Origin: Syntrophales bacterium | GTDB taxonomy: Bacteria; Desulfobacterota; Syntrophia; Syntrophales; UBA6807 | Direction: 5' to 3' | NCBI GenBank assembly: GCA_040767195.1 | Contig: JAXGPA010000001.1 | Location: forward strand, 224,001-288,000 | DNA: 64,000 nucleotides | Shown: in pieces, positions 1 through 64,000 of the stretch | Layout of the letters: every line of letters starts with the position of its first letter | Position numbering within the stretch: position 1 is the stretch's first letter | Program-made: the position numbers and the translations under genes | The notes under the pieces: model-generated | What the model was told of the DNA's origin: nothing | What the model saw: only the letters and a program-made list of their open reading frames with translations | Databases searched by the model: none

Positions 1-132
1 ATGCACTACCTTGCGGCGGGATACGCCATTCGGGAGTTTGTGGTCAAAAAGGAGCCTTCCGGCCGGATTCGACCCTATTACCGGCTGGACCTGGATCCCC
101 GGTATCAGGATCTGACCCGTCTCACCCTTTGA
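1..132 (+). CDS. probable 3' end of a CDS entering from the left edge (unknown product)
   Basis: Frame open from base 1 (MHYLAAGYAIREFVVKKEPSGRIRPYYRLDLDPRYQDLTRLTL) to TGA at 130-132; converges on and overlaps the alaS stop. Confidence 0.4.
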   Translation: MHYLAAGYAIREFVVKKEPSGRIRPYYRLDLDPRYQDLTRLTL

Positions 133-2758
133 CGATTTCTTCCAGCCGGGCCAAGGCCTCGGGAAGTCCCTCCGGCTTCGCGCCGCCCGCCTGGGCCATA
201 TCGGGCCGCCCGCCTCCCGTTCCCCCGACGAGAGGGGCCACCGTCTTCACGATGTTCCCCGCGTTGAAGCGCCCGGTGAGGTCCCTGGTGACCATGCACA
301 GGAGCATGGCCTTTTCCCCGGCGCGGCTTCCCAGAAGAAGAACCCCGGACTTGAGCTTGTCCCGGAGCTTGTCCCCCAGGTCCCGAAGGGCCTTGACGTC
401 CTCCACGGCCACTTCCGCCGCCAGGGTCTTCACGCCGTCCACCACTTTCACCTGGTCCAGGAGCCCGGAAGATTCCCGGGCCGCCAGCCGGCCCTTCAGG
501 GCCTCCATTTCCCTTTCCATTTCCCGTTGTGCCTTGAGAAGGCGTTCCACCCTTTCGGGAACTTCCATGGGAGACGTTTTGAGCATGGCCGCCGTCCTGC
601 GGAGCTCCCCGTCCACTTTCCGGAAATATTTTACGGCTTCCTCGCCCGTCACCGCCTCGATCCTCCGAACCCCCGCCGCCACGGACGATTCACCGAGGAT
701 CTTGAGAAAACCCACATCACCCGTTCTCAAGACGTGGGTGCCTCCGCAGAGTTCCCGGCTGAAATCCCCCATCTGGACAAGCCGGACCTCGTCCCCGTAT
801 TTTTCGTCGAACACCGCCGTCGCCCCGGTCTTGAAGGCCTCTTCCTTGGGCAGGACCTTGGTGACCACCGGCGCGTTCGCCCGGATATAGGCGTTGGCGA
901 TGAGTTCCACCTTCTCCATTTCATCCTCTTCGATTTTCGAGAAGTGGGTGAAATCGAACCGCATCCGTTCCGGGTTCACCAGCGAGCCGGACTGCTTGAT
1001 GTGATCGCCCAGAACCTGCTTCAGGGCCGCCTGGAGGATGTGGGTCCCCGAATGGTGGGCTTCCGTGGCCCGGCGGGCCCGGACATCCACCTTCATGGCC
1101 ACCGTGTCTCCGACCCGAAGTTGTCCCTTTTTCATTTTTCCAATATGGGTAAAGAGCGTTTCCAGGGGTTTCTGGGTGTCCCAGACATCGAAAAGCCCCT
1201 GGGCGCCCTCGATGGTTCCCACGTCCCCGACCTGTCCGCCCACCTCGCCGTAGAAGGGGGTCGTGTCGACGAAAATTTCTCCGTTTTCCCCCTCGTAGAG
1301 GGCGGAAACCTCTTCATCGTTCTTCAAAATGGCCGTCACACGGGCCACGGCCTCGGTCACGCCCTCATAGCCGACGAAGGCGTTGGAGAACCCCTTGGAC
1401 GAAAGGCGGTGGTAAACGTCCGATATGGCTTCCTCCCCGCTTCCCTTCCAGGATTCCCGGGCTTTTTCCCTCTGCCGCTCCATGGACCGCTCGAAACCCT
1501 CCATGTCCGTCCCGAAACCCGCCGCCCTGGCGGCGTCCGCCGTCAGGTCCGTGGGGAACCCGAAGGTGTCGTAGAGCTTGAAGACCACCTCGCCGGGAAT
1601 CGTGTCCCCCCCGACTTTTCGAAGCCGCTCGATTTCCTCGTTCAAAATCCGAAGCCCCCCGTCGAGGGTTTCCATGAACCGCTGTTCCTCGTTGAAAACC
1701 ACTTTCCGGATGTACGACTCCTTGTCGGGAAGGTCGCTGTAAGGATCCTTCATCTTCTCGATGACCACCGAAGCCAGCTCATGGAGGAAGGGACGATCCA
1801 TCCCCAAAAGCTTCCCGTGGCGGGCCGCCCGCCTGAGGATCCGCCGGAGAACATACCCCCGCCCCTCGTTGCTCGGCAGGACGCCGTCGCCGATGAGAAA
1901 GGTCACCGACCGGCAGTGATCGGCGATCACCCGAATGGAGACGTCGCTGTCACCATTCTCCCCGTATGTCTTCCCCGAAAGTCTCCCGATGCCCTCGATG
2001 ATCTCCCGGAAAAGATCGCAGTCATAGTTGCTCTTGACCCCCTGCATGACCGCCGCGAGGCGTTCCAGCCCCATGCCCGTGTCGATGTTCGGGCTGGGCA
2101 GCGGATGCAGGCCGCCCGAGGCATCCCGGTCGAACTGGGTGAAGACGAGGTTCCACAGCTCGAGATACCGGTCGCAGTCGCACTCGACGCCGCAATCGGG
2201 CTTCCCGCAGCCCAGCTCCTCCCCCTGGTCGAAGATGATTTCCGAACAGGGGCCGCAGGGACCGGTTTCACCCATCATCCAGAAGTTGTCCTTCTCGCCG
2301 AGCCGGAAAATCCGTTCCGCCGGAATCCCCATTTTTTCGTTCCAGATTTGGAAAGCCTCGTCGTCGTCCCGGAAAATCGTAATGAGCATCTTTTCACGGG
2401 GAAGCCCCATGACATCCGTCAGAAACTCCCAGGCCCACTCTATGGCTTCGTTCTTGAAGTAGTCACCGAAAGAGAAATTGCCCAGCATTTCGAAAAAGGT
2501 GTGGTGCCGGGCCGTGTAGCCCACGTTCTCCAGGTCGTTGTGCTTTCCGCCAGCCCGGACGGACTTCTGGGAAGAGGCAGCCCGCCTGTATCCCCGGTCC
2601 TCCTTGCCCAGGAAAAGATTCTTGAACTGGACCATCCCCGAATTGGTAAAAAGAAGGGTCGGGTCATCCTTGGGGACGAGGGACGAACTCGATATAACGG
2701 CATGCCCCCTGTCCTTGAAGAACTGCAGGAATTTTTCCCGGATCTCACTGCCCGTCAT
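122..2758 (-). CDS. alaS: alanine--tRNA ligase
   Basis: 878 aa; DPTLLFTNSGMVQFK, RHHTFFEMLGNFSFGDYFK, editing HSGTH...ELCGGTH, C-terminal GGGRPDMAQAGG. Confidence 0.99.
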   Translation of the reverse strand: MTGSEIREKFLQFFKDRGHAVISSSSLVPKDDPTLLFTNSGMVQFKNLFLGKEDRGYRRAASSQKSVRAGGKHNDLENVGYTARHHTFFEMLGNFSFGDYFKNEAIEWAWEFLTDVMGLPREKMLITIFRDDDEAFQIWNEKMGIPAERIFRLGEKDNFWMMGETGPCGPCSEIIFDQGEELGCGKPDCGVECDCDRYLELWNLVFTQFDRDASGGLHPLPSPNIDTGMGLERLAAVMQGVKSNYDCDLFREIIEGIGRLSGKTYGENGDSDVSIRVIADHCRSVTFLIGDGVLPSNEGRGYVLRRILRRAARHGKLLGMDRPFLHELASVVIEKMKDPYSDLPDKESYIRKVVFNEEQRFMETLDGGLRILNEEIERLRKVGGDTIPGEVVFKLYDTFGFPTDLTADAARAAGFGTDMEGFERSMERQREKARESWKGSGEEAISDVYHRLSSKGFSNAFVGYEGVTEAVARVTAILKNDEEVSALYEGENGEIFVDTTPFYGEVGGQVGDVGTIEGAQGLFDVWDTQKPLETLFTHIGKMKKGQLRVGDTVAMKVDVRARRATEAHHSGTHILQAALKQVLGDHIKQSGSLVNPERMRFDFTHFSKIEEDEMEKVELIANAYIRANAPVVTKVLPKEEAFKTGATAVFDEKYGDEVRLVQMGDFSRELCGGTHVLRTGDVGFLKILGESSVAAGVRRIEAVTGEEAVKYFRKVDGELRRTAAMLKTSPMEVPERVERLLKAQREMEREMEALKGRLAARESSGLLDQVKVVDGVKTLAAEVAVEDVKALRDLGDKLRDKLKSGVLLLGSRAGEKAMLLCMVTRDLTGRFNAGNIVKTVAPLVGGTGGGRPDMAQAGGAKPEGLPEALARLEEIVKG

Positions 2759-3257
2759 GAATCTTTTCCTCCTTCGGCATTCTTATGGTTTGCATGATCA
2801 GCTCCCGGGGAAAGCCCCGTCTCGAAAGACTTTGAAACAGTCGACGCCGTTCCCCGAGGGTAAATTCTTTTAAATTTATCCTGGATTCGCCTGTTTTTCC
2901 ATATTTTTTTTCAAGATATTTGGCGATCGCCTCCTCCTCGCCCAGTTCCTGGCGGGCCGCCTGGAGGGCCTCCTCGACAAGACCGGGGGAGATCCCTTTC
3001 TCCCGCAGGTGAAGTCGAATCCTGAAATTTCCCCAGAGGCGGTTCACGGCCAGCGTCCGGGCGACGTTTTCAGCGTAGGCCCGGTCATCCAGGTACTTCC
3101 TTTCCTTAAGCCAATGGACGACACGGTCGATCGTTTCCGGGGAGACTTCTTTTTCCCGGAGCTTTTCTCGAAGCTCCGCGGTGCTCCGGGGGCGAAAGAG
3201 AAGAAGCCGCAAGGCCTTATTCTTTCCCGCTTCGAAGAGCTTCTCCGCCGATGTCAC
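2745..3257 (-). CDS. recX: RecX regulatory protein
   Basis: ALRLLLFRPRSTAELREKL, YLDDRAYA, SRRGF; directly downstream of recA. Confidence 0.93.
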   Translation of the reverse strand: MTSAEKLFEAGKNKALRLLLFRPRSTAELREKLREKEVSPETIDRVVHWLKERKYLDDRAYAENVARTLAVNRLWGNFRIRLHLREKGISPGLVEEALQAARQELGEEEAIAKYLEKKYGKTGESRINLKEFTLGERRRLFQSLSRRGFPRELIMQTIRMPKEEKIHDGQ

Positions 3258-3258
3258 G

Positions 3259-4308
<1,050 letters not shown>

Positions 4309-4364
4309 GTCAAGCCCCCTTGCATGCCAGGATGATAGTCCTGTCTTTTTTATGTTTCCGCCCC

Positions 4365-4949
4365 TCATCGCGAAGATCCGCGAAAGGGGAATTCAGCCAT
4401 CTTCGTGTAAACCGCCCCGCCCGGGGCGAGTTCGCTCCTGAAAAGAAAGAGGGAGGACGCCTCGAAGGTACCGGCCTCGTAACGATCCCCTTTCCGCAAC
4501 GCCTCCTCGACCCCGGAAATCCTGTCGCCCCGGGCCCGGCCCAGGGTGAGATGGGGTTTGAAGGCCCGCCTTTCCCGGGGAAACCCGGCCCCTTCCAGGG
4601 CGTCCTCAACCTCCCGCTTAAGGCGGCCCAGGTCCTCGAGATCCCCTTCCAGCCCGACCCAGAGGACCCGTGCCCGGTCCGGCCGGGGAAAGGCCCCCAG
4701 TCCCCCGGCCCGGAACCTCATGGGAGTGGCGTCGGCGGCTTTCCGGCGAACCGCCCCGTCGATGGACGGGAAATCCCTCTCGTAGATATCGCCAAAAAAC
4801 TTGACCGTCAAGTGAATCCCTTCGGGACGAACCCACCGGACGCCCTTCAGGATCGTTTTGAGTTTCTCCTGAATCCCCCCGATCCGTTCCCGGACCGCGG
4901 GGGACAGATCAATGGCCAGAAAACTCCGGATGGGTTCGGGCGTCTCCAC
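4365..4949 (-). CDS. thpR: RNA 2',3'-cyclic phosphodiesterase (2H phosphoesterase)
   Basis: RSFLAIDL and two HxT motifs (HLTVKF, PHLTLGR); GTG start at 4949 after GGAGG; usual position between cinA and recA. Confidence 0.92.
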
Positions 4950-4950
4950 G

Positions 4951-6204
4951 CTATCCTCCAGCAAGGTATCTTCTGAGCATTTCCAGGGCCCACTGGGCAG
5001 AAATTTCCTTGACCCGCCTGCGGCCCCAGGGGAAGTGAAACTCACGGCACACCGTCCCCTTCTCCCCGGCCAGGGCAGCGAAGACCGTTCCCACGGGCTT
5101 CCGGTCCGTCCCTCCCGAAGGGCCGGCAATCCCCGTGGTGGAAAGCCCCAAGTCTGTCCCCGCCCGGGCCCGGGCCCCTTCGGCCATGAGACGGGCCGTC
5201 TCTTCGCTCACCGCGCCATGCAACCGTAAAACCGCCGGGGGAACGCCCAGGAGGTCTTCCTTGGACGGGTTGCTGTAAACGACGAACCCTCTTTCGAAGT
5301 ACCGGGAACTCCCGGGCACATCGGTCAGCCGGTCGGCCACGAGGCCGCCCGTGCAGGACTCGGCCACGGCAAGCGTTTTTCCCTGTTCTGTCAGGAGGGA
5401 CGCCACGATTCCCTCCAGGGTGTCCTCGTCATAAGCGAAAATATATTTCTCCAGGCGTTCCCGGACCTGGGCCACCGCCCGGGCGAGATTGTCCTCCGCC
5501 ACGAACCGGTCATCGTGCCGGGCCGTCAGGACCAGGTGGTTCTCCGGAAACCGGGGGTAAAAACCCAGGGAAACGCCAAGAGAGGCGAAATCCACCTCGG
5601 AGAGGGTTTCGTCGATCCGGGCCTCGGCAATGCCGAACATCTTGACGATCCGCTTGGGAGGACTCTCCCCCGACCCGGTCAACCTCCGCCGCAGACGGGG
5701 AAGAATCCCTTCGGGAAACAGGCGCCTGACTTCCGAGGGAACACCGGGAAGAACGGCCACGATTTTCCCCTCTTCTTCCAGGACATACCCCCAGGCCGTC
5801 CCCACGGGATTTTCGACGGGTTCGGCCCCCTCGGGAAAAACGGCCTGCTTGGCGTTGTTCTCCGTCCAGGGAATCCCCAGGAAGGTGAACCGCTCCCGGA
5901 TATGACGGAGCGCCCTCTCGTCGATGTAACATCCCCGGCCGAGGGTCCGGGCCAGAAATTCGGTGGTCCGGTCATCTGCGGTGGGACCGAGGCCGCCCGT
6001 CACCACCACCGCCCGGGACCGGGCAAGAAGGAACCGAAAAGCCGCGGCGATGTCATCGCCACCATCCCCTGAAAGGGTCGAAAAGGAAACCTCCCACCCC
6101 TCTTCCTGAATGGCCCGGGCGAGGTAGGCCGTGTTCCTGTCGCCGATCATCCCCCGGGTCAGTTCGTCCCCCACCACAAGAATTCCGATCCTCACAGTCA
6201 CCAC
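4951..6204 (-). CDS. cinA: CinA family competence/damage-inducible protein (MoCF-like domain + NMN deamidase)
   Basis: VGDEL, TGGLGPTADDRT, LPGVPSE, AVAESCTGG, TGIAGPSGG. Confidence 0.96.
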   Translation of the reverse strand: MVTVRIGILVVGDELTRGMIGDRNTAYLARAIQEEGWEVSFSTLSGDGGDDIAAAFRFLLARSRAVVVTGGLGPTADDRTTEFLARTLGRGCYIDERALRHIRERFTFLGIPWTENNAKQAVFPEGAEPVENPVGTAWGYVLEEEGKIVAVLPGVPSEVRRLFPEGILPRLRRRLTGSGESPPKRIVKMFGIAEARIDETLSEVDFASLGVSLGFYPRFPENHLVLTARHDDRFVAEDNLARAVAQVRERLEKYIFAYDEDTLEGIVASLLTEQGKTLAVAESCTGGLVADRLTDVPGSSRYFERGFVVYSNPSKEDLLGVPPAVLRLHGAVSEETARLMAEGARARAGTDLGLSTTGIAGPSGGTDRKPVGTVFAALAGEKGTVCREFHFPWGRRRVKEISAQWALEMLRRYLAGG

Positions 6205-6206
6205 CG

Positions 6207-6662
6207 TCAGAAAGCGCTCAGATAGATGAGCAGATTGAGCGACAGGTTTCCGTAAAGACCCGCCACCAGGTCGTCACCGACGATGCCGTACCCCCCCGGA
6301 AGGCGCTCCCAGCGGCGGGCGGGGAAAGGCTTCACCACGTCGAAAAACCGGAAGAGGACGAAACCGGCGGCGACGTGAGCGAGAGAGGGGGTCACGAGAA
6401 ACAGGGCCACCTGGAGCCCGACGATTTCGTCGATCACCACGGCGGACGGGTCTTTTTCCCCGAACATTCGCTCCGCCGCACCGGAGACATGGACGGCGAG
6501 GAACCCGAGGGCCACCACGGAAAGAAGGATAACGGGCCAGGGAAAGGTGGAAAAAAGGAGATACACGGGAATCCCCACGACGGTGCCGGCCGTGCCGGGG
6601 GCAACGGGGGAATAACCGCTTCCCAGTCCCGTGGCGAGTATCCTGATGAACCGGTCCGTCAG
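6207..6662 (-). CDS. pgpA: phosphatidylglycerophosphatase A (probable CTG start)
   Basis: ATGLGSGYSPVAPGTAGT, KDPSAVVIDEIVG, FRFFDVVKPFP, GIVGDDLVAG; frame extends upstream of the ORF-track GTG to CTG at 6662, after GAGGTG. Confidence 0.9.
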   Translation of the reverse strand: MTDRFIRILATGLGSGYSPVAPGTAGTVVGIPVYLLFSTFPWPVILLSVVALGFLAVHVSGAAERMFGEKDPSAVVIDEIVGLQVALFLVTPSLAHVAAGFVLFRFFDVVKPFPARRWERLPGGYGIVGDDLVAGLYGNLSLNLLIYLSAF

Positions 6663-6865
6663 AAATCACCTCGAAACCGTCAATTGCGTCCCCGACCCGG
6701 GAAAGGAGGCCGTCACCATCCACCGCCGGGCCGAGGAACGGATCGACGTTCCCCCGAAGGTCGAAGAACGATCCCCGAAACAAGAGGGACACACAGGGGT
6801 TTCATAGTACAATTCCCGAAAATTGTAAAGGCGCTCGAAAGCCGGCGGCGGATTCAAAGTTTTTC

Positions 6866-6895
6866 TTGACAATAGAACGATCGTTCTATTACGCT
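6866..6895 (+). promoter_or_regulatory. sigma70-type promoter (TTGACA-N18-TACGCT) with a perfect 20-bp palindromic operator AATAGAACGATCGTTCTATT (GAAC-N4-GTTC core) at 6871-6890
   Basis: Read directly; ~175 bp upstream of the lexA-like gene. Confidence 0.8.
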
Positions 6896-7065
6896 GGAAG
6901 AGCAGGCGGCCGTGAAAGCCTCAAAGGCCCGGCGCCTTCCTCCCGGGAAAGGGGGCGTCCCCGGCGGCATACCACCGTTGCGGGAGGAAAGAGGCAACGC
7001 ACTCTGTGAACTTTTTTGCGAACCCTTGGAAAGAGAAGGGTCGACAGACATGACAGGAGTGAACC

Positions 7066-7653
7066 ATGAAAACCCAGCGGACGACGGAAACGGTGGAACG
7101 GGACCTGGGAAAGTTCTTCCGGGAAAAGGGAAGGATGCCCACCTACTCGGAAATGATGAAACTTTTCGGGGTCCGTTCGAAGAGCGCCGTTCACTTCTGG
7201 ATTCGAAAGCTTCTTGACAGCGGTCGCCTGAAAAAGGATGACCGGGGGTTCCTCCGCCCCGTGAACCGTTCCTTTTTCTTCCCCCTGGTCGGCGAGGTGC
7301 CCGCGGGATTTCCCTCCCCGGCGGAAGAGGAACTTCGGGACATCCTTTCCTTCGACGAGTATCTTGTCGACCGCCCGGAGGCCTCCTTTGTCCTTCGCGT
7401 CCGGGGGGATTCCATGACCGGCGAGGGGATCAAGGCGGGAGACCTGGTCATCGTGGAAAGGGGGCGGGAACCCCGGAACGGCGATGTCATCGTGGCGGAG
7501 GTGGACGGGGAATGGACCATGAAATATTTCCGGAAAAAAGGGACCGACGTGACCCTGGAGGCGGCGAACCCCGCCTATCCCCCCGTGAGGCCCCGGGAGG
7601 AACTCCGGATCGCCGGGGTGGTCACGGCGGTAATCCGGAAGTACCACCGGTGA
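7066..7653 (+). CDS. lexA: LexA-family repressor (HTH + S24 peptidase) with UmuD-like cleavage region
   Basis: MPTYSEMMKLFGVRSKSAVHFWI HTH; VPAGFPSPAEE (Ala-Gly site); GDSM catalytic Ser; TMKY catalytic Lys. Confidence 0.88.
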   Translation: MKTQRTTETVERDLGKFFREKGRMPTYSEMMKLFGVRSKSAVHFWIRKLLDSGRLKKDDRGFLRPVNRSFFFPLVGEVPAGFPSPAEEELRDILSFDEYLVDRPEASFVLRVRGDSMTGEGIKAGDLVIVERGREPRNGDVIVAEVDGEWTMKYFRKKGTDVTLEAANPAYPPVRPREELRIAGVVTAVIRKYHR

Positions 7654-7663
7654 GGATCCCGCC

Positions 7664-8971
7664 ATGACGGATCTCATCTTCAGCCTTCGTTCCTGGCCCC
7701 GGGCCATTCTTCACCTGGACGGCGACGCCTTCTTCACCTCCTGCGAGGAGGCCATCCACCCCGAACTCCGGGGAAGGCCCCTCATCACCGGGGGAGAGCG
7801 GGGAATCGTGGCCTGCGCCAGTTACGCCGCCAAGAAGCTCGGTGTGAAGCGGGGGGTTCCCCTCCACGAGGCGAAAAAGATCTGTCCCGGCCTGATCGTT
7901 CTCCCGTCGGACTACGAAACCTACAGCCTCTTCTCCCGGCGGATGTTCCAGATCATGAGGCGGTACACCCCCCAGGTGGAAGAGTATTCCATCGATGAGG
8001 CCTTCGCCGATCTCACGGGCCTCCGGAGAGCCTCCCGGGCCTCCTATGAAAAAATCGCCGCCGCCATGAGGGAGACGATCCGCAAAGAGCTGGGAATCAC
8101 CGTCACCGCCGGTCTCAGCGTCACCAAGGTGCTCGCCAAGATCGCCTCGAAACACCGGAAGCCCGACGGCTTCACCGCTATCCCCGGCCGGGACATCCCC
8201 CGGTATCTCGCCGGCCTTCCCCTGGAGGCCGTGTGGGGCATCGGCCCCGCCACGGCGAATCACCTCTTAAAGCTCGGGGCCCGGACGGCCCTGGATTTCG
8301 CCCGGTTTTCCGAGTACCGGGTCAGGAAGAACTTCACCAAGCCGGGCGTCGAAATCTGGCGGGAACTCCGGGGGGAATCAGTCTATCCCGTCGTTTCGGA
8401 AGCCAAAAGCACCTATGCCTCCATCAGCAAGACGAAAACCTTCGCCCCCTCCTCGGGAGACGGGGAATACCTTTTCGCCCAGCTCCTCCGGAATGTCGAG
8501 TCGGCATGCATCAAGGCCCGGCGGTACAACCTGGCCCCCCGAAGGATCGCCCTCTTCCTGAAAACAGACACTTTCGCCGTGGCGGGCCTCGAGGCCCGTC
8601 TCATCCGGCCTTCCTCCCGTCCCCTGGAGCTGGCCGGGATATCCCGGGAAATCTTCGGCGCCCTTTACCGGCCGGGGCAACGGTACCGCGCCACGGGGGT
8701 GATCCTCCTGGAACTCATGGAAAACCGGAACGTCCAGCTCTCCCTCTTTGAAGACCCCCTGCGGATCGAAAAGGTGGAACGGCTCTACGAAGCGGCGGAC
8801 CGGCTCTCGGAAAAATACGGGAAACACGCCCTTCACCTGGGGGGGTCCCACCTGATCGACCGGCGGGGAAAGGGGAAACGGGGGGAGCCGACGGTCCGCG
8901 AATCCACCCGTCTTTTCGGGGAAACGGAAAGAAAACACCTGGGACTTCCCATTCTCCACGTGGATGTGTAA
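7664..8971 (+). CDS. Y-family translesion DNA polymerase (DinB/UmuC-like)
   Basis: ILHLDGDAFFTSCE, SYAAK, YSIDEAF, VWGIG, clamp-binding QLSLF. Confidence 0.93.
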   Translation: MTDLIFSLRSWPRAILHLDGDAFFTSCEEAIHPELRGRPLITGGERGIVACASYAAKKLGVKRGVPLHEAKKICPGLIVLPSDYETYSLFSRRMFQIMRRYTPQVEEYSIDEAFADLTGLRRASRASYEKIAAAMRETIRKELGITVTAGLSVTKVLAKIASKHRKPDGFTAIPGRDIPRYLAGLPLEAVWGIGPATANHLLKLGARTALDFARFSEYRVRKNFTKPGVEIWRELRGESVYPVVSEAKSTYASISKTKTFAPSSGDGEYLFAQLLRNVESACIKARRYNLAPRRIALFLKTDTFAVAGLEARLIRPSSRPLELAGISREIFGALYRPGQRYRATGVILLELMENRNVQLSLFEDPLRIEKVERLYEAADRLSEKYGKHALHLGGSHLIDRRGKGKRGEPTVRESTRLFGETERKHLGLPILHVDV

Positions 8972-9078
8972 GGATACCGTCACGATTTCAGAGGCTCCGC
9001 TGCAGACGGGGTCTCTAAAATACCTGTCCTTTCCCCGTGATTTCTGGTACAAAAAGTTTTTTTATTCCCCGGCAGGAG

Positions 9079-9243
9079 TGATGAACTCGTAAAAACTCGA
9101 AAACTGTTCAGTTACCGACGGCTTTGTAGAAAGATCCAGAGGCAAGGCGCCCGAATCCCGAGGAATGAGACGTACGTATTGGTACGTCGCAATGACGAGG
9201 GATGAAGGGCAACACAGCCTATGGACTTTTTACGAAGTCGTCA
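9079..9243. mobile_element. MITE-like palindromic repeat, copy 1 (165 bp)
   Basis: Ends TGATGAACTCGTAAAAA / TTTTTACGAAGTCGTCA (14/17 inverted match); flanked by GGAG direct repeat; homologous to 38041-38214. Confidence 0.75.
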
Positions 9244-9262
9244 GGAGTGATCGTCCCAGCCC

Positions 9263-9931
9263 ATGACGGAACCTGACGTCTTTCCATTCATTCCCGTGCG
9301 TGTCCCTCCCGTCCAGGTCTGGAAACGCCTGGGATACCGGAAGGAAACGACTTTTCCCGGGGGGGAGCAGGCCGTCAGCCTCCGGGAAACCCTCACGGAG
9401 GCCTTCTCTCTCATGGAAATTCAGGGGGCCGGCCTTCCCGCCTCCTTCCATTCGCCCCGTCCCGGGGATATCCGTCTTGCCGGAAAAGCGGTTTTCCGAA
9501 GCGGCGATCTCGCCCGTTTCCTCCGGGGATGCGATGATCTTCTCCTCATGGGCGCCACGGCGGGACAGGCGATCATGACGGCTATCGAGGAGGCTTCCAG
9601 GGCCGGCCGGATGACCCGGGCCGCCGTCCTGGACGCCGCGGCGAGCGAGGCCGTCGACGGGGCCCTGGACTGGATCACGGGATATTACCGCCGAAAGCTC
9701 CTTCGGAAACTGAAGACCGTCACGGGACGCCGTTTCTCCGCCGGCTACGGCGATTTTTCCCTGGAGAACCAGAAGATCATTTACGAACTCCTCAGGCTCG
9801 GGGATCTTTCCGTTACATTGACGGACACCTTCATGCTCATCCCTGAGAAGTCCGTCACCGCCGTGGCGGGCATCATGAATATCGACAACCGGGAGGCCCT
9901 TACCGATGAAGCGGAAAAAAACCCTTCTTGA
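9263..9931 (+). CDS. stand-alone B12-dependent methionine synthase reactivation (AdoMet-binding) domain
   Basis: LLMGATAG, AVLDAAASEAVD, RFSAGYGDFSLENQ, MLIPEKSVTAVAG; overlaps start of metH. Confidence 0.85.
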   Translation: MTEPDVFPFIPVRVPPVQVWKRLGYRKETTFPGGEQAVSLRETLTEAFSLMEIQGAGLPASFHSPRPGDIRLAGKAVFRSGDLARFLRGCDDLLLMGATAGQAIMTAIEEASRAGRMTRAAVLDAAASEAVDGALDWITGYYRRKLLRKLKTVTGRRFSAGYGDFSLENQKIIYELLRLGDLSVTLTDTFMLIPEKSVTAVAGIMNIDNREALTDEAEKNPS

Positions 9932-12317
9932 ACGGTGGAAGAAACGAATCGTCGTCCTAGACGGGGCCATGGGAACGGAGCTCCAGAAAAGGGGGCTTCC
10001 CGCCGGCGCATGCCCGGAGGTCTGGTGTCTCGAACACCCCGAAGTCATCGGGGAGGTACACCGGAATTACCGTGATGCCGGTTCCGACGTGGTCTACACA
10101 GGAACGTTCGGGGCCAACCGGCTGAAACTCGCCGAGTACGGCGTCACGAACGTATTTGACATCAACAGGAAGCTTGCCCTCACTGCGCGGACGGCCGTCG
10201 GTCCCGACGGCCTTGTGGCCGGGGACATCGGTCCCACGGGCCGGTTTGTCGAACCCTTCGGCGATCTCCCTTTCGAGGACGCCGTTTCCCTCTTCAAGGA
10301 GCAGATCGGCGGCCTCGTGGCGGGAAAGGTGGATCTTCTCGTCATCGAGACGATCCTGGACATCCAGGAGGCCCGGGCGGCTCTCATCGCCGCCCGGGAG
10401 CTGACGGACGGTTTTGTCATGGTGACCATGACCTTCGAGGAGGACGGGAAAACCCTGAACGGAACGGACCCGGTCACGGCCCTGGTCACTCTCCAGGGCC
10501 TGGGAGCCGACGCCGTGGGCTGCAACTGTTCCGCCGGCCCCGTTGAAATGATCCACTGGATCGCCGCCATGAAGCCTTACGCCACCGTTCCCCTGGTGGC
10601 CAAACCGAACGCCGGAATGCCCGAACTGAGGGACGGACGGACGGTCTTTCCCATGGGTCCCAGTGAATTCGCCCGTCATGGAAAAGAATTCGCTTCCCTG
10701 GGCATCGGGTTCATCGGCGGCTGCTGCGGCTCCGCGCCGGAACACATCCGGGCCCTGGCCGGGGAAATCAATCCCCTGGAGCGGGTCGAACCGGCCCGCC
10801 TGTCGCTCGGCGCCGTCACATCCGCCCGGAAGACGGTGATTTTCGAGGAAACGGAGGGCCTTGTCGTCATCGGAGAGCGCCTGAACCCCACGGGCAAAAA
10901 GACCCTCCAGGAGGAACTCCGGGCGGGAAAATGGGGTTTTGTCCGGTCCGCGGCCCTGGAACAGGAAGAGAAAGGAGCCCGCCTTCTCGATGTGAACGCC
11001 GCCGTGCCGGGGGAGGACGAGGTAGAACTTCTCAGCGGCCTGGTGTCCTTTCTTTCCCGGACAAGCGACCTCCCCCTGGTCATCGATTCGGCCCACCCCG
11101 GGGCCGTCGAAAAGGCTCTTCGCCTGTATCCCGGCCGGGCCCTTCTCAATTCCATCTCGGGAGAAAAGGCGAAGATAGGGGAGATCCTTCCCGTGGCGGC
11201 CCGTTACGGGACCCCCTTCATTCTCCTTCCCGTTGACGACAAGGGGGTGCCGGAAACCTGGCAAGAAAGGCGCGAGGTGATCCGGCGGGTCTGGAAGACC
11301 GCCCGAAGCCGGGGGTTCAGCCGGGATGACCTGATCGTTGACGGCCTCGTTATGACCGTTTCTTCCAACCCCGGGGCTCCCCGGGAAACCCTTGAAACGA
11401 TCCGCTGGTCCACGGACACCTTCCGGTGCCGGACCCTGGTCGGGCTTTCCAACGTGTCTTTCGGCCTGCCCGAAAGAAAATGGCTCAACGGCGCCTTCCT
11501 GGCCATGGCGGCTTCCCGGGGAGCCCGGTTCGTCATCGCCAACCCGGCAGAGCAGGAGGTAATGGCCCTGATCGCCGCCGCCGACATGCTCCTGGGAGAG
11601 GACCGCCAGGCCCGGCGCTACGTTTCCCGTTTCGCCGGGACGAAGAGCGCCGAAAAAGCGCCCCGGGACAGGGAGGAGAAAGCGCCCGGAGAGGCGGTCT
11701 TCGATGTCGTCGTCGAGGGCCGGGTGGAGGACATGGAGGAGAGCCTTCTTCGAGCCCTGGGGAAAGGGCTTCCTCCGGGGCGGATCGTCCAGGCGTTCAT
11801 GATCCCCGCCATCACCCGGGTAGGAGAGCTTTACGAGGAGCGGCGATACTTCCTCCCCCAGCTTCTGTCGAGCGCCGAGGCCATGAAGAAGGGGCTTCGC
11901 TTTTTGGAGCCGGAGCTGAGGGCCCGCGGCGAAAGGAGGAAATCCCGGGGAAGAATCGTCCTCGCCACCGTCCAGGGGGACATCCACGACATCGGCAAGA
12001 ACATCGTGTCTCTGCTTCTGGAGAACCAGGGATTTGAGATCATCGATCTCGGGAAGGACGTCTCCGCCGAGAGAATCGTCGCCGAAATCAGGCGGACCCG
12101 GCCCTTTCTTACGGGGCTTTCCGCCCTCATGACGACAACGATGACCCGGATGGATGAGGTCATTCGAAAGGCGAGAGCGGAAGGGATCGACTGTCCCTTC
12201 CTCGTCGGCGGGGCCGTTTTGACCCCCTCCTATGCCCGTTCCATCGGGGCCCGTTACGCCCGGGATGGCGTCGAGGCCGTCCGGGCGGCCGAGGAAATCC
12301 TCGGCGAGAGGTCATAA
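9906..12317 (+). CDS. metH: cobalamin-dependent methionine synthase (Hcy-, pterin- and B12-binding domains; no C-terminal reactivation domain)
   Basis: LDGAMGTELQ, GCNC, GGCCG Zn ligands, IGERLNPTGKK, GLSNVSFG, GDIHDIGKNIV, GLSALMTTT. Confidence 0.93.
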   Translation: MKRKKTLLERWKKRIVVLDGAMGTELQKRGLPAGACPEVWCLEHPEVIGEVHRNYRDAGSDVVYTGTFGANRLKLAEYGVTNVFDINRKLALTARTAVGPDGLVAGDIGPTGRFVEPFGDLPFEDAVSLFKEQIGGLVAGKVDLLVIETILDIQEARAALIAARELTDGFVMVTMTFEEDGKTLNGTDPVTALVTLQGLGADAVGCNCSAGPVEMIHWIAAMKPYATVPLVAKPNAGMPELRDGRTVFPMGPSEFARHGKEFASLGIGFIGGCCGSAPEHIRALAGEINPLERVEPARLSLGAVTSARKTVIFEETEGLVVIGERLNPTGKKTLQEELRAGKWGFVRSAALEQEEKGARLLDVNAAVPGEDEVELLSGLVSFLSRTSDLPLVIDSAHPGAVEKALRLYPGRALLNSISGEKAKIGEILPVAARYGTPFILLPVDDKGVPETWQERREVIRRVWKTARSRGFSRDDLIVDGLVMTVSSNPGAPRETLETIRWSTDTFRCRTLVGLSNVSFGLPERKWLNGAFLAMAASRGARFVIANPAEQEVMALIAAADMLLGEDRQARRYVSRFAGTKSAEKAPRDREEKAPGEAVFDVVVEGRVEDMEESLLRALGKGLPPGRIVQAFMIPAITRVGELYEERRYFLPQLLSSAEAMKKGLRFLEPELRARGERRKSRGRIVLATVQGDIHDIGKNIVSLLLENQGFEIIDLGKDVSAERIVAEIRRTRPFLTGLSALMTTTMTRMDEVIRKARAEGIDCPFLVGGAVLTPSYARSIGARYARDGVEAVRAAEEILGERS

Positions 12318-12325
12318 AAACAGGG

Positions 12326-13636
12326 TTACGGGGTCTTCGTCGATTCGATGTATTCGACGATCTTCGCCGCGATGGTCTGCACCGTTTCCTCGAACTTCCC
12401 TTCATCCTTTTCCAGGAGAGTGATCCGGAAACCGGGCATGTGGGTGAAAAACGACGTGAGCGGAACGACACAGATTCCCGTGGCGCCCAGGAGATAGTAG
12501 ACGAAACGCTTGTCGTTCTCGATCTTGCAGTCCACGATTTTTTCCACGTTTTCGCGGATGGCGGGATTTTCGATGTGGAGCTTCTGCCGCTCGTTGATGG
12601 CCGCCTCGTTGAAGACAACGGTCATGTAAAAGGCCCCGTTCGTCCGATTCACGACGATATAAGGCACATCCCGGAAAATGCTGTAGGCTATATTGGACAG
12701 TTTCTCGTAGTGAACGATTCTCTTGTCCAGATATTTCCTGTACTCCGGATGGCTCATGAGCCGCGGGATGGCCAGCTGGGGAAGGGTGGTCGAGCAGACC
12801 TCGGCCATTTTCTGGGTCAGGATGGCATTGACATACCGCTCGAAGGCAGGGTCCTTGTCGGCGTTGTAGACCTCGATCCAGCCGCATCGGGCCCCGGGCC
12901 AGGGAAACTCCTTTGAAATCCCCCTCATGCTGAAACCGGGGACATCGCCGATAATGTTGCTCAGGGGAATGGATTTCTTCCCGTTGTAAACGATGTTGCT
13001 GTAAATCTCGTCAAAAACGACGAAAAGATCGTTCTCCCGGGCGATCCGGATGATATTGTTCAGGGTTTCTTCGGGGTAGACGAAGCCCGTGGGGTTGTCC
13101 GGGTTGATGACCAGGATGCCGACGATGGTCCGGTGGCTCTTCACCTTCCGCTCCAGTTCCGCCAGGTCGGGATGCCAGTTCCGGTAAGGGTTCATCCGGT
13201 AGGTGTTCGCCGGGAAGGAGGCGTGGTGGACTTCCGCGAGGAAGTGGGTCGAATAGGTCGGCTCGGGCATGATGATCCGGGCGTCCACCCGGATGGCGCT
13301 GTAGGCCCGCGCGATGGCGTCCCCGAGCCCGTTGAAGAAGATGATGTCGTCTTTCGTGATCCTGGCCTTGCCCCGCCTGTTCACTTCCTCGGCAAGAAAC
13401 TCCCGGGTGGCGTCCACGCCCTTGGTGGGGGAATAGGCATAGGAACTGTCTTCCCGGATAATTTCAATGAGGGTTTCTTTCATCCAGTCCGGAATTTTTT
13501 CACCCTTGTGAACGGGGTCCCCGATATTCTTCCAGACGACGTTGACACCGCACTTCTCCAGCCGGTTGGCCACGCCGACGATATTCCGGATTTCATAAGT
13601 CAGACTGTTGCCGCTTTTCGCGATGTCGAATCTCAT
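12326..13636 (-). CDS. PLP-dependent class I/II aminotransferase (AlaA-like)
   Basis: NIGDP, INPDNPTG, FDEIY, ISKEFPWPGARCGW, GAFY. Confidence 0.88.
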   Translation of the reverse strand: MRFDIAKSGNSLTYEIRNIVGVANRLEKCGVNVVWKNIGDPVHKGEKIPDWMKETLIEIIREDSSYAYSPTKGVDATREFLAEEVNRRGKARITKDDIIFFNGLGDAIARAYSAIRVDARIIMPEPTYSTHFLAEVHHASFPANTYRMNPYRNWHPDLAELERKVKSHRTIVGILVINPDNPTGFVYPEETLNNIIRIARENDLFVVFDEIYSNIVYNGKKSIPLSNIIGDVPGFSMRGISKEFPWPGARCGWIEVYNADKDPAFERYVNAILTQKMAEVCSTTLPQLAIPRLMSHPEYRKYLDKRIVHYEKLSNIAYSIFRDVPYIVVNRTNGAFYMTVVFNEAAINERQKLHIENPAIRENVEKIVDCKIENDKRFVYYLLGATGICVVPLTSFFTHMPGFRITLLEKDEGKFEETVQTIAAKIVEYIESTKTP

Positions 13637-13794
13637 GAATATACAACCATCCTGTTTAAAATTATTAAATTAATTTTCCTAGTATAAAAAAAGAAAAATT
13701 TCTACTATTATTTTTTCAGCGTTTTCGTCCCGTGCCCATTTTATTTTTCCTCCCGATCCAGGCCGGGACGGCGGCATCGACGGGAGATCCAGCC

Positions 13795-13825
13795 TTGACA
13801 GGGCCCGGCCCTTTATCTATATATT
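13795..13825 (+). promoter_or_regulatory. probable sigma70 promoter for the GNAT-M20 pair
   Basis: TTGACA at 13795-13800; TATATA at 17-nt or TATATT at 19-nt spacing. Confidence 0.55.
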
Positions 13826-13864
13826 AGCGACAATTTACTTTTTTCAAGGAGCTTTAGATTTTTT

Positions 13865-14425
13865 ATGAAGAGTCAGGAAAAAGACGAACCGGGAAGTCGC
13901 AGGAAAAAACCGGAAATCAGCATACGGGAAATGGACATCGATGACATCGCCCACGTTTTTCACCTCGGGGAAAAGCTTTTCAAGGCCCAGGAGGTTCCCA
14001 ACCTGTACCGGACCTGGGACGAGTTTGAAGTCATCCAGCTCTACCAGAGCGATTCCGACCTCTGTTTCATCGCCGAGGAGGAGGACACGGAAAAAATAAT
14101 CGGGTTCGTTCTCGGCACGACGGTCACAAAAAGCCACTCCGCGTGGAAATACGGCCTCATGGTCTGGATGGGCGTCGATCCCGCCTACCGGCGGTACGCC
14201 GTCGCCACGAGGCTTTTCAACGAGCTCACCGAGGCCATGCTCGAGGAAGGGGTGCGGATGCTCCTCGTGGACACGGAAGCGGACAACCTGGAAGCTCTCC
14301 ATTTCTTCCGGAAAATGGGGTTCGGGAACCCCCAGGAACACCTGTACCTCACCCTCAACCTGGCGGCCAAGCTGAAACAGTGGAAAGAAAAAGCGAACGG
14401 GAAACCGAAACCCAATGACCGTTGA
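13865..14425 (+). CDS. GNAT-family N-acetyltransferase
   Basis: MGVDPAYRRYAVATRLF (motif A), NLEALHFFRKMGF (motif B). Confidence 0.88.
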   Translation: MKSQEKDEPGSRRKKPEISIREMDIDDIAHVFHLGEKLFKAQEVPNLYRTWDEFEVIQLYQSDSDLCFIAEEEDTEKIIGFVLGTTVTKSHSAWKYGLMVWMGVDPAYRRYAVATRLFNELTEAMLEEGVRMLLVDTEADNLEALHFFRKMGFGNPQEHLYLTLNLAAKLKQWKEKANGKPKPNDR

Positions 14426-15533
14426 CCCGGCCCCCCCAATTCAGCCGCCCCGGCTGCGGAGACTGCTGCGCCGTCTCGTCGACATCTACAGCCCTTCGGG
14501 CAAGGAAGAGGAAATACTGGGCTATCTCTCTGGATACCTGAAGCGGAGCGATCTGCCTGTCACCCGCCAGGACGTGGACGACAGCCGCTACAATCTCCTG
14601 GTCATGCCGCCGGAGATGAACATCCGTCTCGCCTTCGTGGGGCATGTGGACACCGTTTCCGCGTACGACCTGGACAGCTACGAGTACGAGGAGGAAAATG
14701 ACGAGATCTTCGGTCTCGGGGCAGCGGACATGAAGGGTGGCTGCGCCGCCATGATCGAGGCGTACCGGACCGCCTACGAGAAATTCAGGGGCCGCCTCCC
14801 GGCGGCCCTGGTTCTCGTCGTCGGGGAGGAGGAGGAAGGGGACGGGGCCCAGGAACTGGTCCGGGAGTATCATTTTCCCTGGGCCGTCATCGCCGAGCCG
14901 ACAAACCTTCTGCCCTGCCTGGGGGAGTTCGGCTATATAGAAACCCAGGTCGTGACAGGCGGAAAACGCCGCCACGCGTCGCTTGCCAGCCCTGGCCAGG
15001 GCCCCGTGGAGGCCCTGCTCAGGATCCTCATCGAACTGTCGCGGTATCACGAGGAAAAACGGCCCGAACTCATCTACAACATCCGCAACCTCTTCAGTTC
15101 CCCGGAGGGTTTCGTCGTTCCGGACCGGTGCGAGGCCTGGATCGATTCCCACCTGCCGCCGGACGCCCCCATCGGGGACATCACGCTGGAGATCGAGGAA
15201 ATCGTGGAAAGGTACCGCGAAAAAAACCCCCAGCCGGACATGGCGCTCCGCTTCACCACCCTCCACGGCGGGTTCGCCCTCCCGGAAAGAGGACCCGTCG
15301 TGGAAAGCCTCAAGAAGGTTTTTGCGAACCGTTCCCTTCCCTGGAACCCGGAGGTTTTCCGGAGCCACTCGGATGCGAACATCCTCTGGGAGGCGGGGGT
15401 CAAGCCGATCATCCTCGGACCGGGGCAGCTCGAAAAGGCCCACGCGCCGGAGGAATCCATCTCCTTTAACCAGGTCTGCCGGGCGGCGGAAGTTTACCAC
15501 GACATGATGATCGCCCTCGCTTCACCGGATTAG
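14415..15533 (+). CDS. M20 family metallo-amidohydrolase (ArgE/DapE-like)
   Basis: SPSGKEEE, GHVDTV, GLGAADMKGG, VGEEE, GPG...AHAPEE. Confidence 0.9.
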   Translation: MTVDPAPPIQPPRLRRLLRRLVDIYSPSGKEEEILGYLSGYLKRSDLPVTRQDVDDSRYNLLVMPPEMNIRLAFVGHVDTVSAYDLDSYEYEEENDEIFGLGAADMKGGCAAMIEAYRTAYEKFRGRLPAALVLVVGEEEEGDGAQELVREYHFPWAVIAEPTNLLPCLGEFGYIETQVVTGGKRRHASLASPGQGPVEALLRILIELSRYHEEKRPELIYNIRNLFSSPEGFVVPDRCEAWIDSHLPPDAPIGDITLEIEEIVERYREKNPQPDMALRFTTLHGGFALPERGPVVESLKKVFANRSLPWNPEVFRSHSDANILWEAGVKPIILGPGQLEKAHAPEESISFNQVCRAAEVYHDMMIALASPD

Positions 15534-15730
15534 ACAATCACCGCGGGGAAAAGCCCTTCCACCCCTGATTTCAGCGAAACCCCGTCACCCTTCGCCGGGG
15601 TGCCAAATCCGGAAGCCCCGACAAGAGAGACCGGGAGCGTCATAAGACTCTTTTTTCTTGACAGGAAAGGTCCCTTTTCCTATGACGTTCCACCAGGTGG
15701 AACCCTTAAAATCGACAAGGCGGGTGGAAA

Positions 15731-16714
15731 ATGGCAAAAATCAGGATCGGCATTATCGGGTACGGAAACATCGGCAGGGCCGCGGAATGGGCCGTCGAGC
15801 AGAACGGGGACATGGACCTCGGGGTCATCCTGACCCGGCGGGATCCCGGAAAAATAAAGCCCCGGAAAACCGGCGTGGCCGTCGACAGCCTGGACCGGGC
15901 TGGGGCATACGCGGACCGGATCGATGTGGCCATCCTCTGCGGGGGATCGGCGACGGACCTTCCCGAGCAGGGACCCGTCCTGGCGGCCCTCTTCAACACG
16001 GTGGACAGCTACGACACCCACGCCAAAATCCCCGACTATTTCCGGGAAGTGAACCGGGCGGCGCTGAAAGCCGGAAAAACGGCCGTCATCTCCACCGGGT
16101 GGGATCCCGGCCTCTTCTCGCTTCTTCGGGTGATCGAAGAATCCGTTCTTCCTTCTGGAAAAGCCTACACCTTCTGGGGACCCGGCGTGAGCCAGGGTCA
16201 TTCCGATGCCATAAGGCGGGTCCCCGGCGTCCGGGACGGCCGCCAGTACACGATTCCCATAGAGAAGGCCGTCGAACGGGTCCGGTCCGGCGAGGGACCG
16301 GAACTGGCCACCCGGGAAAAGCACCTCCGGGACTGCTACGTCGTCGCCGAAGAAGGCGCCGACCTGGAACGGATCCGCCGGGACATCCAGACGATGCCCC
16401 ACTATTTCTCCGATTATGACACCCGGGTCACGTTCGTCTCCCGGGAGGAAATGGACGAGAAGCACGGCCACATGCCCCACGGCGGCTTTGTCATGCGGAC
16501 AGGCCAAACGGCGGACGGGACCGGCCATGCCGTCGAATTCAGCCTCCGGCTCGAAAGCAACCCGGCCTTCACGGCCAGCGTCCTTCTCGCCTATGCCCGG
16601 GCCGCCTTCCGGCTGAACGGCGAGGGCGTCACGGGCGCGAAAACGGTCTTCGACATCGCCCCGGCGTACCTGTCCCCCCGTTCGGCAGAGGAATTGCGGA
16701 AGGAGATGCTCTGA
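15731..16714 (+). CDS. ddh: meso-diaminopimelate D-dehydrogenase
   Basis: GYGNIG, LCGGSATDLP, DSYDTHAKIP, GWDPGLFS, TFWGPGVSQGHSDAIRR, MPHGG. Confidence 0.96.
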   Translation: MAKIRIGIIGYGNIGRAAEWAVEQNGDMDLGVILTRRDPGKIKPRKTGVAVDSLDRAGAYADRIDVAILCGGSATDLPEQGPVLAALFNTVDSYDTHAKIPDYFREVNRAALKAGKTAVISTGWDPGLFSLLRVIEESVLPSGKAYTFWGPGVSQGHSDAIRRVPGVRDGRQYTIPIEKAVERVRSGEGPELATREKHLRDCYVVAEEGADLERIRRDIQTMPHYFSDYDTRVTFVSREEMDEKHGHMPHGGFVMRTGQTADGTGHAVEFSLRLESNPAFTASVLLAYARAAFRLNGEGVTGAKTVFDIAPAYLSPRSAEELRKEML

Positions 16715-16817
16715 TTCCAAACCTTCCATTGAAATCCTTTGCAAAAGCGGCGGCCGATCCTGTAGAATGGGGCCATCGTTTTCGAAACCGGCGGGACGTG
16801 AGGGAGGAATCAGGCCC

Positions 16818-17390
16818 ATGAAAAGGAGCTTGGGGAAAAGATTCCGGCTCATCCTGGGAAAGCCCTGGATCCTCAAGCTTCGGTCACGGGCCAAGTACCG
16901 GTACCTGGACATGCTTCTTTCCGTCCTGGCCGCCGCCTTCGAGGTGACAGCCGCCCGGATCCCCGAACTTCGGGAGGAGATCGCCCGGTGGGACGACGGA
17001 AGAACCTTCGCCCTCGGGATCCTTCCCAGCGGCCCCGGAATCACCCTCATCAAGGAAGAGGACCGGGTCCGTTACCTGGGAAAGGGCCTCCGGTCTCCCC
17101 GGGTGTCTTTTCTCTTCAAGAACCTTGACGCCGCGCTGCCCGTTTTTTCCGGCCTCACGGGATCCCACCACGCCCTGGCGGAGTGTCGAATCCTCGTAAA
17201 CGGCAGCATTTCAGACGCCATGGAACTGAACCGGGCCCTGATAGTGGTGCAGACCTACCTGTTCCCGGGCTTCATGCTCAAGCGGATCCTCAAGAGGCCC
17301 CCGAAGCTGGGGTTTCGGCAGATGATCCGCAAGGGCCGGGTTTACGGCGCCCTCCTCCCCGCCCTGTTCCGGCCGGGTTCCGGCGGATAA
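16818..17390 (+). CDS. hypothetical protein, possibly SCP2-like fold
   Basis: ATG at 16818 after GGAGG; first gene of the ADH-AOR operon; fold call is tentative. Confidence 0.65.
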   Translation: MKRSLGKRFRLILGKPWILKLRSRAKYRYLDMLLSVLAAAFEVTAARIPELREEIARWDDGRTFALGILPSGPGITLIKEEDRVRYLGKGLRSPRVSFLFKNLDAALPVFSGLTGSHHALAECRILVNGSISDAMELNRALIVVQTYLFPGFMLKRILKRPPKLGFRQMIRKGRVYGALLPALFRPGSGG

Positions 17391-17415
17391 AACGACATCG
17401 AACCGGGAGAAGGAC

Positions 17416-18591
17416 ATGCTTCCCACATACTATCAATTCTACTGTCCCGTCAAAATCCTGTCCGGGGAAAAAGCCCTCGGCAACGTCCCCTTTGAAATGT
17501 CCCTGCTCGGCGTCAACAACGCCATGGTCGTCACCGACCGAGGCGTCGTCGAGGCGGGTCTCGTCACCCCCATCGAATCGGCCTTCGCCGACTCGGACCG
17601 CCGGATCGGCTTCATCTTTGACGAGGTCCCCCCCGACTCGAGCAACCGGGTCGTGAACAAGCTCGCCGCCCTCTTCCGGGAAAAGGGCTGCGACTGCTTT
17701 GTCGCCGTCGGCGGCGGGAGCGCCATGGACACGGCCAAGGGGGCCAACATCGTCGTCTCCCAGGGATCGAGGGACCTTCTCGAACTCCAGGGGGCGGACC
17801 GGATCACGGCGGACCTGAAACCCCTGATCGTGGTCCCCACGACGGCGGGCACGGGCTCCGAGGTCACCCGGGTGGCGGTGATCTTCAACGAGGAAAAAAA
17901 TGTCAAGATGTCTTTCGTTTCCGACAAGCTCTATCCCCAGGTGGCCGTCATCGACCCGGCCATGACGGAGACCATGCCTCCCCGGATCACCGCGGCGACG
18001 GGGATGGACGCCCTGACCCACGCCGTGGAAGCCTTCATCTCCATCCAGAAGAACCCCCTGTCGGACATCTTCGCCTGCCGGGCCGTCGATTTCATCCGCC
18101 GGTACCTCCTCCGGGCCGTGGAAAACGGCAAAGACCGGGAAGCCCGCCTCGCCATGGCCAACGCCGCCCTTTTCGCGGGAATCGCCTTTTCCAATTCCAT
18201 GGTCGGGGTGGTCCACGCCCTGGCCCATGCCGCCGGGGGCGTGGGACGGGTCCCCCACGGCGCCGCGAACGCCCTTCTCCTCCCCTGGGGCCTGGAATAC
18301 AATCTCGACGTCTCGGAGAAGCCCCTGGCGGAACTCTCCTTTTATCTCGGCGGCGCCCCGGGGTTTCTCGACCGGCGTGCCCAGGCGGAACAGACCATAT
18401 CTCTCATCCGTAACCTTCTCGACCGGCTGAACCGGATCTCGGGACTGCCCGTCCGGCTCCGCGATGCGGGCGTCCGGGAGGACCAGCTCCCGGACATCGC
18501 CCGGACGGCGATAAACGACGGAGCCCTTCTTTACAATCCCAGGGAAGTTTCTTACGAGGACGCCTTGAGCATTCTCCGCAAAGCGTTCTGA
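17416..18591 (+). CDS. iron-containing alcohol dehydrogenase
   Basis: GGGSAMDTAK, PTTAGTGSE, GMDALTHAVEA, HALAH...PHG. Confidence 0.95.
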   Translation: MLPTYYQFYCPVKILSGEKALGNVPFEMSLLGVNNAMVVTDRGVVEAGLVTPIESAFADSDRRIGFIFDEVPPDSSNRVVNKLAALFREKGCDCFVAVGGGSAMDTAKGANIVVSQGSRDLLELQGADRITADLKPLIVVPTTAGTGSEVTRVAVIFNEEKNVKMSFVSDKLYPQVAVIDPAMTETMPPRITAATGMDALTHAVEAFISIQKNPLSDIFACRAVDFIRRYLLRAVENGKDREARLAMANAALFAGIAFSNSMVGVVHALAHAAGGVGRVPHGAANALLLPWGLEYNLDVSEKPLAELSFYLGGAPGFLDRRAQAEQTISLIRNLLDRLNRISGLPVRLRDAGVREDQLPDIARTAINDGALLYNPREVSYEDALSILRKAF

Positions 18592-18623
18592 TCTTCCGGC
18601 AAAAGACCGTCATGAGGTGATCC

Positions 18624-20576
18624 ATGTCCCAAAAGAACAGCCTGCCCGGAGGGTACCTGGGACGGATTCTCGTCGTTCACCTGGACACCGGGAAAATCGA
18701 AGAGGAAACGCCTCCCGGCAGCCTCTACGAAAGCCACCTCTCCGGCCTGGGGCTGGCCGGCCGCCTGCTGTACGACCGCATCCCCGCCGGGGCCGACCCG
18801 CTCGGCCCCGAGAACGTCCTGGCCTTCGTTCCCGGTCTCCTGACGGGAACGGGTAGCCTCTTCACCGGCCGCTGGACCGTGGCGGGAAAATCCCCCCTCA
18901 CCGGGGGGTGGGGCGACGCCAACTGCGGGGGCAATTTCTCCCCGGCCATCAAGCAGTGCGGTTATGACGGGATCTTTTTCCACGGTCGAAGCGATCATCC
19001 CGTCTACCTTTCCGTGCAAGACGGAAAGGCGGAGCTTCGCGACGCCCGGGACCTGTGGGGCAAGGACACGGCGGAAACGGAGGAACACCTGGCCGGCTCC
19101 GGGAAAGGGAAAAAGCCCGTCATCGCCGCCATCGGACCGGCAGGGGAAAAACGGTCCCTCATTTCCGGCATCGCCAATGACGGCGGCCGGATGGCCGCCC
19201 GGTCGGGACTGGGGGCCGTCATGGGGGCCAAGAACCTGAAGGCCGTCGTTCTCTCCGGAAAGAGCCGCATCCCCGTCTTCGACCGGGATGCCGTGAGAAA
19301 ACTGAGCAAAGCCTGCAACCGCTGGGTCCAGCTTCAGCCGCCCCTCTTTCCCGGGTCCGTCATGGCCCTCGTGGGCACCCTCTTCCGTCTCCTCCCCGGC
19401 CAGATGGCCCAGGACGGCCTGCTCTACAAGAGCCTCCTCATGAAATGGGGCACGGTGAGCATGAACCAGGCCTCCGTCGAAATGGGCGACACGCCGGTGA
19501 AGAACTGGGCCGGGAACAGCACGGACTATCCCCTGTCGTCCTCCCGGTGGATCGACCCCGATCTCTTCCGGCGGACGGAAATCCGGAAATACCACTGTTA
19601 TTCCTGTCCCCTGGGATGCGGTGCCGTGTGCACCCTCACGGGAAAATTCAACCGGACCCACCGGCCGGAGTACGAAACCGTGGCCGCCTTCGGCCCACTC
19701 TGCCTGAACACGGACACGGACAGCATCTTGTACATCAACGAACTGCTCAACCGGGCCGGCATGGACACCATTTCCGCCGGCGCGACGGTCGCCTTCGCCA
19801 TGGAGTGTTACGAAAAAGGACTTCTCAAGAAATCGGACATGGACGGGATCGATCTCACCTGGGGAAACGCCGATGGCATCATCGCCCTTCTCTACAGGAT
19901 GATACGGCGGGAAGGGATCGGCGACGTGCTGGCCGACGGCGTCCGAAAAGCCGCCGAAAGAATCGGCGGCGGCGCCGGGGAACTGGCCATGCACGCCGGC
20001 GGCCAGGAACTCCCCATGCATGACGGCAGAAACGATCCCGGCTTCGCCCTTCACTACGCCGCCGATCCCGCCCCGGGCCGCCACACCGTCGGCTCTTACC
20101 TGTATTACGAGATGTTCCAGCTGTGGCGGAAACTCCCCTCCCTCCCCAGGCCGGCGAAAATGTATTCGAAAAACCTGAAATACGCCGCCGGCGAGGAAAA
20201 AGCGGTCATGGCGGCGGCCTGCGCCCGGCTCATGAACGTGGCCAACAGCGCGGGCATGTGCCTCTTCGGCCTTTTTCTCGGGGTCCACCGGGTTCCCCTT
20301 TTCGAGTGGCTCAACGCCGCGACGGGCTGGGAAAAAACGGCGGCGGACTACATGGAAGCAGGGACCCGGATTCAGACAGTAAAACAGCTCTTCAATATCC
20401 GCCAGGGCATAGACCCCCGGTCCGTCACCGCTCCCGATCGGACACTGGGCCGTCCGCCCCAGGAAAGAGGAGCCAACCGGAACCGTGAAATCGATGAAAA
20501 GACCCTGAAAAGAGAATACTGGAAGGCTTTCGGGTGGAACCCGGAAACGGGAATTCCTGAAAAGAAACCCCTTTAA
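18624..20576 (+). CDS. aldehyde:ferredoxin oxidoreductase family (W/Mo-pterin, 4Fe-4S)
   Basis: KSPLTGGWGDANCGG, IGPAGE, RSGLGAVMGAKNLKA, CYSCPLGC, PEYET, DTISAG. Confidence 0.95.
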   Translation: MSQKNSLPGGYLGRILVVHLDTGKIEEETPPGSLYESHLSGLGLAGRLLYDRIPAGADPLGPENVLAFVPGLLTGTGSLFTGRWTVAGKSPLTGGWGDANCGGNFSPAIKQCGYDGIFFHGRSDHPVYLSVQDGKAELRDARDLWGKDTAETEEHLAGSGKGKKPVIAAIGPAGEKRSLISGIANDGGRMAARSGLGAVMGAKNLKAVVLSGKSRIPVFDRDAVRKLSKACNRWVQLQPPLFPGSVMALVGTLFRLLPGQMAQDGLLYKSLLMKWGTVSMNQASVEMGDTPVKNWAGNSTDYPLSSSRWIDPDLFRRTEIRKYHCYSCPLGCGAVCTLTGKFNRTHRPEYETVAAFGPLCLNTDTDSILYINELLNRAGMDTISAGATVAFAMECYEKGLLKKSDMDGIDLTWGNADGIIALLYRMIRREGIGDVLADGVRKAAERIGGGAGELAMHAGGQELPMHDGRNDPGFALHYAADPAPGRHTVGSYLYYEMFQLWRKLPSLPRPAKMYSKNLKYAAGEEKAVMAAACARLMNVANSAGMCLFGLFLGVHRVPLFEWLNAATGWEKTAADYMEAGTRIQTVKQLFNIRQGIDPRSVTAPDRTLGRPPQERGANRNREIDEKTLKREYWKAFGWNPETGIPEKKPL

Positions 20577-20878
20577 ATATCCAGCCATGACTTCTAACCG
20601 GACAGGCTGAAAAAAAGCCTCTACCATGGGCCGCGGCTATATGCCGCCAAGGGCGCAGCCGTTTTTCCCTATTATTTTGTGAAAACCCTTGCTTACGGAA
20701 TATTTCCATGTTATAGATTATTACAAGCTTTTATTTGTCCGGAAATATCACAGAGCCTCACCCGATCATCGGGGCCGGTTTTCCATCTTTTATTCCGGTG
20801 ACTTGTCGATCTTTCCGGGGAGTCCGGGCTGAAAAAATAAACTGGTTACCCTGAAAAGAAACCCACGGGGGAAGTGCC

Positions 20879-21547
20879 ATGACGCGAGAAAAAAGAAAAA
20901 CGTTCCCGATGCTTCCGGCGGTTCACTGGTGGTCTCTGCGGAAAAAATTTCAGCGGGAGATCCCCAACGCCGTGACGGATCTATACCTTTCAAAACTGCT
21001 GAAGACAAAACCGGAATCGGTGAAGGTGAATGTCCTTCCCTATCTGAAGGCCATCGGTTTCATCGACGAGCAGGGACTTGTGCAGGACCGGGTGCAGGCC
21101 TGGATCGACAACGACCGCTACGGGGAAGTCTGCACCGTTATCATGGAAGACCTGTACCCCGAAGACTTGAGGAACGCCGTTGCCGACCCGCGGGGAAACA
21201 GGGCGGCCATCGAGGCCTGGTTCAGGGAAAAAACCGGGGCGGGCTCGAGCGCGGTGAAAAGAATGGCTTCTTTTTACTCCCTTCTGGCGGAAGCCGATCC
21301 CTCCAAGGGTAAGAAAGGACGTACCGGCAAGGCCGGTGCCTCTCGAAAGACCAGGCCGCCCCGTCCGAAACCCGTTAAAAAGGAAAAAGCCGCCAAACCG
21401 AAAAAGGCCCCCCGGCCCCCCTCACCGGAACTGGTTCCCGTCAATGTAAACATCCAGGTTCACATACCGTCCAACGCGTCGAAGGAACAGATCCAGGAAA
21501 TCTTCAGGAATATGAACAAATATTTCCATGGAAAATTAAAGCCCTAA
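20879..21547 (+). CDS. DUF5343-like protein with Lys/Pro/Ala-rich linker
   Basis: VLPYLKAIGFIDEQG, KRMASFYSLL, C-terminal VNVNIQVHIP; family recognised from memory. Confidence 0.7.
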   Translation: MTREKRKTFPMLPAVHWWSLRKKFQREIPNAVTDLYLSKLLKTKPESVKVNVLPYLKAIGFIDEQGLVQDRVQAWIDNDRYGEVCTVIMEDLYPEDLRNAVADPRGNRAAIEAWFREKTGAGSSAVKRMASFYSLLAEADPSKGKKGRTGKAGASRKTRPPRPKPVKKEKAAKPKKAPRPPSPELVPVNVNIQVHIPSNASKEQIQEIFRNMNKYFHGKLKP

Positions 21548-21603
21548 AAAACCAACCCGGCGGTGCCGGGAACGACGGGAAGACCCCGGTTCTCCTGCCA
21601 AAG

Positions 21604-21634
21604 AAAACGGCGATGGTGACACCATCGCCGTTTT
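21604..21634. terminator. bidirectional intrinsic terminator
   Basis: Perfect inverted repeat AAAACGGCGATGGTG-A-CACCATCGCCGTTTT between convergent genes. Confidence 0.8.
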
Positions 21635-21721
21635 TCGTCAATTAAACAGGTTGACCGGTCACAGGGAAACGGCCCGGCAGGGCCGGTGGTGACGGCGACA
21701 AGGCGTATGCGAGGAATTCCG

Positions 21722-22828
21722 TCACGGCCCACCGGGGGATTTCTTCGAAATCAGGAGGATCTCTCCGAGATCGAGAATGTGGAACCTCTTTTTGTCCAGG
21801 TTTCTCTCCGAAAGAACCCTTTGAAGTTCCAGGGCGGAAAACCCGGGCGGTTCGTCGCCGAGCCGGAATGTCCCCCACTGGGTCGGTATGAAATGGTCGG
21901 CCTTCAGATCGGAGAAGGCGTCGAGGGCCTCCTCGACATTGACGTGGGCATAGTGCATGAACCAGCGGGGATGATAGGCCGTCGTCGGCAGAAGGGCGTA
22001 GTCGATACCGGGAAATCGTTTCCCGATTTCCCGGTATCCCATGAAATAACCGCTGTCGGCCCCGTAATAGATCGTCACATCCGGTGTGACGATGAGAAAA
22101 CTCGCCCACAGGGTCCGGTTCGTGCCCTCGGTGACCCGGCGAGACCAGTGCTGGGCGGGAAGACAGATGACGGTGGTGCCGTTTCCGCCGTCCAGGGACT
22201 GCCACCAGTCCATTTCATGAACCACCGGTTTGTTTCCCAGATCCCCGATGGACGCTCCGAGGCCCCGGGAAACGTAATACCGCGTCCCTGCGGGCATGGC
22301 CTCGAGGCTCTTCATGTCCATGTGGTCGTAGTGGTTGTGGGAAAGGATCACGTTCACCCTGGGGACCTTTTCCCTGAATTCCTCCAGGGTCATCGCCGGC
22401 GGCGTGAACCGTTTCGGAAGAAGGGCCCGCTCGGAGAACATGGGGTCGGTAATCCAGTATTCTCCGCCGAGACGGATCAGAAAGGTCCCGTGGCCGATCC
22501 AGACGATGAAATCGGTGTCGCCGGGGAGGCTCCCGATCCGTGCCGGGAGATCGGGGATCACCGGGGGAAGATGCCCTTCCTCCGCCGGCGTGTAGGAGCT
22601 CTTTTCCGTGAGGCGCCATCTCAGCAAGGTCAGAAGGCTCTTTTCTTCCATGGGCATCCAGGGGTTGAAATAGCGGCCGTCCCGGAAGTGGGGGGCATAG
22701 AGGAGAGCGGGGTCGGTCCTGTGCACCTTTTCCCGCCAAAGGTCATCGTCGAAGGGAGGGGGTTTCCACAGGCACGAATACAAAAAAAGAGCCGAAAGGA
22801 GAGCAAAGCCGATCCGCATCTTCTTCAT
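21722..22828 (-). CDS. MBL-fold metallo-hydrolase (NAPE-PLD/RomA-like), probable lipoprotein
   Basis: WIGHGT, TDPMFSER, SHNHYDHMD, PAQHWSRR, QWGTFRL; N-terminal hydrophobic stretch ending LYSC. Confidence 0.88.
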   Translation of the reverse strand: MKKMRIGFALLSALFLYSCLWKPPPFDDDLWREKVHRTDPALLYAPHFRDGRYFNPWMPMEEKSLLTLLRWRLTEKSSYTPAEEGHLPPVIPDLPARIGSLPGDTDFIVWIGHGTFLIRLGGEYWITDPMFSERALLPKRFTPPAMTLEEFREKVPRVNVILSHNHYDHMDMKSLEAMPAGTRYYVSRGLGASIGDLGNKPVVHEMDWWQSLDGGNGTTVICLPAQHWSRRVTEGTNRTLWASFLIVTPDVTIYYGADSGYFMGYREIGKRFPGIDYALLPTTAYHPRWFMHYAHVNVEEALDAFSDLKADHFIPTQWGTFRLGDEPPGFSALELQRVLSERNLDKKRFHILDLGEILLISKKSPGGP

Positions 22829-23118
22829 TCAATGATGTCCTTGTCTTTCTCGTTTTTTTTCCGGCTTTCCTGTCCTTTCCGGACCCCGTGACCCCTGCCG
22901 GTTCATGGCCTTTTCTTATCAGTATAAACATGAAAAAGGAAAGGTAAAGGACACCCGGCGGCTGTCGCCCCGGCATTCCCGTATTGACGGATTTTGAAAG
23001 GTATGCCAGATAGAGAACGTCGACGGTTGGAAAAACCGGGTTGCGTGGCGGAAGACCATGGGCCGAAACGAGAAAACCGGACCCCGCCGTATCGACAGAA
23101 ACGGGCTGAAACCCTTTC

Positions 23119-24846
23119 ATGACCTTCAAAGAACCGGGGAGCTCCGTGAAGTTTTATCCGGCTGTTCTCAGCACTTTCCTCAGCATCGCCAACACAAAGC
23201 GCAACCTCCGGCTCATCTTCAGGTTTGTCGCCGCCCTCGTCGTCATTGTTTTCCTGTACAGCACCCTGTTTCATTTTCTCATGGCCCTGGAAGGCCAGGA
23301 CCACTCCTGGCTCACAGGGTTTTACTGGACCCTCACGGTGATGACCACCCTGGGTTTCGGCGACATCACCTTTCAGTCAGACCTGGGCCGCGCCTTTTCC
23401 ATCGTCGTGATGCTCACGGGGGTGATTTTTCTCCTGACCCTTCTGCCCTTCATCATCATCCGCTTTTTCTATGCCTCCTGGGTCGAGGCCGACGCGAGAC
23501 ACCGGGCGCCCAGGGAACTGCCTCCGGAAACGAAAGACCACGTCATCATCACGCACAACGACCCGGTCACCCTGGCACTCATCGAAAAACTGAAGGATTA
23601 CGGACAGGAATACGTCCTGATCGTGGAGGACATACGGCAGGCGCTGGAACTCCATGACGGGGGCCTTCGCGTCGCTGTGGGGAGCATCGACGACCCGGAA
23701 ACCTACCGGAAGATGCGGGTCGAGGGGGCGTCCCTCGTGGTGGCCACCAACGGCGACGAAATCAACACCAACATCGCCTTCACCGTTCGGGAGCTGACGG
23801 GGACCGTGCCGATCCTGACCACCGCCGATTCCCCCTTTTCCGAGGATATCCTGCAGATGGCCGGGAGCAGCAGGGTCCTTCAGATCTATGATGTCCTGGG
23901 AAGTTCCCTGGCGACGTGGACCGTCGGAGGGGACTGCCGCGCCAATATCATCATCCGATTCGACGAACTCATCATCGCCGAGTTCCCCGCCATGGGAACG
24001 CCGCTGGTGGGGCAGACGCTCTCCGAAAGCCGCCTGCGGGAAAATATCGGCGTGACTGTCGTCGGTATCTGGCAACGGGGCCGTTTCGAAAGCCCTACAG
24101 CCGACAGCCGGATCGATCATAACACGGTCCTGGTGCTGGCCGGCTCGGAGGACAACATGGCCGCCTTCAACGAGGTGTATTCCTTTTACCATATCTGCCA
24201 GCTCACGGCGAACCCGGTCCTCATCATCGGCGCAGGAAGGGTGGGACACACCATCGCCGAGCGTTTCCGGGAACGGGAGATGCCCTATCTCATCATCGAC
24301 AAGAACCCCCGGCGGATCCAGGAAGACGAGAAGCATTACATCGTCGGGGACGCCGCGGACATCCGCACCCTCCAGAGGGCCTGGATAGAAAAAGCCCCGG
24401 CGGCACTCGTCACCACCCACAGCGACGACACCAACATCTACCTGACCAAGTATCTTCGAAGCCTGCGTCCGGACCTTCAGATCTTGAGCCGGGCCAACCT
24501 GGACCGCAACGTTTCGACCCTTCACCGGGCCGGCGCGGATTTCGTCATGTCCTACGCCACGCTGGGGGCGAACGCCATCTTGAATTTTCTCAGGAAAGAA
24601 GGGACCCTCATGATTGCCGAGGGTCTCAACATCTTTCACCTTCAGGCCCCGGAGGCCCTGGTCGGCAAGACGCTGGCCCAGTCCAGGATCCGGGAAGAGA
24701 CCGGCTGTTCCGTCGTCGCCATCCGGAGATCGGGACAACTGGGCATCACGCCGGACCCGCAGGTTCCCATACGGAAAGATGACGAACTGATTCTCATCGG
24801 CTCCGTGGAGGGCGAAAAGAACTTCCTGCACTGGGGTAGGAAATGA
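23119..24846 (+). CDS. potassium channel with tandem RCK (TrkA-N/TrkA-C) domains
   Basis: Pore motif FYWTLTVMTTLGFGD between two TM helices; IIGAGRVG; two TrkA-C-like segments. Confidence 0.9.
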   Translation: MTFKEPGSSVKFYPAVLSTFLSIANTKRNLRLIFRFVAALVVIVFLYSTLFHFLMALEGQDHSWLTGFYWTLTVMTTLGFGDITFQSDLGRAFSIVVMLTGVIFLLTLLPFIIIRFFYASWVEADARHRAPRELPPETKDHVIITHNDPVTLALIEKLKDYGQEYVLIVEDIRQALELHDGGLRVAVGSIDDPETYRKMRVEGASLVVATNGDEINTNIAFTVRELTGTVPILTTADSPFSEDILQMAGSSRVLQIYDVLGSSLATWTVGGDCRANIIIRFDELIIAEFPAMGTPLVGQTLSESRLRENIGVTVVGIWQRGRFESPTADSRIDHNTVLVLAGSEDNMAAFNEVYSFYHICQLTANPVLIIGAGRVGHTIAERFREREMPYLIIDKNPRRIQEDEKHYIVGDAADIRTLQRAWIEKAPAALVTTHSDDTNIYLTKYLRSLRPDLQILSRANLDRNVSTLHRAGADFVMSYATLGANAILNFLRKEGTLMIAEGLNIFHLQAPEALVGKTLAQSRIREETGCSVVAIRRSGQLGITPDPQVPIRKDDELILIGSVEGEKNFLHWGRK

Positions 24847-24925
24847 CCTTCCCGGGGCTTGCCGGACCCTGAAAAAAACCGGGGGGTACGGCGAAAAGTC
24901 TCTCCCGGGGGCCCAGACCGTCGAA

Positions 24926-24972
24926 GAAATCAAAAAAGGGGTCACGGCATTACCCGTAACCCCTTGATTTTC
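24926..24972. terminator. intrinsic terminator downstream of tRNA-Val (likely bidirectional)
   Basis: Minus strand AAGGGGTTACGG...CCGTGACCCCTTTTTT. Confidence 0.7.
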
Positions 24973-24973
24973 A

Positions 24974-25048
24974 TGGTAGGCGGTACTGGATTTGAACCAG
25001 TGACTTCTACCGTGTGAAGGTAGCACTCTCCCGCTGAGTTAACCGCCC
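24974..25048 (-). tRNA. tRNA-Val(CAC)
   Basis: GGGCGGTTAACTCAGCGGGAGAGTGCTACCTTCACACGGTAGAAGTCACTGGTTCAAATCCAGTACCGCCTACCA; cloverleaf with encoded CCA. Confidence 0.96.
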
Positions 25049-25335
25049 GTTGCGTGGTAGATGTTTATACCGTAAAGAACCCCCTTTTTCAAGCCAAAAA
25101 AACAATGGGGAGAAACGAAAGAAGCGGCCCTTCATTTTTCCTTTTCTTTTTGATATCTTTAAATAAGAATGTGCTTTCTGGAACCTGACGCCGCGCCGTT
25201 CCGGCGGCGAACTCACTGTGGTCCGCCGGTGGAATCGGTCCGGACGATGGCGGCGTTCCCGGGAAACGGAACAACCAGGCGAACGGCGGCTGTCGCCGAC
25301 ACGAAAAGATTATCTTCCATTCAGGAGGTGGGCCG

Positions 25336-25563
25336 ATGAAAAAGTTCGAATACGAGATCACCCTTCATCCCCTGGAACAGTTCAAGAAAGTCGCTTTTTT
25401 CTGCACCCAGGAGGGGGCGTGCAGTCTCGAGGAACTGCCGTCCGATCAGATCAGCCTTCTGAAAGAACTCCTCAACCGGCGGGGAGAGGAGAGCTGGGAA
25501 CTTGTCGACATGGCCTTCGGCAAGGACGGTCTTTTGGCTTTCTGGAAAAAGGAAAAGTTATGA
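25336..25563 (+). CDS. small hypothetical protein (DUF4177-like)
   Basis: AGGAGG RBS; KKFEYEI...LNRRGEESWELV pattern. Confidence 0.7.
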   Translation: MKKFEYEITLHPLEQFKKVAFFCTQEGACSLEELPSDQISLLKELLNRRGEESWELVDMAFGKDGLLAFWKKEKL

Positions 25564-25582
25564 GAAAAAGAGGAACGGCGCC

Positions 25583-25783
25583 ATGAGAAAAACAATCCGC
25601 ATCCGGGGCATGTCCTGCCGTCACTGCGTCATGGCCGTTACCGAAGCCCTGGAGGATATGGAGGGCGTGGAAAACGTCACGGTGAACCTCGAAAAGGGGG
25701 AAGCTTCCTTCGACGAAACCCGCCCCGTGGACCGGGATATCCTCCGGCAGCGCATCGAGGACGCGGGATACGAGCTTGATTAA
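25583..25783 (+). CDS. copZ: copper chaperone (HMA domain)
   Basis: [10 protein letters not shown]...IEDAGYE; 66 aa; overlaps copA start. Confidence 0.9.
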
Positions 25784-28274
25784 AAAAACCTTTCACATCC
25801 AGGGCATGACCTGCGCCGCCTGTGTCTCCCGGATTGAACGGGCTCTGGCGGCGATGGAAGGTGTCCAGAAGGTTTCCGTGAACCTGGCCTCGCACAGGGG
25901 AACGATCACCTACGACGAGAAAAAAATTGATTTTCCCGCCATCCGGGAGATGGTCCGGAAAACAGGTTACGAAGCCGTCGAAACAGCACCGGGCTCCCGC
26001 GGACAATCCGGAAAAACCCTGATTTCCATCGGCGGCATGACCTGCGCCGCCTGTGTCCGCCGGGTGGAAAAGGCCCTGAAAGCCCTGCCCGGCGTTGATG
26101 ACGCCCTGGTGAACCTGGCAACGGCCCGGGCCACCCTGCTCCACGGGGCGGATCCCCCCGATCCCGGTCTCGTGGAAAAAACGGTCCGGGACGCGGGGTA
26201 TGACTACCTGGGCGTCGTCCACGGAAAGAGGGAAGACCCCGTCGAGACGCTTCGCCAGGAAGAGCTCCGGGACTTGAAACGAAAAGTCGCCGCCGGGGCC
26301 CTTCTCAGCGTCCTCATCTTCATGGGCTCCATGCAGCACTGGTTCCCCTTTCTCGCCGCCGTGCCCCGCCCGTCCATGCTGGTTCTCCTCCTCGTTCTTT
26401 CCACGCCGGCCGTCTTCTGGGTGGGAAGCCGGTTCTATTCCGGCGCCCTCAGGGCCCTGGCCGGAAAGACGTCGGACATGAACACCCTTGTCGCCCTGGG
26501 GTCCTTTTCCGCATACCTGTACTCCGCCGCCGCCACCCTGAACCCCGGGTTCTTCGAAAAGGCAGGGATCACGCCCCACGTATACTACGACGGGGCCGCC
26601 ATGATCGTGACCCTGGTCCTTCTCGGCCGTCTTCTCGAAGCCGGCGCCCGGGGAAAAACGTCCCAGGCCGTGCGGAAACTCGTGAACCTTCGCCCCCTGT
26701 CGGCCCGCGTGATCCGGGATGGGGTGGAACGGGACATCCCGGTGGAAGCGGTGTCTCCCGGGGATGTCATCCGGGTACGCCCGGGGGAGAAAATCCCCAC
26801 CGATGGAACGGTCCTCGAGGGGGTGTCCTATGTGGACGAATCCATGCTCACCGGCGAAAGCGTCCCCGTGACGAAAAAAAAGGAAGACCCCCTCTTTGCC
26901 GGGACGGTGAACGGAAACGGCAGCCTTCTTTTTCGCGCGGACCGGGTGGGCGCCGACACGACCCTCGCCCGGATCATCGGGATGGTGGAAGAAGCCCAGG
27001 GTTCCAAGGCCCCGATCCAGCGATTCGCCGACCGGGTTGCGGCGGTCTTTGTCCCCGCCGTTCTGACGGCGGCGGTTTTCACTTTCATCGTCTGGAATTT
27101 TCTCGTTCCCCACCCCGATTTCACCCGGGCCCTGCTCAATTTCGTCTCCGTCCTCATCATCGCCTGCCCCTGCGCCATGGGCCTGGCCACGCCCACCGCC
27201 GTGATGGTCGGAATCGGACTCGGGGCTGAAAGGGGCATCCTCATCAAGGGAGGCGAGGTCCTGGAAAAGGCCCGCAAACTCGACACGGTTCTCTTCGACA
27301 AGACGGGCACGCTGACGGAAGGGGCCCTCACGGTGACGGACGTCGTTCCGGCCCCTGGCATCGAACGCCTTTCCCTTCTCGAGAGCGCCGTCTCCCTGGA
27401 GGCCCTGTCGGAACACCCCATCGCCCAGGCCGTCGTCCGGGAAGGGGCTTCCCTGGGCGTCAAGCCGGGGAAAGTGGCTGAATTCGAAGCCGACCCGGGT
27501 CTCGGCGCCCGCGGGAAGCTGGGAAGCGGGACCGTCCTTGCGGGAAACGGGGCCTACATGGCCGCCCGGGGAGTTATCCTGGAGACGATTGAAAAACAGG
27601 CGAAACCACATGTTCGGGAAGGTAAAACGGTCATCTTCATCGCACGGAACGGAAAACCGGAAGGGCTCATCGCCCTTGCGGACCTGGCCCGGGACTCGGC
27701 CCGGCCCGCCCTCGGGCGGCTCCGAAAAATGGGACTCGCCCTTGTCATGATAACCGGCGACAGCCGGCAAACAGCGGGGGCCGTCGGCGAAAACCTGGGC
27801 ATGGACCGCGTCCTCGCCGAGGTCCTCCCCCGGAACAAGGCCGACGAGGTCCTGCGCTTGCAGAAAGAAGGAAGGACCGTGGCCATGGTGGGGGACGGCA
27901 TCAACGACGCCCCCGCCCTGGCGGCAGCCGACCTCGGGATCGCCGTCGGGTCGGGCACCGATGTGGCCATCGAGACGGGGGACGTGGTCCTCATGCGAAG
28001 CGACCTGACCCTGGTCCCTGACGCGATCACCCTTTCCGCCCTCACCCTCCGGGTCATCAGGCAAAATCTCTTCTGGGCCTTTTTTTACAACACCCTGGGC
28101 ATTCCCGTCGCCGCCGGGGCCCTTTACCCTTTTTTCGGCCTTTTTCTCAACCCCATGTTCGCCGCCGGGGCCATGGCCCTGAGTTCCGTTTCCGTGGTGG
28201 GAAATTCGCTCCGTCTCCGGAGACTCTGGCGGCGAAGCCTTCAGTCTTTTCCAGGAGAGAAAGGGGTCCCATGA
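25776..28274 (+). CDS. copA: Cu(I)-translocating P1B-type ATPase
   Basis: Two GMTCAAC domains, TGES, CPC, DKTGT, SEHP, GDGIND, YN...MALSS. Confidence 0.96.
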
Positions 28275-28384
28275 CTTTTGAATCCCGGCGTGATTCCCGG
28301 CACGGCCTGAAGAAACGCCTGTCAGGCTCTCCGGACCGGCTTTGAAACGGCGACGGCAGGCGTTACTCACCCGCTCCGACAGCA

Positions 28385-28430
28385 CCGCGATCATCCCCGC
28401 AATCAACAATCTCCGCGATCACCGCGATCA
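28385..28430. repeat. four direct repeats of CCGCRATCA
   Basis: Copies at 28385, 28397, 28413 and 28422, immediately upstream of a -35 box. Confidence 0.7.
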
Positions 28431-28434
28431 CCGA

Positions 28435-28463
28435 TTGACAGGATGAGGAGAGGAAATTATAAT
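28435..28463 (+). promoter_or_regulatory. perfect consensus sigma70 promoter TTGACA-N17-TATAAT
   Basis: TTGACA 28435-28440, TATAAT 28458-28463. Confidence 0.9.
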
Positions 28464-28605
28464 AAAAGCGAAAGAGTCGCCACAGGAATCGGAACGGGTG
28501 TTCCTGCAGGGGGAACGCCGGTGGCGGCTTCGGGACCCTTACCGGGCAGGAGGCGGCAAGGGTCTGCGAAGGGTGAATCCACTCCAGGGAAAGGAGGGAA
28601 AGACC

Positions 28606-28899
28606 ATGAAAGCGGGTGTTGTTTTTACCGGAACCGGTCCCATTCTCATCCTCACGTCCTACGATTCACTGACCGACGCGGCATTCGTCGAGAAGATGGC
28701 CATGAAGGGAATCAAGAAGTTCATTGCCTACGAGATTCCCGTGGAAAAGGTCAAGGGCAGGTACAGGGCTCAGTTCGACATCATTCTCGGCGACCTCAAC
28801 CAGACGGACGACCTTCGGGTCCTTGACTACAACGGTCACAACATCTTCTATAATTTCAACTTTTCGGAACTGGGAGAGCCCATTCTCTATGAGCCCTGA
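28606..28899 (+). CDS. hypothetical protein (97 aa)
   Basis: ATG at 28606 after AAGGAGG; has its own promoter and terminator. Confidence 0.8.
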   Translation: MKAGVVFTGTGPILILTSYDSLTDAAFVEKMAMKGIKKFIAYEIPVEKVKGRYRAQFDIILGDLNQTDDLRVLDYNGHNIFYNFNFSELGEPILYEP

Positions 28900-28946
28900 C
28901 GGGCGGGAGGTTCGTCGAACCCCTTGTGACAGCGGATTTTAAAGCC

Positions 28947-28993
28947 CTGAGAAAAAAAGGCCCGTGCCGTCGGCACGGGCCTTTTTTTCTCAG
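28947..28993. terminator. bidirectional intrinsic terminator
   Basis: Perfect 23-bp inverted repeat with A7/T7 tracts between convergent genes. Confidence 0.88.
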
Positions 28994-30480
28994 TAGTCGG
29001 GACGGACCCACTCGGGGAAAAACGCCGGTCTCATGGGATCCCACCGCCCCACGAGACGGTCGAAAGAGGGATGGGGCAGGGTTTCCTTGAAGATCCTGTA
29101 GTAGTAAAGTTCCTCCACCGACGCGAGCCGGGGGTTTCCCTCCAGGGCGTTGAAACGTTTCAGTTCATCCTCCGATATGGCTTTTTCCGCCTGCCGGCGC
29201 ATGATGTAGGCGACCCCGGACCCCTGGGCGAAGAAGCGCTTCGTCTGGTAGATGATGTGGTCCGGAAGGACGCCTTCGAATGCTCCGCGAAGAATCCATT
29301 TGCCCGTCTGTTCATGGCCGTGTATCTTGCTTTCCAGGGGAATTTTCAGGGCAAAGTCCATGACCTTTCCGTCCAGGAAAGGCGTCCGGCTTTCATAGGA
29401 ATTGGCGGCGTTCAACCGGTCCAGTCTCTGCAGGGCCGTGTTGTGGGCGACCTGGATGAGATACTCGATGATGCCGGCCCGCTCCTCGGGATTGCGGGCC
29501 TCCTTGTACTGGCCGTCATACCCTCCGAAAAATTCGTCCGCACCCTCGCCGGTGAGGACGCACTTCGCCTTGCCTTTGATGAAACGCCCGGCCAGGAAAT
29601 TGGCGATCGCCCCGTGAACGCAGCTTTCTTCATACATTTCCTGGTGGCGGATGGCCTGAGGCAGGATCTCTTCGATTTCCCTCTCACCGAACATGAGAAT
29701 CTCGTGTTTCAAACCCAGACAGGCGGCCACGTCTTTCGCCAGGGGAAGATCCTGCCCTTCCTCCATGCTTACGGTGAAGCAGGCGATGTCGGGCTTTATC
29801 TCCCGGGCCATCCAGGCGATGAGGCTGCTGTCCAGGCCGCCGCTGAGAAGGACCCCCGTGACGGCCTGGTCCCGCATGCGTTTTTCCGTCGCTTCCACGA
29901 GGAGGTCCCTGACGACTTTCCGCGCCTGTTCTTCACTCTCGTATTCCGGCGTTTCGACCGCTTCGTTTTTATACCGGCGAAAACCCGTCTCCCGGGAATA
30001 AACGTAGCCCGGGGGGAAGTGCCGGATGTTGAAGCTGATGTCAACCAGGGCTTTCGCTTCCGAAGCGAAACACAGGTTTCCGTCACCGTCGTTCCCGTAA
30101 TAGAGGGGCTTGATGCCTGCCCCATCCCGGGCGAGAATAAGGCGGTTCCCATCGGCTACGGCGCACGCGAAGTCACCGTCCACCCGGGCCGCGAAGCCGT
30201 CGCCGTATCTGTCGTAAAGGTCGAGAATCACCGCGGCGTCGCTTTCGCTTTTTCCCGCTCCGTTGTACACCCGGCCGTCCAGGGCGACGGCCCGGGCCCC
30301 TCTCGACGCCCAGTGGGAAAGGCCCGGGCGGGTGCCCCCCACCTTCAGTTCGTTGCATCCTATGTGGACGGTACCATTTCCATGCTTGCACGTTTCATCG
30401 GGACCCCGATACCGGATTTTCTCAAGCATCCGGTCCAGGGTTCCCCCGTCCTTTCCTAAAACACCTGCGATTCCCGCCAT
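28990..30480 (-). CDS. asparagine synthetase B-like ATP-dependent amide ligase, glutaminase site degenerate
   Basis: RGPD, RDGAGIKPLYY, FASEAKAL, LLSGGLDSS, TGEGADEFFGGY, ESRTPFLD; N-terminus MAGI rather than MCGI. Confidence 0.88.
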   Translation of the reverse strand: MAGIAGVLGKDGGTLDRMLEKIRYRGPDETCKHGNGTVHIGCNELKVGGTRPGLSHWASRGARAVALDGRVYNGAGKSESDAAVILDLYDRYGDGFAARVDGDFACAVADGNRLILARDGAGIKPLYYGNDGDGNLCFASEAKALVDISFNIRHFPPGYVYSRETGFRRYKNEAVETPEYESEEQARKVVRDLLVEATEKRMRDQAVTGVLLSGGLDSSLIAWMAREIKPDIACFTVSMEEGQDLPLAKDVAACLGLKHEILMFGEREIEEILPQAIRHQEMYEESCVHGAIANFLAGRFIKGKAKCVLTGEGADEFFGGYDGQYKEARNPEERAGIIEYLIQVAHNTALQRLDRLNAANSYESRTPFLDGKVMDFALKIPLESKIHGHEQTGKWILRGAFEGVLPDHIIYQTKRFFAQGSGVAYIMRRQAEKAISEDELKRFNALEGNPRLASVEELYYYRIFKETLPHPSFDRLVGRWDPMRPAFFPEWVRPDY

Positions 30481-30575
30481 AAGAAATCAACATCCTCCCT
30501 TGTTTTTTTCCGGCCGCTCCAACGGCTCCGCAAAATACCCCGGACAAACATTCAAGGCCCCGTCCCCCGAGTCTC

Positions 30576-31259
30576 TCACGAAGCCGACCGGTAGGAATCG
30601 AGGATGCGCACCGCGTCGAAGCCGTCGGCGCAGTAAGCGTCGGCGCCGATCTCGCGGGCGAAGTCCTCCGACACCGCGGCGCCGCCGATGAGCACCTTGA
30701 CCGATTCCCGGAGGCCGGCCGCTTTCAGGGCTTCCACGATGTCACCCATGACGAGCATGGTCGTCGTCAGGAGCGCCGATAAACCGAGAAAATCCGGCTT
30801 GTTTTCCCGGACATACGAGACAATCTTGTCCGTGGCAACGTCGATGCCGAGATCGACCACCTCGTAGCCCGCGCCTTTCAGGAGAATGGCCACGATATTT
30901 TTCCCGATGTCGTGAATGTCTCCCTTGACGGTGACGATGGCGAATTTCCCCTTCATGGCGACGTCGGACGCCTCGAGATGGGGTTTCAGAATGTCCATGG
31001 CCTCGCTCACGGCCTCGGCCGAGGCCAGCATGTCCGGGACGTAATATTCCCCGGCGTTGAATTTTTCACCCACCACCTCCATGCCGGCGGTGAGTCCGTC
31101 GGCGATGATTTTCTTTGCTGGGACTTTATTTTCCAGCGCCGCCCGGGTCAGTTCCACCACACCGGGTCCGGTGAGGGTGTCGTCGATGCCCTCGTCCTCT
31201 TCGGTCATCCGGCCTTGAATGACGTTTTCCTTCAGTCTTTCTATGATTTCGTTGTTCAT
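30576..31259 (-). CDS. methyltransferase cognate corrinoid protein
   Basis: GMEVVGEKF, GDIHDIGKNIV (DxHxxG), GLSALLTTT, IGGA. Confidence 0.95.
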   Translation of the reverse strand: MNNEIIERLKENVIQGRMTEEDEGIDDTLTGPGVVELTRAALENKVPAKKIIADGLTAGMEVVGEKFNAGEYYVPDMLASAEAVSEAMDILKPHLEASDVAMKGKFAIVTVKGDIHDIGKNIVAILLKGAGYEVVDLGIDVATDKIVSYVRENKPDFLGLSALLTTTMLVMGDIVEALKAAGLRESVKVLIGGAAVSEDFAREIGADAYCADGFDAVRILDSYRSAS

Positions 31260-32803
31260 TATCCTCTCCCTTCTTTGTAGATGTTCAGCCGTGGCAGCAG
31301 GCCTGGTATTTCACTGAATATGCGTGATGTCTTTTCGCGGTCGATGGGCTCGACGGGTTTCGCCAGGAGGGCTTTCATCCGCTCATGGGCCAGGTGAAAA
31401 ACCCGGTCGCTGCGCCTGTCTCCCTCGAAGGCATAGAGAGGGGACAGGAGACCGCTTCGCATGACTTTCCGGACGTAACCGATGAAAAGCTTCTGCGGCG
31501 TCGGCAGTACCTTTCGGATCTGCCCGAGGATTTCCTCGATCTCCCCGTCGTCGATCCGGGGAGGCCTGAGAAAATGCCTGATCATGGCGAAATGGGCGTC
31601 ATCGAGCACCGCCTGGAGAGGGGAAAAGACAGCATTGCAGTCCAGGAGACCGTAGGCGCAGTGGAGAAACTGGGGCCCGCTCATGGTGACGGTGATATTG
31701 GAGAAAAGGCGCTCGACGGATGACTGCTGACCGGGAACCATGGCATCGCTGATCCCCGAGGTCGAATAATTCGGGATCCCATAGAACCGGGCCATCTGGG
31801 TGCAGTCGATGGTGTACTGGCTCGTTTCCACGGCGCCGTATGAATCGGCGAGCGTGTCCATCCGTGTTTTTGTGGGGACCGTTCCATACAGGATGGGCGT
31901 TCCCCCGTTGACAAGCTGCCCCAGGGTGATCCCCGCGAGAACTTCCGCGTTGATCTGGGCCAGGATGCCCGCTTCCTTGATGGGGGCGGTGCTCCCCGCC
32001 TGGGGCGCCGAGGAAACCACCACGGGAAGCCCCCGGGCACAGATCTCCATGAAGGCGTCCGTCGTGTCGTCCACAAACTGGAGGGGACTCTTGACGAGAC
32101 AGCAGATGAGCGAGATTATCGGGTTTCTTTTCAGTGCCTCTTCACCGCCGGCAATGATTTCCGCCATTCTGACGACGTTATCGAGCTGGCCGAGACTGGT
32201 GAGACCGGCCTGAACGTGCTTGGTCGTGTTGTTCAGGGAGGCGAAAAACTTGTTCACGTCCTTGTTGTCCTCGGTGATGTCCCTGTCCTGGATGTTGACG
32301 TTCCGGATGAACCCGTCGAGGGTGTCCAGGTGTTCCGAAAGATGGGCGGACAGGCACAGATCGTCGACGGTTCCCCGCCGGGGGACGAACTCGGGGACCC
32401 CGATCTCCACGGACGGATCGGATTTTTTCGTATAGGGCTGAAATACCGTGTCGAGCCAGACGTTCGTTTCCGAACCAGTGATGAAGTAAACCCTCGGCTC
32501 GTCACCCTTCATGACAAGGGTGTTGTCGGGGTTGCGGGCACCCAGTGTCACCGTCTTCGGCGCCTTTTCGAGGCCGTCCTCAACCAGCCGTTCCGGAAGT
32601 TTGACGGTCCAGTGCGGCGGGTCGCTCTTTGTGACGGGCGAGACATGGGCGCCCGCGGCGGCCAGAAGGTCCGCCGCTTTCTCGTTGAAGGAGATGAGGC
32701 CCGGGTCCCGCAGAATCTCAAGGGATGCCCGGTGTATTTTTTTCACCTGCTCTCCTGTCAGCCGTTCATAGGGTTTTTCTATGACAATACCTTCTCGAGG
32801 CAC
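31259..32803 (-). CDS. MttB-superfamily (trimethylamine methyltransferase-like) enzyme, non-pyrrolysine, divergent
   Basis: IHRASLEIL, AEVLAGITLGQLVNGGTP, QMARFYGIP..SGISDAM; no in-frame TAG. Confidence 0.85.
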   Translation of the reverse strand: MPREGIVIEKPYERLTGEQVKKIHRASLEILRDPGLISFNEKAADLLAAAGAHVSPVTKSDPPHWTVKLPERLVEDGLEKAPKTVTLGARNPDNTLVMKGDEPRVYFITGSETNVWLDTVFQPYTKKSDPSVEIGVPEFVPRRGTVDDLCLSAHLSEHLDTLDGFIRNVNIQDRDITEDNKDVNKFFASLNNTTKHVQAGLTSLGQLDNVVRMAEIIAGGEEALKRNPIISLICCLVKSPLQFVDDTTDAFMEICARGLPVVVSSAPQAGSTAPIKEAGILAQINAEVLAGITLGQLVNGGTPILYGTVPTKTRMDTLADSYGAVETSQYTIDCTQMARFYGIPNYSTSGISDAMVPGQQSSVERLFSNITVTMSGPQFLHCAYGLLDCNAVFSPLQAVLDDAHFAMIRHFLRPPRIDDGEIEEILGQIRKVLPTPQKLFIGYVRKVMRSGLLSPLYAFEGDRRSDRVFHLAHERMKALLAKPVEPIDREKTSRIFSEIPGLLPRLNIYKEGRG

Positions 32804-32834
32804 TTCTTCGACCTCCTCTTTTCATGTGGGGTTT

Positions 32835-33644
32835 TCAGTCGCTGATCAGCCCTTTCCGATGGGCCCTGATGAACCCCTTGCACATGGGGTCCCGGTTGGA
32901 GAGCATGTCGGCGACCCGGACGAGACTCATCAGCCTCCTGTCCAGCGGGTTCAGGATGGCCGCGTCGAGGCCGGCCGCCGCGGCCATGAGGAAAAACGAC
33001 CGGTTGACGATCCCCCGGTTGGGCAGACCGTACGATATGTTGCTGAGCCCCATGATCGTTTTCGCCGACGGATACCGTTCCTTGATTTTTTCGATGGTTC
33101 TGAGCGTGACGAGAGCCTGGGTCGTGTCGACGGAAATGGGAAGAACGAGGGGGTCGAAATAGACCTGTTCTTCACGGACCCCCGATTTTTCAAGATGCGC
33201 CATGATGGTGCCGGCCGCCTCGAGCCGTTCTTCCACGGTCCGGGGGATTCCCCCCTCCCGCATGACGAGAGCCACGAGAAGGGCTCCCCTGTCCGCCGCC
33301 AGGGGCCCGACGGCATTCAGTCGCGCCGGTTCGGCGTCCACCGAATTGATCATCACCGTCTTGCCGTCATACCGTTCCAGGGCGGTTTTCAGGACGGCCG
33401 GGTCATCGCTGTCGATACACAGGGGCTTGTCCACGGCCTTTCTGACATGATCCACGAGCCAGGCCATGGCGGCGGCCCCGCTTTCCCAGGCCCCCCCGCC
33501 GACGCCGGCGTTGACATCGATGAAGTCGGCACCGGCCTCGGCCTGCTCCTTCGCCAGGTTCATGAGAAAGGTTTCGTCCCTGTCCTCGATGGCCCGGCCC
33601 ACGGATTTTATGGATGCGTTGATTTTTTCACCGACAATAAGCAT
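32835..33644 (-). CDS. methyltetrahydrofolate:corrinoid methyltransferase (AcsE/MtgA-like pterin-binding)
   Basis: MLIVGEKIN, IDVNAG, CIDS, MINS, FDPLV, GLSNISYGLP, GLDAAILNP. Confidence 0.93.
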   Translation of the reverse strand: MLIVGEKINASIKSVGRAIEDRDETFLMNLAKEQAEAGADFIDVNAGVGGGAWESGAAAMAWLVDHVRKAVDKPLCIDSDDPAVLKTALERYDGKTVMINSVDAEPARLNAVGPLAADRGALLVALVMREGGIPRTVEERLEAAGTIMAHLEKSGVREEQVYFDPLVLPISVDTTQALVTLRTIEKIKERYPSAKTIMGLSNISYGLPNRGIVNRSFFLMAAAAGLDAAILNPLDRRLMSLVRVADMLSNRDPMCKGFIRAHRKGLISD

Positions 33645-33656
33645 GAAGTCTTCTCC

Positions 33657-35117
33657 TCACTCAAGTAAAAGTCCCGGTATGCCCATGCGGAGCGTTTCCC
33701 TGAGAGTCTCCGGAATGTAGGACACGGGTTCACGATCGAGAACGGCCCGGACCTTTTCAGCGGCCCTGGTCTTCGTCTCCCTGGCGCCGGCCGCCTCCCA
33801 CCGGGGCCGGTCCTCCTTGTCGCTCAACTCCGGGAAAAACTGCTCCGTCCGCATGTGATGGCGGGTATGGCGGGACGAAATATAGTGTCCTCCCGGCCCG
33901 GCTTTCCTGATCAGGTCGTAGGCCAGGGTGTCGTCGTTGACGGTGATCCCCTCCACGGCCCGCATGACCATGCCGCAGATCTCGTTGTCGATGACCAGCT
34001 TGTCGTAGGAGGCGGTCATGCAGAACTCGAGAAACCCGGCGGCATCGTGGATGAAGTTCCCGCCGGCGAGAGCGACGAGCACATTGGTGACGGCCGATTC
34101 ATAACCCGCCTGGGCATCGTTCACCTTGGAATCGGACATGCCGGCCGTCGCGTAATACGGAAGCCGGTAAAACTGGGCCATCTGGGCCGCCCCGGCGTTC
34201 AGAAGTCCCATTTCGACGGATCCGGAAAGATATTTCAGGGTCCGGAGTTCGGCAACGGAAGCGACGGAACCGAAAATGGCGGGCGTCCCGGGGTTCACGA
34301 GCTGGGTCAGCATGACCCCGGCCAGCGTGTCGGCGGTGAGGACGACGAGGTTGCCCGCCAGGGTCACCGGCGAGGTGGCCCCGCAGAGGGGTTCAGCCGG
34401 CACTACCACGGGGATGCCCCTCCGGGCCGTTTCGATGGTGAGCTGCGAGTAGTGTTCATCGAGCCTGAGCGGACTGACCACGCAGGTCACCACGGAGATG
34501 AAGGGCCGTTCCCGGAGATTCCCGGCACCCCCGGCGATTTGCTCGGCCATTTTGATGACGTTCCTCACCCCTTCCCGGGTGTAGACGCCGCCCATGACAT
34601 GTTTTCTCGTGTAGTTAAGCGCCGTTCCGAACCGGTTGACGTCGACGGTTTCCCCGGGAAGCTCGTTGGGATACACGTTGAGCATGTAAAAATGAACGTT
34701 GTCGAGGACATCCACCAGCCGGGCCATGTTCCTGATGTCGCCAAGAGAGGCCGGGCGCGTGGTGTCCGAACCCGGGTCCTGGACGTTCAGGGCGGTGCCT
34801 CCCGTGCCCATGTAGACCCGCGTCCCCCCGATGTGGCAGTCCAGATCGCCCTTCTCGTCACGCCCGCAGAGGGTCACGGTGTCGGGGGCCTTCGAAATCA
34901 GGTCCTGGGCAAGCCCTGCGGGAATCCTGACGACGCATCTCTCCTCGTCGACGGCCGCCCCGGCGCTTCGAAAAAGATCACGCGCCTCGTCGAGCCGGAC
35001 CTCGATTCCCACGTCCTCAAGGACCTTGAAAACCGTCTCGTGTATCTTTCCGATATCTTCCGCGGTGAGGGGCTTATAGCGCCCCCCGGTCAATCCTTTT
35101 CTCACTTTCACTTTCAT
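33657..35117 (-). CDS. MttB-superfamily methyltransferase, non-pyrrolysine
   Basis: GATSPVTLAG, QLVNPGTP, QMAQFYRLP..AGMSDSKVNDAQAGYE, LVIDNE, GPGGHY; no in-frame TAG. Confidence 0.93.
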   Translation of the reverse strand: MKVKVRKGLTGGRYKPLTAEDIGKIHETVFKVLEDVGIEVRLDEARDLFRSAGAAVDEERCVVRIPAGLAQDLISKAPDTVTLCGRDEKGDLDCHIGGTRVYMGTGGTALNVQDPGSDTTRPASLGDIRNMARLVDVLDNVHFYMLNVYPNELPGETVDVNRFGTALNYTRKHVMGGVYTREGVRNVIKMAEQIAGGAGNLRERPFISVVTCVVSPLRLDEHYSQLTIETARRGIPVVVPAEPLCGATSPVTLAGNLVVLTADTLAGVMLTQLVNPGTPAIFGSVASVAELRTLKYLSGSVEMGLLNAGAAQMAQFYRLPYYATAGMSDSKVNDAQAGYESAVTNVLVALAGGNFIHDAAGFLEFCMTASYDKLVIDNEICGMVMRAVEGITVNDDTLAYDLIRKAGPGGHYISSRHTRHHMRTEQFFPELSDKEDRPRWEAAGARETKTRAAEKVRAVLDREPVSYIPETLRETLRMGIPGLLLE

Positions 35118-35994
35118 AAGGGGCCTTCCTGTCCATGTTAAGCTGGTTAACGATCTGGGTTACGTGATCGCTTCGGTTCATGCTGTAAAAATGGAGTCCC
35201 GGTATGCCGTTTTCGAGAAGACCCTCGCTCTGGCGAATGGCGTGTTCCATGCCGTACCGGGCGACCTCGTCGGCCCTGTCACTGACAGCCTCCAGTTGGG
35301 CGAAGAGAGGTTCGGGAATCGCCGCGCCGCAGAGAGACGCGATTTTCGCAATCTGCTTGAAATTGAAAACGGGAAAGATGCCCGGAATGATGGGAACCGC
35401 GATGCCCCGGGAAACGGCCTTGTCCCGGAACCGGTAGAAATCGTCGTTGTCGAAGAAAAGCTGGGTGATAATGAAGTCGGCGCCAGCGTCCACTTTCTTC
35501 TTCAGGTTTTCCAGGTCCGTCTCGAGGTCGGGCGCCTCCACGTGACATTCCGGATACCCGGCGACGGCAACGGAAAAATCGCCGTGCCTGTTTATGAACG
35601 TGACCAGCTCGTTGGCGTATTCGAACCCGCCGTCGCTTTTCCTGAAGGATGTTTCGCCGTTCGGCGGATCTCCCCTGAGCGCAAGAATGTTCCTGATGTT
35701 TTCCCGCTCCAGATGGCCGAGGATTTCCAGGATGTCTTTTTCCGAGGCTTCCACGCAGGTCAGATGGGTCAACACCTCCGTGCCCACGTGGTTTTTGATC
35801 CGGGAGGCGATCTCGAACGTCATTTCCTGCGTGCTGCCGCCGGCCCCGTAGGTGACGGAGATGAAATCGGGATCGATCGTCACAAGGGCGTCGATGGTGG
35901 CGAACAGTTCCCTGGTGCTTCTCTCCCGGGCGGGTGGAAAGATTTCAAATGACAACACAAGCCTGTCCTTCTGAAAGAACTCTTTTATCTTCAT
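35074..35994 (-). CDS. metF: 5,10-methylenetetrahydrofolate reductase
   Basis: SFEIFPP, SVTYGAGGS, HLTC, LALRGDPP, AGYPECH, ITQLFFD, LHFYSMN. Confidence 0.96.
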   Translation of the reverse strand: MKIKEFFQKDRLVLSFEIFPPARERSTRELFATIDALVTIDPDFISVTYGAGGSTQEMTFEIASRIKNHVGTEVLTHLTCVEASEKDILEILGHLERENIRNILALRGDPPNGETSFRKSDGGFEYANELVTFINRHGDFSVAVAGYPECHVEAPDLETDLENLKKKVDAGADFIITQLFFDNDDFYRFRDKAVSRGIAVPIIPGIFPVFNFKQIAKIASLCGAAIPEPLFAQLEAVSDRADEVARYGMEHAIRQSEGLLENGIPGLHFYSMNRSDHVTQIVNQLNMDRKAPYESESEKRIDRGAL

Positions 35995-36044
35995 TCGATA
36001 CCCCGTCTGTATGGTCTTATGAAGGGAAACGCGGCAGGGCCCGG

Positions 36045-36734
36045 TCAGGCGTCACCGTGCCGGCGCGCGTTGCAGGTTCTGTTGTCGCAGTGCGCGCACG
36101 GGTTGTAAAGACGCGGCTTGCCTTCGGCGTTCCGGCGATAGAGCCCGAAGATCCCCGAAACGGTCTTACGGGGGTGCATCAGGCAGGAAGCCGTCATCGT
36201 CACGCCGATCGAATCGGTGTCCACGAGATGAAACAGCTTCTTCTGTTCCGTGATCGGCCAGTCGCAGTACCCGGGGCTGAAACGGAGGGTGAGCCCGAAT
36301 CCTTTCTTCCCGTAGTGACGTTTCATGTGGTTGTAGAACGTGTTGACCGTGTATTCCGCTGTCAGCGACCCGAGCCGGTCCAGGATGTACGCCTCGGTCA
36401 GCTTGCCGTCATCGTTGAGCCGCGCAACCTCCTCTTCGACGGCGCTTCCGATGGTAACCACGAAGAAGACCGCCTCGTCGCAAGGCGCAAGAACTTTCGC
36501 GAGAATCGGGCTGGTGAAGGGAACCCCTTGACCGATGCGAACGGTGTCTTTTTCCATGTTTTGTATTCTTTCGACCGTGTAGGAAAGGGCCGGTGACGCG
36601 AGCTCCTGAAGGACTTCGTTGAGGTCGCCCCTTCCCCTGAACCGGAGGTCGGAGAACCGGCCGAATTCCCGCCTTTCCAGGAGGTGACCGAGTTTCTCAT
36701 GATCAAAGGATATGGTAATCTGTGGTTGAGACAT
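36045..36734 (-). CDS. second stand-alone MetH-type reactivation (AdoMet) domain with C-terminal Cys cluster
   Basis: FVVTIG, AYILDRLGS, RFSPGYCDW, MHPRKTVSGIFG, CAHCDNRTC. Confidence 0.85.
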   Translation of the reverse strand: MSQPQITISFDHEKLGHLLERREFGRFSDLRFRGRGDLNEVLQELASPALSYTVERIQNMEKDTVRIGQGVPFTSPILAKVLAPCDEAVFFVVTIGSAVEEEVARLNDDGKLTEAYILDRLGSLTAEYTVNTFYNHMKRHYGKKGFGLTLRFSPGYCDWPITEQKKLFHLVDTDSIGVTMTASCLMHPRKTVSGIFGLYRRNAEGKPRLYNPCAHCDNRTCNARRHGDA

Positions 36735-36803
36735 AGGTTACCCCTTTTTCTTCGTTCAAAAAACCTGACGCCTGCCGATCGTGATCGTGATTATGTGCGG
36801 AAG

Positions 36804-36867
36804 AATTATTGCTGCTATAATTATTTCAACTGGAAATATTTCTACAAAAAAACGCGCCGTCTGTCAA
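36804..36867 (-). promoter_or_regulatory. promoter (TTGACA-N17-TAGAAA) of the methyltransferase operon with two adjacent AT-rich dyads, probable MarR operators
   Basis: -35 at 36867-36862, -10 at 36844-36839; TATTTC-N5-GAAATA 36822-36838; AATTAT-N7-ATAATT 36804-36822. Confidence 0.7.
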
Positions 36868-36933
36868 GAAATTAAATTAACATCCCTTTATTGTTTGATA
36901 AAACTTCTGAAGGCCTGGTGCGGGGGCCACCTG

Positions 36934-37452
36934 TCAGATGGGGAGATGGGGGTCCTCGTGATGCTCTTCTTCGAGGGGCCCCACATCGAGCATGTGGGTG
37001 AGAATTCCCATATTGTGAATGATATCGTGAAGCTGGCGGGACGACAACCGCTTGAGACCATCGACGATCTTCTGCTGGATGGGAGGGGGGGCATTCCGGG
37101 CGAGAACTCTCCCCGCTTCGGTCAGTTCAATGGTGATCACCCGCCGGTCCTGTGAGCTCCGGGTGCGCTTGACCAGGCCCTTGACCTCGAGACGATCGAT
37201 GACACCCGTCAGGGTGCTCGATTTCAGCATGATCTGCCGGGCGATCCGGGAAGGCGGAAGAGGCCCCTTCTCGTACAGGGACAGGAGGCAGTTGAGCTGC
37301 GGGGCGCTCACCTGGTAGTTTTTGTTCAATTCCTTCGTGTACTGGTAACCGGCCTGCATGAGGCGGCGGATTTGATAGATGATCCGGCGGATCTGTTCCT
37401 GCTGGCGTTCCGGCCCGTCAGGTATCCCGCCGTTCTGAGTGTCTTCTTCCAT
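36934..37452 (-). CDS. MarR-family transcriptional regulator (CosR/EctR-like)
   Basis: STLTGVIDRLEVKGLVKRTRSSQDRRVITIELTEAG wHTH; ELNKNYQVSAPQL and APPPIQ resemble CosR/EctR from memory. Confidence 0.9.
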   Translation of the reverse strand: MEEDTQNGGIPDGPERQQEQIRRIIYQIRRLMQAGYQYTKELNKNYQVSAPQLNCLLSLYEKGPLPPSRIARQIMLKSSTLTGVIDRLEVKGLVKRTRSSQDRRVITIELTEAGRVLARNAPPPIQQKIVDGLKRLSSRQLHDIIHNMGILTHMLDVGPLEEEHHEDPHLPI

Positions 37453-37785
37453 GATCCCTGCTTTTCGTTAAAAATTGATCCGTGCGGCCGAGGCTTTCTG
37501 CGCTGAAACCAGTGTCCCTTCCGTGCTCCCGGAATCCACCGGACCCGCCCGAGTTCCATTCCAGACCGAATTGGTAGCACAAAGGGCCGATAAAAGTCAA
37601 AACGGAAGGCGACAACCGTTCCACCAACCCGGTACGGGCGCTAAAAAAACGGCGTATCCCCCTCTCCGGGGAAGCGTTTTCGAGATAACCGCCGGCGGCG
37701 ACAGCAGGAACGGGAGGCGAAATTTGAGGGGCTCGCGAAATCCCATGAGGGTGAGCGGGGATCCGGAAGAGGTCTCGTGATAACC

Positions 37786-37822
37786 AAGAAAAAAAGGGGC
37801 CAAGAAAAATTCTTAAACCCCC
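37786..37822 (-). terminator. intrinsic terminator after the tRNA pair
   Basis: Minus strand GGGGGTTTAAGAA..TTCTTGGCCCC followed by T7. Confidence 0.6.
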
Positions 37823-37833
37823 GTTTCGTTTAC

Positions 37834-37908
37834 TGGTGGTCCCACGGAGAATCGAACTCCGGTTTCAGGCGTGAGAGGCCCGCGTCCTAACCGCTAGACG
37901 ATGGGACC
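37834..37908 (-). tRNA. tRNA-Glu(CTC)
   Basis: GGTCCCATCGTCTAGCGGTTAGGACGCGGGCCTCTCACGCCTGAAACCGGAGTTCGATTCTCCGTGGGACCACCA. Confidence 0.96.
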
Positions 37909-37909
37909 A

Positions 37910-37983
37910 TGGCTGGGGGACCAGGATTCGAACCTGGGTAGCAGAATCCAGAGTCCTGAGTCCTACCGCTAGACGATCCCCCA
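37910..37983 (-). tRNA. tRNA-Gln(CTG)
   Basis: TGGGGGATCGTCTAGCGGTAGGACTCAGGACTCTGGATTCTGCTACCCAGGTTCGAATCCTGGTCCCCCAGCCA. Confidence 0.96.
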
Positions 37984-38040
37984 GCAATTTTAAGAATCCC
38001 CCGATTAAAGGATCCGCGGAAAAATGTCAAGAACTAAATT

Positions 38041-38214
38041 CGATGAACTCGTAAAAGTAACCACGACGACGACTTCGTTAAAAAGTTCGAGATCAAGGAT
38101 TGCGAATCCCGAGGAATGAACAATCAAAGGGGACAGATTTAAATCTGTCCGCCGATTGTTCGTGACGAGAGGATGAAGCGTAACGCAGAGATCGGACTTT
38201 TTCCGAAGTCGTCA
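38041..38214. mobile_element. MITE-like palindromic repeat, copy 2 (174 bp)
   Basis: Same ends (GATGAACTCGTAAAA ... GGACTTTTTCCGAAGTCGTCA) and internal CGAATCCCGAGGAATGA as copy 1; AATT direct repeat at 38037-38040 and 38215-38218. Confidence 0.75.
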
Positions 38215-39627
38215 AATTTTTCCCTCCCCGCGAATGTACCGAAGAGCCTCCTCGATTCGTTTCATCACGCGGTCCTTCCCCAGGGTCACCATGACCTCGT
38301 CGAGACCGGGGCTCACCGTCTTTCCCGTGAGGGCCACCCGAAGGGGCTGGGCGATGACTTTCAGTTTCACCTGAAGGTCGTCGGCCGTTTTCCGAAGAAG
38401 GGTTTCGATACCCGCCTTCGTGTAATTGCTTGAGGCCGAAATCGTCCGGGCGACGGCTTCCAGAGGCTCGGCGACGTCGTCCTTGAGAAACTTCCCCGCC
38501 GCGTCGCTGTCGTAGGACAGGGGGTCCTGGAAGTAGAAGGTGCCGCTTTCGGCGAGGTCGACCAGGGTTTTCGACCGGGGTTTCAGGTCGCCCACGACCT
38601 GCTTCAGGTATTCCCCGTCCGTCGTTTCCACGCCGGTCCTTCGAAAGAAAGGGGCCGCTTCTTCCGCGATCCGCCCCGAATCGGCTTCCCGGAGATAGTG
38701 CTGGTTGAGCCAGAGCAGTTTTTCCGGGTTGAAGACGGCGGCTGACTTGCCCACGGAATCGAGGGTGAAGAAACGGATCATCTCCTCCAGGGAAAATATC
38801 TCCTGGTCCCCGTATGACCACCCGAGGCGGACCAGGTAGTTCACCAGGGCCTCGGGAAGATACCCCATCTCGCAATAAGCCATGACGGACGTCGCCCCGT
38901 GGCGCTTGCTGAGCCGTGTCCTGTCCGAACCGAGGATCATGGGCACGTGGGCGAACCGGGGGACGGCATATCCCAGGGCCTCGTAGATCACGATCTGCCG
39001 CGGTGTGTTGTTCAGGTGATCGTCCCCCCGGATGACGTGGGTGATCCCCATTTCGGCGTCGTCCACCACGACGGCGAAATTGTAGGTGGGGTAACGGTCT
39101 CCCCGCTGGATGATGAGGTCATCGAGTTCCTCGTTGTCAAAGCGGACCGTTCCCTTGATGAGATCGTCCACCACGGTGACCCCCAGGGGGGGCGTCCTGA
39201 AGCGGACGACGGCACCCTCCGTCTCCTTCAGTCCCTTCTCCCGGCATGTCCCGTCGTACTTGGGCTTTCGTCCCTCGGCAAGGGCCTTTTTCCTCTTTTC
39301 CTCCAGGAGATCCTGGGAACAAGTGCAGTAGTACGCCTTTCCTTCCTTGAGAAGATCCTGGACTTTCTGTCTGTGCAGATCCACCCGTTCCGCCTGGTAA
39401 TAGGGTCCTTCGTCCCAGTCGAGCCCCAGCCAGGTCATGGCGTCCAGGATGGCCCGGGTGGAGGCCTCGGTGGACCGCTGCTGGTCCGTGTCCTCGATCC
39501 GGAGAACGAATCGGCCGCCCGTGTGCCTCGCATAGAGCCAGTTGAAAAGGGCGGTTCTCGCGCCGCCGATATGAAGATACCCTGTGGGAGACGGGGCGAA
39601 TCTTGTCTTCACCGTCTTTTCATTCAT
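38212..39627 (-). CDS. gltX: glutamate--tRNA ligase
   Basis: RFAPSPTGYLHIGGAR, LRIEDTD, HVIRGDDH, RLSKRHG. Confidence 0.98.
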   Translation of the reverse strand: MNEKTVKTRFAPSPTGYLHIGGARTALFNWLYARHTGGRFVLRIEDTDQQRSTEASTRAILDAMTWLGLDWDEGPYYQAERVDLHRQKVQDLLKEGKAYYCTCSQDLLEEKRKKALAEGRKPKYDGTCREKGLKETEGAVVRFRTPPLGVTVVDDLIKGTVRFDNEELDDLIIQRGDRYPTYNFAVVVDDAEMGITHVIRGDDHLNNTPRQIVIYEALGYAVPRFAHVPMILGSDRTRLSKRHGATSVMAYCEMGYLPEALVNYLVRLGWSYGDQEIFSLEEMIRFFTLDSVGKSAAVFNPEKLLWLNQHYLREADSGRIAEEAAPFFRRTGVETTDGEYLKQVVGDLKPRSKTLVDLAESGTFYFQDPLSYDSDAAGKFLKDDVAEPLEAVARTISASSNYTKAGIETLLRKTADDLQVKLKVIAQPLRVALTGKTVSPGLDEVMVTLGKDRVMKRIEEALRYIRGEGKI

Positions 39628-39843
39628 CGTCTGTTTCCACGGCCTCCTTGTCTTGACGTTTAAAACCGCTATATACTTCTTTTACGGAAATTTTAAAATA
39701 GAGGGGCCATCGAAATGGGGAAAATTTACCGACGGCGGTCTTCTTGATGTTCCTTGAAAGGTAAAGCGATAAATTCTTCTTGACAATTTCACGGATTTGT
39801 AATTAGTTTTCCCACTTTGTAATTTTTCAGCAGGGGTCTCCCG

Positions 39844-40383
39844 GTGAAGATCCAGGTTTTGAACATACCCCCGGAGGGAATCCGCCTGACCTTCGAGAAA
39901 ACGGCGGACTGGTTCTCGGAAAAAATGAAGGACGCCGGACCGGGGGATTTTTCCGTTCATGGGATCCTGGCCCGGTTCACCGTGACGAAAAGAGGCCGGG
40001 TCGTCTTTGTCGAGGGCCGGCTGGAAGCTGGGATCGAACTCCCCTGCAGCCGGTGCATGAAACCTCTCACGAGAGACCTTGACGCCGATTTCCGCTATAC
40101 CTACCTGCCGGCCGACAAAATGCCCCGGGAGGCGGAAACGGAAATCGCGGAAGAGGACGTGGGGGTGGCTTATTACGAGGACACCGTCGATCTCGGCGAG
40201 ATCGTGCTGGAACAGATCGTCCTGGGAATCCCCATGAAGCCCCTGTGCGCAGAGACCTGCAAAGGGCTCTGCCCCTATTGCGGAAACGATTTAAATGTGG
40301 CAGATTGCGGCCATGAACAGAAGGCCATGGCGAGCCCTTTTTCCGTTCTGAAGGACTATGCCGTTAAAAAAAACAAGAGGTAA
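39844..40383 (+). CDS. DUF177/YceD family protein
   Basis: CSRC, PMKPLCAETCKGLCPYCG; directly upstream of rpmF. Confidence 0.92.
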   Translation: MKIQVLNIPPEGIRLTFEKTADWFSEKMKDAGPGDFSVHGILARFTVTKRGRVVFVEGRLEAGIELPCSRCMKPLTRDLDADFRYTYLPADKMPREAETEIAEEDVGVAYYEDTVDLGEIVLEQIVLGIPMKPLCAETCKGLCPYCGNDLNVADCGHEQKAMASPFSVLKDYAVKKNKR

Positions 40384-40388
40384 GACCC

Positions 40389-40574
40389 ATGCCGAATCCG
40401 GTAAAAAGACACTCCAAATCGAGAAGAAACATGCGGCGGTCCCACGATTCCCTCACACCGCCCGCGACATCCATATGCCCTCAGTGTAACGAGCCGAAAA
40501 TGCCTCACCGGGCCTGTCCGAACTGCGGGACTTACAAAGGCAGGGAAGTCATCGAAACGAAGAAGTCTTCCTGA
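40389..40574 (+). CDS. rpmF: 50S ribosomal protein L32
   Basis: PNPVKRHSKSRRNMRRSH, CPQC, PHRACPNCGTYKG. Confidence 0.97.
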   Translation: MPNPVKRHSKSRRNMRRSHDSLTPPATSICPQCNEPKMPHRACPNCGTYKGREVIETKKSS

Positions 40575-40593
40575 AACGGATACTGACTGATTC

Positions 40594-41541
40594 ATGGACG
40601 GGACCGGCGTCGTTTTCCCCGGCCAGGGTTCCCAGTATCCGGGAATGGGTCGTGACTTCTTCCTTCATTTCAGGGAAGGCCGCGACACCTTTGAAGAAGC
40701 CGGCGACACCCTGGGATGCGACATGGCCTCCCTGTGCCTGGAAGGCCCCAAGGAAAAGCTTGACCTCACGGTTAATACGCAAACGACGATTCTTACCGTC
40801 GACATCGCCGCATACCGGGTCTTTCGCAGCCGGACGGGTATTACCCCGGAGGTTTTCGCCGGACACAGCCTGGGCGAATACAGCGCCCTGTGCGCCGCCG
40901 GGGCGATTCGATTCTCCGACGCCCTGCGGCTCGTTCAAATCCGCGGAAGGCTCCAGCAGGAAGCGCTTTCCCCCGGCGCCGGCGCCATGGCGGCCGTCAT
41001 GGGCCTCTCACGGGAAGAAACGGAAACGGCCTGCCGCACCCTGTTATGGGAAACTGAAGAGGTTTTGGAAGTGACGGGCTACAACGCACCAGGCCAGTAC
41101 GTCGTTTCCGGCCACGCGGGGGCGGTGGAGGGCATGATCGGGAAACTGAAGCAGCGTAGAGGCACCGTGGCGATCCGCCTCCCCATCAGCGTGCCCTGCC
41201 ATTCCAGCCTTCTACGGGAAGCCGCGGAGCGCTTCCGGGAAACCCTGCTGGGCGTGCCCATTGATTCTTGCCGTATTCCCGTCATTCCCAATTGCGACCC
41301 TCACAGGCTGCACGATCGCGACAGCACGGTCGAACTTCTGGTCCGGCAGATCCACTCACCGGTGCGGTGGCAGGAGACCATCGAAAGAATGGCGGCCATG
41401 GGGGTCCGTGCCGTCGTCGAGGCGGGCCCGAAAAAAGTTCTTTCCGGGCTTGTCAGACGGATCGACGGAAATCTCCGGATCATGAACGTGGAAGACCGGG
41501 CGAGCCTCGAAAAAACGGCGGCCCTCCTGGGAAGGGCCTAG
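40594..41541 (+). CDS. fabD: malonyl-CoA:ACP transacylase
   Basis: FPGQGSQ, AGHSLGEYSAL, SVPCHS, PVRW. Confidence 0.96.
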   Translation: MDGTGVVFPGQGSQYPGMGRDFFLHFREGRDTFEEAGDTLGCDMASLCLEGPKEKLDLTVNTQTTILTVDIAAYRVFRSRTGITPEVFAGHSLGEYSALCAAGAIRFSDALRLVQIRGRLQQEALSPGAGAMAAVMGLSREETETACRTLLWETEEVLEVTGYNAPGQYVVSGHAGAVEGMIGKLKQRRGTVAIRLPISVPCHSSLLREAAERFRETLLGVPIDSCRIPVIPNCDPHRLHDRDSTVELLVRQIHSPVRWQETIERMAAMGVRAVVEAGPKKVLSGLVRRIDGNLRIMNVEDRASLEKTAALLGRA

Positions 41542-41547
41542 GCGGTC

Positions 41548-42291
41548 ATGGAAGGGAAAAGGACAAACGCGCTGGTCACGGGGGGGTCCCGGGGAATCGG
41601 CCGGGCCGTCGCCCGGGAACTGGCCCGGCGAGGCCACTTTGTCTGGATAAACTACCTCAAAAACGAAGCGGCGGCGATGGAGACACTCCGGGTCCTCCGG
41701 GAAGAAGGCGGAGACGGGGCCCTGGCGCCCTTCGACGTGGCCGATTACAACCTGACCCAGGCAGCCGTCGGAAAACTGATCGAGGCCCGGGGCTCCGTCG
41801 GTATTCTCGTCAACAACGCCGGCCGCTCCCGGGACGGGCTGATCGCGCGGGCCGGTGAAGCGGACTGGGAAGAAACGATAGGCCCCAACCTGAAGGGCGT
41901 TTTCAACTGCTGCCGGGCCGTTGTCCGGGACATGATGAAAAACCGATGGGGCCGGATTGTGAACATGACGTCCGTCGTGGCTGAATCGGGAAATCCCGGG
42001 CAATCCCTCTACGGCGCCTCCAAGGCGGGCGTGGTCGGTTTCACCCGGTCCCTGGCCCGGGAACTGGGCCCGAGAAATATCACGGTGAATGCCGTCAGTC
42101 CCGGCTTCATCGCCACGGAGATGACGGCGTCCCTCCCTCGTGCCGCCGTGGAAAAAATTATCGACATGCTTCCCCTGGGAAGGCCCGGGACGCCGGAAGA
42201 CGTGGCGGCGGCCGTCGCCTTTCTCACCACCGGGGAGGCCGGTTACATCACCGGGCAGGTGATCCACGTCAACGGCGGGCTTTACATGTAG
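41548..42291 (+). CDS. fabG: 3-oxoacyl-ACP reductase
   Basis: TGGSRGIG, NNAG, YGASK, VNGGLYM. Confidence 0.95.
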   Translation: MEGKRTNALVTGGSRGIGRAVARELARRGHFVWINYLKNEAAAMETLRVLREEGGDGALAPFDVADYNLTQAAVGKLIEARGSVGILVNNAGRSRDGLIARAGEADWEETIGPNLKGVFNCCRAVVRDMMKNRWGRIVNMTSVVAESGNPGQSLYGASKAGVVGFTRSLARELGPRNITVNAVSPGFIATEMTASLPRAAVEKIIDMLPLGRPGTPEDVAAAVAFLTTGEAGYITGQVIHVNGGLYM

Positions 42292-42336
42292 AAAGCCCCG
42301 CGGCAAAAGACTGGATAACATAACAGGAGGCATTTC

Positions 42337-42573
42337 ATGACCGTTGAAGAACAGGTAAGAAAACTCATCGTGGAGCAACTCAATGTCACGGAGGAGGAGT
42401 GTGTACTCGAAGCCTCCTTCGTCGACGACCTCGGCGCCGATTCCCTGGATCTCGTGGAACTTGTCATGGCCATGGAAGACCACTTCGGCATCGAAATTTC
42501 CGACGAGGAACTCATGAAGATCCGGACCATCCAGGACGCCGTGGACTACATCAGGAAGCGTCTCTCCCAGTAA
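42337..42573 (+). CDS. acpP: acyl carrier protein
   Basis: [15 protein letters not shown]. Confidence 0.98.
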
Positions 42574-42578
42574 GATCG

Positions 42579-43826
42579 ATGAACCGGAGCCGTAAAAGAG
42601 TCGTCGTCACCGGGATGGGCACCGTCAACCCCCTGGGAAATTCCGTACGGGATGCCTGGGAGGCCGCCTGCTCGGGCCGGTCGGGCATCGGACCCATCAC
42701 CCGCTTCGACCCGTCGGAATTTCGCACCCGGATCGCCGGAGAAATAAAAAATTTCGATCCTTCAGCCCTCTTCGGCGCCAAGGCGGTCAGGAGAACAGAC
42801 CCGTTTGTTCTCTACGCCCTGGCTTCCGCGGAAATGGCCTTCCTCGACGCCGGTTTCAAGGAAGGGGAAACCCTGGGCGACCGGGCGGGCGTCGTCATCG
42901 GCTCCGGCATCGGGGGGCTTTCGACAACGGAGAAAGAGAAGGAGACCCTGATGAAGCAGGGCCCCCGGAAGATCTCGCCCTTCACGATCCCCGCCGTCCT
43001 GCCCAACCTGGCCGCCGGCCAGGTCTCCATCCGGTACGGCGCCCGGGGACCGATCAGCTGCACCGTTACCGCCTGTGCCTCGGGAAGCAACGCCGTGGCG
43101 GACGCTTTCCAGGCCATCGCGGGGGGACGGGCGGACCTCATGATCACCGGGGGCGTGGAAGCCGCCGTGTGCCCCATGACCGTGGCGGGTTTCAACGCCA
43201 TGAGGGCTCTTTCCACGAAAAACGAAACGCCCGAAAAGGCCAGCCGGCCCTTTGACCGGGACAGGGACGGCTTCATCATTTCCGAAGGGGCGGGCATTCT
43301 CATCCTGGAGGAGCTTTCCCACGCCCTGAACCGGGGGGCGAAGATTTTCGCCGAGGTGGCGGGATACGCCGTGACGAGCGACGCTTTTCATGTGGCCGCC
43401 CCCCCGCCGGGGCACCCGGGGGCGGTGCGGGCCATGGAACTCGCCCTGAAGGATGCCGGTCTCAAGCCATCCGACATCGATTACATCAACGCCCACGGCA
43501 CCTCGACCCCGCTGAACGACCTTTTCGAGGTGGAGGCGATTCTGCAGGTCTTCGGAGACCGGGATGACCTTTCCGTGAGTTCCACCAAGTCCATGACGGG
43601 GCATCTCCTCGGCGCGGCGGGAGGCCTGGAATCGATTTTCACCGTTCTCGCCCTGGCCGAGGGAATCCTGCCGCCCACCGTCAACCTGGACAACCCGGAA
43701 AAGAAATGCCGCCTGGACTTCGTCCCCCATGTCTCCCGGAAAAGAAAAGTCCGGGCCGCCCTGTCCAACAGTTTCGGGTTCGGCGGCGTCAACGCCGTCC
43801 TCGCTTTCCGCAAATACGAGGAGTAG
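42579..43826 (+). CDS. fabF: 3-oxoacyl-ACP synthase II
   Basis: RVVVTGMG, TACASG, NAHGTST, KSMTGHLLGAAG, SNSFGFGG. Confidence 0.97.
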   Translation: MNRSRKRVVVTGMGTVNPLGNSVRDAWEAACSGRSGIGPITRFDPSEFRTRIAGEIKNFDPSALFGAKAVRRTDPFVLYALASAEMAFLDAGFKEGETLGDRAGVVIGSGIGGLSTTEKEKETLMKQGPRKISPFTIPAVLPNLAAGQVSIRYGARGPISCTVTACASGSNAVADAFQAIAGGRADLMITGGVEAAVCPMTVAGFNAMRALSTKNETPEKASRPFDRDRDGFIISEGAGILILEELSHALNRGAKIFAEVAGYAVTSDAFHVAAPPPGHPGAVRAMELALKDAGLKPSDIDYINAHGTSTPLNDLFEVEAILQVFGDRDDLSVSSTKSMTGHLLGAAGGLESIFTVLALAEGILPPTVNLDNPEKKCRLDFVPHVSRKRKVRAALSNSFGFGGVNAVLAFRKYEE

Positions 43827-43834
43827 AGCCTGCC

Positions 43835-44275
43835 ATGCGTATCATGATCGCTTCTGACCACGCGGGATTTCCCCTGAAGCGGGACATCGCCGCCTTCCTG
43901 GCCAGGAAGGGACACCAGGTCCTCGACGCCGGTACGGACGGCGAAACGTCGGTGGATTACCCCGATTACGCCGAGCCTGTGGCCCGTTCCGTTGCCTCGG
44001 GCGCCCAGGACCGGGGTATCCTCATCTGCGGTTCCGGCATCGGAATGGCCATCACGGCGAACAAGGTCCCGGGAATCCGGGCCGTCGTGGCCCTGAATGT
44101 CGAAACGGCCCGACTGAGCCGGGCCCACAACGACACGAATGTCCTCGCCCTGGCGGGCCGGATGACGGGCGTCGAAGAGGCCCGGCAAATCGTCGAGACG
44201 TGGCTGGAAACGGCTTTCGAAGGAGGCCGTCACAACCAAAGGCTTGACAAAATTCGAAAAATGGAAAGAAAATGA
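43835..44275 (+). CDS. rpiB: ribose 5-phosphate isomerase B
   Basis: ASDHAG, DYPD, CGSGIG, HNDTN, FEGGRH. Confidence 0.96.
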   Translation: MRIMIASDHAGFPLKRDIAAFLARKGHQVLDAGTDGETSVDYPDYAEPVARSVASGAQDRGILICGSGIGMAITANKVPGIRAVVALNVETARLSRAHNDTNVLALAGRMTGVEEARQIVETWLETAFEGGRHNQRLDKIRKMERK

Positions 44276-44413
44276 AATGTTGTGCCCTTTCAAGGGCGGA
44301 GGTAAGCCGACTTTTTTCAAACCCCATTCAAGAAATCGATTTTCAAAGCGGTCATCGAGCGGCGTCGCCGCGCCCGTCCGACCCGAGGGAATCCGCACAG
44401 AGGAGGAAATGAC

Positions 44414-45688
44414 ATGTCGCATCTTTGGAAAACCGATCCTGAAATCGCCCGGGCCATTCTTCTGGAGGCGAAACGGCAGGCCGGCAAACTCGAAATGATC
44501 GCTTCGGAAAACTTTGTCAGCGAAGCCGTCCTGGAAGCCCAGGGCTCCATCATGACGAACAAGTACGCCGAAGGATACCCGGACAAGCGGTACTACGGGG
44601 GGTGCGAATTCGTGGACATCGCCGAGACGCTGGCCCGGGAACGGGCCGTAAAGCTCTTCGGCTGCGACCATGTGAACGTCCAGCCCCATTCGGGGACCCA
44701 GGCCAACATGGCCGTCTACTTCGCCGCCCTCCAGCCGGGAGACACCATACTGGGCATGAACCTGTCCCACGGGGGGCACCTTTCCCACGGAAGCCCGGCC
44801 AATTTTTCCGGCCGCCTTTACAAGGTCGTATCCTACGGCGTGGACCGGAAAACGGAGCGCATCGACTTCGATGAAGTAGCGTCGCAGGCCCGGGAACACA
44901 AGCCCAAGATGATCGTCGTCGGGGCCAGCGCCTACCCGAGAACCATCGATTTCCAGGCCTTTCGGGACATCGCCGACCGGACGGGGGCGATCATCATGGC
45001 CGACATCGCCCACATCGCCGGGCTGGTGGCCACGGGAATCCACCCCACGCCCGTTCCCGTCTGTGAATTCGTCACCACGACGACCCACAAGACCCTGCGC
45101 GGCCCCCGGGGCGGGATGATCATGTGCAAGGAAGCCTTTGCCAAGACCCTGGACAGCCGGGTTTTCCCGGGGAGCCAGGGGGGTCCCCTCATGCACGTCA
45201 TCGCCGCCAAGGCGGTAGCCTTTCAGGAGGCTCTCGGCCCCGATTTCCGGACATACCAGGAGCAGATCGTCCTGAACGCCCGGGCCCTGGCGGGGGAACT
45301 GACACGCCACGGGTTCCGCCTCGTATCGGGGGGAACGGACAACCACCTCATGCTGGTGGACCTGACGGAAAAAGGCATCACCGGCAAGGATGCCCAGGAG
45401 GCGCTGGACCGGGCGGGCATTACCGTGAACAAGAACGGGATTCCCTTCGACACCCGGGGCCCCCAGGTCACGAGCGGCGTCCGGATCGGCACACCGGCCC
45501 TGACATCGCGGGGCATGAAGGAAAAGGAAATGGCGATCATCGGCCAATGGATCGCCGACGTGGTTCACCACATCGAAAACGAGAAGAAAATCGAAGAGAT
45601 CAGGAACGACGTGGCGGCGCTGTGCGAGCGGTTCCCTCTTTACGGGGACCTGATCGCCGACCAGGAAAGCTTTTCCCGGAAATTCTGA
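44414..45688 (+). CDS. glyA: serine hydroxymethyltransferase
   Basis: [34 protein letters not shown]. Confidence 0.99.
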
Positions 45689-45787
45689 AAACAAGGCGTT
45701 GCCCGGCGTCCTGTCCCGTCCCTTCGGGGCCGGCGGAAAAACCGAAAAAGACCGGTGATCCCGAACGCTGTCCACCTGATCGAAAGG

Positions 45788-46264
45788 ATGTGTGTCTTGG
45801 AAAGAAACACGCCCCTTCCCTCCGCCGAGAGACCGAGCTGGGAACAGTATTTCATGGACATCGTGGAAATCGTTTCCCGGCGTTCCACCTGCCTTCGAAG
45901 AAAGGTGGGGGCCATCCTCGTCCGGGACAAGCGCATCCTGGCCACGGGATACAACGGGGCGCCGACGGGACTCCGACACTGCCTCGAGAGGGGGTGTCTG
46001 AGGGACGAGCTGCAGATCCCATCGGGAGAACGGCACGAGCTTTGCCGGGGGCTTCACGCGGAGCAGAACGCCATCATACAGGCGGCCCTCCACGGGGTGA
46101 GCGTCAGGGGAGCGGTCCTTTACTGTACCAACCACCCCTGCATCATCTGCTCGAAGATGATCGTCAACTCGGGAATCACGGGCATTGTTTTCCGGGAGGG
46201 ATACAGCGACCGTCTTTCCGAGGAAATTTTGAGAGAAGCGGCGATTCCGGTGCGGAAATTATGA
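45788..46264 (+). CDS. dCMP deaminase (ComEB-like)
   Basis: [36 protein letters not shown]; start uncertain (45755-45797). Confidence 0.9.
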
Positions 46265-46731
46265 AATGCCCTTTCTGCGGCAACGGGGAAAACAAGGTCA
46301 TCGATTCCCGGATCAGCAAGGAAGGAAACGCCATCCGGAGGCGGCGGGAGTGCCTGTCCTGCGGAAAACGCTTCACCACTTATGAATACGTGGAGGAAGT
46401 CCTCCCCGTGGTGGTGAAAAAGGACGGCCGGCGGGAACCCTTCGAGCGGGAGAAGATCCGTTCAGGCATCAAGAAGGCCTGCGAGAAAAGGGCCATCAGC
46501 ATGGACAGGATCGACGGGGTGGTGGACCGGGTCGAGCAGGCCTGCCAGGAATCCCAGCAGAAGGAAATCTCCTCCGCCGAAATCGGTGAAAAGGTCATGG
46601 AAGAACTTCATCGCCTCGACGGGGTGGCCTACGTCCGTTTCGCTTCCGTTTACCGCCGGTTCAAGGACGCCGGCGATTTTCTCGATGAGCTGACGGCCTT
46701 CATCAGGAGCCAGGGAGAAGGGGAAAAATAA
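46261..46731 (+). CDS. nrdR: transcriptional regulator NrdR
   Basis: [34 protein letters not shown]. Confidence 0.97.
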
Positions 46732-47369
46732 TGTTTACGGGAATCATCGAGGCCCTTGGAACCGTGAAGGGGCTGAAAAGACAGGGTCTCGACGGGATCC
46801 TGGAAATCGAGACGGCCATGGGGCTGGATGATGTGGCCCTGGGGGACAGCATCGCCGTTTCCGGCGTCTGCCTCACCGTCACCGGGAAGAACGTCCGGGG
46901 GTTCAGGGCCGACGTGTCCGGGGAAACCCTCTCGAGAACGACCCTGGACGACATGGCCGCCGGCAACCTGGTGAACCTGGAAAAGGCGCTCCGCCTCAAT
47001 TCGTTCCTGGGGGGGCATTTCGTCCTCGGTCACGTGGACGGGACGGCCCGGATCCGGGAAAAAACAGCCCGCTCCAACTCCATCCTTTTCGGCTTCGAAA
47101 CGGCGCCGGGTCTTTCCAGGTACATCGTGGAAAAAGGCTCCATCACGGTGGACGGCATCAGCCTCACCGTAAACAGGTGTGAAAAAACCCTTTTTTATGT
47201 TAATATCGTCCCCCACACGGCGGAGAGAACCACCCTCCGATACCGGAAAATCGGGGACCGGGTCAACATCGAGACGGATATCCTGGGAAAGTACATCGAA
47301 AAATTCCTCCAGCCGGGAACGGGTCTCGACGAGGACTTTCTGAAGAAGCACGGATTCATGGGATCATGA
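46731..47369 (+). CDS. ribE: riboflavin synthase alpha chain
   Basis: MFTGII, GDSIAVSGVCLT, GGHFVLGHVD, VNIETD. Confidence 0.97.
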   Translation: MFTGIIEALGTVKGLKRQGLDGILEIETAMGLDDVALGDSIAVSGVCLTVTGKNVRGFRADVSGETLSRTTLDDMAAGNLVNLEKALRLNSFLGGHFVLGHVDGTARIREKTARSNSILFGFETAPGLSRYIVEKGSITVDGISLTVNRCEKTLFYVNIVPHTAERTTLRYRKIGDRVNIETDILGKYIEKFLQPGTGLDEDFLKKHGFMGS

Positions 47370-47424
47370 CCTTTCAGGGGAATGGCGACGGCCGCCCCGA
47401 ATAAAATAAAAAGAGGAAGAAAAC

Positions 47425-48627
47425 ATGCCCGTATGCACCGTTGAAGAAGCCATCGACGATATACGAAATGGCCGGATGATCATTCTTGTGGATGACGAGG
47501 ACCGGGAGAACGAAGGGGACCTGTGCATGGCCGCCCAGTTCATCACCCCGGAAAGCATTAACTTCATGGCCAAGCACGGCCGCGGACTGATCTGCCTCAC
47601 CCTGGCCGACGAGATGGCGGACCGCCTGGAGCTTCCCCTCATGGTTCGCCGGAACGAGTCCCGCTTCGGAACGGCTTTCACGGTCTCCGTGGAAGCGAAA
47701 AAAGGGGTCACCACGGGCATCTCCGCCGCCGACCGGGCCACGACCATCCAGGTGGCCGTGGCTGACGGCGCCACAGCGGACGACCTGGTCAGCCCGGGAC
47801 ACGTGTTCCCCATCCGTGCCCGCAGGGGCGGCGTTCTCGTCCGGACGGGCCAGACGGAAGGGTCGGTGGACCTGGCCCGGCTGGCGGGGCTCAAGCACGC
47901 CGGGGTAATCTGCGAAATCATGAAAGACGACGGGACCATGGCCCGCATGCCCGATCTGGAAGTCTTCGCCGGGGAGCACAACCTCAAGATCTGCACCATA
48001 GCGGACATCATCCAGTTCCGCATGCGCAACGAGATGTTGGTCCGGCGGGCGGCGGAAGCGACGCTCCCCACCCGGTACGGCGGAACCTTCAGGATCATTG
48101 TCTACGAAAACGACGTAGACCGGATGAAACACGTGGCCCTGGTCAAGGGGGATATCCATCCCGACGACGAGGTTCTCGTCCGGGTTCACTCGGAGTGTCT
48201 CACCGGCGACGTTTTCGGGTCGGACCGCTGCGACTGCGGCGAACAGCTCCACACGGCCATGAAGATGGTGGACAAAGAAGGAAAGGGCGTTATCGTCTAC
48301 ATGCACCAGGAAGGGCGCGGAATCGGTCTCGCCAACAAGATAAAGGCCTACAATCTCCAGGAACATGGCCGGGACACCGTGGAAGCGAACATCGAGCTGG
48401 GATTCAAGGAGGACCTCCGGGACTATGGCATCGGCGCCCAGATCCTTGTCGACACGGGCGTCCGGAAGATGCGGCTTCTGACGAACAACCCGAAGAAAAT
48501 CGTCGGTCTCGAAGGGTACGGCGTCACCGTGGTGGACCGGGTGCCCATCGAGATCCCCCCGACCCGGGAAAGTGTGCACTACCTGACGACCAAAAAGGAA
48601 AAAATGGGGCACCTCCTGAACATTTGA
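47425..48627 (+). CDS. ribBA: bifunctional DHBP synthase / GTP cyclohydrolase II
   Basis: DDEDRENEGD, RVHSECLTGD, RCDCG, QEGRGIGL. Confidence 0.98.
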   Translation: MPVCTVEEAIDDIRNGRMIILVDDEDRENEGDLCMAAQFITPESINFMAKHGRGLICLTLADEMADRLELPLMVRRNESRFGTAFTVSVEAKKGVTTGISAADRATTIQVAVADGATADDLVSPGHVFPIRARRGGVLVRTGQTEGSVDLARLAGLKHAGVICEIMKDDGTMARMPDLEVFAGEHNLKICTIADIIQFRMRNEMLVRRAAEATLPTRYGGTFRIIVYENDVDRMKHVALVKGDIHPDDEVLVRVHSECLTGDVFGSDRCDCGEQLHTAMKMVDKEGKGVIVYMHQEGRGIGLANKIKAYNLQEHGRDTVEANIELGFKEDLRDYGIGAQILVDTGVRKMRLLTNNPKKIVGLEGYGVTVVDRVPIEIPPTRESVHYLTTKKEKMGHLLNI

Positions 48628-48707
48628 GGGCATTTCCGCCCTCCGGGACGCTTTTTCGATAAACGCCGCACGATTAGAAAGACACCGCAGGAGAAAGGAA
48701 GGGGATC

Positions 48708-49172
48708 ATGGCAAAACTGACGGAAGGGAAGATCGTCGCCAAAGGGCTCAAGTTCGGGATCGTGGCGAGCCGTTTCAACGATTTCATCTGCGGCCGGCTT
48801 GTCGAAGGCGCCCTGGACGCCCTGAAGCGGGCCGGGGCCGACGATCAGGATATCGAGATATTCAAGGTTCCCGGGGCCTTCGAAATCCCCATGGCGGCAA
48901 GGAAGATCGTCAGGAGCGGCCGTTTCGATGCCGTCATCTGTCTCGGGGCCGTTATCCGGGGATCGACCCCCCACTTCGAGTACATCAGTGCCGAAGTGAC
49001 CAAGGGGATCGCCGCCGTATCCCTGGAAACGGAGGTTCCCATAGCCTTCGGCGTACTCACGACGGACACCATCGAGCAGGCCATCGAGCGGGCGGGAACG
49101 AAGGCGGGAAACAAGGGGTGGGACGCCGCCCTGTCGGCCATTGAAATGGCCAATCTTTTCAAGCTCCTGTAA
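48708..49172 (+). CDS. ribH: lumazine synthase
   Basis: [27 protein letters not shown]. Confidence 0.98.
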
Positions 49173-49186
49173 CACGCGGAGAAGCA

Positions 49187-49627
49187 ATGGGACGAAGAAG
49201 GAAGGCACGGGAAATCGCCCTTCAGGTTCTTTACCAGATCGATGTCACGGGACTTCCCCCGGGAGAGGCCATGGATCTCTTCTGGGAACACTTCGACGCC
49301 CCCGACTACGCGCGCCCTTTCTGCGCCCGGTTGATCGAGGGGACGCGGGAACACCGGGACGCCATCGACGAACGCATTCGGGGGGTTTCCTCGAACTGGT
49401 CCATGGAACGGATGGCCATCGTGGACCGGAACATCCTCAGAATGGCCGTCTTTGAACTCCTCTACTGCCGGGACATCCCGCCGAAGGTGGCCATCAACGA
49501 GGCGATCGACCTGGGAAAGGAATACGGAACGGAAAACTCCGGTTCCTTCATCAACGGTATCCTCGATGCCCTTTTCGGCAACCTGCAGGAGAACCATGGA
49601 CATCAGGATATCATCGGCGCCCGTTGA
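49187..49627 (+). CDS. nusB: transcription antitermination factor NusB
   Basis: RRRKAREIALQVLY, DRNILR, VAINEAI, FINGILD. Confidence 0.97.
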   Translation: MGRRRKAREIALQVLYQIDVTGLPPGEAMDLFWEHFDAPDYARPFCARLIEGTREHRDAIDERIRGVSSNWSMERMAIVDRNILRMAVFELLYCRDIPPKVAINEAIDLGKEYGTENSGSFINGILDALFGNLQENHGHQDIIGAR

Positions 49628-50144
49628 AGAGCTGGAACACGAGGGGCTCGCCGTTACCTTCTATTCCGACGAGAGACCCCCGAGGGGCTTCTGCGGAAAC
49701 GTGGACTGGCGGATGAACGGCCTCATCTCCCGGTACATGTCGGGCGGCGTGATCACGGGAAAATTCCTGGAACGGGTCCTTTTCACCCCCTACCGGATCG
49801 GCTGCGGAAAACTCTTCCTCTTCGGCATGGGAAACCGGGAAGACCTGACGGAGGAGCGGATGCGCTCCCTGGGACGGGACATGGGCGCCGCCCTCTCGGC
49901 CGCCGGCATCTGCCGCGTCGCCTGCCACATGACGGGAACCTTCCCCGTGCCCCTGCCCCCATCCGAAATGACCGCCTGCGCCCTGTCAGGCCTGATCGAG
50001 AGCTATGCCGGGGTCGACCGTCAAACTCCCGTGGACATCACCTGTATCGCCCACCCGGCGGATCTCCGGGATGAAATCCTGGTCGGGTTGAACCGGCTGA
50101 AAGGAGCGGCGGAGAGGGCGTCCGCCATCCGCATTCATCAGTGA
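49596..50144 (+). CDS. hypothetical protein resembling the M17 peptidase N-terminal (macro-like) domain
   Basis: ATG at 49596 after AGGAG; DERPPRG..VDWRMNGLIS, LFLFGMG. Confidence 0.7.
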   Translation: MDIRISSAPVEELEHEGLAVTFYSDERPPRGFCGNVDWRMNGLISRYMSGGVITGKFLERVLFTPYRIGCGKLFLFGMGNREDLTEERMRSLGRDMGAALSAAGICRVACHMTGTFPVPLPPSEMTACALSGLIESYAGVDRQTPVDITCIAHPADLRDEILVGLNRLKGAAERASAIRIHQ

Positions 50145-50160
50145 CGACGAGGGATCGGTC

Positions 50161-51528
50161 ATGAGAATTATCGTCATCGGCGCCGGGGAAGTGGGATACA
50201 ACATATCGGACATCCTGTCCCGGGAGGGCAACGACGTCGTCATCATCGACAGGAACGAGGAGCGCCTCAAGGAGGTGGCGGAGAACATCGATGTCCAGAC
50301 CCTCCAGGGCAGCGGCAGCAGCCCCGACATCCTGAAAAAAGCGCGCCTTGACCAGTCGGACATGATCGTCGCCGTCACGGACAGCGACGAAACGAACATC
50401 GTCGCCTGCCTTCTCGCCGCCGTCCAGTCCCGGGCGATCCTGAAAATCGCCCGTATCCGGAATCCCGATCTCAACAGAGACACGAAGATTTTCGACAGGA
50501 ACCACCTGGGCATCGATCTTTGCATCAACCCGGAGCGGGAAGCGGTGACGAGCATCATCAGCCTCATGGAATTTCCGGGCGCGTCGGAAATCATCGATTT
50601 CGCCGAGGGAAGGATCAAGCTCGCCGCCTTTTACGTCAACGGAAAGTGCGAAGCCCTGGGAAAGGAGCTCCGGGACGTGAAGAACAGCTGGGGCGCCCAG
50701 GATTTCCTGGTGGCTTCCATCACCCGGAACGGGGAACCCATCGTTCCCACGGGAAAGACGGTTCTCCAGGAAAACGATTACCTTTTCGTCCTGTCCGAAT
50801 CCCAGAACGTAAGAAATATCCTGCGTTTTTTCGGTAAGGACATGGCCCCGCCCCAGAGAGTTTTCATCATGGGCGGGGGCAACACGGCTCTCATGCTGTC
50901 GGAAGCCCTTGAAAAAAAGGGACTTCTTCTCAAAATCGTGGAAAAGCGGCAGGACCGCTGCGACTATCTCGCCTCGGTCCTGGACAAGGCGGTGATCCTT
51001 CACGGCGACGGCACGAGCCAGGACCTCCTGAAGGAGGAAAACATCCAGGACGCCGACTATTTCATCGCCGTGACCAATGACGAGGAGGCCAACATCCTGG
51101 GAGCCCTCCTGGCCAAGCAGCTGGGCGCCCGGAAAGCCATCGCTCTCATCAACCGGGTCGATTACACCCACCTGGTGCCCTTCGTGGGCATTGACGCCGT
51201 CATGAACCCCCGGCAGGCCACGATCAGCAAGATCCTGCACTTCATCCGGAAGGGAAAGATCATTTCGGCCACCCCGCTGCGGGACGAAAAAGCGGAAGCG
51301 GTGGAATTCATCGCCCTCGAGACGTCGGAAATCACCAAAAAACCCCTCAAGAACATCAAGTTTCCCAAGGGGGCCATCGTCGGCGCCATCCTGCGGAACG
51401 ACAAAGTCAGGATTCCCTGGGGGGATTCGGTCATCGAGCCCGGCGACCGGGTCATTCTCTTCACCCTTCGGTCCGTCATCCCCCAGATGGAAAAGTTTTT
51501 GACCGTCAAGCTCGATTACTTCGCATGA
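50161..51528 (+). CDS. trkA: Trk K+ uptake NAD-binding subunit
   Basis: IIVIGAGEVG, AVTDSDETN, IMGGGNT, AVTNDEEAN. Confidence 0.96.
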   Translation: MRIIVIGAGEVGYNISDILSREGNDVVIIDRNEERLKEVAENIDVQTLQGSGSSPDILKKARLDQSDMIVAVTDSDETNIVACLLAAVQSRAILKIARIRNPDLNRDTKIFDRNHLGIDLCINPEREAVTSIISLMEFPGASEIIDFAEGRIKLAAFYVNGKCEALGKELRDVKNSWGAQDFLVASITRNGEPIVPTGKTVLQENDYLFVLSESQNVRNILRFFGKDMAPPQRVFIMGGGNTALMLSEALEKKGLLLKIVEKRQDRCDYLASVLDKAVILHGDGTSQDLLKEENIQDADYFIAVTNDEEANILGALLAKQLGARKAIALINRVDYTHLVPFVGIDAVMNPRQATISKILHFIRKGKIISATPLRDEKAEAVEFIALETSEITKKPLKNIKFPKGAIVGAILRNDKVRIPWGDSVIEPGDRVILFTLRSVIPQMEKFLTVKLDYFA

Positions 51529-52973
51529 AGCCAGCCAAGATCCTCTTCATCCTCGGGGCTTTCCTTTTCTTCCTGGGACTCATGATGCTCCTGCCCCTCG
51601 CCTGGTCTCTCGCTTACGGGGACCCGGACGTGGAGGCTTTCGCCGTTTCCATGTTCATCACCTGTTCTTCCGGCGGGTTTCTCTATTTCATCAGCCGTTC
51701 CCCGGGAGAAACCACGCTGAACCATCGGGAAGGCTTTTTCATCGTGGCGGCGGGATGGCTTCTCGCCGGAATTGTCGGCAGCCTCCCCTACCTCATTCAC
51801 GGGGTCATTCCGGGATTCACCGACGCCTTCTTCGAGTCCGTCTCGGGATTCACCACCACCGGCGCCACCATTCTCACGGGCATCGACGGCCTCCCCCACG
51901 GGATTCTTCTGTGGCGTTCCATGACCCAGTGGCTCGGCGGAATGGGCATCATCATTCTTTCCATCGCCATTCTTCCTCTTCTCGGTGTCGGCGGCATGCA
52001 GCTCTACAAGGCGGAAATGCCGAGCCCCGTCAAGGACAAGCTCACCCCGCGGATCACCGAAACGGCCCGGACCCTCTGGAGCGTCTATGTCATTCTGTCC
52101 ACGGCCGAATTCGTTCTTCTTCTCTTCGGGGGTCTCGATCCCTTCGAAGCCCTCTGTCACACCTTCTGCACCATGGCCACCGGCGGCTTCTCCACCCACG
52201 ACGCCAGCATAGCCTACTTCCACAGCCCCTATGTGGACGGCGTCATCACCCTTTTCATGATCATCGCCGGGGTCAATTTCACCCTTCACCACGCCCTCCT
52301 GCTCGGGGATTTCCGTTCCGTTTTCAAAAACGGCGAGCTTCGATTCTATCTGGTCCTTCTTCTCGCGGGAACGCTTCTGGTGACCTTCGACCTCTGGAAG
52401 GCGGTCTTCGACGGCCTCGTGGAAAGCTTCCGTTACGCCCTCTTCCAGGTGGTTTCCATCATGACGACCACGGGATTCGTCACGGACAATTACGCGAACT
52501 GGCCCGGCCTTTCCCGGTTCATCCTCATCCTGCTCATGTTCGTCGGCGGTTCGGCGGGATCCACGGGGGGAAGCATCAAGTGCCTCCGGATTCTTCTCAT
52601 ATTCAAGCACAGTTCCATGGAACTCTACCGCCTCGTTCATCCCCACGCCGTCTCCGCCGTCAAGCTCGGAAAGCGGATCGTCTACCCCGAGACCATGGCC
52701 AGCATCTGGGGTTTCTTCATTCTCTATCTTTCCATGACCGTCACCGCCACGATCCTCCTTCTCCTTTTCGGGCTGGACCCCCTGACGGCCTTTTCCTCCG
52801 TCGCCGCCACCATGGGTAACGTGGGACCCGGTTTCGGTCTCGTCAACCCGTCGTCCACCTACGCGGACCTTCCCGGTCCCGTCAAGGGGATCCTGTCTTT
52901 CTGCATGATCGCCGGAAGGCTCGAAATATACACGATTCTCGTTCTTCTCACCCCCGAATTCTGGAAAAAATAG
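51525..52973 (+). CDS. trkH: Trk K+ uptake permease
   Basis: FESVSGFTTTG, QWLGGMG, ATGGFS, TTTGF, GSTGGSIK, GRLE. Confidence 0.96.
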   Translation: MKPAKILFILGAFLFFLGLMMLLPLAWSLAYGDPDVEAFAVSMFITCSSGGFLYFISRSPGETTLNHREGFFIVAAGWLLAGIVGSLPYLIHGVIPGFTDAFFESVSGFTTTGATILTGIDGLPHGILLWRSMTQWLGGMGIIILSIAILPLLGVGGMQLYKAEMPSPVKDKLTPRITETARTLWSVYVILSTAEFVLLLFGGLDPFEALCHTFCTMATGGFSTHDASIAYFHSPYVDGVITLFMIIAGVNFTLHHALLLGDFRSVFKNGELRFYLVLLLAGTLLVTFDLWKAVFDGLVESFRYALFQVVSIMTTTGFVTDNYANWPGLSRFILILLMFVGGSAGSTGGSIKCLRILLIFKHSSMELYRLVHPHAVSAVKLGKRIVYPETMASIWGFFILYLSMTVTATILLLLFGLDPLTAFSSVAATMGNVGPGFGLVNPSSTYADLPGPVKGILSFCMIAGRLEIYTILVLLTPEFWKK

Positions 52974-53135
52974 GATTGAAAGAAGGGGGATTAAATGATA
53001 ATCCCAAGCGGTGGGAGAAAAGACCCCGGGACAGCGGTCTAAACGCCCGGAAACCCAGACCGAGCCGCCCCTTCCTGAAAAAATTGCCCGACGGCTCCGT
53101 GAAAAAAAGCCAGAGTGAAAAAGAGGGAAACCGCC

Positions 53136-55721
53136 ATGGAGAGGAAATACACGCCCCACGCCATCGAGGAAAACTGGCAGAAAACATGGGAGGATCGGAA
53201 AACATTCAAAGTCAGTGAAGATCCGGGGAAGAAAAAGTATTACCTCCTGGAAATGTTCCCATACCCGTCGGGAAAAATCCACATGGGCCATGTCCGGAAC
53301 TACACCATCGGGGACGTGGTGGCCCGATACAAGAAAATGCGGGGGTTCAACGTCCTTCATCCCATGGGGTGGGACGCCTTCGGCATGCCCGCTGAAAACG
53401 CCGCCATTGAGCGGGGCATTCATCCCGCCACGTGGACCAGCGACAACATCGAGGCCATGAAGAAACAGCTGAAACGGATGGGTTTCAGCTACGACTGGGA
53501 CAGGGAACTGGCCACCTGCGACCCCGGCTATTACCGGTGGGAGCAGCTTTTCTTCCTGTGGATGTTCGAGAAGGGGCTCGCCTACAAGAGGGCATCCGTC
53601 GTCAACTGGTGTTCCCAGTGCAAGACCGTCCTGGCCAACGAGCAGGTGGAAAGCGGCGCCTGCTGGCGCTGCGGGACGGAGGTTATCCAGGAACACCTGG
53701 AGCAGTGGTTCTTCCGGATCACCGCCTACGTGGACGAACTTCTCGAATACTGCGATCGGCTGCCCGGCTGGCCCGAACGGGTCCTCACCATGCAGAGGAA
53801 CTGGATCGGCAAAAGCCTCGGCTGTGAAATCGACTTCCCCATGGCGGACGGCCCGGATAAAGCCATCAAGGTCTTTACCACCCGGCAGGACACGATTTTC
53901 GGGGCCACCTTCATGCTCGTCGCGGCAGAACATCCCCTGGTCATGGAACTCGCCCGGGGGAAAGGGGTGGAGCGGGAGGTCCGCGAGTTCGTGGACCGGG
54001 TGAACCGCCAGGACAGGCTCATGCGGACCTCCGATTATTACGAAAAGGAAGGGGTCTTTCTCGACGCCTGGTGCCTCAACCCCGTGACGGGCTGGAAAAT
54101 GCCCATTTACGCGGCCAATTTCGTCCTCGCCGAGTACGGGACGGGCTGCGTCATGGCCGTGCCTACCCATGACCAGAGGGATTTCGAGTTTGCCAGGAAA
54201 TACGGCCTGGATCTCGTCGTGGTCATCGATAACCCCGAGAACCCCCTCGACGCCGGCACCATGACGGAAGCCTACGTGGACGAAGGCATCCTCGTGAATT
54301 CCGGTCCTTTCGACGGCCTTCCGAACATGGAGGCCCTCGACGTGATCGCCGACCATCTCGAATCCCTGGGCCGGGGACGCCGGACCGTTCAGTACCGGCT
54401 CCGGGACTGGGGCATTTCAAGGCAGCGGTACTGGGGCGCCCCCATTCCCGTTGTCTATTGTGAAAAGTGCGGCACCGTCCCCGTTCCCGAGTCGGACCTG
54501 CCCGTTCTTCTGCCCATGGAGGTGGAACTCACCGGCGAGGGCGGCTCCCCGCTGGCCCGGAACGAGGCCTTCGTGAAGGCCGCCTGCCCCGGCTGTGGCG
54601 GCCCCGCCAGGCGGGAAACGGACACCATGGACACCTTCGTCGAGTCCTCCTGGTACTTCGACCGCTTCTGCTGCGCCGACTTCGACGAAAAGCCCGGGCT
54701 CGACAGGGAAAAGGTTTCTTACTGGATGCCCGTGGACCAGTACATCGGCGGCATCGAACATGCCATCCTTCATCTCCTCTATTCCCGGTTTTACACGAAA
54801 ATGCTCCGGGACTTCGGTGTCCTCGACTTCGACGAGCCCTTTCTGAACCTTCTCACCCAGGGCATGGTGTGCAAGGAAACCATGCGTTGCAAAAAGCACG
54901 GCTATCTTTACCCGGACCAGGTGAAAAACGACCGGTGCACCCTCTGCGACGGCCCCGTTCAGATCGGGAAAACGGAAAAAATGTCCAAATCCCTGAAGAA
55001 CGTCGTCGATCCCGATTATCTGATCGGGGAATACGGTGCCGACACGGCCCGTCTTTTCTGCCTCTTTGCCTCTCCCCCGGAGAAGGACCTGGAATGGAGT
55101 GACCAGGGCGTGGAAGGGGCCTTTCGTTTTCTGGGAAGAGTCTGGCGGCTGGTCATGGATTATGTCGATGAGATCCGGGAGCTGCCTCCTTCGACGGCGT
55201 GGGGCGATCTCCCCGAGGATCTGAAAAGCCTTCGAAGAAAAACACACCAGACGATCCGGAAAGTCACGGAGGACATCGAGCAGCGATTCCACTTCAATAC
55301 GGCCATCAGCGCTGTCATGGAACTCGTGAACGCCCTTTACCAGTTCCCCCGCCCTTCCAACGACGACACCCGGGCCCTGGCCCTCGTCGGGGAAGCTGTC
55401 CGCACGGTGATCATCCTTCTGAATCCCTTCGTTCCCCACATGACGGAAGAGCTGTGGCGGATTCTCGGCGGCACCGCGGCGCTTTCCGAATCCCCCTGGC
55501 CTTCCTTCGATGCCGACGCCGCCCAGGACGAGGAAATCACCATCGTCATTCAGATCAATGGAAAACTCCGAAGCCGGCTCGTGGTTCCCGCCGACGAAAG
55601 GGATGAGGCCATCAAGGAACGGGCCCTTCAGGACGAAGCGGCGAAAAGGTTCATCGAGGGAAAAACGGTGCGGAAAGTGATTTACGTTCCCAAGAAGCTG
55701 GTCAACATCGTCGTAGCGTGA
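53136..55721 (+). CDS. leuS: leucine--tRNA ligase
   Basis: [30 protein letters not shown]. Confidence 0.99.
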
Positions 55722-55795
55722 TGGTTCCCGCCGCCAGGCTCCTTCCGTTGAAAGGTCCCCGTCGTGGCGCCCGCCCCGGGACGTTCCGTAAAGCC

Positions 55796-56338
55796 ATGAA
55801 GAAAAAGGCCGAAAAAGCGCTCATACGCACGGCCGCTTTTTTTTTCATCCTGTGCCTGTCCGTTTCCGGAGGCTGCGGATACCGTTTCGCTCCCGAAGAA
55901 ACCGGGATCGACCCATCCTTCAGGTCCGTTTTCGTTTCACCCTTTCCCAATCGAACGGACGAGCCCGCCCTGGGAAACATCCTTCGGGAGGCCATGATCC
56001 TCGAGTTGCGCAGGGGAAACCGTTTTCAGCTTGCCGCCGGGAGGACGGAAGCGGACCTGCTGCTGCGGTGTCGCATCAGGTCGTACGAAACCTATCCCGT
56101 TTCTTACGGTGAAGGGAACTTTGCCCGGGAAAACCGCATCAGGCTGTCGGTGGATCTGGTCCTCGAAAAACGCCGGGACGGCGCCGTCCTGTGGTCCGGA
56201 GAAAACCAGTCGGGAACGGAAACCTATGTTGTCAACCGCGACACCCGCCGGACGGAACAAAACCGCCGGGCGGCCCTGAAGGAACTGGCCGAAAACCTGG
56301 CGGAACGGGCCTGCCGGCTGATGGCCTCAGGATTCTGA
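55796..56338 (+). CDS. lptE: LptE-family LPS-assembly lipoprotein
   Basis: Lipobox SGGC-GY, FPNRT; follows leuS. Confidence 0.8.
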   Translation: MKKKAEKALIRTAAFFFILCLSVSGGCGYRFAPEETGIDPSFRSVFVSPFPNRTDEPALGNILREAMILELRRGNRFQLAAGRTEADLLLRCRIRSYETYPVSYGEGNFARENRIRLSVDLVLEKRRDGAVLWSGENQSGTETYVVNRDTRRTEQNRRAALKELAENLAERACRLMASGF

Positions 56339-56605
56339 GGTTTCGGTGAGGGCGTTCACGCGCCGCGTCAGGCGGGAAATCTTTCGAGCGGCGTTATTTT
56401 TGTGAAGAACGCCTTTCGACGAGGCTTTGCCGATAAGTGAAATCGCCGTCTTGAGGGACGCAACGGACTCGGAACGGTCTTTATCCTCGACGGCCTTGAG
56501 AACGGCCTTGACCCGCGTTTTAACCTGAGACTTCACCGAGGCGTTGCGGGCCCGTTTCTTTTCCGACTGGCGATTCCGTTTGATCGCTGATTTGTGGTTA
56601 GCCAA
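56327..56605 (-). CDS. rpsT: 30S ribosomal protein S20
   Basis: ANHKSAIKR, KGVLHKNNAARKISRL; TTG start at 56605 fits the GAAGGAGG spacing. Confidence 0.97.
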   Translation of the reverse strand: MANHKSAIKRNRQSEKKRARNASVKSQVKTRVKAVLKAVEDKDRSESVASLKTAISLIGKASSKGVLHKNNAARKISRLTRRVNALTETSES

Positions 56606-56828
56606 GAACATCCTCCTTCATTCGTCGTCATCCGGAATTTCATGAGAGCGAAAACATCTATATCACTTTCCCGGTCCTGTCAAGATTAAAACGGATGGAA
56701 ACAAGGGCAGGCAAACGCCCGGCAGGAAAAAAATCCCGAAGGCACGTTGCAATTCCACCGATTCAATCGTATAAGGGGGCCATGGTTCGGAATATCACAG
56801 AAGCCCTGCTTCGTAACGGGAGAATCCC

Positions 56829-57668
56829 ATGATCGTCCGCTGCTGGGGAGCCCGCGGTTCCATCCCCGTATCGGGAAGCGCCTATCTCCGGTATGGCGGG
56901 GACACGACGGCCCTGGAAATCCGAAGCCGGGACAACGACATCATCCTCGTCGACGCCGGCTCGGGCCTGCGCCGCCTCGGGAATCAGCTCATGACGGAGA
57001 CGTCTTCCCGTTATGTCATGATTTTCACCCATGCCCACTGGGATCATCTCATGGGGTTTCCTTTCTTCAAGCCCCTTTACCTGTCCCGGACGGAGGTCGA
57101 CGTTTACGGCTGCTCCTACACCGGCGATTCCCTTGGCCGGATGATCTCACGGGTCATGGAGGCCCCCTATTTCCCCGTAGCGTTCCGTGACATCAAGGGG
57201 CGGATCGCCTTTCACGAGATCTGCCGTCATCCCTTCTCCATCGGACCGGTCACGGTCACCCCAATCCCCCTCAGCCACCCGAACCAGGGACTGGGTTTCC
57301 GTTTCGAGGAAGGGGGCAGGCGATTCGTTTTCCTGACGGACAATGAACTTTCCCACAGTCACCCGGGAGCCCTTTCCTTCGAGGCCTACAGGGACTTCTC
57401 ACGGGGGGCGGACCTTCTCATCCACGACGCCGAGTTCACCGAAGAGGAATATGAGAAAACGAGGACCTGGGGACACTCCACGTACCAAGACGCCCTTCGC
57501 CTCGCCCTGGCCGCCGGCGTCAGGAACCTCGGGCTCTTCCACCACAATCAGGACAGAACGGACAACGCCCTGGACGGAATCATCACGAACTGCCGGAGGA
57601 TCATCGAGGAAAAGAACGGGGCACTGGACTGTTTCGCCCTCTCCCAGACAACGGAGATCCATCTTTGA
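56829..57668 (+). CDS. MBL-fold metallo-hydrolase (RNase Z/PhnP-like)
   Basis: WGARGSIP, YGGDT, DAGSG, THAHWDH, TDNE, HDA, WGHS, FHH. Confidence 0.9.
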   Translation: MIVRCWGARGSIPVSGSAYLRYGGDTTALEIRSRDNDIILVDAGSGLRRLGNQLMTETSSRYVMIFTHAHWDHLMGFPFFKPLYLSRTEVDVYGCSYTGDSLGRMISRVMEAPYFPVAFRDIKGRIAFHEICRHPFSIGPVTVTPIPLSHPNQGLGFRFEEGGRRFVFLTDNELSHSHPGALSFEAYRDFSRGADLLIHDAEFTEEEYEKTRTWGHSTYQDALRLALAAGVRNLGLFHHNQDRTDNALDGIITNCRRIIEEKNGALDCFALSQTTEIHL

Positions 57669-58441
57669 GCGTTTTTTTACGAATCGTTCCTCCCTTCGTC
57701 CTGGCCTTCCTGTTCCTTTTTCCCCTGTCCCGGGACGGGGCGGAGAATGCAGCTTTTCCCTCACCTCGGGGCGCGGTCAACGATTTTGCCGGAATTATCC
57801 CCGCTCCCTACCGGGAGGCCATGGAGCGGCTGGCCGGGGAACTGCTTTCAAAAACGGGAGCCGCCGTTGTGGTCGCCACGGTTCCCTCCACGAAAGGGGA
57901 AAATCCCGACGAATACGCCAACAAGCTCTATGAAGCCTGGGGCATCGGCAGAAAAGGAGACGACCGGGGCGTCCTCGTTTTCCTGGCCCTGGAAGAAAGA
58001 AGAATACGGATCGAGACGGGTTACGGCCTGGAAGGTCTCCTCCCGGACGGTCTCGTGGGCTCCCTGATCGACACGGCGATTCTCCCCGACCTGAAAAAAG
58101 GCGCCTATGGTCCGGGGCTTTTCAAGGGCATGGAAGCCCTAGCGGACGTCATCGCCCGCGACGCCGGGATCTCCCTGTCATCGGAACCGCCGCCGGCGGC
58201 CGTCCCATCCCCCCGGACGGGGGAAAGAGGAGACGGCCTCTCTCCTTTCCTCCTGCTTTTTCTTTTCTTTCTCCTTCTCGGAACGAGGCGGGGAAGAGGC
58301 ATGCTCCCCTACATTCTTCTTTTCACTTTGGGTGGTGGTGGCCGGGGACCCGCTTCCGGCGGGTTCGGCGGGTTCGGCGGCGGGTTCGGCGGGTTCGGCG
58401 GCGGCCTGAGCGGGGGCGGGGGCGCCGGCAGGAGTTTCTGA
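57665..58441 (+). CDS. TPM-domain membrane protein (YgcG-like) with Gly-rich tail
   Basis: VNDFAG, WGIG..DDRGVL, RIETGYGLEG, GGGFGGFGGGLSGGGGA. Confidence 0.92.
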   Translation: MSVFLRIVPPFVLAFLFLFPLSRDGAENAAFPSPRGAVNDFAGIIPAPYREAMERLAGELLSKTGAAVVVATVPSTKGENPDEYANKLYEAWGIGRKGDDRGVLVFLALEERRIRIETGYGLEGLLPDGLVGSLIDTAILPDLKKGAYGPGLFKGMEALADVIARDAGISLSSEPPPAAVPSPRTGERGDGLSPFLLLFLFFLLLGTRRGRGMLPYILLFTLGGGGRGPASGGFGGFGGGFGGFGGGLSGGGGAGRSF

Positions 58442-58479
58442 CCCCGAAACACCGCTGATCCTCGGAGGATGACGGAATA

Positions 58480-59211
58480 ATGACAAAAACAAAGACACCG
58501 GAATCCCTCTTTCCGGAAATAACGGCGCAGATGAAAAACCTCTTCGGCGACGGACTGCTGTCCCTCACCCTTTACGGCAGCGCGGCGACTCCCGACTACC
58601 GCCCCGGAAAGTCGGACATCAATTTCCTCGCCGTTCTTTCCGACGAGGCGAAAAAAGCACTGGCCCGCGTGGTGCCCTTGGTCAGGCCGTGGAAGAAAAA
58701 AGGCATGGCCGTCCCTCTTTTCATGACGGAAAGGGAGATCCGGGCCTCCCTTGACGTGTTTCCCCTGGAATTTCTCACGATGCAGAAACATCACGTACCC
58801 GTCTTCGGAAACGACCTCCTGGGAAGCCTCGACTTCCGCAAGGACCACGTCCGGCTTCAGTGCGAACGGGATCTTCGGGGCAAACTCCTCCTTCTTCGGA
58901 GCGGTTTCCTCGATTCGCTGGGAAAGGCAGGGGACCTGCGACGGCTCATCGGCGCCTCCATGACCGCTTTCGTTTCCATCTTTCAAGGGATCCTCTTCCT
59001 CAGGGACCGGCCCATCCCGGACACGCGGCGGGAAATCATCGCGGAAACGGCCCGGGACCTGTCCCTGGACGGGTCCATCTTTTTCAAGTGCCTGGAAATC
59101 CGGGAAGGGACACTTCGCCTTTCCGAAAATGAGACGACGGAAATTTTCACACGGTATCTCGGGGCCGTCGAGGCCCTCGCCGAGAGGATGGATCGTAACG
59201 GCGGGCTCTGA
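58480..59211 (+). CDS. nucleotidyltransferase-fold protein
   Basis: LTLYGSAA...SDINFL, DVFPLEF, RLQCERDL. Confidence 0.75.
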   Translation: MTKTKTPESLFPEITAQMKNLFGDGLLSLTLYGSAATPDYRPGKSDINFLAVLSDEAKKALARVVPLVRPWKKKGMAVPLFMTEREIRASLDVFPLEFLTMQKHHVPVFGNDLLGSLDFRKDHVRLQCERDLRGKLLLLRSGFLDSLGKAGDLRRLIGASMTAFVSIFQGILFLRDRPIPDTRREIIAETARDLSLDGSIFFKCLEIREGTLRLSENETTEIFTRYLGAVEALAERMDRNGGL

Positions 59212-59262
59212 AGGCCCGCCGGGGGTGAATGAACGACTGACCCGTTTCAAGGAGGTTCGACC

Positions 59263-59838
59263 ATGAGCAGAGGAATGAAATCCTTTCTCGTTTTTGCGGC
59301 TGTCATCGCCCTGTTGGCGCTTCTTTCCTATTCCTTCGTCAAGAATACCTACAACGACTTCGTCTCCCTGGACGAGGCCGTCCGGGCCGCCTGGGCCCAG
59401 GTGGACAATCAGCTTCAGCGCCGGTATGACCTGATCCCGAACCTGGTCGAAACGGTCAAGGGGTTCGCCAGTCAGGAGCAGCAGGTCTTCATCGAGGTGA
59501 CGAAGGCCCGTTCCCAGGTGGGGAGCGCCGGCACCGTCCCGGAAAAGATCGCGGCGAACAACGAGCTCACTTCGGCCCTCAGCCGGCTTCTTCTCGTCGT
59601 GGAGCGTTACCCTGACCTCAAGTCGAACGAGAATTTCATGAAACTTCAGGACGAACTTGCGGGAACGGAAAACCGGATCGCCGTGGAAAGAAGACGGTAC
59701 AACGAAGCCGTCAGAACCTACAACGTCCGGATACGCAGTTTTCCCGCCAATCTCCTGGCGGGGTTTTTCGGCTTCGACAAGCAGCCTTTTTACGAGGTCC
59801 CCGAGGCCGCCCGGGCGGTTCCCGAAGTCCGGTTCTGA
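59263..59838 (+). CDS. lemA: LemA family protein
   Basis: QRRYDLIPNLVETVKG, ERYPDLKS, ELAGTENRIAVERRRYN. Confidence 0.95.
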   Translation: MSRGMKSFLVFAAVIALLALLSYSFVKNTYNDFVSLDEAVRAAWAQVDNQLQRRYDLIPNLVETVKGFASQEQQVFIEVTKARSQVGSAGTVPEKIAANNELTSALSRLLLVVERYPDLKSNENFMKLQDELAGTENRIAVERRRYNEAVRTYNVRIRSFPANLLAGFFGFDKQPFYEVPEAARAVPEVRF

Positions 59839-59991
59839 AAGGCCCCCCGGTGTAACCGGGACCCCCCCCTGGTGACGCAGGAGAACGACCGATGCCGTCT
59901 CATGGGACTTTTTGACGCCCCCGGGGTTGATTCACCGGGATGCGTGATTATATTGCCAGGGTAAGATAAGAAAGGAAGAATAAACATCCCC

Positions 59992-60321
59992 ATGGGACAG
60001 GTTTTGATCAGCCGATTTCCCCAGGCCGTGACCCGGTGCCGCTCCTGCGGCAAACGGGAAGGTGAAGACGGGGACAGGTTCATCCACACCTTCGACGAAC
60101 TCAAGGATATGACGCCGGAAGAGAAAAAGGCCCTGGAGTGGTTTTCTCTCAGGATCGAGTTGGAAGAGACGACGAAAACGGTTCTCGTTCCCGATGTCAA
60201 TTCCCGTGAGGATATGATTCATCTGTTTGTTTTCGAGAATCTTCTGGAGAGGCTTCTTCGGAACAAGCCGATCTGCCAGACCTGCTATGACCGGAAAAGG
60301 GCCCTGCCTCTTCCCATGTAA
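59992..60321 (+). CDS. hypothetical protein with two CxxC motifs
   Basis: CRSC and CQTC; fills the gap between lemA and the aminopeptidase. Confidence 0.65.
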   Translation: MGQVLISRFPQAVTRCRSCGKREGEDGDRFIHTFDELKDMTPEEKKALEWFSLRIELEETTKTVLVPDVNSREDMIHLFVFENLLERLLRNKPICQTCYDRKRALPLPM

Positions 60322-60346
60322 AGGGGACGCCGGGCCAGGCGGCCCG

Positions 60347-61588
60347 TCAGGCAAGCGGTCTGCCGGGCACGGAAAAGACACCGTCTTCGTACACCAGGAT
60401 CTCCCGTCCCGTTTCCAGGCGGGCGGTGACCGTCTTCGGCTCCGTGTTCACCAGGTCCCAGTGAAGCGCCGAGTCGTTGAACCCCAGAGATCGCTTCATG
60501 CTCTTCGTCAGGCGGGACGGGTCACCGGCGTAGGTGTCGCTGTAAGATGATCCCAGGGCCACATGGCAGTTGCCGTGAGACCCGCCGAAGTTCTCGTCGA
60601 AAAGGGTATCGGCCATGAAACGGTCGATCCGGGAAAAACGCCGGTCCGTCAGGGAAAACTCGCCGATCCGGCAGGCCCCCCGGTCCATGTCCACCTGCTT
60701 TTTGACAAACGCCTCCCCTTTTGCGGCGGACACCTCCACCACCCGGCCTTCCCGAAAGACGAGCCGCACCCCTTCCACGTAATTTCCGCTCCGATAGGAA
60801 GGCTGATCGGCGAAATAGGTCCCTTCCGTTCCCCGCCAGTCCGGTGACAGGAAGATTTCAAAGCTGGGGATATTGTGTCCCGAGATGCCGATCCACCGTC
60901 GCATCTTTCCCGGTGTGATGGTCAGGTCCGTCGACGCCGACCGGACCCGGAAAGAGGCGACGTCGAGACCGTTCAACCATTTCTTGATCCTGGAAACCTT
61001 CCCGTAGACGGCTTTCCACTCCGCCACGGGTTCGTCCCGGTCAAGGTAGCAGGCCTTCACAATCTGCTCCCGGTACGCCCCGATGCTCATCCCGGCGTGT
61101 TCAGCCAGTTTTTCCGTTGGAAAGGTGCACAGGGTCCACCCGAATACCCCCTGTTCCTCCCGTTTTTCGAGAATTTCCCGCAGGGGTTTCCGGGCCACCA
61201 GGGCCTTCCCGATCCGTTTCGGGTCCACATGGCTCAGGTGGGTCAGGGAGTCGGGACTGTGGAGATAAACGCTCCCGTTCAGGTTCTCGAAGAGTTCCCT
61301 GTCCCCGGGAGGGACGAAGACGAGCTGCCGGGACCCGGCGCTGTCGAAGAAACTCTTCTCCATTTTCGGCGTCAGGCCCATGCGGACGAGGACATTCAGG
61401 CCCCGCTTCAGGAGTTTCTCGTGGAGAATCTCCGCGAGCGCCAGGGCCGGGCGGTCGAAGCGGACGAGGACCGTTTCGTTTTTCCGGAATTTTTGATCCC
61501 GCGCCGTTGAAAGACCCCACAGGAGGACATCGGCATATCTTTCCAGGTGTTTTTCCGTCAGTTCCATGGCTCGTGGCTTCGCCGTCAT
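60347..61588 (-). CDS. M29 (AmpS/PepS-type) aminopeptidase
   Basis: HNIPSFEIF, IGEFSL, TLFDEN, CHVALGSSY, NDSALHWD. Confidence 0.92.
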   Translation of the reverse strand: MTAKPRAMELTEKHLERYADVLLWGLSTARDQKFRKNETVLVRFDRPALALAEILHEKLLKRGLNVLVRMGLTPKMEKSFFDSAGSRQLVFVPPGDRELFENLNGSVYLHSPDSLTHLSHVDPKRIGKALVARKPLREILEKREEQGVFGWTLCTFPTEKLAEHAGMSIGAYREQIVKACYLDRDEPVAEWKAVYGKVSRIKKWLNGLDVASFRVRSASTDLTITPGKMRRWIGISGHNIPSFEIFLSPDWRGTEGTYFADQPSYRSGNYVEGVRLVFREGRVVEVSAAKGEAFVKKQVDMDRGACRIGEFSLTDRRFSRIDRFMADTLFDENFGGSHGNCHVALGSSYSDTYAGDPSRLTKSMKRSLGFNDSALHWDLVNTEPKTVTARLETGREILVYEDGVFSVPGRPLA

Positions 61589-61598
61589 GGTTTTCTCC

Positions 61599-62171
61599 CT
61601 AAAAACGCAAAGGTTTGCAGAGCACTTCCCGGACCCTCAAGTCGAAAAACCGGCAGCTGTTGGCGGGCCTCAGGACCAGGGCCGTGTCCACCCCCTCCTC
61701 GGTACCCCCCATGGAGACGCAGTCCTCGTCGGTCCGGAGAAGGCCCGCGTCGGCGGCCATGAGGGCGATCTCGACGGCCACCTTCGTTCCCTGTCCGAAT
61801 ATTCGAAGGGTACTGGCCATGATCTCGTCCACCTGGTAGGTGGCCAGCTTGTTCCGGATCCCCCGCCCGACACCTCCGAAGGCGTGCTGCCCCGTGAAAA
61901 CGGAAACCCCCTTTTCTTCCAGGGCCTTCCGGGTTTCCGCCGGCATTTCCTGGACGTTGGGCTTGGAAAATCCCGCCATGTGGGTGACAACGACGAGACG
62001 GGGCGGACCGGGACCGAGAACGTCCAGGGCTTCCAGGGCCGTGCCGCCGCCGCAGGAGGGGACGACGACCGCGGCGATATGCCCCTCGCGGACCCGCTCG
62101 GAAACCCGTTGCAGAACCGCCCGGGTGTTTTCGGGGCCGGGCTTTTCAAAATACCGGCAGGACCGTTCCAT
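61599..62171 (-). CDS. stand-alone pyruvate kinase C-terminal (alpha/beta) domain protein
   Basis: YFEKPGPENT, VVTHMAGF, FGQGTKVAVEIALMAADAG, GVDTA. Confidence 0.85.
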   Translation of the reverse strand: MERSCRYFEKPGPENTRAVLQRVSERVREGHIAAVVVPSCGGGTALEALDVLGPGPPRLVVVTHMAGFSKPNVQEMPAETRKALEEKGVSVFTGQHAFGGVGRGIRNKLATYQVDEIMASTLRIFGQGTKVAVEIALMAADAGLLRTDEDCVSMGGTEEGVDTALVLRPANSCRFFDLRVREVLCKPLRF

Positions 62172-62238
62172 GGGATCCCTCCGTTCACCATCGATCACCC
62201 CGCATCTACCACAGGACGGCCATGGGGAAAACCTTTTT

Positions 62239-62805
62239 TTATTCCGCCCGCACCGGTTTGCCCGTGGGAATGTAGAGAACGCCGAAAAAAAGCCCCACCA
62301 GGGTCAGCCCGGCGCAAAAGAGAAACATGATGTAAAACCCGGCGTGGTCGGCCATCACCCCCCCGACGGTCGGTCCGATGATCCAGCCGAGATTCCAGGT
62401 CATGTTGTAAAAGCCGATGGCTTTCCCCCGGTGGCTTTCCGTCACCAGGTCGGCGACGAGAGCGGTGGCGGCCACGCCCATGGCCGCCCAGGCGATACCT
62501 TCGCCAGCCTGCACGACGAAAAGGACGACATAATTTGTCGTCAGGGCATACCCGAAGAAAACAAGGGCGAAAAGGCCCATGGACGACAGGAGCACCCGCT
62601 TCCGGCCGAACCGGTCCGCCAGGACCCCCATGTAAGGGGCGATGACAGCCCCCGCAACGGCCCCCCCGGTAAAGAGAAAACCGATCTGGCTCCGGGTGAG
62701 GCCGATCGTCCCCAGGTAAAGGGAAAGGACGGAATAGACGATGCCCGTGCAGATCATGAAGGGAAAAGTCGTGACGCAGACAAGATAAAGATCCTTGCGG
62801 TTCAT
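62239..62805 (-). CDS. half-size (6-TM) MFS-family membrane protein
   Basis: MFS motif A GVLADRFGRKR; RGKAIG..GPTVGG; ~188 aa. Confidence 0.8.
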   Translation of the reverse strand: MNRKDLYLVCVTTFPFMICTGIVYSVLSLYLGTIGLTRSQIGFLFTGGAVAGAVIAPYMGVLADRFGRKRVLLSSMGLFALVFFGYALTTNYVVLFVVQAGEGIAWAAMGVAATALVADLVTESHRGKAIGFYNMTWNLGWIIGPTVGGVMADHAGFYIMFLFCAGLTLVGLFFGVLYIPTGKPVRAE

Positions 62806-62959
62806 AAGCCACACCTCCCGGGATTCAGTCCCGCTCATGACGCCTGTCTTCCATTTAAAAAAACAGTCCCGCCCCGCTTGCGGGTCACCCTTTCATCGTA
62901 TATGATTCCTCCGGTATTTTGAAATCATTATTACACTTACGGCATGGAAGAGGAAAAAT

Positions 62960-64000
62960 ATGACCCTTGTGTACCGGAACAACGAGAGAATAACCCCCCG
63001 TAAAGGACAGGCCGCGGATGAAACGGGAAGAACCGGCGGATACACCCGCAGGAGCGGGAAAGGCCTGTCAGCGCCGCTGCACCTCCTCCTTGTATTTCTT
63101 CTGACACTCGGCCTTCTCTGCGGCTGCGGCGACGACAACGGCGGGTCCGCCGCCGGGCCGGAACAGCCCGGCGACTGGGGCGGGGAAGACTGCACGGCCC
63201 TGTCCTACGCCCGCTACGGCGACTACCTGTCCACCCAGATGGTGACAAACCGGACCTTCGGGTACGGCCTGTACGTCTGCGAGTTTCAGGCGGCCGACGG
63301 CCCCACGTGCTCCACCTTCTGGCTTTACGCCGACGAACCTTCCGTGAGAAACCTCCCCGACACCGCCCAGAACTGGCGGTGGAATGAAATCGATTTCGAG
63401 TTCGTCCCCTTCACGGAAGCGACCCAGTCCCAGTATTACACCTTTGCCGGCGGCCTTCCGAGACCCGCCGTCGAGGCCTTCGGGACAACGCTCAACTTCG
63501 GCGACCCCCGGTCCCAGCGCCTGGAGGACGACGCCGTTTCCTGGACCCGTGACAAGATTCAGACCGATGAAACGATCGCCCGGGACATGTGGCTTTACTA
63601 CAACACCTGGATGACCACCGAAAACGGGGGCCCGCCCACGGGGGGTCATTTCATCCTCAGGGACGCCCTTTCCAATTCAGAAACGCCGTCCCTCAACCTG
63701 GACATCACGGAGGAAAACCTGAAAAAAGCCCTTGACGACCTGAACGGGGGCCAGGGACTCTTCGGCGACAAGGGCCACTATACCGTCGCCAAAACGGCCT
63801 CAAGCGGCAAAGGGGACATCCGGGAGGGAAGCCTGAACATGATCCGCAACCTGGACGCGGGTCTCGTTCCCCAGCTTTCGCCCGGAGCGGTGGTCCATGC
63901 CGTGGAAGACACGTCCGTCATCGAAAAGGGGACCACCATTCTCGCCACGGACACCGCCGCCCGCACGGTGACCCTGAGCCGCCCGGCCACGAAAGCCGTC
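62960..64000 (+). CDS. GH16-like lipoprotein, truncated by the window edge
   Basis: ATG at 62960 after GAGG, frame open to 64000; LLCG-C lipobox; FGYGLY..STFWLY..WNEIDFE. Confidence 0.7.
   Translation, partial: MTLVYRNNERITPRKGQAADETGRTGGYTRRSGKGLSAPLHLLLVFLLTLGLLCGCGDDNGGSAAGPEQPGDWGGEDCTALSYARYGDYLSTQMVTNRTFGYGLYVCEFQAADGPTCSTFWLYADEPSVRNLPDTAQNWRWNEIDFEFVPFTEATQSQYYTFAGGLPRPAVEAFGTTLNFGDPRSQRLEDDAVSWTRDKIQTDETIARDMWLYYNTWMTTENGGPPTGGHFILRDALSNSETPSLNLDITEENLKKALDDLNGGQGLFGDKGHYTVAKTASSGKGDIREGSLNMIRNLDAGLVPQLSPGAVVHAVEDTSVIEKGTTILATDTAARTVTLSRPATKAV

Follow-up and report, generated by a model that had tools for sequence, protein, structure and literature searches.

Two MttB-superfamily methyltransferases encoded in one operon with a corrinoid protein and a ligase of the asparagine synthetase (AsnB) family raise the question of the direction in which methyl groups flow through such a unit. 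All characterized non-Pyl MttB proteins in the surveyed literature demethylate, which speaks against synthesis. The first-pass annotation of the window (the whole 64,000-nucleotide stretch of DNA analyzed here) had proposed that methyl groups may run from methyl-tetrahydrofolate (methyl-THF) via corrinoid to an amine acceptor. A literature search, with most subscription journals outside its coverage, returned no report of this operon or of a biosynthetic MttB.

Operon organization and conservation

All eight open reading frames lie on the minus strand, and their coordinates together with the family assignments from profile searches confirm the gene order and the co-oriented, tightly spaced unit described in the first-pass annotation. 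From the reactivation-domain gene to the asnB-like gene, the intergenic gaps are 50, –44, 12, 31, –1, and 95 nt. The features are:

36934..37452 (–), MarR-family regulator, EctR/CosR-like (PF01047); accessory, upstream of the operon promoter
36822..36867 (–), operon promoter (–35 TTGACA at 36867-36862, weak –10) and candidate palindromic operator (36822-36837, predicted)
36045..36734 (–), stand-alone MetH-type reactivation-domain protein (PF02965, E 8.6e-9) with a C-terminal CxxCxxxxC
35074..35994 (–), MetF, NAD(P)H-dependent E. coli type (TIGR00676, 341 bits, cut-off 293.7); accessory methyl-THF supply
33657..35117 (–), MttB-a, non-pyrrolysine MttB-superfamily methyltransferase (PF06253); core
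32835..33644 (–), methyl-THF:corrinoid (folate) methyltransferase, pterin-binding module (NF005719, 293 bits, cut-off 259)
31259..32803 (–), MttB-b, divergent non-pyrrolysine MttB with invariant Arg167, Lys238, and His381; core
30576..31259 (–), corrinoid (B12-binding) protein (PF02310 and PF02607, DIHDIG motif); core
28990..30480 (–), AsnB*, amide ligase of the asparagine synthetase family that lacks the glutaminase Cys1; SGGLDSS, GEGADE, and Lys414 kept
28947..28993 (–), intrinsic terminator closing the unit, a 22-bp hairpin with perfect pairing (–41.5 kcal/mol), flanked by T-runs

The 199-nt spacer between marR and the reactivation-domain gene holds a conserved promoter, so that marR lies upstream of it. 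Its –35 element is unchanged in all eight aligned spacers of this kind, and it had been missed by a consensus scan because of the weak –10 box. Directly 3′ of the –10 region lies the operator candidate, a TATTT-N6-AAATA palindrome that is clear in the spacers of four of seven relatives and recurs 5′ of marR in three. A genome-wide matrix scan with this operator gave 128 matches, the top ones being AT-rich noise; the window copy was not singled out and no regulon emerged. The unit thus has its own terminator and promoter as originally described, but the promoter is located 3′ of marR and the operator copy in the window is degenerate (2 mismatches).

Orthologues of this MttB subfamily were found in 19 of 400 genomes of the phylum and in 28/251 and 21/301 genomes in two samples of the class. 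Loci too short on the relevant side were left out of each of the following counts, and L085-L095, which are 30-33% generic AsnB matches, were dropped from the set of 80 loci. An AsnB-family gene is present in all 64 informative MttB-b loci, demonstrating that the ligase is conserved with the cluster elsewhere. Conversely, mttB-b occurs in 56 of 58 AsnB*-anchored loci, mttB-a in 45/47 and 53/53 loci of two samples, and the corrinoid-protein gene follows mttB-b in 73/73 loci. The reactivation-domain gene is found in 27/32 and 26/32 loci (two samples each here and below) and the folate methyltransferase in 19/32 and 18/32. About four in ten window-type loci lack the latter, a point against synthesis. 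In-operon metF (7/32 and 3/32) and marR (9/32 and 5/32) are restricted to a minority of loci. The core therefore consists of mttB-a, mttB-b, the corrinoid-protein gene, and the AsnB-family gene; metF and marR, which we had considered as core parts, are accessory, and the earlier arguments built on MetF for the direction of flow and on MarR lose their force.

The same applies to the supposed lack of a BCCT or ABC importer: OsmF/OpuC-type ABC importers lie in or beside many copies (6/69, 3/80, and 9/18 loci in three samples), and we discarded their absence as an argument. In L042, L043, L065, L077, and L096 the importer is encoded inside the operon, an arrangement one would look for if the compound is a substrate. 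Genes for hydrolases are repeatedly seen next to window-type copies, comprising MBL proteins (15/69 and 21/80 loci), nitrilase-like proteins (11/80), and isochorismatase-like proteins (12/80), again in disagreement with synthesis.

The MttB pair and its AsnB-family partner

Against TIGR02369, MttB-a scores 465 bits, below the cut-off of 525, and MttB-b 252 bits; the two proteins are 31% identical. Neither gene contains an in-frame stop, unlike the pyrrolysine MttB acting on trimethylamine, in which a UAG is decoded as Pyl334, and in the alignment the pyrrolysine position is occupied by Met or Ile/Val in the MttBs (Met in MttB-a). Arg312 of MtgB, which is needed by betaine demethylases (PMC13080624) and is common to the characterized MtgB, MtcB, MtpB, MthB, and MtyB in our alignment, is replaced by Tyr322 in MttB-a and Tyr346 in MttB-b. 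A Tyr is found here in 117/117 MttB-a and 151/153 MttB-b motif matches, both sets being redundant. The MtgB-specific aromatic pair Tyr97/Phe356 is likewise absent from the HMMER alignments: Phe356 corresponds to Cys366 (MttB-a) and Asn390 (MttB-b), and the Tyr97 position is non-aromatic. With a register uncertain by one, MtgB His348 aligns with Asp358 and Cys382, each following an invariant His (357 and 381). In lacking Arg312, both MttBs differ from the characterized enzymes, and the first-pass interpretation is not refuted on this point.

AlphaFold2 models reached a pLDDT of 78.3 for MttB-a and 83.8 for MttB-b, the latter adopting the MttB/MtgB fold (Z 40-43). A model of the MttB-a/MttB-b complex scored 0.78, compared with 0.00 for the best control (contacts agreeing in at least 91%, pLDDT at least 87); the mark for such models is reached by 116 of 157 solved pairs and 2 of 215 mismatched pairs. 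Since the modeled complex uses the known MttB/MtgB dimer interface, it may have passed by likeness.

The closest described systems, MtgB/C/A of D. hafniense (PDB 2QNE/9YCE) and MtcB, MtpB, MtyB, and MthB of E. limosum, share this fold (Z 40-43), a cognate corrinoid protein, a pterin-binding methyltransferase, and the lack of pyrrolysine. They differ from the operon, which has two fixed, divergent MttBs without Arg312 and the aromatic pair, a MetH-type reactivation domain in place of RamQ/RACE, and an obligatory AsnB-family partner. For the last, MthK offers a precedent as an ATP-dependent partner enzyme beside a non-Pyl MttB.

AsnB* scores 333 bits against NF006949 (cut-off 499) and begins with MAGIAG, the glutaminase Cys1 being replaced by Ala in 32/32 aligned orthologues, a feature that had been overlooked at first. 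The motifs of the adenylating synthetase domain are kept (SGGLDSS, GEGxDE, and the conserved Lys), while the Arg of the TTIRAS loop, which we take to bind aspartate, is replaced by the invariant His289. In a quick tree, AsnB* groups with other sequences that lack the Cys (SH-aLRT 100%). No fewer than five AsnB clades are seen repeatedly at this gene position, and several of them have lost Cys1 independently. The idea that the Cys-less state is obligatory was rejected. AsnBs that retain the Cys and use glutamine stand in for the Cys-less protein here; in many loci such a protein is the sole AsnB after the corrinoid or SAM-methyltransferase gene. Some operon AsnBs even pass the equivalog cut-off of asparagine synthase B (599 vs. 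499), and ProA and a GCS2-like ligase take this place in some sister loci. The NAGGN amidotransferase (TIGR03104) and N-carbamoyl-glutamine amide pathways (PMC1224877) use an enzyme of the AsnB family to convert a carboxylate into an amide, which leaves the solute uncharged. AsnB* differs from them in its score (161 against the TIGR03104 cut-off of 570), in the lack of Cys1, and in its linkage to B12 methyltransferases rather than to an acetyltransferase or ATP-grasp enzyme.

Direction of methyl flow

A sister form of the operon, whose MttB-a and MttB-b are ∼63% and ∼46% identical to those of the window, adds a SAM methyltransferase and often MetK/AhcY. This 420-aa enzyme belongs to no named family, lacks a close structural relative, and matches just two plasmid proteins, both distantly; its structural matches are weak and mostly carboxyl O-methyltransferases, which counts against synthesis. 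It was not found in the host genome, which is 98.8% complete, and the operon of the window contains no SAM methyltransferase. Seven sister loci (L097, L103, L104, L198, L199, L201, and L213) additionally carry a homocysteine (Hcy)-methyltransferase module that shares the corrinoid protein. The L097 operon is present in eight RNA runs of two studies (share 0.94-1.00, on contigs and thus indicating presence, not level).

Proteins identical to those of L103 belong to Desulfurivibrio dismutans in NCBI, an obligate autotroph that was transferred three times on mineral medium containing neither vitamins nor yeast extract and no added methylamine (PMC12142623). Among the 1,864 proteins detected in its proteome (Table S1 of PMC12142623), the riBAQ ranks under formate plus nitrate/sulfur disproportionation are 101/106 for the corrinoid protein, 233/225 for MttB-a, 239/259 for the folate methyltransferase, 396/291 for MttB-b, 463/382 for AsnB, 752/870 for the SAM methyltransferase, 156/79 for MetK, and 165/169 for AhcY. 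The level of MttB-a (1.0e-3) equals that of glutamine synthetase (1.0e-3) and is close to that of GlyA (9.8e-4); a third MttB encoded outside the operon ranks 1242/1125. This single available proteome represents the sister form at one salinity and reports abundance, not salt induction or flux, but it sets the sister operon, abundant without added substrate, apart from MtgB-type systems.

In three sister genomes that are 99-100% complete (G364, G313, and G097), no MetE was found, and for every MetH module the best match is encoded within the operon. The folate and corrinoid subunits of the operon are thus the only methionine synthase found in these genomes and are likely to run from methyl-THF to corrinoid. 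Against synthesis, the operon could be expressed for the sake of its methionine synthase, the sole one found, with the MttBs carried along. Stand-alone reactivation subunits are known from split methionine synthases, as in Thermotoga. The operon shares the reactivation, folate, and B12 modules and MetF with split cobalamin-dependent methionine synthases, and sister loci also share the Hcy module; in the window, two MttB barrels occupy the place of the acceptor modules and the Hcy-binding module is absent.

The sister proteome and the methionine synthase data favor synthesis. We count on the same side the gene content of the host, the osmotic context, the lack of Arg312, and the MttB-a/MttB-b model. 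We lean, with modest confidence, toward a pathway that passes methyl groups from methyl-THF via corrinoid into successive N-methylation which, combined with amidation, gives a compatible solute. MetF, where no Wood-Ljungdahl branch is found, would make methyl-THF, from which the pterin-binding subunit would methylate the Co(I)-corrinoid. MttB-a and MttB-b, perhaps joined as a heterodimer, would transfer methyl groups first to a primary amine and next to a secondary one, and the MetH-type domain would repair Co(II). AsnB* would adenylate a carboxylate and add free ammonia to form an amide; its Cys-containing substitutes would use glutamine. The last, quaternizing methyl group, which methyl-THF presumably cannot supply downhill, would come from the SAM methyltransferase in the sister form, with MetK, AhcY, and the Hcy methyltransferase recycling SAM. 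Such a step fits the observation that E. limosum takes only one methyl group off quaternary amines (PMC12155760). The window form would stop at a dimethylated product, so that N-methylation "without stoichiometric SAM", as initially envisaged, holds for this form and not for the sister form. We predict a neutral, N-methylated compatible solute; an N-methylated asparagine- or glutamine-like amide is our guess. The proposed logic, successive N-methylation to an osmolyte, is that of SAM-dependent betaine synthesis by GSMT/SDMT (PMC1224877), with which the sister form also shares MetK/AhcY. In contrast to that route, two steps would take methyl groups from methyl-THF via B12, the unit includes an amide ligase, and the SAM enzyme is absent from the window or, in the sister form, of no named family.

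The opposite direction, which we regard as rather unlikely, would start from a methylated amine, either taken up or produced by the cell and other than a carboxylate of the glycine betaine type. AsnB would amidate or activate this amine and the MttBs would demethylate it in two steps, its methyl groups going to THF and methionine. The record of the family, the in-operon importers, the nearby hydrolases, and the Hcy methyltransferase sharing the sister corrinoid protein are all in line with this, as is MthK, which primes choline for MthB in an ATP-dependent reaction (PMC12155760). Sinks exist as well: the host has PurU and, encoded separately at 9263-12317 together with a reactivation-like gene, a MetH, so that methyl groups would have an exit. 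A second metF lies on contig C8 of the host. Fhs, a further possible sink, is found above cut-off in 52/75 carriers and RACE in 24/37; their presence in most carriers is at odds with synthesis. On the other hand, no Fhs, ACS, RACE, BCCT, or MetV was found in the host genome, which does encode GlyA and GcvP, and its MetF is of the NAD(P)H type. Fhs occurs in two of nine genomes with in-operon metF compared with 32 of 41 without it (the kin are not independent and several MAGs are incomplete). A SAM methyltransferase with MetK/AhcY fits poorly into a demethylation operon, and the regulator resembles repressors of osmolyte synthesis. The high abundance in an obligate autotroph without added methylamine also differs from the catabolic MthB of E. 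limosum, for which the substrate causes a 6,400-fold induction (PMC12155760).

Very improbable, in our view, is that the unit mainly serves as a split methionine synthase or methyl supply, with the MttBs acting on another acceptor (e.g., a thiol) or being structural and AsnB supplying asparagine. The three sister genomes and the AsnBs above the asparagine synthase B cut-off agree with it, but the host has its separate MetH with a reactivation-like gene, the window operon has no Hcy domain, and at least five AsnB clades share one position. In addition, the Hcy-methyltransferase subunit (9.8e-5) is ∼10-fold rarer than MttB-a, and the MttBs exceed it 5- to 10-fold (PMC12142623).

Lys238 of MttB-b is invariant in 59/59 sequences and in all sister sequences shown; it does not lie at the pyrrolysine position and borders the dimer interface in the MttB-a/MttB-b model. 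Amide nitrogens donate methyl groups poorly. The least probable reading, a pyrrolysine-free methylamine route in which the Cys-less ligase joins methylamine to an acid for MttB, or pyrroline-carboxylate to Lys238 as a pyrrolysine mimic, can draw on this invariance, the repeated loss of Cys1, and the replacement of AsnB by ProA or the GCS2-like ligase, but the location of Lys238, the donor chemistry, the abundance in methylamine-free medium, and the Cys-containing AsnBs at the same position, which point to plain ammonia amidation and weaken the methylamine ligation offered at first as an alternative, speak against it.

Osmotic context and meaning for the MttB family

Among 342 plasmid records, the window MarR gave the lowest E-values with a Vibrio MarR (7e-13), presumably CosR, and with a MarR transcribed divergently from ectA, which belongs to an ectABC-ask operon (1e-11). 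To the latter it shows 30% identity and 76.6 bits, whereas two further MarRs of the host reach 35.8 and 28.5 bits; a C-terminal APxP(I/L)Q..M signature is shared as well. This low identity runs against synthesis, and the Vibrio match has no osmolyte gene within 6 kb. A search of the ESM Atlas returned generic MarR clusters only. The proposed EctR/CosR-like nature of the regulator is thus in keeping with the family, the best plasmid matches, and a palindrome adjoining the –10 region, but less so with the overall identity, the neighborhood of the best match, and the position of marR, which is co-oriented and upstream instead of divergent. OsmF/OpuC ABC genes and ProA (4/18 sister loci) provide osmotic context near the operon. 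Ectoine was rejected as the usual solute of the carriers: a search of 73 genomes, almost all from carriers, turned up a full EctC in just three. Desulfurivibrio alkaliphilus, in which genes for ectoine and betaine synthesis are reportedly missing (PMC5016858), carries the operon, which may explain its salt tolerance in soda lakes.

That the operon represents an undescribed osmolyte pathway widespread in anaerobes, with the MttB pair acting as B12-dependent N-methylases, AsnB neutralizing the product, and an optional SAM enzyme quaternizing it, is a tentative proposal to which we give slightly less than an even chance. The sister operon occurs in cultured species, which makes the question accessible to direct experiment. 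If correct, this would be the first biosynthetic use of the MttB family, so far known only for removing methyl groups. It would provide energy-limited anaerobes with cheap methylated osmolytes, saving most or all of the SAM of known betaine synthesis, a route whose cost PMC1224877 gives, with reference to unpublished work, as 36 ATP per betaine. MttB genes in sediment metagenomes are routinely taken as markers of methylamine or betaine consumption; for carriers of this operon, that inference would be wrong, and many "trimethylamine methyltransferase" genes would mark solute synthesis instead.

Operon architecture and conservation

All eight genes claimed in the first-pass annotation are present in the proposed order on the minus strand, and the family assignments were upheld. 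The AsnB-like protein, here termed AsnB*, carries Ala instead of the glutaminase Cys1 in 32/32 sequences and retains the synthetase motifs. The stretch from the reactivation gene (react) to asnB* is densely packed and ends with a perfect 22-bp hairpin. The TTGACA of a conserved promoter sits between marR and react (8/8 spacers), followed downstream by a palindrome that is also found upstream of marR in three relatives. The features of the window are as follows:

28990..37452, minus strand: operon marR, react, metF, mttB-a, methyl-THF:corrinoid (folate) methyltransferase, mttB-b, corrinoid protein, asnB*
36045-36100, region within react: C-terminal CxxCxxxxC motif, in addition to Cys157
28498-28899, plus strand: small ORF without family match, convergent on asnB* and using the same bidirectional hairpin
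28435-28463: perfect TTGACA-17-TATAAT promoter preceding this ORF
37834-37983, minus strand: tRNA-Gln(CTG) and tRNA-Glu(CTC), immediately upstream of marR and beside a gltX-like gene
9263-12317, plus strand: separate split methionine synthase, a 222-aa reactivation-like ORF (27% to the operon's reactivation protein, no Pfam match), then an 803-aa Hcy/pterin/B12 protein
7066-8971: lexA/umuD-like gene and Y-family polymerase adjoining recA (by eye)

The tRNA pair may mark the site at which the operon integrated. The cysteine motif and Cys157 of the reactivation protein suggest a putative metal site. Elsewhere in the host genome (G000 C1:823919-824038), a 40-residue remnant matches the C-terminal end of the Cys-containing operon AsnB at 57% identity; a full gene for this AsnB was not found in the genome.

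By source protein names, close relatives occur in Syntrophales, Dehalococcoidia and other Thermodesulfobacteriota. AsnB* orthologues (66-83%) are present in 7/9 genomes of the host's family and in 1/31 others of the order; 69 of the 80 loci fetched with the AsnB* alignment are orthologues. Counting sufficiently long loci only, those anchored on AsnB* contain mttB-b in 56/58, mttB-a in 45/47, the reactivation gene in 27/32 and the folate methyltransferase gene in 19/32 cases. The genes metF (7/32) and marR (9/32), originally counted as part of the unit, are accessory only. An independent set anchored on MttB-b contains the corrinoid gene in 73/73 and mttB-a in 53/53 loci, and a second corrinoid gene lies upstream in 15/32. 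The asnB-like gene is conserved with the cluster: an AsnB-family gene follows the corrinoid gene in 64/64 loci of this set (44 AsnB*, 20 other clades). Based on the linkage in these two sets, which overlap and both include kin, the core therefore consists of mttB-a, mttB-b, the corrinoid protein and an AsnB-family gene.

In six loci of the window type (L028, L029, L030, L041, L044 and L069), there are two genes for corrinoid proteins, and the folate methyltransferase gene is missing from the locus. A decaying, frameshifted operon copy is located at L084:9132-10668, and at L052:6363-9303 mttB-b is interrupted by an inserted ORF on the opposite strand.

The sister form and its osmotic context

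Searching 400 genomes from across the phylum revealed 18 MttB-b orthologues at 45-53%, which belong to a related operon, the sister form. These loci retain react, mttB-a, the folate methyltransferase, mttB-b and the corrinoid gene, followed in 17 of the 18 by a class I SAM methyltransferase of 420 aa; in the remaining one the contig ends. Downstream of it, AsnB is found in 10/18 loci, and ProA, a GCS2-like ligase and DUF362 instead of AsnB in four complete cases and one partial case. This triple, with DUF362/4Fe-4S as its third member, occupies AsnB's place in L098:12554-16513, L099, L100 and L106, twice with a PutP-like symporter. Among 20 additional loci, the SAM methyltransferase and AsnB are each present in 17. 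A Hcy-methyltransferase/MetF fusion lies downstream in seven sister loci, and metK and ahcY in six. At the genome level, the SAM methyltransferase is present in 17/18 sister genomes versus 2/54 window-type genomes.

A PhnP-like metallo-beta-lactamase follows AsnB in 15/69 and 21/80 window-type loci (L023, L026 and L067 among them) and is also found at L205:12845, the sole sister-class locus without the SAM methyltransferase; the two were not seen together in the loci compared. Upstream of two sister operons (L113:1-1107 and L108), we observed a glycosyltransferase-like ORF without Pfam match, which we take to resemble glucosyl-phosphoglycerate synthase.

Since at least five AsnB clades, with Cys1 present or absent, occupy the same gene position, the comparison points to a required amidation step, for which ammonia would be the likely donor, and away from the joining of a special amine.

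For the MarR regulator, the two lowest E-values among 342 plasmid records belong to a MarR of Vibrio and to one encoded divergently from ectA, the latter being only 30% identical. EctR and CosR are described as MarR-type repressors of ectABC-ask (PMC8313267). Operon-linked binding proteins fall in the OsmF/OpuC/ProX group, an OsmF/OpuC ABC system is present in 9/18 sister loci, ProA and the PutP-like symporter recur there, and a full ectoine synthase is found in 3/73 genomes. This osmotic context fits the making, recapture or degradation of a solute and is not enough on its own to decide the direction.

Active sites and direction of methyl flow

According to the active-site description in PMC13080624, MtgB holds betaine via Tyr97, Phe356, Arg312 and His348, and Arg312 is retained in all characterised members. 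We mapped these residues by HMMER alignments to 2QNE, with a numbering offset of 16 derived by hand. Arg312 is replaced by Tyr in MttB-a and MttB-b, a change retained across loci. The Phe356 position is Cys or Asn, and the His348 counterpart is uncertain by one position. Glu242, His357 and Asp358 are invariant in MttB-a, as are Glu112, Arg167, Lys238 and His381 in MttB-b. Pyrrolysine is absent from both (PMC9842639). Structure models confirm the predicted MttB fold for both. A modelled heterodimer scored 0.78 versus 0.00 for the best control, with pLDDT of at least 87 and contacts that agree to 91% or more, and so passes the mark that 116/157 solved and 2/215 mismatched pairs reach; because the model uses the known homodimer interface, it shows compatibility only.

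No Fhs, ACS, RACE, BCCT or MetV was found in the host, whose genome is 98.8% complete and contains GlyA, GcvP, PurU, two OpuAC-type binding proteins and a second metF. The MetF encoded in the operon belongs to the NAD(P)H type, which generally favours methyl-THF formation. Fhs is present in 2/9 genomes with in-operon metF versus 32/41 without, a contrast that gives only a hint of methyl-flow direction, since almost every metF copy comes from a single order and the comparison includes incomplete loci and genomes.

For direction, cultured species give the strongest evidence. The proteins of sister loci L097 and L103 have identical counterparts that carry the species names Desulfurivibrio alkaliphilus and D. 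dismutans, respectively. In three sister genomes (G313, G364 and G097), MetE was not found and the best match to each MetH module falls inside the operon, which makes it likely that its folate and corrinoid subunits move the methyl group from THF to cobalt. The proteome of D. dismutans, an obligate autotroph, was obtained after three transfers on mineral medium with vitamins and yeast extract omitted (PMC12142623). In Table S1 of that paper, the corrinoid protein ranks ∼100, MttB-a ∼230, MttB-b 290-400, AsnB 380-460 and MetK and AhcY 80-170 of 1,864 in abundance. MttB-a equals glutamine synthetase, exceeding the Hcy-methyltransferase subunit ∼10-fold and a third MttB encoded outside the operon ∼16-fold (PMC12142623). 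In E. limosum, the MthB system, which is catabolic, takes off one methyl group only and is almost absent when no choline is supplied (PMC12155760). For D. alkaliphilus, the genome paper reports ectoine and betaine synthesis genes as missing (PMC5016858).

Proposed pathway and alternatives

We consider most likely, at slightly above even confidence, a model in which methyl-THF would methylate the corrinoid protein, MttB-a and MttB-b would add methyl groups to a primary amine and subsequently to a secondary one, and amidation of a carboxylate by the AsnB enzyme would yield an uncharged solute; we infer the product and all chemical steps. Known amide osmolytes provide a precedent (PMC1224877).

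Catabolic demethylation is a serious, less likely alternative. All known non-pyrrolysine MttBs demethylate, importers and hydrolases lie beside many copies, Fhs occurs in most carriers, and the proteome taken as evidence for synthesis belongs to the sister form at one salinity; on the other side stands the abundance of the operon's proteins in D. dismutans. A methionine-supply role, to which the MetH-module matches would correspond, fits less well given the excess of MttB-a over the Hcy-methyltransferase subunit, and is improbable. Pyrrolysine-mimic or methylamide routes also fit less well and are marginally more improbable still.

The operon's parts belong to known families, and its proteins fall outside MtgB-type, pyrrolysine MttB, AsnB and MetH by the defining tests of each. 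It resembles the split methionine synthase in its way of working and differs in having MttB acceptor modules. No published description was found in the literature searched; the operon is real, conserved and undescribed there. That it constitutes a new biosynthetic pathway we propose tentatively, at just under even confidence.

Judging from standard energies, moving a methyl group from methyl-THF onto simple amines should release ∼15-20 kJ/mol, and quaternary amines donate to THF. Under the synthetic model, these energetics would explain why the sister form would require a single SAM step. The window's form, without this step, would end at a dimethyl product, and the two forms may differ in methyl direction.
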